From an uncultured archaeon (GTDB taxonomy: Archaea > Asgardarchaeota > Jordiarchaeia > Jordiarchaeales > Jordiarchaeaceae): a stretch of 32,000 nt of DNA. The translations under genes and the position numbers were made by a program. Positions within the stretch are counted from its first letter, which is position 1. Each line of letters starts with the position of its first letter. The notes under the pieces are model-generated. The model did no database searches. It worked only from the letters and a program-made list of their open reading frames with translations, and was not told where the DNA came from. The stretch spans positions 60,001 through 92,000 of the forward strand of contig CAZECW010000187.1 in assembly GCA_964510585.1 (NCBI GenBank), given 5' to 3'. Below are positions 1 through 32,000 of the stretch, piece by piece.

Positions 1-1
1 T

Positions 2-421
2 TACTTAAATGCTCACATAAACATAATCCAGAACTCTTTACAAGATAGAATACAGCTAGTCAAGTCCTCAGGCCAAATCATTGATGGAGTCATCCCAGAG
101 GACTTAAATTTCGACGCCATCATAAGCACCCCTCCATACCTCCCCTCAAAAGTAAAACCCTTAGGCAAAAAATTCGGGGGCAGCGCAGAAGAATTATTAG
201 GCGGTGGCAAAACGGGAGCCGAGTTTTCGCTAAAATTGATAAAACAGGGAGCCCCTCACCTAAAAAGGGGCGGTAGAATAGGACTAATCATACCTATGAA
301 AAAGGAAACAGTTGCAGAATGCATAACACACGCCATGAAGGAGGAGAAATTACGTGTACAAAATATTCGCCTAATAACTGGCAACAGAGAACGCCGCATC
401 ATAATCGGAAAGAAAAATTAA
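2..421 (+). CDS. Class I SAM-dependent methyltransferase, RlmF/METTL16- or HemK-like, 5'-truncated by the window edge
   Basis: Frame starting at base 2 is open to TAA at 419-421: YLNAHINIIQNSLQDRIQLVKSSGQIIDGVIPEDLNFDAIISTPPYLP...ELLGGGKTGAEFSLKLIKQG. FDAIISTPPY matches motif IV (NPPY-like), followed by a GG..G.EF segment. The ORF-track call at 236 is only its C-terminus. Confidence 0.7.
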   Translation, partial: YLNAHINIIQNSLQDRIQLVKSSGQIIDGVIPEDLNFDAIISTPPYLPSKVKPLGKKFGGSAEELLGGGKTGAEFSLKLIKQGAPHLKRGGRIGLIIPMKKETVAECITHAMKEEKLRVQNIRLITGNRERRIIIGKKN

Positions 422-436
422 CCCTTCAAAAAACTT

Positions 437-1237
437 TTACCTTTCAAGTATCATCTTTGGCGCCCCCGCAAGCTTCACCAGAGCCTCAGCCTCCTTAAAA
501 TGAAGTTTCCCAGTAACTATGAGAATGTGTGGAGGGGAACCAAAGTCAAAAGAAATTAAATCATCTAAAAAACCAGCCTTCACCAATGGTTCTGGTGATC
601 CTGCCCTCGCGATTCCCACCAAAACAGCCTCTTTGAGAACCTGCCTCCTTTTTTTACTGTCAAAATAATTCAAAAACTCCAAACCCTCCTTGACCGTCAT
701 ATAACGAGATGTGTCGGCCCTAATGTCCAGATAAACAAGCGTATGGAGTCCTCTGAGCCTGTTCTTCCTAACCACAAGGTAGGGGGACTCGGGAAAATAG
801 TTGGCTTCGGGAAAAGGTATGCTTACCGAGTTTCCAAACTTATAATTGGCCAATCCACAAACACTGGGGGCAGCAGAGAGAATAGAAGCCGCATGAACAA
901 TTTTAGTATCTATGCCCATATTTATTGCACGCAGCCTCAAATCAACATGAGTAGTGGATATCAAAGGATCGCCTGGAACCAGAAAAGCGACGTATCCTTC
1001 TTGTGCGTCGCGCAAAATGGATTCATGAGGATTCTCCTCTACCTCCCTTCTTGATAGTACATTAATCTTCTTGCCCACCAATTTTTCCAAGGTCTTAAGG
1101 TTAAGACCTCCCATAAAGCTGGTGTAAAACTCGGCGTAAATCTTGTCGGCTTTTCGTGCCTCCTCCAAACCCCTGAGCGTCAAATCATACTCATTCCACA
1201 ATCCTAAACCAATAAACACCAGCTTACCCAATTTCAA
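437..1237 (-). CDS. dph5: Diphthine synthase (diphthine methyl ester synthase)
   Basis: LVFIGLGL, YAEFYTS, LVPGDPLISTTHVDL, YKFGNSVSIP and GLHTLVYLD motifs; TTG start. Confidence 0.95.
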   Translation of the reverse strand: MKLGKLVFIGLGLWNEYDLTLRGLEEARKADKIYAEFYTSFMGGLNLKTLEKLVGKKINVLSRREVEENPHESILRDAQEGYVAFLVPGDPLISTTHVDLRLRAINMGIDTKIVHAASILSAAPSVCGLANYKFGNSVSIPFPEANYFPESPYLVVRKNRLRGLHTLVYLDIRADTSRYMTVKEGLEFLNYFDSKKRRQVLKEAVLVGIARAGSPEPLVKAGFLDDLISFDFGSPPHILIVTGKLHFKEAEALVKLAGAPKMILER

Positions 1238-1304
1238 GCACCTAAACAGGCCGATGATCGCAAAAATACTTGGAACAATTAAGATTTAATCATTGCTTCA
1301 ACAG

Positions 1305-1712
1305 TTAACTCTCCATTATGGGCATGAAAACCGCTTTCACCTGCTGGATTCCTCTGATTCCCCTCACTCTGCCCATTAAATCTAGAAGTCTCTTAGAATC
1401 GCCTTCGGCAATGAGAATCTCCAAACAATATTGATCCTTTATATGTCTATGTATGTTCTCAATTATGATGTCGTCAAACTCGTGGCGAATCTCTGAGATT
1501 CTGTTCTCCACATCTTTCCTCTTATACTCACTAGTGATCATTATGGTGGCCGCGGATTTTTCCTCCCCCAACTTATTAATCTCTGACTCCGCTATTAGAT
1601 TGCGAATGGCGTCTCTGAAAGCTTCGGATCTGCTGTAGTATCCTCTGTTCTCCATGAATTTCTCAAACTGTGACAATAACTCTTCAGGCAGGGTTATGCT
1701 AACTACAGTCAT
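1305..1712 (-). CDS. nikR: NikR-family nickel-responsive regulator (ribbon-helix-helix plus ACT-like domain)
   Basis: N-terminal RHH (VSITLPEELL...GYYSRSEAFRDAIR). The high-affinity Ni ligands His, His-x-His and Cys are present in IRHEF...NIHRHIKDQYCLE. Confidence 0.88.
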   Translation of the reverse strand: MTVVSITLPEELLSQFEKFMENRGYYSRSEAFRDAIRNLIAESEINKLGEEKSAATIMITSEYKRKDVENRISEIRHEFDDIIIENIHRHIKDQYCLEILIAEGDSKRLLDLMGRVRGIRGIQQVKAVFMPIMES

Positions 1713-1831
1713 TCAAAACCACCAATAATATTAACTAATTACATTAAAATTAATATCTTATTAATATTTTTCCATTATTTTTTGGCATTAAGTTAATATA
1801 ATTGTTGTTTATTGGTTTTTTGGGAATCTTC

Positions 1832-3913
1832 ATGGAAAAAAGACGAGACCAAGGAACAGAGTGCCACGAGGTCTGCGAACTAGAAGGAGTGCATTGCGCT
1901 GATTGCGCGGAGAGAATTGAGAGGGTGCTCTCCACTTTAGAGGGGGTTACCCGTTCAGAGGTTAATTTTGCTGCAAAAACCCTTACAATCGATTATGATA
2001 AGGAAAAGGTTAGCATCGACGAAATTAAGGAAACAGCCAGAAAAATAGGCTACAATCTTAGGCTCCACGAAAAACCCAATTTGGAAACTAAAAAGTATAT
2101 TCTGGATATTCTCCGGATCGGCTTCATCGGCTTCCTAATGTTTGTTAGCTGGGCAAACTTGCTTCCCTCATATATGGGTTATGACGCGTCACTAGTCGCA
2201 GTTGCTGTAGGTGCTTATCCCATACTGAAGGATGCCTTCTTTTCCCTAAGAGCTAGGAAGATTGAGGTCTCTGTTTTTATAAGCATCGCCCTCATTGCCA
2301 CAGTTATTCTGGGAGAGTTTCTGTCAGCAGCTGCAATAACATTTTTTGTCCTAACAGCTTGGTTTGTTGAAGAGTTTACTGTGGATAAGAGTCGAAGAGC
2401 TATACAGGAAATTGTTGAGATAGCCCCCAAGAATGCACTCGTAATGAGAGACGGTAAGGAGTCACTGTTACCCATTGAGGAGATAAAAACCAGTGACATA
2501 GTGATAGTCAAATCTGGAGAAAAAATCCCAGTAGATGGCAGAATAATCTCTGGGCAGGCTCTAGTTAATCAAGCAGCAATTACTGGAGAATCCCTATCTG
2601 TGGAAAAGGGCTTGGGAGACCCTGTTTTTGCGGGAACCATAAGTGAGGTGGGCGTAATTCAAATAAGAGTTGAAAGAACTGGTGGCGACACCACAATAGG
2701 AAGAATCATTAGAATGGTGGAGGAGGCTCAAGAGGGCAAAGCTGCCATACAAAAAGTAGCCGATAGATTCACCACATACTTTACACCACTGGTTCTAGCC
2801 ATATCATTCCTCACATTCCTACTAACTAACAGTATTATAACTGCAGTTACAGTATTGGTTGTCGCTTGTCCCTGTGCTGTAGCTTTAGCCACACCCCTTG
2901 CTGTGGTAGCCACAATTGGAAAATCTTCCAAGAGGGGAGCTTTGATTAAAGGGGGAAACTATCTTGAAGCATTGGGAAGGGTGAACATTATTGCCATGGA
3001 TAAAACTGGAACCCTAACTATGAACAAGCCCCAAGTAATAGATGTAAAGGGATTTGACGGTCACAGTGAAGAAGAAATAGTTCAGCTGGCAGCAATAGCC
3101 GAAAAACGCTCAGAACACCCCCTGGCCATCGCAATAATGAAGAGGGCTGAAAAGGAGGGAATAACTGTTCCAGCGCCTGAAGAGTCAGAAATCATACGGG
3201 GTAAAGGAATAATTGTGAAAAGCAACGGCAGAAAAATTATACTGGGAAACATGGAACTTATGAGAAACAATAATGTCAAGATTCCCAGCAGTGTAAAGAG
3301 ATATATCTGGGAGAGGGAAGAAGAGGGAAAGACCGCACTACTCATCTCCCATGACGGTCATGTTTGTGGAGTAATAACTGTGGCAGACGCGCCCCGATAT
3401 AAGTCTAAGGAAACCATAGCTGAACTGAAAAAACTGGGTGTAAAAACAATGATGCTTACTGGTGACAGTGCCCGAACCGCCAGAGCCATAGCTAACCAGC
3501 TGGGCATAGACGAAGTAATAGCGGAAATGTTGCCTGAAGAAAAGGCCAACAAAATAAAAGAACTAGAAGACTCTGGAAAGAGGGTGGCTATGGTGGGCGA
3601 CGGAATAAATGATGCGCCAGCCCTAGCCCAAGCCACAGTAGGAATAGCTATGGGAGCTGCGGGAACCGCCGCCGCCATGGAAGCGGCAAACATTGTACTT
3701 ATGGCAGACGATCTGGCAAAAATTCCCGAAATAATCCAGGCAGGCAAAAAAACCCTTAGAACAATAAAACAAAACATCACCATTGGAATAATATTCAACA
3801 TTATTGGTGTAGGTTTGGCGGCATTCGGCTTTCTTACACCCTTCCTAGCGGCAGTAGCACACTTCCTACCCGACCTAGTTGTATCTCTAAACTCTTCCAA
3901 GCTGATTATTTAA
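1832..3913 (+). CDS. Heavy-metal-translocating P1B-type ATPase with N-terminal HMA domain
   Basis: GVHCADC metal-binding domain, TGES, CPC in TM6, DKTGT phosphorylation site, SEHP, TGD and GDGINDAPAL. ATG at 1832 is preferred over the upstream TTG in AT-rich promoter DNA. Confidence 0.95.
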   Translation: MEKRRDQGTECHEVCELEGVHCADCAERIERVLSTLEGVTRSEVNFAAKTLTIDYDKEKVSIDEIKETARKIGYNLRLHEKPNLETKKYILDILRIGFIGFLMFVSWANLLPSYMGYDASLVAVAVGAYPILKDAFFSLRARKIEVSVFISIALIATVILGEFLSAAAITFFVLTAWFVEEFTVDKSRRAIQEIVEIAPKNALVMRDGKESLLPIEEIKTSDIVIVKSGEKIPVDGRIISGQALVNQAAITGESLSVEKGLGDPVFAGTISEVGVIQIRVERTGGDTTIGRIIRMVEEAQEGKAAIQKVADRFTTYFTPLVLAISFLTFLLTNSIITAVTVLVVACPCAVALATPLAVVATIGKSSKRGALIKGGNYLEALGRVNIIAMDKTGTLTMNKPQVIDVKGFDGHSEEEIVQLAAIAEKRSEHPLAIAIMKRAEKEGITVPAPEESEIIRGKGIIVKSNGRKIILGNMELMRNNNVKIPSSVKRYIWEREEEGKTALLISHDGHVCGVITVADAPRYKSKETIAELKKLGVKTMMLTGDSARTARAIANQLGIDEVIAEMLPEEKANKIKELEDSGKRVAMVGDGINDAPALAQATVGIAMGAAGTAAAMEAANIVLMADDLAKIPEIIQAGKKTLRTIKQNITIGIIFNIIGVGLAAFGFLTPFLAAVAHFLPDLVVSLNSSKLII

Positions 3914-3959
3914 AAAGAAAGAAAAGAGACACATTTTTGATATTTGAAATTTGGGATAG

Positions 3960-4583
3960 CTATCTTCCTTTTATCCCTAGGAGGATGGCTTGTATTCCAC
4001 GAATTATGAAACCTAAGGATAGGGAAAAGACCAGCAACAAGTAGCCCGCCGAGGGAATTATGAAGTAAAAGCCTATGGGCGGAATGTAGGTACCGTTAAG
4101 CACAAGTAAGAAGGGTGGCCAGTACCACAAGATGGTTCCTAATGTGGGGTTCAACAGGATAAAGAAAGATGCAGTGACAATCAAGATGCCAAAAAACAGT
4201 AGAAGAGCCCTATAACCCGTGTCGAGATCCGAGTCAAATGCTCCTTGGATTATCCCGTTGAAACCGTTAAAAAGCAAACCCACACCCAGAAGTATGATCA
4301 AAATTGAGATGCCAATCAGGGGAAAAACTATCACTATAACTGCTATTACTAAAGATGTTATTCCTAGTACTAGCCATAAAACTCGCCACTCACTGGGAAG
4401 CTCCTTATCCTCCAATCCCACAGAAACTCCCACCAATCCTACGATTAAGAGCGAAAAGGCGAAAAGCAGAATCATGGTGAAAATTGCCACGGTGTAAAAC
4501 AGCCAAACCGCAACTGCAAACGTGATAGCCATTAAACCCAGTATCGCCAACAGAGCTCGATACCAACTAGGTGCTTGACTCAA
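3960..4583 (-). CDS. DUF308/HdeD-like membrane protein
   Basis: Repeated hydrophobic hairpins (LWLVLGITSLVIAVIVIVFP; LLLFFGILIVTASFFILLNP) with G-x3-G patterns; GGAGGAG ribosome-binding site before TTG. Confidence 0.65.
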   Translation of the reverse strand: MSQAPSWYRALLAILGLMAITFAVAVWLFYTVAIFTMILLFAFSLLIVGLVGVSVGLEDKELPSEWRVLWLVLGITSLVIAVIVIVFPLIGISILIILLGVGLLFNGFNGIIQGAFDSDLDTGYRALLLFFGILIVTASFFILLNPTLGTILWYWPPFLLVLNGTYIPPIGFYFIIPSAGYLLLVFSLSLGFIIRGIQAILLGIKGR

Positions 4584-4830
4584 AACAAATTCTCCTCCAA
4601 CTCTTTAAAACAAAAATTCAGTCACACCGTTTAAGACTTACCTGTGAGCAAGTTTTCTAAAACATTCCTCCAACAGAATATACAATACTCCCCCTTTTTT
4701 AGGTGTTTTTCTCCCTTTGGGTGAGTTTGGCTCTTCAAGGTCTTTCCGATTCTAAGGCCCATAATGAATGGTAAGGCAAAAATGCTTTCCATATTCCCTA
4801 CAGACTAAGTCACACCTATTTTTCTCCACA

Positions 4831-4843
4831 AAAAATTTATGTA
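4831..4843 (+). promoter_or_regulatory. Probable BRE/TATA of the tRNA-Lys gene
   Basis: AAAAA-TTTATGTA about 42 nt upstream of the mature tRNA 5' end. Confidence 0.45.
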
Positions 4844-4899
4844 CCCAAACGCTTAATTCTCTAACCGTCCAAAAAAATAACAGCGGGCTGCTAGCTCAG

Positions 4900-4931
4900 A
4901 AGAATGGATTCATATTTATTCGTCTGAGCAA
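4900..4931 (+). other. BHB tRNA intron at position 15/16 (32 nt)
   Basis: Central helix GCUC(4894-4897)/GAGC(4926-4929); bulges AG|A and AA|U; exon helix CUA/UAG; intron helix AGA/UCU. Confidence 0.9.
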
Positions 4932-4970
4932 TTAGGTAGAGCGCCAGGCTCTTAACTTGGTGGTCGCGGG

Positions 4971-5001
4971 AAACCATAAGAGGCGTACTCTGGTTCGCGA
5001 A
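4971..5001 (+). other. BHB-like tRNA intron at position 53/54 (31 nt)
   Basis: Central helix CGCG(4965-4968)/CGCG(4996-4999); bulge GG|A; intron helix AACCA/UGGUU; 3' site AA|U with a weak exon-side helix (relaxed BHB). Confidence 0.88.
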
Positions 5002-5081
5002 TTCGAATCCCGTGCAGCCCGCCTAAACATTTAATTCCACCACATGTCTTTTTTTAAATTTCTCGAAGGAGATATGGTTTT

Positions 5082-6146
5082 TTGGCGGATCTAATTCCTT
5101 GTCTAGTAATCTCTAAAAAGAGGGCACAGGAGGCCAAAATTGTTCTCTCGGAGCTAGGTCTCCTTGACAATAGGATGCGTGTTTCAAGTGATTCCGGAAA
5201 TATTTTTTGGCCTCTGGTTAGGGAGATTTCAGAGAGTGAGCGTTCCATTTTGGAAAGCAGGCTGGGTGTTTTTGAGTTGGCTTACACTGAGCCCAAGCTT
5301 AGGATGAAGCGGCCAAAGAGTATTCTGGAGGAGTTATACGAAAAACTTTCTCCCAGCCAGTTGGCTTCACTGCCCCACTCTTATGATGTGGTGGGCGACA
5401 TTGCAGTGCTTGAGATTCCGCAGGAGCTTTCTGATAAAGGCTCCCTTATAGGTAATGCAGTTTTAAATGTGCACAAAAATGTGAGGGTGGTTTTGGCTAA
5501 GGCTGGGAGGGTAAATGGTGTAACCCGCGTTCGAAAGTTTATTCATCTTGCGGGAGAGAATAGGACAACTACGCTGCATAGGGAGAATGGCTGCGTTTTC
5601 CGGGTGGATTTATCCTCGGCTTATTTTAGTCCACGCCTAGTGACTGAGCATGCCCGCGTAGCAAGACAGGTTTCTCCCGGCGAAGTGGTGGTGGATCTCT
5701 TTGCGGGTGTAGGTCCCTTCTCCATTCAAATCGCTAAAAGGGTGGATGCGCACGTGTATGCCATTGATATTAACGAGTCGGCAGTGGAATTGTTGAAGCA
5801 GAATATTCATTTGAATAAGGTTGAGGGTAGAGTTTTCCCAATCTTGGGCGACGCTCGAAAAGTGGTGGAAGAGAGGCTTTCTTCCAAAGCGGATCGGGTT
5901 ATTATGAATCTCCCAGGCGAGGCTGAGAATTACATTGATGTTGCATGCCGGGCAATTAAGTCGGGGGGAGGAGTAATTCATTACTACCAGTTCTCTACAT
6001 CCGAGTCTGCAGACGAGGTGATTGAATCCCTAACCAGAGGTGTTGAGGCAAGTTCCCGAAATGTGGTTAAAATTCTCGGCTTTAGGAAGGTGCGGCCAAG
6101 CGCACCACGAGAGTGGCAAGTAGTTGTGGATGCACAAATCAAATAA
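5082..6146 (+). CDS. trm5: tRNA (guanine37-N1)-methyltransferase, Trm5 family
   Basis: SYDVVGDIAV, HRENGC.F.VD, YFSPRL..EH.R, VDLFAGVGPF and RVIMNLP motifs; N-terminal D1-like domain present. Confidence 0.88.
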   Translation: MADLIPCLVISKKRAQEAKIVLSELGLLDNRMRVSSDSGNIFWPLVREISESERSILESRLGVFELAYTEPKLRMKRPKSILEELYEKLSPSQLASLPHSYDVVGDIAVLEIPQELSDKGSLIGNAVLNVHKNVRVVLAKAGRVNGVTRVRKFIHLAGENRTTTLHRENGCVFRVDLSSAYFSPRLVTEHARVARQVSPGEVVVDLFAGVGPFSIQIAKRVDAHVYAIDINESAVELLKQNIHLNKVEGRVFPILGDARKVVEERLSSKADRVIMNLPGEAENYIDVACRAIKSGGGVIHYYQFSTSESADEVIESLTRGVEASSRNVVKILGFRKVRPSAPREWQVVVDAQIK

Positions 6147-6298
6147 CCTGTTTCCACATTGAATCACCCAGAAGCTCTCACGCTATACATATTGTGGAGG
6201 GCGGGCTTCCTCGTCTCAATTTTTGTTGGGATAATCCCGAACATGCTAGAATTGTAGACGAATTTTGGAGTTTTTTGTGGAAAACTAGTTGTATCCTT

Positions 6299-6733
6299 TT
6301 AGGGGGCTTCCGCGATTAGGGTTATTTCGACCTTGGTTTGGGGATCCTTCAATTTTTGGACTAGTTCTCTGTTTAGGTCTAGTGCTGCCTTGTTGGCTTT
6401 TATCATTATTGTTCTATCACTGTGGTAGGTGCTTTTTCTCGCCACTATGTCGTGGGGATGGGTGAAGGTTAGGTGGGGGCTCCCCTGGCCCTTAATGGTT
6501 TCTGTTTGGTTGTTGACTTTTAATATCATGGTGATGGTTGAATTTTCTTTTTTCGCCAATTCTTTAAACGATTCGCTGAGCTGTTTGGCTCCCTTATCTG
6601 CGCATACGGCTACTATGCAGTCTCCCCTGATTGTTAAGTCTTCTCTGGTTGTTATTTCTAGGGTTGTTCTGTGTGTGGCGGAAATGTTTGGGTGGCCCCG
6701 TGCATGTATCGTTTCTTTTGCTTTTTTGGCCAA
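6299..6733 (-). CDS. DUF371 domain protein
   Basis: ARGHPNISATHRTTLEIT.E..LT.RGDCIVAV.ADK and IVARKSTY.SDRTIMIKANKAA signatures. Confidence 0.88.
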   Translation of the reverse strand: MAKKAKETIHARGHPNISATHRTTLEITTREDLTIRGDCIVAVCADKGAKQLSESFKELAKKENSTITMILKVNNQTETIKGQGSPHLTFTHPHDIVARKSTYHSDRTIMIKANKAALDLNRELVQKLKDPQTKVEITLIAEAP

Positions 6734-6820
6734 GTCTTTTTACACCGATAATTATTTTTGTATGACGCGCAATTAAATGTTAAGAGAGGATGCAAAAAAG
6801 AGTTGCGTGAGTGGAGATTT

Positions 6821-7557
6821 TTGGCAAAAAAGGACCTATTGTTTGAAAAGAAAAGACTTCTGGAAGAGTTGAAACGCTCGGGGTTTGTTACTCGGGAAAA
6901 CGTGATGCGTGCGTTCCTAGAGGTTCCCAGGGAAGAGTTTGTGCCCCAGAATCTCAGGGACAAGGCCTATGCTGATCATCCTCTTCCCATTCCTGGAGGT
7001 CAGACTATATCTGCGCCACACAAAGAGCACATATTATGCTTTTTGGGCGTGACATGGTTGTAATGATGTGTGACGTACTAGAATTGGAAGAGGGTATGAA
7101 GGTACTAGAGGTGGGCACGGGGTCCGGCTACCACGCAGCACTATGCGCCGAAATAGTGGCGCCCACCGGCTCTAACGCTAAAGGCCATGTTTACACTATT
7201 GAACGGATTCCAGAATTGGTAGAATTCGCCATAGATAATTTGAGGAGGGCGGGGTACCTTGACCGGGTAACCGTCATCACTGGGGATGGTTCGGAAGGAT
7301 ACAAGGAAATGGCTCCCTACGATGCTATACTCGTCACAGCCGCAGCTCCCAGAGTTCCCCAACCCCTAGTTGACCAACTAAAAATAGGGGGGAGAATGGC
7401 CATTCCCCTAGGAAGCCTCTTTATGTACCAGGAGCTGGTAGTAATTGAAAAAGTGGAGGAGGGCAAAACCAAAAAACAAAGATTCGGCTCAGTAGCCTTC
7501 GTCCCCCTACTGGGAAAATGGGGATTCAGCACGAATTCCAGCTCTTTATCTCTCTAA
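6821..7557 (+). CDS. pcm: Protein-L-isoaspartate O-methyltransferase, intron-containing (join 6821-7019, 7052-7557; 234 aa)
   Basis: Exon 1 encodes VPREEFVP...AYADHPLPIPGGQTISAPH; exon 2 encodes MVVMM...VLEVGTGSGYHAA, APYDAILVTAA and QLKIGGRMAIP. TTG start at 6821 follows GTGGAG. The two track ORFs (6758-7063, 7036-7557) join in frame after removing 32 nt. Confidence 0.92.
7020..7051 (+). other. BHB intron in pcm mRNA (32 nt, frame-shifting)
   Basis: Central helix CGCC(7014-7017)/GGCG(7046-7049); 3-nt bulges AC|A and UG|A; 9-bp intron helix CAAAGAGCA/UGCUUUUUG; exon helix UG/CA. Spliced junction GCG CCA C|AC ATG = A-P-H-M. Confidence 0.88.
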
Positions 7558-7572
7558 TTTTTGTGAATGTGG

Positions 7573-8601
7573 TTATGGTTTGAAGAACTGTTCAAGGCGG
7601 GATTGGGCCTTGACCTTTTCCTCTTCCCTTACGCGCTCCAGTGCCTTTTGCACCCTCTCTCTGGAGAAGTCATGTTCATCACAGAGTATGGAGTACACCT
7701 GATTTTTATCTACGGGTTCCCACTTTATCTTGTAGTTGTCAGTTAACTGGGGCTTAAGGAATAACTTTTTAATTTCTTCCACTGGCGGAAAAATCTCCAG
7801 TTTTTCTTCCTCCACTACTTTTTCTATGCTTCCCTTCTCCTTTATCAGTTTTAGCGCAGTTTTCACACCTATCCCCTTAACTCCCTCATTATAGTCTGTG
7901 CCAAGCAAGATTCCTATACCTATCAACTGCTCACACGTGATTCCAAGGCTCTCCAGATTCTCATCAAGCAATACAAGTTCCGGCTCCACCCTAACATAAA
8001 CGTCTCTCTTGGGCAATTTCCTTCTTCCCGATATTGTGAGATTTCGCACCAAGCGGGGGGAACCATAAAGTAGGGAATCATAGTCCTGGCTGGCAACCCC
8101 CCAAGCATCTCCCCGACGCGCCATGTAGGACGCTTGAGCCTCTCCCTCCGAAGGAGCCTGTACGTAGGGTACACCCATAGCCTCCAATAGCCTTTTGCTC
8201 TCCTCAACCATCTCGTCTGTCAACTTTGATGAGGCCTGAGCAAACTTCCTAGCCTCCTCCAAGTCCCCCTTCTCAAGAGCCTCCTCCCACCTCTTGGCCG
8301 CTTCCCTCCTAATTTTTACTCTCTCCTCCACAGTTTCCAATTTTAGTTCTGGAGGTTCACCATCAAACACGTAAACCGGCTTAATCCCCGCCTCCAGCAA
8401 GTTGATCGTCCTATAAAAAATACCGCTCAAGTGAGAGGTAATGTTACCCCTACTATCCATAAGGCTGGTGCCATCAGGCTGCCTAATTATCGCCAGAAAC
8501 TGGTAAAGAGCATTCATAGCATCTATAGCAATCACACGGCCCGAAAGCTCCTTCAAATCTATCTGCCGAAAAGACAACAAGTCCCTAAGATTCACTCCCA
8601 T
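7573..8601 (-). CDS. fen: Flap endonuclease 1
   Basis: MGVNL, IAIDAMNALYQFL, APSEGEAQA, SQDYDSLLYG and GTDYNEG motifs; C-terminal PIP box QSRLEQFF; ATG at 8601. Confidence 0.97.
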   Translation of the reverse strand: MGVNLRDLLSFRQIDLKELSGRVIAIDAMNALYQFLAIIRQPDGTSLMDSRGNITSHLSGIFYRTINLLEAGIKPVYVFDGEPPELKLETVEERVKIRREAAKRWEEALEKGDLEEARKFAQASSKLTDEMVEESKRLLEAMGVPYVQAPSEGEAQASYMARRGDAWGVASQDYDSLLYGSPRLVRNLTISGRRKLPKRDVYVRVEPELVLLDENLESLGITCEQLIGIGILLGTDYNEGVKGIGVKTALKLIKEKGSIEKVVEEEKLEIFPPVEEIKKLFLKPQLTDNYKIKWEPVDKNQVYSILCDEHDFSRERVQKALERVREEEKVKAQSRLEQFFKP

Positions 8602-8817
8602 AACCAAACACCCAAACCCAATTCACCGTTCAAGAATAAACTTTTTGAAAAATAGTATTATAACCTATCTACTTATCCTTTTTTATCAGAAAACATCACA
8701 CAAAAAACTTATCCCAGCTAGTTCAATCAGATCGTCCCAAAAATATGGGAGGAGGAAGCCAAAACAATTTTTATGGGCGGAATACCCGCAACAAATCTAT
8801 CCCCTAAACCATTTATC

Positions 8818-9081
8818 TTAGTCCTCTCCAATTGCCAGAAACTCCTGTCCAGGCTTAATTAGCTCCACCCTTCTTCTGGTTTTCGTTATTCTAGAAACAT
8901 GAATTATTCCCTCAATCTCAAGAGACATCAAAACATCATTAAGCTCGGTATCGGAAACCGGCATATTCTCCTTTTCCAAACTAGCCATCAGCTCATCATC
9001 CAAAATGATACCCTGACGCTTATTCAAAATAGCAATAATCATATTCTTCAAAGGAATACTTTTCCACAGACCGTTGCCCAA
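8818..9081 (-). CDS. Small conserved archaeal winged-helix-like protein
   Basis: AGGAGG before TTG; LN..LM.LEIEG.I.VS..TK.RRRVE wing pattern; 87 aa. Confidence 0.7.
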   Translation of the reverse strand: MGNGLWKSIPLKNMIIAILNKRQGIILDDELMASLEKENMPVSDTELNDVLMSLEIEGIIHVSRITKTRRRVELIKPGQEFLAIGED

Positions 9082-9483
9082 AAGGAAGCCTCCTGAAAAC
9101 CATCAACACACTTTACAAGTAAAATACAAAAAATCCAATTTAAATAAAACACATACACAATTAAAACCTTTCTACAAGCAACGCAAAAAAACAAAGACTT
9201 ACTCCACACCCCACAATAAAACTCTAAAAAACAAAAGACACTTCACATCTACACAGCCCCATTATCCCATCTCACCAGCAAAATCCTAAAGGACCAACAC
9301 AAAAATTCCCAGCTAACCCCTACTGCACAATCCGAAATTAAGAATCCAAAAATCCAAACAAAACAAGTGCTTATCACAATAAAAATGGGCAGTAGCCAAA
9401 AATTAGGCATTTACAAAATATAATGTTCCACATCCCCCCTTCTTTCAAATAATTGAGGGAGAGATTTTGGGAGACCTACCGAA

Positions 9484-10251
9484 TCACTCCTCCACAATCG
9501 CCACGGGACGACACCAACCAGCTGACGCCCCAGTAATCTTTATCGGAAAACAAGCCACCTTAAACCCAAACGGCCTAGGAATCTTATCCAAATTCGCAAG
9601 CTTCTCAATATGACAATACTCCCTATCCCTACCCGCAAAATGCGCCTCCCATATAATGTTCCTATTCCTAGTTCTCTCAAACTCCTCCCTAATAGATACG
9701 AAGGGGCGGTCAAACCCCCAGGAATCAATACCCATTATTTTGACACCTTGGTCGCAGAGCCAAATTGTTGATTCTCTACCCATGCCGCAGCCTCGATTAA
9801 GGTATTCCGGGGTGCCCCAGTACTTGTCAACCCCGGTCATGATTAGTACAATGTCTAGAGGTTTGATCCTGTACTTAATCTTATTCAGGGCATTTTTAAT
9901 GTCTTGAACGGTTATGACGGAGCCGTCAGGTTTGTGCCTCATATCCAACACTACACCATCGCTGAAACACCACTCCAAAGGAATCTCATCAATGGTTTTG
10001 GACTTTTTACCCTCAGACGTTGGGAAATAGTGCCACGGCGCGTCAAGGTGGGTACCCGTATGAGTCTGCAGCTTAATTGTATCATTAGCCCAACCCAAAC
10101 CATCGGGCAAATCCGAGTCCCCTGCACCAAAAACCAACTTCATCAGCTCCGCTCCCTTCTTATGATCCTCATGCGCGATCTCGGGCAAAACAAATTCACT
10201 TGGGACAGACTCAATGGGAACACTCAAATCAATAAATCTAAGCCTACCCAT
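9484..10251 (-). CDS. Cyclase family protein (kynurenine formamidase-like metal-dependent hydrolase)
   Basis: FIDLS, HTGTHLDAPWH (HxGTHxDxPxH), GIDSWGFD, HIEKLANL and FPIKI.GASAG motifs; ATG at 10251 after GGAGG. Confidence 0.9.
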   Translation of the reverse strand: MGRLRFIDLSVPIESVPSEFVLPEIAHEDHKKGAELMKLVFGAGDSDLPDGLGWANDTIKLQTHTGTHLDAPWHYFPTSEGKKSKTIDEIPLEWCFSDGVVLDMRHKPDGSVITVQDIKNALNKIKYRIKPLDIVLIMTGVDKYWGTPEYLNRGCGMGRESTIWLCDQGVKIMGIDSWGFDRPFVSIREEFERTRNRNIIWEAHFAGRDREYCHIEKLANLDKIPRPFGFKVACFPIKITGASAGWCRPVAIVEE

Positions 10252-10433
10252 ACCAAAACCTCCCAAAAACATACATAATACAAAGTTATACAAGACGAAA
10301 TATAAAAAAATATTCTTCTTCTAGCGTAACTTCTGCAAAATAAAAGTTTTGATAAAAAAATGGGGAACATTAATCCAAAACCAAACAAAAATTGGGAAGC
10401 AACCTATTATTAAAAACCGCCGAAAAGGAAGGG

Positions 10434-12683
10434 TTAAACCACATGGGAAACCGGAGGAGCCGCCTGGTAGAATCTTTCCTCCACCCTCTCATACCACCGC
10501 ATCATGTCTGGTGTGACAGTTGGATGAATCTTTTTCAAAGCAGCCTCAAAATGTCGCATATAAACCTTATCCGCATTTATGTCTTCTCGAAGAGCCAGGA
10601 TAGCTGCCTCACGGCACACTGCCTCAATATCTGCCCCAACAAAGTTTTTAGCTTCCCTATTCAACTTTTCAAGATCCACGTCATCGCCGAGAGGCATGCC
10701 TCTTCCCCGCGTGTATAACTCAAATATCTGTAAGCGTGCAGCATCATCAGGAGCAGGAACCAGAATTAAGCGGTCAAAACGGCCCGGACGCAAAAGCGCA
10801 GGGTCTAAAATATCAGGACGATTAGTAGCAGCAATCACAACCACATCATGTAAAGTCTCCAAACCATCAATCTCAGTTAGGAGAGAACTAATCACCCTCT
10901 CAGTAACCTGTGAGTCGCCAGCACCCATACCCCTACGTGGCGCCAATGCATCGAATTCATCAAAGAAAATGATGGCCGGCGACGCAAGACGCGCCTTCCG
11001 AAAAACCTCACGCACTGCCTTCTCAGATTCTCCAACCCACTTCGATAGCAGCTCGGGGCCCTTTACTGGTATGAAGTTTGCTTCGGATTCTGTTGCTACT
11101 GCTCGTGCTAACAAAGTTTTGCCGCATCCCGGAGGCCCGTATAGTAGTACTCCTTTTGGTGGTTGTACTCCCATTCTGGTGAATGCTTCGGGGTTTTTTA
11201 GGGGCCATTCTACTGCTTCTCTGAGTTGTTGTTTTACTTCTTCTAGTCCTCCGATTTCTTCCCAGTGTACTGTTGGTACTTCTATGAGTACTTCTCTTAT
11301 GGCTGAGGGTTGGATTTCTTTGAGTGCGTTTATGAAGTCTTCTTGGGTTACTTCCATAGATTCGAGGATGTGGGTGGGGATGGTTTCTTCTTCTAGGTCG
11401 ATTCTGGGTAGGTATCTTCTTAGTGCTTTCATGGCTGCTTCTCGGCAGAGTGCTTCGAGGTCTGCTCCTACGAATCCGTGTGTGGTTTGGGCTAGTTGTA
11501 TTATGTCTACGTTGTCTGCGATGGGCATTCCTCTTATGTGGATTTGTAGGATTTCTATGCGTCCCTGTTTGTCGGGTACGCTGATTTCTATTTCTCTGTC
11601 GAATCTTCCGGGTCTTCTGAGTGCGGGGTCGAGTGCGTTTACTCTGTTTGTGGCTCCTATTACTATGACTTTTCCTCTGCCTTTTAGTCCGTCCATGAGT
11701 GCTAATAGTTGGGCTACTACTCTTCTTTCCACTTCCCCTGTTACTTCTTCACGTTTGGGTGCTATGGAGTCTAGTTCGTCTAGGAATATGATGCTGGGGG
11801 CGTTGTCTTCGGCTTCTTTGAATATTTCTCGGAGTTTCTTTTCTGATTCTCCGTAGAATTTTGACATGATTTCGGGTCCGTTTATTGATATGAAGTGGGC
11901 TTCGGCTTCGTTAGCAACAGCTTTGGCGATAAGTGTCTTTCCACATCCCGGCGGCCCATGGAGTAGTACTCCTTTTGGTGGTTCTATTCCTAGGCGTTTA
12001 AATAGTTCGGGGTGTTTTAGTGGTAGTTCTATCATTTCTCTTACTTTTTGTATTTCTTCGTGTAGTCCTCCTATGTCTTCGTATGTTATTTGGGGTATCC
12101 CTGTGGGGATTTCTGTGAGGGGTTTTTCGCTGATGCGTAGTTCTGTTTGGGGTTTTACTATGACGATTCCTTTTGGTGTGGTTTTTACTACTACGAAGAG
12201 GATGGCTCGGCTTAGGACTGTGATGTGTATGGTGTCTCCTTGGTTTACGGGGTGTCCTACGAGTTTGCTTTTTACGAAGCGCTCGAAGCGTTCTTCTACT
12301 GGGAATCTTACGCTGGTTGGGGCTAGTATTACTGATGTGGCTGGTTTTTCGTTGGCTTTTCTGATGATTACTTTGTCGCCTAGGCTTACGTTGGCGTTTC
12401 GTCTTAGGTATCCGTCCATTCGGACTAGTCCTTTGTCTTTGTCTTCGGGGTATGCTGGCCAGGCTATGGCGGCGGTGGTTTTTTTGCCTCTTATTTCTAC
12501 TATGTCTCCTGTTTGGATGCCTAGTTTTTCCATTGCGGCGTTATCTATTCTTACTATGAATCTTCCTGCGTCGCGCTTCTGCGCTTCTTCTACACGTAGC
12601 TCTATATCTACCAATTTGACACCAACTTCAAATTTTTTGGAGGGTTTTTGAGCATCGGTTGTAAAGGGGTATTCTCTACTCAT
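10434..12683 (-). CDS. cdc48: CDC48/VCP family AAA+ ATPase
   Basis: N-domain ([24 protein letters not shown]); two AAA modules with GPPGCGKT Walker A, IIFLDE/IIFFDE Walker B and [20 protein letters not shown]. Start placed at ATG 12683. Confidence 0.96.
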
Positions 12684-12908
12684 TACATTTGTTTTTGTTA
12701 GATTTAAAAACATTGTCTTGGTTGCACTAGTATTTGTGGCTTTTTTCCGGTTTTTGTGGTCTGGTTTCAGGTATGTGTGGTGGTTTCTTTTGGGTAGTGG
12801 CTTTTATTGGGGGGTAAAAATAGTTTTTGGGTTGTCTTTGTTTGGTTATTTGGTTTTTGGGATGGGGTTTTTGGTGGTTTTTTGGTTTTTGTTTTGTGTT
12901 TATTTGAT

Positions 12909-13175
12909 TTATATTCTTCTTACCATTTCGACTTCGATTTGGCTGACTTCTTCTATTTCTGATATTGCTTTTTCAACGTGGTCTGTTCCCCCCTCGGCTT
13001 CTGGTAGTACTATGTTTAGTCTTAGGGCTTTTAGTCCAAATGCGATTGGGACTTCTGAAGAGCTGTGTATTTTGGCTCCTTGGGGGAGATTTTTTTCTAT
13101 TTTTTCCTTTAGTTTTTCCAAGTTTACTTCGGTTGATTCCGGAAATATTTTTATGGTGGCTACGACTTTTGCCAA
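12909..13175 (-). CDS. ef1b: Elongation factor 1-beta
   Basis: KIFPES.EVNLE, VPIAFGLKAL and EGGTDHVE motifs; TTG at 13175 after GAGGTG. Confidence 0.95.
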   Translation of the reverse strand: MAKVVATIKIFPESTEVNLEKLKEKIEKNLPQGAKIHSSSEVPIAFGLKALRLNIVLPEAEGGTDHVEKAISEIEEVSQIEVEMVRRI

Positions 13176-13196
13176 ATGTTGCACCTCTTTCCTTTT

Positions 13197-13373
13197 TTAT
13201 GGTCCTTCAAAATTACATAGGGGACACTTGAAAGTGTTTGAGAATAGTCTGCACCTTTCGCAGCGCCAGATGGTATATTTGCCGCAGTTGGGGCAGGGGA
13301 ACCTTACTGCTCCCTTTTCAGGTGACACTATTTTGCCACAGCTTGTGCACAGTTGCGGTTTGATTTCAGACAT
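13197..13373 (-). CDS. HVO_2753-like (DUF1610) Zn-ribbon RNA-binding protein, 58 aa, absent from the ORF track
   Basis: Hand translation MSEIKPQLCTSCGKIVSPEKGAVRFPCPNCGKYTIWRCERCRLFSNTFKCPLCNFEGP: four CxxC motifs, C-terminal F.GP, canonical position upstream of ef1b. Confidence 0.92.
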   Translation of the reverse strand: MSEIKPQLCTSCGKIVSPEKGAVRFPCPNCGKYTIWRCERCRLFSNTFKCPLCNFEGP

Positions 13374-13478
13374 AGTTATCCTCCTGTCTTCTGAGTTTAT
13401 TTGTTGTTCCCACTTAGAACTCGAGGGTTTTTAAATTTATGTTGTCTCTACTTAAAATATTTATTCAAACTTTCAAGG

Positions 13479-14711
13479 TTATTGTATATTTTTTCCTGTC
13501 TTCTTTTTTATTGGTATGACTGAGGCTAGGAAGTTTAGTAGGATGCTGATGGAGAGCGAGGGTTTTAAGAGTATTTTCCTAATCACTCCTGACTCGAAGT
13601 CCATGTCTCCCACTTCTTCTATGACTGTGTGGAACTCTTCTCGGGTAAGTGTTTCGAAAAGTCTGTCCAGGGTTCTATCCTCCATTCTGTTTAGAATTTT
13701 TCTGGCCAAGAGCATAGAGTTGAACTCTCTGGAGAGCAGTTTTTTCCACTTTTTCTGATACGCTGAGAGTCTCCCTCCACTCACGTTTTTTTCGTTGACC
13801 GCTTCGGCGGCGACTTCACCTGCAATCTGTGCGCATAGTCCGCCCATAATCACCCCTCCTCCTGTTGTTGGCTTCACCTGTCCAGCTGCGTCGCCTACGA
13901 CTAGAAATCCGTCGGTGTAGGTCTTTGGGATTGGCCCGCTTAGGATTATGCTGCCGCCAAACTTTTTGACTGGAACGGCGTGCAAGAGCTTTTTTGAGGC
14001 TATGGGATGATTTTTAATAAATTTTTCTAGATATTTTAGGGCGTGATGGTGAGCGCCGAGTCCCACTCTTGCGGTGTTCTCACCTGTGGGGATTATCCAG
14101 GCAAAGAATCCTGGTGCCACCTTGTTTCCGAGGAATATTTCCACCTCTTCTGGGTTTACCTGAGCGTTTTTCACCTCAATTTGAACTCCCGGTATTATTC
14201 CTCTGGATACGGCGGCCAGCCCCATTTCTCGAACAAATTTTCCTCTTACTCCCTCGGCGTCGATTATGACTTTAGTTTTAAAATGTTGCTCTTTTTTCTG
14301 TGAAACTTTTAGGATTTTGATTTCGCCCATTTTTACAGATAAGACCTTGGTGCCTGTAAATAGTGACACGTTTTCTTTTTGGGCGAGGCTTGCTAGGTAC
14401 TGGTCAAGTAGGGGACGGTTAACAACATACGCTTGAGTGTTTCTGCGTGAAACGCTAAACGTTGCGCCTTGGGGGGAATAAAATGTGGCGCCCTTAACCC
14501 TGTTTAGGATGCATTCCTTTGGAACATTTATGTTCAGCCGCCTGAATCCGGTTGTACTGATTAGGCCCGCGCAGTGCTCTGGCAGGCCTACATAGGGGTG
14601 TTCCTCGATTATTGCAACTTTTACGCCTTTTTTGGCAGCGTTTTGAGAGGCTATTGCTCCTGATGGTCCGCAGCCGATCACAATTATGTCGAAGTTTTGT
14701 TCTGGAGCGAT
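13479..14711 (-). CDS. Geranylgeranyl reductase family FAD-dependent oxidoreductase (DGGGPL reductase-like); start codon uncertain
   Basis: FDIIVIGCGPSG FAD motif, HCAGLIS, IIDAEG, FFAWIIP and VVGDAAGQVKPTTGGG motifs. The frame is open to ATC 14711, then TGA. Confidence 0.9.
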   Translation of the reverse strand: MAPEQNFDIIVIGCGPSGAIASQNAAKKGVKVAIIEEHPYVGLPEHCAGLISTTGFRRLNINVPKECILNRVKGATFYSPQGATFSVSRRNTQAYVVNRPLLDQYLASLAQKENVSLFTGTKVLSVKMGEIKILKVSQKKEQHFKTKVIIDAEGVRGKFVREMGLAAVSRGIIPGVQIEVKNAQVNPEEVEIFLGNKVAPGFFAWIIPTGENTARVGLGAHHHALKYLEKFIKNHPIASKKLLHAVPVKKFGGSIILSGPIPKTYTDGFLVVGDAAGQVKPTTGGGVIMGGLCAQIAGEVAAEAVNEKNVSGGRLSAYQKKWKKLLSREFNSMLLARKILNRMEDRTLDRLFETLTREEFHTVIEEVGDMDFESGVIRKILLKPSLSISILLNFLASVIPIKKKTGKNIQ

Positions 14712-14893
14712 TTTTCATCCCACCTTGTGGGCATTTTTGGTTAAAAATGTTTAAGTGGGGTTATTTTTAAGGGTTACAGAAAAACACTTTAAACTCTAGC
14801 CATATAGAAGGGAAACAGGTATGACATTTTAAAGGAACTATTTAGGTGTGCTCATCTTTTACGTTTCCTCTTTGCTAAAGGAGTCGCTTTGAA

Positions 14894-15250
14894 ATGTTTG
14901 AGTACAAAATGGCAATTTTGGTACGAACCGATTTAAAAATGAGTAAGGGAAAAATCGCGGCACAGGTGGCGCATGCAGCGGTTTCAGCCTCAGAGGAAGC
15001 TAGGAAGAGGAATCCGGACTGGTGGGGGAAATGGATGAATGAGGGCCAGAAGAAGGTTGTGGTTAAGGTAAAATCTTTGGATGAACTTAAAAGGTATGAG
15101 TACCAAGCGATTAGGAATAAGATTCCCCATTCTTTAATAATTGATAGGGGTCTCACGGAAATACCGCCTGGCACTGTTACTGCTCTTGCTATCGGACCGG
15201 CGCCAGAATCACTCATAGACAGTATTACGGGCGGGCTACCTCTGCTTTAG
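14894..15250 (+). CDS. pth2: Peptidyl-tRNA hydrolase 2
   Basis: YKMAILVRTDLKMSKGKIAAQVAHAAV, GQKKVVVKV, DRGLTEIPPGT.T.LAIGPAP motifs. Confidence 0.96.
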   Translation: MFEYKMAILVRTDLKMSKGKIAAQVAHAAVSASEEARKRNPDWWGKWMNEGQKKVVVKVKSLDELKRYEYQAIRNKIPHSLIIDRGLTEIPPGTVTALAIGPAPESLIDSITGGLPLL

Positions 15251-15267
15251 CAAATGTCGGTGAGATT

Positions 15268-16641
15268 ATGAGTGAACTAGAAAAAATCATTGGAATAGAG
15301 TTTTTCGCTACCAAGTCTAAAGGAATAGGAGGAGAACTCAGGAAGAGATGGGAGGACTTCGTAGTGGAGGAAATAACTCCCCAAAAGGAGATACTTTACG
15401 CTCTAGGCCCCAATTCCGAAACAAGCAGACCGGATGGTGAGCATGGAAATGGAGGAGAAACTGTGGGGGATTATACTATTTTTACTCTTGAGAGGCACGG
15501 TTTGTATAATACATTTGAGGCTTTGGATAAAATTGCTCATAGTTTGAGGATTGGAATAAAAAGGTTTTCCTATGCGGGGGTGAAGGATAAAAGGGCGGTT
15601 ACAACCCAAAGGGTTAGTGTTTGGAGGGTTGACCCAGAGAGACTGAAAAAACTGAATATTAAGGGACTTTACATAAGGGATGTGCGTAGGGGCGCGGAAG
15701 CTGTTAAGCTTGGAGATTTATGGGGCAACCACTTTCGTATCACTGTTAGAGGTATAAACTTGGAAAAGTCGGAGGTGGAGCTAATAGTTAAGAAAACCTG
15801 TGATGAGATAGCGGATTTGGGTGGTGTCCCCAACTTTTTTGGCTATCAAAGATTTGGGCTTCGGAGACCCTTGTCTCACCTTGTGGGAACTAAGCTGGTT
15901 AAGAACGAGTTTAGGGAGGCTGCAATGCTATTTTTAGCAAAAGCTTATCCCCTTGAAGGAATGGATGCCCAAGAGGCGCGTAATTATTTGTATGAGACTG
16001 GAGACTTTGCTGGAGCTTTGAAAAAGTTTCCCAAGCGCCTAACTTTTGAGAGAACAATGTTAAAGCATTTGTCTCAACATCCCAATGATATTCTGGGCGC
16101 CTTTAGGCGGATTCAAAGAGGTCTACTTATGATGTTTATACATGCCACGCAGTCTTACCTATTTAATAGAATTCTTAGTCTAAGGCATAAATGCGGTCTC
16201 CCACTAAACAGTGCTGTGGTGGGGGATATTGTGGCTCCAGTTCAGGGTGCTTCGCCGAGAGATTATATGCTGGTCACGGAAGAAAACATTTCAAAAATAA
16301 ACGAGCAGGTTAAATCTGGAACATTGGGCGTTGCAATACCTTTGATAGGGTATGATATAACTCTTCCCATGTTTCAGCCAGGGGAGCTGGTAGAAAAAAT
16401 TTTACAGGAAGAGGGTTTAAGTCCAAGCATGTTTAGACTTCAATCTATACCTGAGATAAGTTCAAAAGGAGGATACCGACTAATACTCTCAAAAGTATCT
16501 GACTTGAAAGTGTTGGACATAAGTGAAGATGAGTATAGTGAAAACGCGATTAAACTTACAATTTCCTTCTCGCTGTCCAAGGGCAGTTACGCCACAATGG
16601 TGCTCAGAGAATTTATGAAAACAGAACCCACAAAGTATTAG
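15268..16641 (+). CDS. truD: tRNA pseudouridine(13) synthase
   Basis: EDFVVEE, YAGVKDKRAVT.Q, GDLWGNHF.I, PNFFGYQRFG, HATQSYLFN and FSLSKGSYATMVLRE motifs. Confidence 0.96.
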   Translation: MSELEKIIGIEFFATKSKGIGGELRKRWEDFVVEEITPQKEILYALGPNSETSRPDGEHGNGGETVGDYTIFTLERHGLYNTFEALDKIAHSLRIGIKRFSYAGVKDKRAVTTQRVSVWRVDPERLKKLNIKGLYIRDVRRGAEAVKLGDLWGNHFRITVRGINLEKSEVELIVKKTCDEIADLGGVPNFFGYQRFGLRRPLSHLVGTKLVKNEFREAAMLFLAKAYPLEGMDAQEARNYLYETGDFAGALKKFPKRLTFERTMLKHLSQHPNDILGAFRRIQRGLLMMFIHATQSYLFNRILSLRHKCGLPLNSAVVGDIVAPVQGASPRDYMLVTEENISKINEQVKSGTLGVAIPLIGYDITLPMFQPGELVEKILQEEGLSPSMFRLQSIPEISSKGGYRLILSKVSDLKVLDISEDEYSENAIKLTISFSLSKGSYATMVLREFMKTEPTKY

Positions 16642-16737
16642 TAAAAAGTGAAGAACAATAAATTAATTAGTAATTGATACTTCTCATCGAAGACCGTGAA
16701 GGAATTTAAAACAGCAATCCGTCGGAGGTAAAACATA

Positions 16738-18048
16738 ATGTCAGAATGTTCCGAGGATATTCATAAGACACACTTCACCAGTGAGATAGGTCCAGACCTT
16801 GATGGAAAAATCGTGGTTTTAGCTGGATGGGTAGAAAGCATCCGAAAATTGGGTGGAATAAAATTCATCATTTTGAGGGATAAGGAGGGGCGTTCACAGA
16901 TCACCGTCCCCAAGAGCAACTCAAAGGTTTTCGATGAGGTAGACAAATTAGGCAAGGAATACGTTATCCTGGTGCGGGGAAAGGTGAGAAAGATCGAAAA
17001 GGCGCCCCAAGGAGCTGAGGTAATCCCCGAAGAAATAAAAATACTAAACACGTCAATCTCTCCTCTTCCATTAGACCCCTCAGGTAAGGTTGACGCGAAT
17101 CTTGATACCCAGCTAGACAATAGGGTGCTAGACCTTAGGCGTCCAGAAAAAACGGCTATTTTTATTATTCGCCACGAGGCAAGTAAGGCTATCAGAGAGT
17201 TCCTAATCAAGAGGGGCTTTATAGAAATTAACACCCCCAAAATCATTGCCTCCGCTTCTGAGGGTGGAGCCGACCTCTTCCCTATCTCATACTACGAGAA
17301 GGAGGCGTTCCTAAGCCAATCAGCTCAACTTTACAAAGAGCAGATGTCTAGTGTTTTTGAGAAGGTTTTCGAGATCGCCCCCTGTTACCGCGCCGAGTTA
17401 AGCCGCACAGTCAGACACCTAAGCGAAGTTTACACAGTTGATGTGGAAGTAGCCTTTAACAACTATTTAGACGTAATGGAACTCCTCGAAGAACTAATTT
17501 CCCACGTGTTTAAACATATAAAGAAAAAATGTTCTGAAGAATTAAAAACGCTAAATCGGGAATTGCCAGTTCTCAAAACTCCTTTTCCCCGCTACACCTA
17601 TACTGAAATTGTAGAAAAGCTACAGGCTGAGGGAATCGAAATGAACTGGGGAGAGGACATCTCTACACAGGCTTACCGCAAACTTGGAGAAATATTGAAG
17701 GGACTATACTTCATAGTGGATTGGCCCACTGCTGGAAAGCCCTTCTACATACTGCCCCGAAAAGACAACCCCGAAATATGTGAATCATTTGATCTCATGT
17801 ATGAGTGGCTGGAGCTGGCCTCTGGAGGAACAAGGATACACAAAAAAGACATGCTTATTGAGAGGCTAAAGGAGCAGAAACTGAATCCTGAATCGTTCGC
17901 ATTCCACCTAAAAACATACGATTGGGGAATGCCCCCACATGCAGGATGGGGATTGGGATTAGACCGACTAGTTATGGTTCTCACTGGAGCGGAGAATATA
18001 AGAGACTGCGTCTTATACCCCCGGGACCGAGACCGACTCACGCCCTAA
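16738..18048 (+). CDS. aspS: Archaeal aspartyl-tRNA synthetase, probably non-discriminating
   Basis: OB-fold GWV..IR.LGG.KF, LDNRVLDLR, EGGADLF, QSAQLYKE, motif 2 YRAE and motif 3 GWGLGLDRL; L1 loop KAPQG contains Pro. Confidence 0.95.
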   Translation: MSECSEDIHKTHFTSEIGPDLDGKIVVLAGWVESIRKLGGIKFIILRDKEGRSQITVPKSNSKVFDEVDKLGKEYVILVRGKVRKIEKAPQGAEVIPEEIKILNTSISPLPLDPSGKVDANLDTQLDNRVLDLRRPEKTAIFIIRHEASKAIREFLIKRGFIEINTPKIIASASEGGADLFPISYYEKEAFLSQSAQLYKEQMSSVFEKVFEIAPCYRAELSRTVRHLSEVYTVDVEVAFNNYLDVMELLEELISHVFKHIKKKCSEELKTLNRELPVLKTPFPRYTYTEIVEKLQAEGIEMNWGEDISTQAYRKLGEILKGLYFIVDWPTAGKPFYILPRKDNPEICESFDLMYEWLELASGGTRIHKKDMLIERLKEQKLNPESFAFHLKTYDWGMPPHAGWGLGLDRLVMVLTGAENIRDCVLYPRDRDRLTP

Positions 18049-18128
18049 AAAAGAGGTAACTACAGAAAAATTACAAGACCTTTAGCGAGATAAGCCCCCA
18101 CTCATAGTGGCGGAAGGGGGCAAAAAGG

Positions 18129-18635
18129 CTACTCAAAAACTATTCTAATTTTTTCCTTGGTTAAATTATAAACAATGTTCTCTAAAGTAGGTACGTCTGT
18201 GGGGAGTCTTCTACTATCTGATTTCTTGATTCTCACCTTTTTCTCCAGCGTGCCGTCTGGAAGCCAAATTGTGTTCACGCCCAAAACTGGGATTGGAGAT
18301 AGAATGTCCTCTATGGTCTTTTTTGTGGAGGAAGTTGCCTCTATAACTCTAACTTTTTTCTTTAATTCATCACTTAAAACTTTAACAATTTTGCCTTTTG
18401 GACCTATAAAGTGTGATATGTCGCCTGGACCAACGACTATTATGATTAAATTGTTGGTTTCAATGGAGCCTCTGAACTCCGCTTCTTTGAGGTTGGGAAA
18501 CTTACTTTCAAGTTCTAGGAGACTCTTAGCTACCTTTAAATCTAGGGGCGTCACTTCCCCTCGTTCTATCTTTTCCCTACATGTGGAACAGTAAACTCCA
18601 CTTTTAAGACAAAAAGAACATACGGGAACCTTCAA
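18129..18635 (-). CDS. Archaeal NusA-like KH-domain protein with N-terminal Zn finger
   Basis: CSFC...CSTC finger, FIGPKGKIVK KH GxxG loop, VLGVNTIWLPDG. Confidence 0.8.
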   Translation of the reverse strand: MKVPVCSFCLKSGVYCSTCREKIERGEVTPLDLKVAKSLLELESKFPNLKEAEFRGSIETNNLIIIVVGPGDISHFIGPKGKIVKVLSDELKKKVRVIEATSSTKKTIEDILSPIPVLGVNTIWLPDGTLEKKVRIKKSDSRRLPTDVPTLENIVYNLTKEKIRIVFE

Positions 18636-18875
18636 TTCTCAAGTCTCCGAATACGAGTAATCATGAGGCTGTAAGTACCGGTTAAGGCAGTTTTCCGCCG
18701 ATAATAAACAGCAATTTTAGTGTAGTTTTTATAGGAAGAGAGATTGCTTAAAAAACTTTTGTTAAATTAGACTTGTTGAGGCGCTCTGTCCAGAGAGGTG
18801 CAGTGTGCTTTTGGTGAAAAAGAAAATGTATTAATTAAAGAAAAAATTTGATAAAAAACCAAAAAAGCCGTCCAC

Positions 18876-19151
18876 TTAGTCTTTTCCCAGTGTGATCTCA
18901 ATAGTTGAAACATTAATCGTTGAACCGTTCTCTGCCGTGATGGGCTCAGTTCCAATTTTTATGTCCTTAGGTTTAGCCTCTGAAACGAATCTGTTTCTCA
19001 CTATCTCCGCCACGTCTACAGCTCTGCTTATGGAGCGGCCACGTGCCTTCAAAGTCACTTCCTTTTTTCCGTTATGGAAAAGAGTTATGCATGCTAAAAC
19101 ATAATTCATCACGGGTTTGGATCCTATGTAGATAGAGTTTTCTTCTGACAT
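18876..19151 (-). CDS. albA: DNA/RNA-binding protein Alba
   Basis: [30 protein letters not shown] and VSTIEITL motifs. Confidence 0.97.
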
Positions 19152-19455
19152 GTTTGTTACCTCTTCCGCGCTTTTGGATTAGTTGCATAACTACTAAACG
19201 CCGTATCTACCTAGAAATAATAAAGTTTTTGGTGACACAAAAAGTCTAATTATTAAGCAAAAAACTAAGAACCGTTTTTAAAGAGGAATACCCATAAAGA
19301 ATAACTACTTTTTAAAAATATGATGATTTTCGTTTTCATAACTCGGGCTTCTGCAACAAACATATAGTTGAATTTTTATATCTTTAAAAAAAATATAAAA
19401 TTAAAGATTTAAACATAGTATATTAAATCCTTCCAATCTCTAAAAATTCTGGGTA

Positions 19456-21510
19456 ATGGTTAATATGATTAAGGCGTTCCACATTCTTCTGAAGTCCGGT
19501 GAGCCCCTTTTCCACAGGGTTTATGGTAAGGAGCAGGTTGATGAATCGCTTTTTTCGGGGTTTCTAGGCGCTGTTTACAACTTTGCTCAGGAACTGGGCC
19601 ATGGAGATATTAAGACTGTGGAGGTTGGTGATGCAAGGTTCGTATGCGAAGTTTCTGAGAACTTGATTTTCGTGGCTGTTGTTGGAAAAGACGACGATGA
19701 ACAAGAACTAAAAAATTTTCTAGGCTTTGCTTCTAGAGCCTTTGTTAACCGCTTCAGAGAGGAACTTAAAACATGGCGTGGAAATGTGTCTATCTTTAGG
19801 GAATTCACCCAAGAGTTAGATCACTTAGTGGAAGATTATCAAACGAAGCGCCTCCCCGGTAAGGTTAAACTGGTGCCTTTTCTAAGAGATTCTTCTGGGG
19901 GATCAAGTTACCCCTTTGATGTGGAAATAGCCTCTGTTTTCTGTTTACTGGAAGATATAAGAGATCGTGGAGGGGGCTTTCTCTGGAAAAAGCCAGAGGA
20001 GGCGTTGAGGGGTATTGTAAGAGTTTTATGGCCTTTTTGGATAGTGCCTTTTGAGGATGGAGACCGGGGAGTTATAGTGGATGCTATGAGTATGGCGCCC
20101 CTCCAAATACGAACCAAGCGTTACTCGGCTTTAGATAAAGCTGATAATTTTCTCAAAATAAATAGTGTAGATGTGTTTGTAAATTCTCTTGAGGATCTAA
20201 TATTGGATTTAGAAAGTGAGAAATCGGAGGAATTTCCACTATATGGATTTTTAGTTCCAGAGTTAGTTAAAGATTTGGAGATCAGCTTTTCTCAAGCCAG
20301 AGTGGGTGAGACTAAGGATTATGTTGTAGTCCGCCCCCTTGTAACTCGCACCCAGACGGTTGAGAATAAAACTGTTTTTATGAAGTTAATTCAAGATTTG
20401 GAAACAAGTTCTCAAAGACTAATGGAAAAGGAAAATTTCTTAACATTAATAACTGAGAAGTGGCTTAAGGTAATAAATGAAAAGATGGTGGAGACCCGGG
20501 AAAGTTATAGAGTCAAAATAGAGGAAACAGTTAAGGATGTCGAGAAGCAGATTGGAATACTCTTACAGCTCAGAGAGGAGGAACTGAAAAAACTTGATGC
20601 TTGGTTTGCTGAAGCAGATAAGAATCTTATACTGGAAATAAAAGAATTGTTTGGTCCACTGATTGAGGTTTTAGAAGATGTGGCGCTGAAATCCACCGAG
20701 GAGATAGGAAAGTCAATCGATGAAAAAATTAGTGTGTTGGAAGTTATAGAGGGGAGAATTCAAAAATTAGCCAACGTTTCGGAGTATATGAATAAGACCA
20801 AGAAATTGGTGGAGAACATTTCTAAGAGTATAAAGAAAATTGATTCAACTATTGAGAAAATAAACAAGAAAATAGAAGTTGACAAAAATTCCATTCTGAA
20901 AGACTTTGACAGAAAAATCATGGAACAAAACAGTCGAGTAGACTCGCTAAAAGAAGAAGCAAAAGATGTCCTCAGCAAACAACAGTTTTTAATGGATAGA
21001 ATTACATCTAAACTCCAAGAATTAAGGCAGCTGATTCAACGTGAACGCAAAGAAGTCGACCGGCTTTTAAAATTGTTAACTTCATTGATAATTAAATTGC
21101 CGGACAAAATATTTTCTCCATCTCTATTTTATATCCCCCTATATATTGGAAAATTCGAAGATACGAAGCAAGAAAGATTTTTTGTGGTACCCCCATTAGT
21201 TCTGCTAAAATCGAATGAAACTATTAGTTGTGACTTTGGACAGAAAACACTTCCCCTGGATCTACCTAACCCTGCGTTTCTAGAAGCTGTAAAACGAAAG
21301 GCTGAAACACTAATTAATGATAGTAAGGAGCTAAAATTAGAAATTCTAAAGGGGTTTAAAAAATCAAATCTAATAAATTCGCAACAAATAGAGACAAGCG
21401 TTTACGAGGGCTTAAACAATCTATTACGCCTCAATATTCTTACTGAGAAGGACTTTCAAATTTTGAAAGCTAGAGCCAAGGAGGTTTTTAGGACGGAGGA
21501 GAGAGTTTGA
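19456..21510 (+). CDS. Longin-domain protein with uncharacterised central domain and long coiled coil
   Basis: N-terminal pattern consistent with the longin fold (AFHILLKSGEPLFHR; DESLFSGFLGAVYNFAQEL; LIFVAVV; FREFTQELDHLV), then GGGFLWKKPEE...LWPFWIVP, heptad-rich aa ~310-530 and a C-terminal LFYIPLYIG domain. Confidence 0.7.
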   Translation: MVNMIKAFHILLKSGEPLFHRVYGKEQVDESLFSGFLGAVYNFAQELGHGDIKTVEVGDARFVCEVSENLIFVAVVGKDDDEQELKNFLGFASRAFVNRFREELKTWRGNVSIFREFTQELDHLVEDYQTKRLPGKVKLVPFLRDSSGGSSYPFDVEIASVFCLLEDIRDRGGGFLWKKPEEALRGIVRVLWPFWIVPFEDGDRGVIVDAMSMAPLQIRTKRYSALDKADNFLKINSVDVFVNSLEDLILDLESEKSEEFPLYGFLVPELVKDLEISFSQARVGETKDYVVVRPLVTRTQTVENKTVFMKLIQDLETSSQRLMEKENFLTLITEKWLKVINEKMVETRESYRVKIEETVKDVEKQIGILLQLREEELKKLDAWFAEADKNLILEIKELFGPLIEVLEDVALKSTEEIGKSIDEKISVLEVIEGRIQKLANVSEYMNKTKKLVENISKSIKKIDSTIEKINKKIEVDKNSILKDFDRKIMEQNSRVDSLKEEAKDVLSKQQFLMDRITSKLQELRQLIQRERKEVDRLLKLLTSLIIKLPDKIFSPSLFYIPLYIGKFEDTKQERFFVVPPLVLLKSNETISCDFGQKTLPLDLPNPAFLEAVKRKAETLINDSKELKLEILKGFKKSNLINSQQIETSVYEGLNNLLRLNILTEKDFQILKARAKEVFRTEERV

Positions 21511-21520
21511 AAAATAAAAT

Positions 21521-22633
21521 TCAACCAATCAGTTCATATACTGTTGTTCTCTGAACTGGGATCCGTCCACAGTCTTTGATGAGGGCTATTATAGTTTCGG
21601 GGGGAAGATACTCTCCACTAGGAGAGCCCGCAATTTTTGAAATATTTTCCTCGATTAATGTTCCCCCGAAATCATTCGCGCCCGCGTTTAAGCAGAACTG
21701 AGCAAATTTTGTGCCAAGCTTAACCCAGCTCACCTGGATGTTATTTATCAACCCGTCGAACATTAGGCGGGAAATAGCATAAACTTTCACATCTTCCATG
21801 CCCGTGGCGCCTGGCCGGGAGGAAAAATTCTTGTAGAGCTCTGTTTGTTGGTGAATGAAGCTGAGTGGAACAAACTCTGTGAATCCCCTAGTTCTCTTCT
21901 GTATATTCCTTAAAATATCCATATGGACTGCCTTGTCCCTACTGCTTTCTATATGCCCATACATCATAGTGCTTGAGGTCAATATTCCTAACCTATGGGC
22001 TTCCTCAATAATCTTAATCCATTCCTTTACTGATATTTTCGTGGGGCAAATCACTTCCCTAACTTTATCCACTAATATTTCTGCTGCTGTTCCGGGCATG
22101 GAGTTTAATCCTGCTTCCTTTAGAATCTTTAAGACTTCGCGTGTGCTTAAACCTTCCTTTCTTGCAGCGTGGTATATCTCCATTGGGCTGAAGGCGTGAA
22201 TGTGTATGTCTGAGCTAACCCTTCTCACTGCTTTTATTATTTCTATGTATAAGTCAAGGGTAGCTTCTGGGTGCAGTCCACCTTGAATGCAAACTTCGGT
22301 GGCTCTCATATTTATTGCTTCGCGGGTTTTGTTTTCAATCTCTTTTGTTGATAAAAGAAATTGTTTCGGAGAGTCTTTGTCTTCCCTAAATGCGCAAAAA
22401 CGGCATCTATTGATGCACACATTTGTAAAGTTAATGTTTCGATTTATGACGTAAGTTACAATGTCACCCACAGCTCTTCTCCTAATCTGATCTGCAACAA
22501 GGATTAGGGCTAGAAACTCTTGGCCAGTGCAATTGAACAGGAGTTCTGCTTCGTCTACTGAAGGGGGATGTCCATCTATGGCTTTTTGAAGTATGTGGGA
22601 AACTTCTCCATTTATGTTATCTAGCAAATTCAA
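21521..22633 (-). CDS. cofH: FO synthase subunit CofH (radical SAM)
   Basis: VTYVINRNINFTNVCINRCRFC, EVCIQGGLHP, HIHAFSP.E, SMPGTAAEIL, NIQVSWVKLG and ANDFGGTL.EE motifs; TTGA overlap with cofG. Confidence 0.93.
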   Translation of the reverse strand: MNLLDNINGEVSHILQKAIDGHPPSVDEAELLFNCTGQEFLALILVADQIRRRAVGDIVTYVINRNINFTNVCINRCRFCAFREDKDSPKQFLLSTKEIENKTREAINMRATEVCIQGGLHPEATLDLYIEIIKAVRRVSSDIHIHAFSPMEIYHAARKEGLSTREVLKILKEAGLNSMPGTAAEILVDKVREVICPTKISVKEWIKIIEEAHRLGILTSSTMMYGHIESSRDKAVHMDILRNIQKRTRGFTEFVPLSFIHQQTELYKNFSSRPGATGMEDVKVYAISRLMFDGLINNIQVSWVKLGTKFAQFCLNAGANDFGGTLIEENISKIAGSPSGEYLPPETIIALIKDCGRIPVQRTTVYELIG

Positions 22634-23766
22634 TTTTTACACTTCCTGTAACCTTTTTCGTCTGCCAATTTGTGGATGAGGGGGGCAACCTTACCAGAAA
22701 CATAGCCTTTTTGTATATATTTCGGATAAATTGGTAATCTTTCTACCAGTCTGAACTTATTTTCTCCAGTTATTTTTTCAAGCTTTTGCCTAGTTGGCCA
22801 AGGATTATTTGGATTAATTTCATCCGAGGTTACGGGTGAGATTCCTCCCCAGTCATTCATCCCCGATACAAGTAGCTCACGTTCGCGTCCAATGTTTAAA
22901 TTTGGGGGAATCTGAATACTCGTTTCGCCTTTAAAAACTAATCGGGTAATAGCTGCGGTTAGCATAATGTCGCTTAAACTTGGCGGCTGCGCCTTTTCCA
23001 TAGGTGTGCCTGGTATTGGAGTGAAATTCTGAATTATTATTTCCTGTATGTGGTCATATTTCTCATGGAGCTCTTTTAAGGCGAATATGCTTTCTATTCT
23101 CTCCTCAACTGTTTCTCCTATTCCTAGAAGGATGCCAGTTGTGAAGGGTACCTTTAACTCTCCCGCATATTTTATAGTTTTGATTCTTCTTTCAGGTAAT
23201 TTTCCAGGGCTGTGCTCATGTGGTTCCCCTACTCCGCATAGTCTCTCACTACAGTTTTCCAGCATAAGGCCCATACTGGCATTTACCTGTTTTAGCTTTT
23301 CAATCTCCCGTTTCTCCAGGATTCCCGGATTACTGTGAGGAAGCAATCCCACATCTAGTGCCAATAGACAAAGATCGTAGAGATAGTCCACCATTGAGGA
23401 GTATCCCCAATCCTCAAGTAAATCTCTAACTTCGGGATACTTTTCTTCGGGTTTCTCACCAAAGGTGAAGAGGGCTTCAGTGCACCCCGCCCTTTTTCCA
23501 CTAATTAAGAGATTTTTTACTTCTTCGGGGCTCAAAATCCTCGCAAGCGGATCCCCCAGCTCCTTTCGAAAACCACAATAACTGCAACGGTTTCTACAAA
23601 TATTTGTTAGGGGAATAAAAACGTTTAGAGAAAATGTTACAATGTCACCATAATACTTTTTCCTTATTCTATTAGCTGCATCACATACAGCCCGAAGATT
23701 TTTTTCACTTGATAAATTTAGTGCTTCCTCAAATGTTAAGTCCTCGAAATCAATATTCTTGAGCAC
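22630..23766 (-). CDS. cofG: FO synthase subunit CofG (radical SAM)
   Basis: VTFSLNVFIPLTNICRNRCSYC, EALFTFGEKPE, GLLPHSNPG, PFTTGILLGIGE, IQIPPNL and DWGGISPVT.D motifs. Confidence 0.94.
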   Translation of the reverse strand: MLKNIDFEDLTFEEALNLSSEKNLRAVCDAANRIRKKYYGDIVTFSLNVFIPLTNICRNRCSYCGFRKELGDPLARILSPEEVKNLLISGKRAGCTEALFTFGEKPEEKYPEVRDLLEDWGYSSMVDYLYDLCLLALDVGLLPHSNPGILEKREIEKLKQVNASMGLMLENCSERLCGVGEPHEHSPGKLPERRIKTIKYAGELKVPFTTGILLGIGETVEERIESIFALKELHEKYDHIQEIIIQNFTPIPGTPMEKAQPPSLSDIMLTAAITRLVFKGETSIQIPPNLNIGRERELLVSGMNDWGGISPVTSDEINPNNPWPTRQKLEKITGENKFRLVERLPIYPKYIQKGYVSGKVAPLIHKLADEKGYRKCKN

Positions 23767-23816
23767 GACCCAAGCCCTCTTTCCTTAAGTTGAATTGTAA
23801 ATATTGGTTGAATCTG

Positions 23817-24956
23817 CTATAGGGAGGGAGTATTTTTCTTTTTGGCAGATGGGAAGGAGCCCATTATTTTTACTTCTCCTGCGCTTTTGCTAATATTCAT
23901 TATTGCCTCCTTAACCTTGGGGTCTTTTCTGTGGCCTTCCAAATCCACAAAAAATATGTAGTCCCCTAGAACTCTTTTTGAGGGTCTAGACTCGATTCTT
24001 GTAAGGTTAATGTTTCTTTCTTTGAACTGCTCTAAAACTTCGCATAAAGCACCAGGTCTATCCTGCAATAGAAATATGGCTATGGAGGTTTTATCTTGGC
24101 CTGTTGGTTCAGTGTCTTCAGAGGCTATTACTGCGAACCGGGTTTCATTGGTTTGTTCATCCTGTATTCCCTCAGCGAGCACAGTCATTCCATAAAGTTT
24201 TGCGGCTGCTAGGCTACCGATGGCCGCTATGTTTGTGTCTTCTTCTTCTGCAACTATCTTAACCGCTTCTGCAGTGCTAAGAGTTTCATATAGATGTGCA
24301 TGTGGTAGCTTTTTGGCTAGAAATGTTCTACACTGGGCCAAAGCCTGTGGATGAGAGTAAACCTTAGTTATTTTGTCAAGGCTTATTTTTTCTTTTGAAA
24401 TTAAATTGTGTACCACGGGGAGGATGATTTCTCCACAGATCTTCGCCTCGCTTCGAGCTAAGAGATCTAGGGTTATCGTTACACTGCCTTCAACTGAATT
24501 TTCAATGGGAACGATTCCAATGTCTACATGTTTATTTTCCACCGCAGAGATTATACTTGCGATTGTTGACATAGGAATCAGTTCCGCTTCGGTTCCCGCT
24601 GCGTACTTTAGGGCGGCTTCCTCTGTGAAGGTTCCACGTGGGGATAGATAAGCAATTTTTTTGACTTCACCCCTCACCTCGCCTTCCGTTCTTCTTCCAT
24701 AGTCAATGATTTCAAGGAAAATCTTATTCACAAAACTGGGATCTAAGCCCATTTCGACTGCCCTTTTTTCACTATTGGCAATTACTTGTGTTTCTCTTTT
24801 CTGGTCTCTAATCTTCAGTTTCAAGCTTGACTTTACTTTGGCCAGCTCCCTGATCTTATCTCTTCTCTGTGCTAAAAGCTCCACTATCTGTGAATCGATT
24901 TCGTCTATTTTCTTTCTAATGGCTGCCAATTTATCTTCATAATTTTCTGATGTCAC
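23817..24956 (-). CDS. pheA: Bifunctional chorismate mutase/prephenate dehydratase with ACT domain
   Basis: AroQ N-terminus (IRKKIDEIDSQIVELLAQR...RDQKRE), VPIENSVEGSV, SHPQALAQC, NETRFAVI and INLTRIESRP motifs. Confidence 0.95.
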   Translation of the reverse strand: MTSENYEDKLAAIRKKIDEIDSQIVELLAQRRDKIRELAKVKSSLKLKIRDQKRETQVIANSEKRAVEMGLDPSFVNKIFLEIIDYGRRTEGEVRGEVKKIAYLSPRGTFTEEAALKYAAGTEAELIPMSTIASIISAVENKHVDIGIVPIENSVEGSVTITLDLLARSEAKICGEIILPVVHNLISKEKISLDKITKVYSHPQALAQCRTFLAKKLPHAHLYETLSTAEAVKIVAEEEDTNIAAIGSLAAAKLYGMTVLAEGIQDEQTNETRFAVIASEDTEPTGQDKTSIAIFLLQDRPGALCEVLEQFKERNINLTRIESRPSKRVLGDYIFFVDLEGHRKDPKVKEAIMNISKSAGEVKIMGSFPSAKKKNTPSL

Positions 24957-25125
24957 TTCTCACACCAATCTACGACTTAAGAATGCAGATTACTTTTTTA
25001 GATTTATAACTTTCTGTTAGGTAGCATTGGGACTTGCAAAACCAATATATTGTCCTTCGAGTCTCTTTTCAATATTAAGAAATTTAAGTCCTTTGACCTA
25101 TTTCCGGAATTTACGGTGCCTAAAA

Positions 25126-25908
25126 ATGTGTAAATTGTTAGCCTTATCTTGTAGTAGTGAAGAAGATAACAAAAGTATTTTAGAAGCCTTTGTTAAAAAA
25201 TTTGGGTCTACAAATCCAGATGGTTGGGGAATGGCCTATCTGGACGAATCAACTGGACTATACTGTATCAAAAAGGTTTACCATAGGGACCGAAGACGGT
25301 TGGAGGAGACTTTCTTCCGTGATTTAGGAGAGGTAAAAACTAGGTCGTTAATCGCTCATTTACGAAAGGCATCGATCGGTCGGAAGAGTCAAGAGAACTG
25401 TCATCCCTTCGAAGGATACATAGATAACCACCAATTTATCTTTGCACATAATGGTACTGTGTGGCCCAGAAAAGTTCTTGAATCTAAACTAGTTAACCAT
25501 AAACCAAAATCTGATGATCCCACGGATTCAGAACTGGTTTTCTGCTACATTATGGAAGTTTTAGAAGAAAGAGGCGTCAATCTGAACTCGTGGCGGGATA
25601 TGGTTGAAACTATAAATAGTGTAGTTTTAAGCATCCGCTCAGAGGCCCTCATTACTAAATTAAATTTTATACTCGCCGATAAAAGTTACATATACTGCTA
25701 CAACTGGGGTGAACTCCAATATTCACTAATGGAGGAAAGCACCAATTGCAAACTTCCCAACGAAACATTCTCCCCCTGTAATGGAAAATTTTTAGTGTGC
25801 AGTAGACCTCTACTAGAAAACTCTTCTTGGAACTCCGTACCTCCAAAAACCATTTTGGTTCTGCGAGAGGGAAAAATACAATTCTCAAGCAAAAATACTA
25901 GATTCTAG
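25126..25908 (+). CDS. Class II glutamine amidotransferase (YafJ/EgtC-like Ntn hydrolase)
   Basis: Met-Cys start at 25126, NPDGWG, AHLRKAS, NCHPF, FAHNG and DSE motifs. Confidence 0.88.
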   Translation: MCKLLALSCSSEEDNKSILEAFVKKFGSTNPDGWGMAYLDESTGLYCIKKVYHRDRRRLEETFFRDLGEVKTRSLIAHLRKASIGRKSQENCHPFEGYIDNHQFIFAHNGTVWPRKVLESKLVNHKPKSDDPTDSELVFCYIMEVLEERGVNLNSWRDMVETINSVVLSIRSEALITKLNFILADKSYIYCYNWGELQYSLMEESTNCKLPNETFSPCNGKFLVCSRPLLENSSWNSVPPKTILVLREGKIQFSSKNTRF

Positions 25909-26052
25909 GTAGCTAATTTTTAAATTAAACCCAAATATATATAATTATAAGATGTACTCCTAACAATTAATTTAGATTTAATGATAATTGGCTATTTAAA
26001 AAAATAGACCAATTTTCTATGAAGCATTATCCGTTTTTGGAGGGTAACCCAA

Positions 26053-27339
26053 TTGAAAGCACTAGTACTGGCGGGCGGAACAGGTAAAAGACTCTTCCCC
26101 CTAACAGAGACTCTTCCCAAATCCATGATTCCACTGGCTGGGAAACCGGTGCTGGAGTATGTTATAGAATACTTGGTTCACACCAACTTGAATGACATCA
26201 TCATTGTGGTGGGGCCTAAAAAGGAGCAAATTTGTGATTACTTCTCAACAGGTAAGGATTTCGGGGCAAATATTTCGTATGTAGAGCAAAAGAGACCGGT
26301 GGGAGTGGAGGACGCGATTCTCACCGCTCTACCCGTATTAGAAAAAGAGGAGGAATTCCTAATTGTTCATTCTGATTTTGTTGCCTCCAGCGAAATAATC
26401 CGTAGAGCTATAGAATATCATAAGGGTTTAGATTCAGATGCCACTATTGTGATTACCTTGGTTGACGATCCTACTCTTTATGGTGCGGTGGAAATTGATG
26501 AAAACGCGAGAATAAAGAGAATTATTGAGAAGCCTAAAAAAGAGGAGGCCCCAAGCAACTATGCTGCAGCAGGAGTTTATGTCTTTAAGGGGGAGTTCCT
26601 AAAGAAATTAGAGGAAACAAAGAGATTCGACACATCTGTCCAATCAATGATACAGGAGGATAAAACAGTTTATGGTATGGTTTGGGAAAAGGATTGGACC
26701 GAGATAACCTATCCTTGGGATATTCTAGAGGCTAATCGATTCATTCTGGCTCAAAGGCTTAAGGGTAAGGGCTCTTTTATTGCAGAGAGCGCGCAGATTG
26801 ACAGCACTGCCAAAATAGAGGCTCCGGTTTGGATTTGTGACGACGTGATAATAAGGCCTCGCGCGGTCATAAGAGGCCCCTGTTTCATTGGTCCAGACAG
26901 TTTTATTGGTGATGGAGCCCTAATAAGAGACCACACCTCAATAGGTAAGCATGTTTCCATAGGGTTCGGAGTAGAAATAAAGAATAGTATAATAATGGAT
27001 GACTCTTCTGTTGGAAGATTGAGCTATATTGGCGAGAGTATAATAGGGAGATCAGTTAAAATAGGGGCGGGAACCCAGACGTGGAATATTAAAATGAGGG
27101 GAGGCCCCCCAATAGAAATGAATATTGATGGTAAAAAAGTTCCAGTACCCGCAGAAAGATTCGGTGCCATTATAGGGGAGAATGCCGAAGTAAGCATTAA
27201 CGTGTCAATATTTCCAGGCAAAAAAATTGGAGCGGGGTCAACAGTGTTTCCCGGAGTGATAGTTGAGGAGGATGTTCCTTCATATTCAGAGGTAAGAGCC
27301 AAACAAGAAATTGAAACCATAGCAAAAAAGGGATTCTAA
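26053..27339 (+). CDS. Sugar-1-phosphate nucleotidyltransferase with C-terminal left-handed beta-helix (archaeal GlmU-like)
   Basis: LVLAGGTGKRLFPLTETLPK, EKPK...SNYAAAGVY, YPWDILEAN and hexapeptide repeats. Confidence 0.9.
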   Translation: MKALVLAGGTGKRLFPLTETLPKSMIPLAGKPVLEYVIEYLVHTNLNDIIIVVGPKKEQICDYFSTGKDFGANISYVEQKRPVGVEDAILTALPVLEKEEEFLIVHSDFVASSEIIRRAIEYHKGLDSDATIVITLVDDPTLYGAVEIDENARIKRIIEKPKKEEAPSNYAAAGVYVFKGEFLKKLEETKRFDTSVQSMIQEDKTVYGMVWEKDWTEITYPWDILEANRFILAQRLKGKGSFIAESAQIDSTAKIEAPVWICDDVIIRPRAVIRGPCFIGPDSFIGDGALIRDHTSIGKHVSIGFGVEIKNSIIMDDSSVGRLSYIGESIIGRSVKIGAGTQTWNIKMRGGPPIEMNIDGKKVPVPAERFGAIIGENAEVSINVSIFPGKKIGAGSTVFPGVIVEEDVPSYSEVRAKQEIETIAKKGF

Positions 27340-27346
27340 TTTAGAA

Positions 27347-27973
27347 TTGTCCGTGATACCTATGTTGGATGCTTTTTATCAAAAATTAGGTGAGGACATC
27401 AAAACCGCTAACGATTTGGAGAAGAGGGGGGATTTTAGAGCTGCGGCGAAACTTTGGATTGAGATAGCTGAATACTGCTTAAAATTTGCTAGATCTGAAT
27501 ATGCTTCTGAGGAAATTAGAAAAAACCTTATTGAGAGGTCTGAAGGCTATATTGAGCATGCAAAAATGCTAAAAATTAGACCAGCACCCTTAAAGGGCTC
27601 CATAGAAAAAAGCTCCCAAGCAATAGACTATTTGGAAAAAGCTTTGGATGATAAGGTTAGAGCTGATAAACAGTGGATGGCCCTTGACCTAAACTCGTAC
27701 ATAATGACTATGTTTAGTGTAATTGAAAAACTCCTCTACCACGTTTATATATCCAAAACGGGTAATCTTCCAAGCCTCGAAGAAACATTTACTTCTCTTG
27801 TTAAATGGGCCTACAGGGAAGGAATCATCAGTGATCACCCCGACAATATTGAATTCGTTAGGCTCCTTTACGAAAAATTATCCAAAAAATCGCAAAAAAT
27901 AACTAGTGAACAGGCTATGGAAGCAAGAGAAATAATGGAGCGAGTGTATAAAGAGTTATGCGAAAACCTATAA
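27347..27973 (+). CDS. Hypothetical protein: MIT-like three-helix N-terminus plus HEPN/DUF4145-like helical C-terminus
   Basis: A.DLEKRGDFRAAAKLW...IERSEGYIEHAKML resembles an MIT domain. The C-terminal IEKLL.H...LVKWAYREGIIS...ITSEQA pattern resembles HEPN but lacks RxxxxH. True start may be ATG 27362. Confidence 0.5.
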   Translation: MSVIPMLDAFYQKLGEDIKTANDLEKRGDFRAAAKLWIEIAEYCLKFARSEYASEEIRKNLIERSEGYIEHAKMLKIRPAPLKGSIEKSSQAIDYLEKALDDKVRADKQWMALDLNSYIMTMFSVIEKLLYHVYISKTGNLPSLEETFTSLVKWAYREGIISDHPDNIEFVRLLYEKLSKKSQKITSEQAMEAREIMERVYKELCENL

Positions 27974-27987
27974 TTTTCGCATGCCTT

Positions 27988-28689
27988 CTACTTCTTTTTC
28001 CAAACCTTCTTTATTTCCTCTTCAGAGGCTAGTCTGAAGGTTTGAGTTTCTGCGTCAATGATGCCTAAATCTATGTCTTCAGGCTGAAGGTTTTCAGAAA
28101 CTTCTCTCAAGGTGTCTACCGCCAGTTTTAACATTTCACTTATCGACATATCCTCTTTATACCCTGCTTTCAGAATTTCCAAAGCCTTAGGTTCATTAGC
28201 CCCAACCGCTGCAGCTTTGCTTTTGGTCAAGGCTCCCGAAGTGTCTATGAGAACTATTTCCGGGCCCCCTCTGCTTATTCCTCCAAAAAGTAAGGCACAT
28301 CCAAATGGGCGTGTTCCTCCTAACTGTGTAAAGCGCTGCATGAGACGCCCTAGCCTTTGGGCAAGTGTACTAACATCTATTTTTTCATCGTATGTTACTC
28401 TATACGATTGAGCTATGATTCTTGCTCTGTCAAGTAGAAGTCTTGAATCCGACATGTATCCGGCACTTGTGGCGCCTATGTGGTCGTCTATTTTCAAAAC
28501 TTTTTCATGGGATTCAAGCAGTTTGCTATGTGTTTTCGCCACCCCTGCCAATACCACGCCCTTAGATGTTTTTATTCCGACAGCCGGCGCTCCTTTTTTA
28601 ACTGCTTCGCTGGAATACTCCACTTGAATAATACGCCCTTCAGGAGAGTACATGGTGCTACTTTTATCATAATCCATCTCGTCGGACAT
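27988..28689 (-). CDS. psmA: Proteasome alpha subunit, divergent (probable paralog)
   Basis: YDKSSTMYSPEGRIIQVEY...AVKKG, EKVLKIDDHI, FTQLGGTRPFGCALLFGG and A.AVG motifs. Confidence 0.88.
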   Translation of the reverse strand: MSDEMDYDKSSTMYSPEGRIIQVEYSSEAVKKGAPAVGIKTSKGVVLAGVAKTHSKLLESHEKVLKIDDHIGATSAGYMSDSRLLLDRARIIAQSYRVTYDEKIDVSTLAQRLGRLMQRFTQLGGTRPFGCALLFGGISRGGPEIVLIDTSGALTKSKAAAVGANEPKALEILKAGYKEDMSISEMLKLAVDTLREVSENLQPEDIDLGIIDAETQTFRLASEEEIKKVWKKK

Positions 28690-28915
28690 TAGACGTCTCC
28701 TCTTATATTTTGACCTATATCCTATAGGAATTGAAAGTTTCTAAATATTTCCCAAATCCTTGCAATTACCTAATTTTTAAATCTTTTTAATTTCGCATTA
28801 TTTGTACTATGCGAATCTGTTTCTAAACTCTAAATCCACTAGTTAAAGCAGGGTGTGTTAGGAACGACTGAAGTTTCCACTAATCCATTCAATCCTCAGT
28901 TTCTATACTGGAATT

Positions 28916-29740
28916 TTACTTGCTAGAAATTTTTTTGAGCACATCTTGAATATCATATAAGCAGGTTAAGACACTTTCTATATCAAGTATATCCTGCTGG
29001 AGCAAGTTGCCAGCACGTGAAAGATCTATCTGTAATCTGAGCATAAAGGGCGAAAAACCTTCATTTAATTCAGGGTTTTCCGTATAAATCGCCGCGTGTA
29101 TCAAGTCAACGCCACCAAAGCCCAGGTCGAAAAGCAAGTCGTCAACTTTCAAAAGAAATTCGACTATTCGTTGCTTATCACCCTTGGTGCGTAGTTCTGC
29201 CTCGGCATCAGACAGACTCTTACTAATCTCGTCCAGCCTCTTTTTCAGAGAATCCGTGTTTATAGGCATCTCCTCTCGATACATTGTTGCCTCTGGACAG
29301 AAATTAAACCACCACTCAAGGTAGTGCGCTGTGCTGCAAAAGAATTTTTTATCATGATTTAATGGCTCCACGGAAACAGTGTACATGCATTCTTCACCAC
29401 AAATAGTGCAAACCCCAGCCCCATCTTGATATGGTCTAATATCTCCACAAAAAGGTACACGAACGTACATAGCGTCGCCTTTAGGGGGTAAAAGTTTGGG
29501 GGGAATTTGCAACTCTTTACTGAACGGTTTTGAGTCTAATTCGGCAAATATTGCAGTCCAGACCGGGCCTCGTGGAGTTCTAACTAAAAGAGGGTTTCTT
29601 CTCGGGTGGTTGTTGCAATATGTCCAATACGGATCTTCGATTTTGAATTTTCTAACCTCACAGAAGGGCTCTTGGCTTTTATCACTATTTGCTTTATTGA
29701 ATTTACAGGTTCCACAGCAATCGCTGCCACCATTAGGCAT
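28916..29740 (-). CDS. Hypothetical Cys-rich protein with TRASH/MYM-like finger
   Basis: CCGTC...C...YC..H N-terminus, CTICGEEC...FFCSTAH finger, helical C-terminus; GGAGAG before ATG. Confidence 0.65.
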   Translation of the reverse strand: MPNGGSDCCGTCKFNKANSDKSQEPFCEVRKFKIEDPYWTYCNNHPRRNPLLVRTPRGPVWTAIFAELDSKPFSKELQIPPKLLPPKGDAMYVRVPFCGDIRPYQDGAGVCTICGEECMYTVSVEPLNHDKKFFCSTAHYLEWWFNFCPEATMYREEMPINTDSLKKRLDEISKSLSDAEAELRTKGDKQRIVEFLLKVDDLLFDLGFGGVDLIHAAIYTENPELNEGFSPFMLRLQIDLSRAGNLLQQDILDIESVLTCLYDIQDVLKKISSK

Positions 29741-30140
29741 AATAATTCTCTCCTAAAACCACACGCTGCAGTTAATCCTTTCTGCTTATCTGATATGTGC
29801 TTACATAGGGTCAGGGGGTAGTTGAATTTTGCACATTTCAGGTATATTTATTGGGTGTTGTAAGGTTTCGAGTGTTCATCGCTTCCAAAATGTTATGTGT
29901 GGTGTATCTTTCGTCAATAGTATGTGCTGAGTTGTAGTGTAATGCCATTTTAATATATTTAACTGTTTTATCAATTTTTATATGAAATTATGGTGTTTCT
30001 GGGATTTTACTAAACTTCTTTTTTAAGAATTAGGGTAATACTCTGGTAACGTCTGGCTATAGTTTCTCACTCTACAGGGATAATAGTCAATATAATAAGT
30101 GACTTTCACTAGGTTTTTTAAAGGCGGTGGGTTCGATTTG

Positions 30141-31637
30141 ATGTCCCTGGATAGATTCAAGTGTACTTCTTGTAATGAGGCTGAGGCGGCTTACTACTGT
30201 GAGGAGTGCAAATCAGCTTTCTGTCTGGGATGCGCCCAGGAGAGAAGGGAGGAGTTTTTTATCTGCGGTTCATGTGGCTTCAAGGAAACAAACCTTGGAA
30301 TGGATAGGGATAAGAAAAGCTCCTCAAGATGTCCGAATTGTGGTTCAACTGATTTGAGATCTGGGATTAGAAAATGGAAACTTTGTCCTAATTGTCGCTC
30401 TGGTATGGTTATAAGCGTTCAAGATAAGAGGGTGGAGCTTAAAAAAACCTTTATTGATAATGTTAACAGCATTCTATATGGTTATGAATTGTTGAAAGAT
30501 TTTTCGAGGAGACTTAGGGAAACTAGAAAGAGGCTAATCTTTCTCAGGCACAGAAGGTATTTCCACTATCCAAAAATGGAGGAAACTCTAATCTCCCTTT
30601 TCCAAGAAATTATTTCCTTGAAAAAGAAGGTGGAGGCGCGGGCTCAACAGGTCTTAAATGTGATTCAAGTGCAACTCGTGGATTTTTCTTACCCTGATAA
30701 TTGGAGCCCACGTGATTTTGCACAGATTCAAACAGCTGTGGACAGGATAAAAGCCGATGTGAATGACTACAAAGTATATGTGAAGGGTCTTATGGAACTA
30801 CCTGAAAGGAATCTCGATACGGTTGTTTCCTTGGTAAAATTGCTGAGTTTTCATTGGAAGTTCTTTGAGGAACATAGAGAAAAAATTGATTTAGAAATTG
30901 GGGAAAAACCTGTGGCAGCCATTCAGAGGGTAAAATATGTGGGAAGCTCTTTTCTCAGTTTAGAAAAATGTAGTGGAATACTTTTGTTAACAGATAAAAG
31001 GATAATTTTTATCAGAGAAAAAGGAATTTTAAACAAGTCGTACCAGAAACATTTTGAACTCCCCCTAAAAGCTCACAAAATCGTAGTTGAAGGATCAATA
31101 TGGAAAAAACTCTCTTTTGAAGGTTCCCAAGGGGATGTGCGATTCTCCGCATCCAAAAATACCCTAAAAGCAATTGAAAGATACGTAGAATTGGCTAAAA
31201 ACTTTGATAAAAGTTCCATAAAGGATAAAACCCAAACTGACAAATTGGAAAAGCTGGAAATAACCCTAGACGACCTGAAAACTGAGCTACACAAAAAAAT
31301 TATGAGCGTTTTCACACCCCAAATTAAGGAGCCCACTCGCGGATTTGAACTACAGCCACCTGTTCCCACCGTTACCCCCAGAGTTGCTCAAAAGTCCGCA
31401 CCCCCACTAACCACTTATAATCGGGTACAAGTTCAAACTGTGGAAGGATCAAAAAGAGGGGATGTTCTGGATTGGGAACGAAGGAAATTCTCCATTGAGC
31501 AGCTTCTCAAAAAAATTGAGGAACTTTGGCGGCGTGGAGACATTTCTGTAGAGGAGTACCTGAAAAGAATGAAGAATCTTTATGAGGAACTCTACGTCTT
31601 GAACCAGAAATTAAAGGAAATCGAAGTTCAGGCGTAA
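30141..31637 (+). CDS. B-box/Zn-ribbon, coiled-coil, PH-like and steadiness-box-like multidomain protein
   Basis: CTSC...CEECKSAFCLGC, three more CxxC, coiled coil, G.LLLTDKRIIF PH/GRAM pattern, Pro-rich linker, C-terminal SIEQLLKKIEELWRRGDISVEEYLKRMKNL. ATG 30141 follows GGCGGTGGG. Confidence 0.7.
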   Translation: MSLDRFKCTSCNEAEAAYYCEECKSAFCLGCAQERREEFFICGSCGFKETNLGMDRDKKSSSRCPNCGSTDLRSGIRKWKLCPNCRSGMVISVQDKRVELKKTFIDNVNSILYGYELLKDFSRRLRETRKRLIFLRHRRYFHYPKMEETLISLFQEIISLKKKVEARAQQVLNVIQVQLVDFSYPDNWSPRDFAQIQTAVDRIKADVNDYKVYVKGLMELPERNLDTVVSLVKLLSFHWKFFEEHREKIDLEIGEKPVAAIQRVKYVGSSFLSLEKCSGILLLTDKRIIFIREKGILNKSYQKHFELPLKAHKIVVEGSIWKKLSFEGSQGDVRFSASKNTLKAIERYVELAKNFDKSSIKDKTQTDKLEKLEITLDDLKTELHKKIMSVFTPQIKEPTRGFELQPPVPTVTPRVAQKSAPPLTTYNRVQVQTVEGSKRGDVLDWERRKFSIEQLLKKIEELWRRGDISVEEYLKRMKNLYEELYVLNQKLKEIEVQA

Positions 31638-31719
31638 ACCGTTACAAACTAGATATCTATAACTTAATTACCTAAAAACCATTGAAATTTTTGAAAATTG
31701 TGTAAAAAGAAATTCTCAA

Positions 31720-32000
31720 TTACTCCTTTTCTTTGGGCTTCTTTGAACTCTCCAATTCCCTTTTCAGGTCTTCTAGCTCAGATGCCAAGGAAGATTTTTC
31801 TGTTATTATGTCCCCCTGCGGTACTTTGGGTTCCTCTATGCCCTCCAATGCAATTTCCGCCTCTAGACGGTTTAACTCACTTTCAATATCTCCTGCCTCT
31901 TCGACGCCCATTTCGGAAGGAGTTGCCAAAATGTCTGAGCTTCTAGAAATATCGCGCATAGCTTCCTCTTGCTCTATAATCATTTCGAGTATCTTTTCTG
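31720..32000 (-). CDS. C-terminal part of a probable ESCRT-III (Snf7/CdvB-like) protein, 5'-truncated by the window edge
   Basis: Frame open to the window end: EKILEMIIEQEEAMRDIS...DIESELNRLEAEIALEGIEEPKVPQG...SELEDLKRELE; acidic helix, Pro linker and amphipathic terminal helix. Confidence 0.5.
   Translation of the reverse strand, partial: EKILEMIIEQEEAMRDISRSSDILATPSEMGVEEAGDIESELNRLEAEIALEGIEEPKVPQGDIITEKSSLASELEDLKRELESSKKPKEKE

Follow-up and report, generated by a model that had tools for sequence, protein, structure and literature searches.

A hot-spring Asgard archaeon carries a tRNA-Lys(CUU) gene split by two introns at non-canonical sites

The window analyzed here, a 32,000-nucleotide stretch of archaeal DNA, appears devoid of tRNA genes in its unspliced form. 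ARAGORN reported zero tRNAs in the 32 kb, with or without its intron option (-i), and no Rfam tRNA match reached the gathering score. A permissive Rfam scan (E<=10) of window positions 4700-5200 returned chance-level matches only, and no tRNA. Within this interval, a first-pass annotation had placed a tRNA-Lys(CUU) gene interrupted by two introns, at 4900-4931 and 4971-5001. The question raised by this locus is whether it encodes a working tRNA whose precursor is spliced at these sites, or whether it is better explained by other borders, by gene decay or by an artefact. We conclude, with a probability of about 0.9, that 4885-5021 is the sole gene for tRNA-Lys(CUU) in an Asgard archaeon from hot springs, belonging to a Jordarchaeia/Freyarchaeia genus, and that its transcript would be cut by EndA at two bulge-helix-bulge (BHB) introns and its exons joined by RtcB. 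The gene occupies window positions 4885-5021 on the plus strand and consists of three exons and two introns:

4885-4899 (+), 15 nt: exon 1, tRNA positions 1-15, comprising the acceptor 5' strand, U8, A9, the D-stem 5' strand, A14 and G15; invariant in 6/6 orthologues
4900-4931 (+), 32 nt: intron 1, at site 15/16 in the D loop, with a full hBHBh' motif
4932-4970 (+), 39 nt: exon 2, positions 16-53, comprising the D arm from position 16 onward, the CUU-bearing anticodon arm, the variable loop and the 5' half of the T stem; identical in four species
4971-5001 (+), 31 nt: intron 2, at site 53/54 on the T stem/T loop junction, with a relaxed HBh' motif
5002-5021 (+), 20 nt: exon 3, positions 54-73, comprising the T loop, the T-stem 3' strand, the acceptor 3' strand and the discriminator G

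When the three exons were joined in silico, ARAGORN called the resulting 74-nt sequence tRNA-Lys(ctt). Its acceptor stem has 7 bp without a mismatch, its D stem 4 bp, and its anticodon and T stems 5 bp each. The D loop of the product is AGUUAGGUA and its T loop is UUCGAAU. Both the ARAGORN drawing and direct reading of the sequence indicated that the anticodon CUU and the tertiary bases U8, A14, G18, G19, U54, U55, C56 and A58 are kept. This call was obtained only after removal of both introns: removal of intron 1 alone led ARAGORN to misplace an intron, and removal of intron 2 alone gave no ARAGORN call. The exon/intron borders are unable to slide, because the flanking bases differ at each junction. 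The intron coordinates of the first-pass annotation were exact, and its statement that the canonical 37/38 intron is absent holds for the gene of this genome.

The junctions were then described with a fixed geometric rule. The 5' bulge consists of the last two exon bases and the first intron base, the four preceding exon bases pair with intron bases n-5 to n-2, and the 3' bulge consists of the last two intron bases and the first base of the next exon, each strand being cut behind the second base of its bulge. This scheme agrees with Yoshihisa 2014 (PMC4090602), according to which the first two anticodon bases sit in the 4-bp helix, and canonical 37/38 introns from three relatives fit it as well. 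Both introns of the tRNA-Lys(CUU) gene display opposed 3-nt bulges with a 4-bp helix between them. Intron 1 has the 5' bulge AG^A (the caret marks the junction), the central helix GCTC/GAGC (4/4 pairs) and the 3' bulge AA^T, and intron 2 has the 5' bulge GG^A, the central helix CGCG/CGCG (4/4 pairs) and the 3' bulge AA^T. In intron 1, the outer helix h and the inner helix h' are each 3 bp long, giving a strict hBHBh' motif, with the caveat that the MFE fold of this intron is slipped; in intron 2, h is 0 bp and h' is 5 bp, giving a relaxed HBh' motif. The bulges, the helices and the distinction between a strict and a relaxed motif agree with what had been described for this locus before.

To place the gene among its relatives, six distinct versions were compared, collected by BLAST and by pattern scans of public genomes and metagenomes. 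A BLAST search of 40 related genomes with the 137-nt locus found it, with introns, in 5/5 other genomes of the genus. The metagenome pattern scan added one orthologue, and the covariation statistics are therefore based on n=6 sequences. Matches to the exon pattern were limited to records of Candidatus Jordarchaeia, Jordarchaeum madagascariense and Freyarchaeota, including the closed chromosome CP147778.1, and DNA of the locus occurs in hot-spring metagenome runs; among the runs listed as containing window positions 4300-6300, none was an RNA run. By exon pattern matches, the lineage is Asgard (Jordarchaeia/Freyarchaeia) and not TACK, the group from which the first-pass annotation had mainly known multi-intron tRNAs.

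The predicted folds raise the alternative that the gene is real and has other borders, the slipped MFE helices setting the cut sites and intron 2 lying one base later on both sides, which would place A54 in the position of U54. In the local MFE fold of the intron-2 region, the central helix grows to 6 bp and the 5' bulge moves by one base. In the MFE fold of intron 1, the AGA repeated across the 5' junction gives rise to a slipped helix of 7 bp (GCUCAGA/UCUGAGC), within which the 5' splice site is buried. Imposing the BHB form in silico (37 °C) carries a penalty of about 10 kcal/mol in intron 1 and of about 3 kcal/mol in intron 2. However, a central helix of 6 or 7 bp is not a BHB. The borders listed above give A14, G15, G18, G19 and the T loop UUCGAAU, features that shifting would break, and they hold in all orthologues. 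In addition, G53 joins T54 directly in the two versions lacking the 53/54 intron (that of genome G005 and the metagenome locus L152), which fixes the 53/54 border. Shifted borders are thus improbable, and the 15/16 and 53/54 sites are retained in what follows.

Since the MFE fold hides the intron-1 BHB, cleavage at this site would depend on an enzyme that selects or induces the bulged form. The second AGA at the 5' junction of intron 1 is retained in all orthologues (as GGA in one variant), a requirement of the bulged form. The outermost pair of the intron-1 4-bp helix is mismatched in 3/6 orthologues; this mismatch and the missing outer helix of intron 2 speak against the BHB reading.

A different explanation is that the locus is a decaying tRNA pseudogene with two insertions, AAG being read by another tRNA, such as tRNA-Lys(UUU) through wobble pairing. 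Rejection of the locus by standard tRNA finders and an MFE fold without the first BHB would fit this explanation. In contrast, the pattern of conservation argues for a maintained gene. The mature sequence is identical at 74/74 positions across four species. Among these species, 5-10 aligned positions vary in the 15/16 intron and 3-8 in the 53/54 intron, and identity in the 80-nt flanks is 56-91%. In the most divergent pair of the four species, differences numbered 0/74 in the exons vs. 18/64 in the introns (Fisher p = 2e-7). This exon-intron pattern exceeds chance, and the constant exons beside drifting introns indicate that the tRNA-Lys(CUU) gene is under purifying selection. Moreover, the inserts keep BHB geometry and end exactly where the canonical cloverleaf requires.

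The precursor structure was evaluated on the same alignment. In the proposed structure, 98% of alignment cells pair, vs. 25-41% when the partner columns are slid (six sequences). Only two double changes were found, C-G to U-A and A-U to U-A, both in the intron-2 hairpin and both with pairing kept. Covariation thus supports the predicted precursor structure and is not strong alone, six related sequences being a small sample.

The rest of the genome bears on the pseudogene explanation as well. The genome is a MAG of 217 contigs and 3.78 Mb, 96% complete and with 4.8% estimated contamination. A BLAST search with the mature sequence found no second Lys(CUU) anticodon-arm exon in this 96%-complete genome, and tRNA-Lys(CUU) is therefore single-copy here. 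This statement rests on BLAST, a regular-expression scan for Lys arms being too noisy (364 mostly random matches). An intact tRNA-Lys(CUU) elsewhere, which the first-pass annotation had named, together with a missing spliced 74-nt product, as the mark of a pseudogene, was accordingly not found by BLAST. The 15-nt exon 1 recurs once, on contig C209, within a tRNA-Lys(UUU) gene (C209:8073-8235, plus strand) that is interrupted by three BHB introns, one of 30 nt at 15/16, one of 29 nt at 30/31 and one of 30 nt at 53/54, and that becomes an ARAGORN-valid tRNA after splicing. Both Lys isoacceptors thus carry the 15/16 and 53/54 sites, with intron sequences diverged except at their ends. If splitting at these two sites marked a pseudogene, tRNA-Lys(UUU), which is additionally split at 30/31, would have to be one too.

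Further tRNA genes were reconstructed by spliced alignment with the table of a sister genome as a guide, giving 16 distinct ARAGORN-valid genes, a sample of the inventory. Introns were present in 15/16 of them and two or three introns in 10, and the tRNA-Gly(CCC) gene is likewise split behind position 15. For the sister genome, an intron at this place is tabulated for Gly-CCC, Pro-GGG, Ile2-CAT and Lys-CTT, and the tRNA-Lys(UUU) orthologue is flagged 'possible pseudo' (PMC11291895). The tabulated intron coordinates of that tRNA-Lys(UUU) yield no valid tRNA, and the published coordinates of the sister genome gave a valid mature tRNA for 22/37 genes tested. The tRNA-Lys(CUU) gene is therefore unexceptional in its genome, as most of the tRNA genes there are similarly split.

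Over the whole genome, ARAGORN called 5 tRNAs without its intron option and 9 with it (several of them spurious), and the Rfam tRNA model scored above its cut-off 7 times. Failure of ARAGORN and Rfam at an intact locus hence reflects a limit of the tools and is not evidence against the gene. The prediction that standard annotation could miss this tRNA held for these two programs, but not for tRNAscan-SE in archaeal mode, which found the orthologue (PMC11291895). Taken together, we consider a decaying pseudogene very improbable, and the single-copy gene remains the preferred reading.

That the inserts are an assembly or binning artefact has a negligible probability: the fragmentation and estimated contamination of the MAG would allow it, but DNA contigs from runs of four studies (two of these runs may be the source sample) carry the locus with introns, and so do the other five genomes of the genus, among them a closed chromosome validated by long reads. 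One of the four contigs differs at five bases, one in intron 2 and zero in the exons.

The genome encodes a set of enzymes that could process such a precursor. Two loci each carry PF02778 and PF01974, the N-terminal and catalytic domains of EndA. EndA-1 (192 aa, contig C157) matched the Aeropyrum pernix alpha subunit best, end to end, with E = 3e-45. It retains the Tyr/His/Lys triad, its His aligning with the residue mutated in the PDB 3AJV chain. The EndA-1 segment GIRKPKSPQF aligns with DVEKPRGADF of A. pernix, placing K at K44 and K at R46, and the K-P-K lies in a 9-residue insert relative to EndA-2. This loop of the A. pernix enzyme, together with its K44, confers a broad substrate range that includes D-loop introns (Hirata 2011, PMC3241643). 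EndA-2 (198 aa, contig C126) has Thr in place of the catalytic His and is closest to M. jannaschii EndA. In the two-unit EndA model NF006795 (NCBIfam), EndA-2 corresponds to the N-terminal unit and EndA-1 to the C-terminal catalytic unit. This make-up is that expected for an (alpha-beta)2 enzyme, whose assembly, activity and specificity are predicted from the sequences. Classification of the EndA subunits, proposed in the first-pass annotation as a check, thus gave two genes, EndA-1 with the full triad and the His-less EndA-2, and the broad-specificity endonuclease it had anticipated is consistent with a catalytic subunit bearing the Crenarchaea-type loop lysine and a second subunit.

In a wider survey, two EndA paralogues of about 190-220 aa were found in 35/41 Asgard genomes searched, this one included, and each pair comprised one high-scoring and one lower-scoring member against the catalytic-domain model. 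A two-subunit EndA thus seems to be the rule among sampled Asgard genomes and not special to the intron-rich genus.

RtcB is encoded by one gene in the genome. The RtcB gene itself has an in-frame TGA and contains a 30-nt BHB-type insert (contig C58:3762-3791; helix CCCG/CGGG), which splits LPD from AHQGYG within the metal-binding motif. The ligase mRNA therefore seems to require splicing itself. In addition, two ArcTGT-like genes were found, whose open frames (545 and 683 aa) include a TGT domain and would fit a conversion of G15 to archaeosine. The first-pass annotation had placed splicing ahead of archaeosine-15 and U54/U55 modification, an order that is hypothetical here.

We propose the following course of events. 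Transcription would yield a precursor of about 137 nt plus a leader and a trailer, in which each insert and the adjoining exon would fold into a BHB, with a 4-bp helix formed by the exon end and the 3' end of the intron and with two 3-nt bulges. A tRNA-splicing endonuclease, presumably of (alpha-beta)2 type and composed of the catalytic subunit with the Crenarchaea-type lysine loop and the His-less structural subunit, would cut both bulges of both motifs, and RtcB would join the three exons into the 74-nt tRNA. CCA would then be added to the 3' end, because the gene encodes only CC. Cutting, joining, subunit assembly, the promoter and terminator described below, and the order of splicing relative to base modification are all predicted steps of this scheme.

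The flanks and the downstream neighbourhood contain the following features:

4826-4844 (+), 19 nt: A/T-rich motif CCACAAAAAATTTATGTAC, identical or one base off in 6/6 loci, within a flank that otherwise diverges
5049-5055 (+): run of seven T, 28 nt past the tRNA 3' end; a T run also occurs in close relatives
5082-6146 (+): gene for a Trm5b/Taw22-like tRNA (m1G37) methyltransferase, 60 nt 3' of the tRNA and on the same strand
about 6848-7557: pcm, for protein-L-isoaspartate O-methyltransferase, 2 kb downstream and split into two reading frames
7020-7051 (+), 32 nt: BHB-type insert in pcm, with the helix CGCC/GGCG and a 9-bp inner helix

The A/T-rich motif probably serves the tRNA gene as its BRE/TATA promoter element, and the T run is probably a transcription stop ahead of the trm5b-like gene. 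In the other genomes of the genus, a reading frame begins at a similar distance downstream of the tRNA. As a separate observation, excision of 7020-7051 restores the conserved pcm motif TISAPH^MVVMM, and the insert resembles a tRNA-type intron, here within a protein-coding gene. A neighbouring P-type ATPase was also considered as a lineage marker and was uninformative, the family being too widespread.

Tracts of this kind have been described before in closely related organisms. In three complete genomes, two of Atabeyarchaeia and one of Freyarchaeia, 92-95% of tRNA genes bear introns, more than half of the tRNA genes are multi-intron, and many sites are non-canonical (Valentin-Alvarado et al. 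2024, Nat Commun, PMC11291895). Supplementary Data 4 of that study lists, from tRNAscan-SE in archaeal mode, Lys CTT at 2242144-2242267 with introns 2242159-2242186 and 2242210-2242228. This published gene (CP147778.1) is exactly the orthologue found by BLAST in G005, a genome of the same genus. It shares with the present gene the 15/16 site, where the boundary bases (AG^A...AA^T) are identical, and a trm5b-like frame at a similar downstream distance. In contrast, its second intron is at 37/38 and none is at 53/54, the reverse of the gene here, and it differs further in the T loop TCCGATT and in compensated stem-pair changes. The intron-rich tRNAs of the genus and the orthologue of this gene are thus already published (PMC11291895, 2024). 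What is new is modest: the species-variable intron set, the sites common to both Lys isoacceptors and the EndA pair described from sequence.

More distant parallels are found outside the Asgard archaea. Multi-intron tRNAs of this kind have been known in Thermoproteales since the early 2000s. Pyrobaculum islandicum tRNA-Pro(UGG), for example, has introns at 25/26, 37/38 and 56/57 (Sugahara 2007/2008, reviewed in PMC4090602). As in the genome studied here, the Thermoproteales genes have several short BHB/HBh' introns at non-canonical sites, 53/54 being listed, together with a two-subunit EndA (PMC4090602). Unlike it, they belong to the phylum Thermoproteota, the text of PMC4090602 does not name a 15/16 site, and the sharing of two sites by both Lys isoacceptors is a difference of the present genome. 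The pre-tRNA-Thr(UGU) of Aeropyrum pernix likewise has a D-loop BHB intron, cleavage of which requires K44 of the loop (Hirata 2011, PMC3241643; PDB 3P1Z). EndA-1 resembles the subunit of the A. pernix (alpha-beta)2 enzyme in its end-to-end alignment and in keeping the Crenarchaea-specific loop lysine, a likeness of sequence. In contrast, EndA-2 is nearer to M. jannaschii EndA and the N-terminal unit than to any crenarchaeal PDB beta chain.

The six variants of tRNA-Lys(CUU) differ in their introns as follows:

15/16 intron: 6/6 variants, 28-32 nt, with variable loop sequence
53/54 intron: 4/6 variants, 30-31 nt
37/38 intron: 3/6 variants, 15-19 nt

One species of the genus has all three introns (15/16, 37/38 and 53/54). 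Outside the genus, one genome from a sister family of the order carries a 22-nt 53/54 intron with the same CGCGAA end and lacks the 15/16 intron. The 53/54 site is therefore probably the older one, predating the genus and lost in one branch. The tRNA-Lys(CUU) genes of other Asgard genomes are either uninterrupted or split in the variable loop or T loop. The two orthologues without the 53/54 intron (L086:1501-1621 of G005, and L152:4784-4902 on the minus strand) both have the T loop TCCGATT, in which C replaces the near-universal U at position 55 and T stands at 59 (U55C, A59U), and both carry two compensated T-stem changes. Tentatively, the intron set of tRNA-Lys(CUU) may be turning over within this one genus, with 53/54 lost, and 37/38 gained or kept in another branch; we regard this as possible and rather doubtful.

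A single gene of this type matters little, as it is one more case of what was already published for its genus in 2024. Its 53/54 intron is an addition, being absent from the published sister genome, which indicates that intron content varies between close species. In practical terms, ARAGORN and Rfam overlook almost the entire tRNA set of the lineage, and tRNA counts of such MAGs are therefore unreliable without an intron-aware tool. If the gains and losses are recent, the gene series could reveal the route by which BHB introns are gained or lost, such as reverse splicing or cDNA recombination, and such a series, if true, would concern the closest archaeal relatives of eukaryotes. Moreover, the intron load is linked here to a two-subunit EndA whose catalytic chain has a loop so far called Crenarchaea-specific, a link that may be relevant to the evolution of the heterotetrameric eukaryotic enzyme and its substrates.

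What the first reader, a model, noticed from the sequence alone, without database searches (positions are those of the whole stretch)
7011..7056. tRNA-type BHB intron inside a protein-coding gene (pcm)
Seen: pcm is split into two frames exactly within the conserved QTISAPHM motif. The intervening 32 nt (7020-7051) fold with the flanks into a textbook BHB: exon helix UG/CA, bulge UG|A, central helix CGCC/GGCG, bulge AC|A, then 9 consecutive intron pairs CAAAGAGCA/UGCUUUUUG. Cutting after the second base of each bulge, the EndA rule, gives GCG CCA CAC ATG GTT = APHMV with no residue gained or lost and a full 234-aa PIMT. Established: EndA cleaves BHB motifs regardless of RNA context and RtcB ligates; the classic archaeal mRNA case is cbf5 in Crenarchaeota. 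Inference: a spliced mRNA in a probable Asgard archaeon; I know of no report for pcm, but could not search the literature. Pipelines would call this a pseudogene.
Basis: partly seen in the sequence, partly recalled or inferred. Interest (0 to 1): 0.95.

Follow-up and report, generated by a model that had tools for sequence, protein, structure and literature searches.

The report
tRNA-type intron in Asgard pcm
The protein-repair gene pcm of this hot-spring Asgard archaeon is interrupted by a 32-base insert shaped like a tRNA intron and kept at the same codon, with compensating base changes, in related archaea, so it is very probably cut out of the mRNA by the tRNA-splicing enzymes, something published for the coding sequence of only one other archaeal gene (cbf5).

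Summary
Confirmed. pcm (PIMT) is split at 7019/7052. Exon 1 matches Pfam PCMT positions 3-59 and exon 2 positions 61-208; the one missing residue is the His whose codon is split C|AC. The 32 nt at 7020-7051 form a bulge-helix-bulge motif: CGCC/GGCG helix, bulges ACA and UGA, 9-bp inner stem. Cutting after the second bulge base restores SAPHM exactly.

The same-site insert (25-32 nt, never a multiple of 3) occurs in 17 of 400 Asgard species genomes. These fall in five families (all 11 Jordarchaeales, Baldrarchaeum, two others). All have perfect BHB geometry and heavy covariation (94.8% paired against 31-58% when slid). Both exons are under strong purifying selection (dN/dS about 0.02-0.06).

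The genome encodes two EndA paralogues and RtcB, and its cbf5 carries a BHB intron at the classical crenarchaeal site. A same-site insert also occurs in 38 of 301 sampled Bathyarchaeia-class genomes.

No RNA data were available, so splicing itself is inferred. I found no paper on a pcm intron; print knows only cbf5 (coding) and a Haloferax 5'UTR case.

This scan has noted pcm BHB introns before on other DNA (at least 13 genomes), and other mRNA introns in this same genome. Verdict: a real BHB mRNA intron, a new member of a known kind.

The parts
6821..7019 (+). pcm exon 1: putative TTG start at 6821, 66 codons plus the first base (C7019) of the His codon
   Evidence: The translation of 6824-7019 matches PF01135 positions 3-59. 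The TTG start with GGAG at 6813-6816 is read from the sequence and is an inference.
7012..7013 (+). 5' strand of the weak outer exon helix h (UG), pairing with 7053-7054 (CA)
   Evidence: Across 15 homologues the pair next to the bulge is G-C in 13 and G.U in 2; the second pair forms in 9 of 15.
7014..7017 (+). 5' strand (exon, CGCC) of the 4-bp central helix H
   Evidence: It pairs with 7046-7049. H is 100% paired in 15 homologues, with a G-C to A-U double change in 2. The Ala and Pro codons here are frozen as GCG/GCA + CCA in 17 of 17 intron-bearing genes, but vary freely in 61 intron-less ones.
7018..7020 (+). 5' three-base bulge ACA; predicted cut after C7019
   Evidence: The bulge is AC|A, AC|G or AC|U in all homologues.
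7020..7051 (+). 32-nt BHB intron
   Evidence: Its removal restores SAPHM and the PCMT profile without gap or gain. It has no other copy in the genome and no Rfam family match.
7021..7045 (+). Intron hairpin h': stem 7021-7029 with 7037-7045 (9 bp) and loop 7030-7036
   Evidence: Six of the 7 aligned stem pairs show changes on both sides among relatives. The loop varies even between strains.
7046..7049 (+). 3' strand (intron, GGCG) of central helix H
7050..7052 (+). 3' three-base bulge UGA; predicted cut after G7051
   Evidence: The bulge is NN|A in all 17 Asgard homologues.
7052..7557 (+). pcm exon 2: last two bases of the His codon, 167 codons and the stop
   Evidence: The translation of 7054-7557 matches PF01135 positions 61-208 (E 1.4e-47).

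Best explanation
pcm is one gene for a complete protein-L-isoaspartate O-methyltransferase, and its transcript carries a 32-nt bulge-helix-bulge intron (7020-7051).

Proposed mechanism:
1. In the pre-mRNA, exon bases CGCC (Ala-Pro codons) pair with intron bases GGCG. This 4-bp helix is flanked by two 3-nt bulges and by a 9-bp intron hairpin.
2. The splicing endonuclease cuts after the second base of each bulge (after C7019 and after G7051). It is made from the two EndA paralogues in the genome, probably as a crenarchaeal-type alpha-beta heterotetramer.
3. RtcB joins the exons, probably releasing a small circular intron.
4. Only the ligated mRNA encodes the active-site motif QTISAPHM and a full-length enzyme.

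Shown here: the motif, its exact frame-restoring position, its conservation and covariation across five Asgard families, purifying selection on both exons, and the presence of the enzymes. Inferred: cleavage, ligation and circularisation, and any regulatory role.
For: (1) The two halves abut in the PCMT profile with only the split His codon between them.

(2) The BHB core is exact, and the cut-after-two rule gives the in-frame product. The chance of this for a shuffled insert is 3.2e-4 or less.

(3) All 15 distinct insert-bearing homologues first found have H of 4 bp plus two 3-nt bulges, and splice to SAPHM although insert lengths are 25, 28, 29, 31 and 32 nt. Two more were seen. Unspliced reading would replace the His by Leu or Arg in L075 and L071.

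(4) Covariation: 94.8% of cells paired against 31-58% when partners are slid; 7 of 13 pairs have double changes, including G-C to A-U in the central helix coupled to a synonymous GCG to GCA change.

(5) The exon bases inside the motif are frozen at synonymous sites only in intron-bearing genes.

(6) dN/dS is about 0.02-0.06 in both exons, with synonymous sites near saturation.

(7) Census: 17 of 400 Asgard genomes. All 11 Jordarchaeales carry it, plus f13 2/3, f8 1/1 and f15 3/4. None was found in about 30 other families, and the reversed-pattern control gave 0.

(8) Machinery: two EndA paralogues, one closest to the catalytic subunits of Aeropyrum and Pyrobaculum heterotetramers, and RtcB.

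(9) Precedent in the same genome: cbf5 has a 31-nt canonical BHB in the catalytic Asp codon, the crenarchaeal site. The Rfam tRNA model finds only 7 tRNA genes (6 of them 93-107 nt long) and ARAGORN only 5, which fits the 92-95% intron-bearing tRNA genes published for Freyarchaeia.

(10) The insert is in DNA contigs of independent runs.
Against: - No transcript, cDNA, circular intron or peptide has been seen.
- The outer exon helix next to the 3' bulge is only 1-3 bp (relaxed motif). In this sequence the unconstrained MFE pairs away the 3' bulge, and the BHB form is 4.3 kcal/mol less stable, though the difference is 0-2.4 in most relatives.
- Exon 2 begins with a conserved ATG preceded by GGCG/GGUG-type purine-rich bases, so independent translation of the C-terminal part cannot be excluded from sequence alone.
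- Relatives are not independent, so the covariation counts overstate the number of events.
Confidence: 0.88

Rival explanations
1. Split gene. The insert is not removed. An N-terminal fragment of about 80 aa ends at the stop at 7061-7063, and a separate C-terminal protein starts at the ATG at 7054 (or 7036). The two pieces may or may not assemble into an active enzyme.
For: Gene callers already annotate exon 2 as a stand-alone protein of 158-167 aa in all relatives. The ATG at 7054 is conserved and is preceded by GGCG/GGUG.
Against: - The ATG is the conserved Met of SAPHM in intron-less PIMTs too, so its conservation needs no start-codon role.
- This model does not explain why inserts of five different lengths always place two 3-nt bulges so that excision is exactly in frame.
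- It does not explain why the exon Ala codon co-varies with the intron, or why Ala and Pro synonymous sites are frozen.
- The conserved His would be lost in L071 and L075.
- The ATG at 7036 is absent in close relatives.
Confidence: 0.06
2. Translational recoding. The ribosome bypasses or frameshifts across the insert, as in the phage T4 gene 60 hop.
For: A stable hairpin follows the break and a stop soon follows in the zero frame.
Against: - A hop needs matching take-off and landing codons. Here the codon before ATG 7054 is GAC, not CAC or CAU.
- Insert lengths and sequences differ widely, with no shared slippery or landing motif.
- What is conserved is the BHB geometry.
Confidence: 0.02
3. 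Decaying pseudogene or assembly or sequencing artefact.
For: Taken alone, a frame-breaking insert inside a conserved motif looks like a disruption.
Against: - Contigs of independent DNA runs carry the same insert.
- Seventeen species genomes in five families carry it.
- dN/dS is about 0.02-0.06 in both halves while dS is saturated.
- No full-length (at least 220 aa) PIMT more than 67% identical to the Jordarchaeales proteins was found in 5.8 billion protein clusters, and no second PIMT-like hit appeared in G000.
Confidence: 0.01

Closest known systems
cbf5 pre-mRNA intron of Crenarchaeota (Desulfurococcales, Sulfolobales; Watanabe 2002, Yoshinari 2006, Yokobori 2009 = PMC2738675)
   Same: - A short BHB-type intron in a protein-coding sequence.
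- Cut between the second and third bulge residues.
- It splits the codon of a key active-site residue after its first base (Asp in cbf5, His here).
- The motif is often relaxed, and the host has a hetero-oligomeric EndA.
- Patchy distribution suggests gain and loss.
   Different: - A different host gene (pcm, a protein-repair methyltransferase) and a different phylum (Asgard, class Jordarchaeia, with a same-site counterpart in Bathyarchaeia-class genomes).
- cbf5 splicing has cDNA and in vitro cleavage evidence; pcm has none.
- This genome carries the cbf5 intron as well.
Non-canonical tRNA introns of Freyarchaeia and Atabeyarchaeia (PMC11291895; preprint 10.64898/2026.10.13.758758)
   Same: The same lineages, the same BHB logic, the same size range and the same presumed enzymes. 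This genome shows the same tRNA-detection failure.
   Different: Those papers treat tRNA genes only. 'mRNA' does not occur in the preprint, and the passages on introns in PMC11291895 concern tRNA genes. Here the substrate is an mRNA, and the product must keep a reading frame.
BHB intron in the 5' UTR of HVO_1309 mRNA, Haloferax volcanii (PMC7714728)
   Same: An mRNA substrate of the archaeal splicing endonuclease, confirmed in vivo and in vitro.
   Different: It lies in the untranslated leader, not in the coding sequence, and the host has a homodimeric EndA.
HAC1/XBP1 unconventional mRNA splicing in eukaryotes
   Same: Spliceosome-independent excision of a short frame-shifting intron from an mRNA at paired stem-loop sites. 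I recall from my own knowledge that ligation is by RtcB in metazoa; the title of Tanaka et al. 2011 in the reference list seen says RtcB can catalyse HAC1 mRNA splicing in vivo.
   Different: The cleaving enzyme is IRE1, not the tRNA endonuclease, and the event is stress-regulated. No homology between the two systems is claimed here.

Membership tests
Archaeal bulge-helix-bulge (EndA/RtcB) intron | Central helix of exactly 4 bp between exon and intron | tested here: met
   CGCC (7014-7017) pairs with GGCG (7046-7049). It is 100% paired in 15 homologues, with one compensated G-C to A-U change.
Archaeal bulge-helix-bulge (EndA/RtcB) intron | Two 3-nt bulges on opposite strands flanking that helix | tested here: met
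   ACA at 7018-7020 and UGA at 7050-7052. The spacing is the same in all 17 Asgard homologues despite intron lengths of 25-32 nt.
Archaeal bulge-helix-bulge (EndA/RtcB) intron | Cutting after the second bulge base yields the functional product | tested here: met
   It gives GCG CCA CAC ATG = APHM, and PCMT profile positions 59/61 abut. The rule itself is stated in PMC2738675.
Archaeal bulge-helix-bulge (EndA/RtcB) intron | Flanking helices h (exon-exon) and h' (intron) of the strict hBHBh' form | tested here: inconclusive
   h' is strong (9 bp; 5-11 bp in relatives). h is only 1-3 bp next to the bulge, with further exon pairing only after an internal loop. The motif is best called a relaxed, HBh'-like BHB.
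Archaeal bulge-helix-bulge (EndA/RtcB) intron | Host encodes a splicing endonuclease able to cut relaxed motifs, and an RtcB ligase | tested here: met
   There are two PF01974 paralogues. One is closest to the catalytic subunits 3p1z_B, 3ajv_B and 2zyz_B; the other is divergent. RtcB scores 578 bits. That Asgard EndA is (alpha-beta)2 with the L1 loop is taken from PMC5829648; I did not check it residue by residue.
Archaeal bulge-helix-bulge (EndA/RtcB) intron | Excision and exon ligation observed in RNA | not testable with these tools
   No RNA run is listed for this DNA, and the single read-laying run showed only DNA-like contigs.
Protein-L-isoaspartate O-methyltransferase (PCMT, PF01135 / TIGR00080) | Full-length match to the family profile, including the SAPH motif and the SAM-binding GxGxG region | tested here: met
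   Exon 1 covers profile positions 3-59 and exon 2 positions 61-208 of 210. NCBIfam equivalog PRK13942 gives 5-63 and 65-214. The summed scores were not computed on a joined sequence.
Self-splicing group I or group II intron | Ribozyme core of hundreds of nucleotides | tested here: not met
   The insert is 32 nt, and no Rfam family matches anywhere in the window.

The most novel reading that the evidence does not exclude
The pcm intron is one visible piece of a wider, unrecognised layer of protein-gene introns in intron-rich Asgard lineages. The same genome has BHB inserts in cbf5 and rtcB (checked here) and, by earlier notes of this scan, in gatE, ahcY and selD.

The pcm intron would be either ancient, predating the split of Jordarchaeia, Baldrarchaeia and the f13/f15 lineages and perhaps shared with Bathyarchaeia, or repeatedly gained at one hot spot.

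Because the ligase gene rtcB itself needs splicing, the cell's splicing capacity would gate production of RNA-processing and protein-repair enzymes. That would be an mRNA-splicing regime run by tRNA enzymes in the closest prokaryotic relatives of eukaryotes.
Probability: 0.25. Interest if true: 0.9.

Novelty: new member of a known kind. Interest (0 to 1): 0.78.

Why it matters
For more than twenty years the coding sequence of cbf5 has been the only archaeal one shown in print to need tRNA-type splicing (PMC7714728 still said so in 2020).

A second host gene would show that mRNA splicing by the tRNA endonuclease and ligase is a recurring and stable feature, not a one-gene curiosity. Here the intron is conserved across class-level Asgard lineages and mirrored at the same codon in Bathyarchaeia-class genomes.

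It matters for three reasons:
- Annotation: public databases hold only the 158-167-aa exon-2 fragment as the 'protein'.
- Estimates of gene content and pseudogenes in Asgard MAGs.
- Ideas about how frame-disrupting introns can be tolerated in the lineage nearest to eukaryotes.

The hypothesis is directly testable with existing wetland metatranscriptomes of Freyarchaeia and Atabeyarchaeia.

Tried and rejected
(1) RNA evidence. No RNA holder was listed for this DNA.

(2) Read laying. The one call used two runs labelled METATRANSCRIPTOMIC, but they hold contigs up to 85 kb and are probably DNA. They contain the intron-bearing form of a close strain. They also hold a 2.5-kb contig of another organism with an intron-less junction (loose end at 7066...GCGCCACACATGTGC...). 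I first hoped this was a spliced transcript. It differs from the co-occurring Jordarchaeia-like contig within 7066-7155, matches no species genome exactly, and no full-length PIMT more than 67% identical to Jordarchaeales proteins exists in the protein collection. It is therefore just an unrelated intron-less pcm and carries no weight.

(3) Ab initio census of BHB-split ORFs in the whole genome. The true 3/3-bulge geometry gave no more candidates than decoy geometries (2/2, 4/4, 2/4, 4/2), and the filters lost the known rtcB case. The census had no power, so no count is given.

(4) The search for related loci with an alignment. Of the 80 loci, 79 had no insert and one was a locus already held.

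(5) Mobile-element idea. The intron has no second copy in the genome.

(6) Transfer of an intron-bearing gene between Bathyarchaeia and Asgard. The pcm tree places each intron-bearing group with its own phylum's genes. The backbone is too weak to tell one origin from several.

(7) Rfam and ARAGORN find nothing in the window.

Full report
WHAT IS THERE. The window lies in a 3.78-Mb, 96%-complete MAG (G000:C187). Its pcm region is 97-99% identical to MAGs named Candidatus Freyarchaeota and Candidatus Jordarchaeia, and 79% identical to Ca. Jordarchaeum madagascariense. DNA holders are hot-spring metagenomes.

The ORF list shows an N-terminal frame ending ...GGQTISAPHKEHILCFLGVTWL* and a second frame reading MVVMMCDVLELEEG.... 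The translation of 6824-7019 matches Pfam PCMT positions 3-59, and that of 7054-7557 matches positions 61-208. NCBIfam PRK13942 gives 5-63 and 65-214. So exactly one residue is missing between the halves. It is the His of SAPHM, whose codon is split as C7019 | A7052 C7053.

THE MOTIF. CGCC (7014-7017) pairs with GGCG (7046-7049). On the 5' side it is followed by ACA (7018-7020) and then a 9-bp stem, 7021-7029 with 7037-7045 (one G.U), with loop 7030-7036. On the 3' side it is followed by UGA (7050-7052) and then two exon pairs, G7013-C7053 and U7012-A7054.

This is the order of a bulge-helix-bulge site in a tRNA precursor. Cutting between the second and third bulge residue is the rule stated for cbf5 in PMC2738675. 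It removes 7020-7051 and yields GCG CCA CAC ATG GTT.

The local fold is better than all 200 shuffles (z -3.15). A frame-restoring BHB arose in only 95 of 300,000 shuffles of the insert with an inner stem of at least 4 bp, and never with 9 bp.

Two weak points:
- The outer helix is short.
- The unconstrained MFE of this sequence swallows the 3' bulge, and the BHB form is 4.3 kcal/mol higher. In relatives the difference is 0-3.2, and for four of them the BHB is the MFE.

COMPARATIVE TEST. I compared both halves with 94 related loci by tblastn. An insert at precisely this point appeared in every member of the genus (32 nt) and in the sister family of the order (25, 29, 31, 31 and 32 nt). It also appeared in Ca. 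Baldrarchaeum yapensis (32 nt), two genomes of family f13 (28 and 29 nt) and one of f15 (31 nt). All other Asgard, TACK and euryarchaeal homologues had none.

None of these lengths is a multiple of three. In all 15 distinct sequences a 4-bp helix with two 3-nt bulges sits so that the cut-after-two rule gives S-A-P-H-M. The unspliced reading would give SAPL or SAPR in two of them.

On the alignment A1 the proposed structure has 94.8% of cells paired, against 31-58% with partners slid by 1-3 columns. Seven of 13 pairs have changes on both sides, and no shuffle out of 500 reached the covariation score. The one variable pair of the central helix changes G-C to A-U in Baldrarchaeum and in one f13 genome. 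That is a synonymous GCG to GCA change in the exon matched by C to U in the intron.

In the 17 intron-bearing genes the Ala and Pro codons are GCG or GCA plus CCA without exception. In 61 distinct intron-less homologues all four codons of each are used. Neighbouring Thr and Ser codons vary freely in the intron-bearing set.

Both exons are under strong purifying selection. Between species of the genus, dN/dS is about 0.018 and 0.019 (L067 against L069) and 0.057 and 0.065 (L067 against L072), with dS near or beyond saturation. This rules out a pseudogene. The insert is present in contigs of independent DNA runs, which rules out an artefact.

DISTRIBUTION. A degenerate pattern for the interrupted site matched 17 of 400 Asgard species genomes: f1 6/6 including the window, f2 5/5, f13 2/3, f8 1/1 and f15 3/4. 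It matched none in about 30 other families, and the reversed control matched nowhere. The pattern demands CRCC...GGYG, so variants could be missed.

Family f13 includes two complete single-contig genomes of 2.8 Mb, and the genus of the window includes one of 3.6 Mb. This fits the two Atabeyarchaeia and one Freyarchaeia complete genomes of PMC11291895 (2.81 Mbp stated), but that identification is my inference. The nearest named protein to f13 is from Ca. Njordarchaeum guaymaensis (75%).

In a pcm tree the Jordarchaeales genes form one well-supported clade, with f13 and f15 (the latter with or without Baldrarchaeum) apart. The backbone is unresolved, so one origin is neither required nor excluded.

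A slightly wider pattern matched 38 of 301 sampled genomes of the class that holds the Bathyarchaeia loci. The matches sit at the same codon and phase, and the 12 loci read through gave inserts of 20-22 nt; longer matched strings imply longer inserts in others. The reversed control was again zero. Those genes group with intron-less Bathyarchaeia genes, not with the Asgard ones. There is therefore no sign of transfer. Ancient origin with many losses and repeated gain at one site both remain open.

MACHINERY AND CONTEXT. The genome has two EndA-domain genes. One is closest to the catalytic subunits of the Aeropyrum and Pyrobaculum heterotetramers (3p1z_B, 3ajv_B, 2zyz_B). The other is a divergent paralogue. 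PMC5829648 reports that Asgard archaea have the (alpha-beta)2 type with the loop that confers broad specificity, which would suit the weak outer helix. RtcB is present.

The Rfam tRNA model finds only 7 tRNA genes, six of them 93-107 nt long, and ARAGORN finds 5. This fits the 92-95% intron-bearing tRNA genes published for Freyarchaeia and Atabeyarchaeia.

The genome's cbf5 is split by a 31-nt canonical BHB between the first and second base of the catalytic Asp codon. That is the very site of the crenarchaeal cbf5 intron. rtcB has a 30-nt insert with an in-frame TGA whose removal restores ...D|AHQGYGFPIG. pcm is thus not alone in this genome.

RIVALS.
- A two-polypeptide gene is the only serious one, because exon 2 starts with ATG after purine-rich bases. 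But that ATG is the conserved Met of intron-less PIMTs. The model explains neither the frame-exact bulge geometry across five insert lengths, nor the exon-intron covariation, nor the frozen synonymous sites.
- Ribosomal bypass lacks matching take-off and landing codons here (GAC precedes ATG 7054).
- A self-splicing intron is excluded by size and by Rfam.

LITERATURE AND EARLIER NOTES. Seven full-text searches found no report of a pcm intron or of coding-sequence BHB introns in Asgard archaea. PMC7714728 states that besides its own 5'UTR case only cbf5 was known. The 2024 Freyarchaeia/Atabeyarchaeia paper and a 2026 preprint deal with tRNA introns only.

Earlier notes of this scan had already flagged pcm BHB introns in at least 13 other genomes (Bathyarchaeia, a DPANN archaeon, a Jordarchaeales relative). 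They had also flagged mRNA introns in rtcB, gatE, ahcY, cbf5 and selD of this genome. I re-tested the Bathyarchaeia claim, the cbf5 and rtcB cases and the Jordarchaeales 31-nt case (L075). None of those notes reports RNA evidence.

VERDICT. It is a new member of a known kind: the cbf5-type intron in a new host gene and phylum. What is missing is any RNA or protein observation.

Noticed in passing
G000:C18, minus strand, about 27700-27717 (locus L098/L099): cbf5 of this Asgard genome carries a 31-nt canonical BHB insert: outer helix 5 bp, CACU/AGUG, bulges AG|A and AA|A, inner stem 7 bp. Splicing gives KKAGHAGTLDPKVTGVLPV. The cut lies between the first and second base of the catalytic Asp codon, the same site as the crenarchaeal cbf5 intron (PMC2738675).
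   Followed up: partly
G000:C58:3702-5036 (locus L097): rtcB, the splicing-ligase gene, has an in-frame TGA at residue 21 inside a 30-nt insert flanked by CCCG...CGGG with 3-nt bulges. Removal restores ...LPD|AHQGYGFPIG. The inner helix is weak. The ligase message would itself need splicing.
   Followed up: partly
whole genome G000: The Rfam tRNA model finds only 7 tRNA genes (six of them 93-107 nt long) and ARAGORN finds 5, in a 96%-complete genome. Most tRNA genes are evidently too interrupted for standard detection.
   Followed up: partly
public protein collections: In all Freyarchaeia and Jordarchaeia relatives only exon 2 of pcm is annotated, as a 158-167-aa 'methyltransferase domain-containing protein' or PIMT. 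Exon-2-only entries also exist for Ca. Njordarchaeum guaymaensis and many unnamed metagenome proteins 70-84% identical to family f13.
   Followed up: partly
loci L202-L213 and 26 further genomes: A same-site, same-phase BHB insert in pcm occurs in 38 of 301 sampled genomes of a Bathyarchaeia-containing class. Many are only 20-22 nt, with a 5-bp GC-rich stem (for example CGGCU...AGCCG).
   Followed up: partly
runs X15 and X19, loose end at window 7066: Two runs labelled METATRANSCRIPTOMIC hold a 2.5-kb contig of another archaeon with an uninterrupted pcm junction (...GCGCCACACATGTGC...). The runs have contigs up to 85 kb and look like DNA. The organism was not identified.
   Followed up: partly
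window 5082-6146 (+), 6299-6733 (-), 7573-8607 (-): The neighbours of pcm are a Trm5/Taw2-like methyltransferase ORF (354 aa), a 144-aa ORF on the other strand and a FEN-1 flap endonuclease (344 aa, convergent with pcm). These names are read by eye from the translations and were not searched. None shows a BHB-type break.
   Followed up: no
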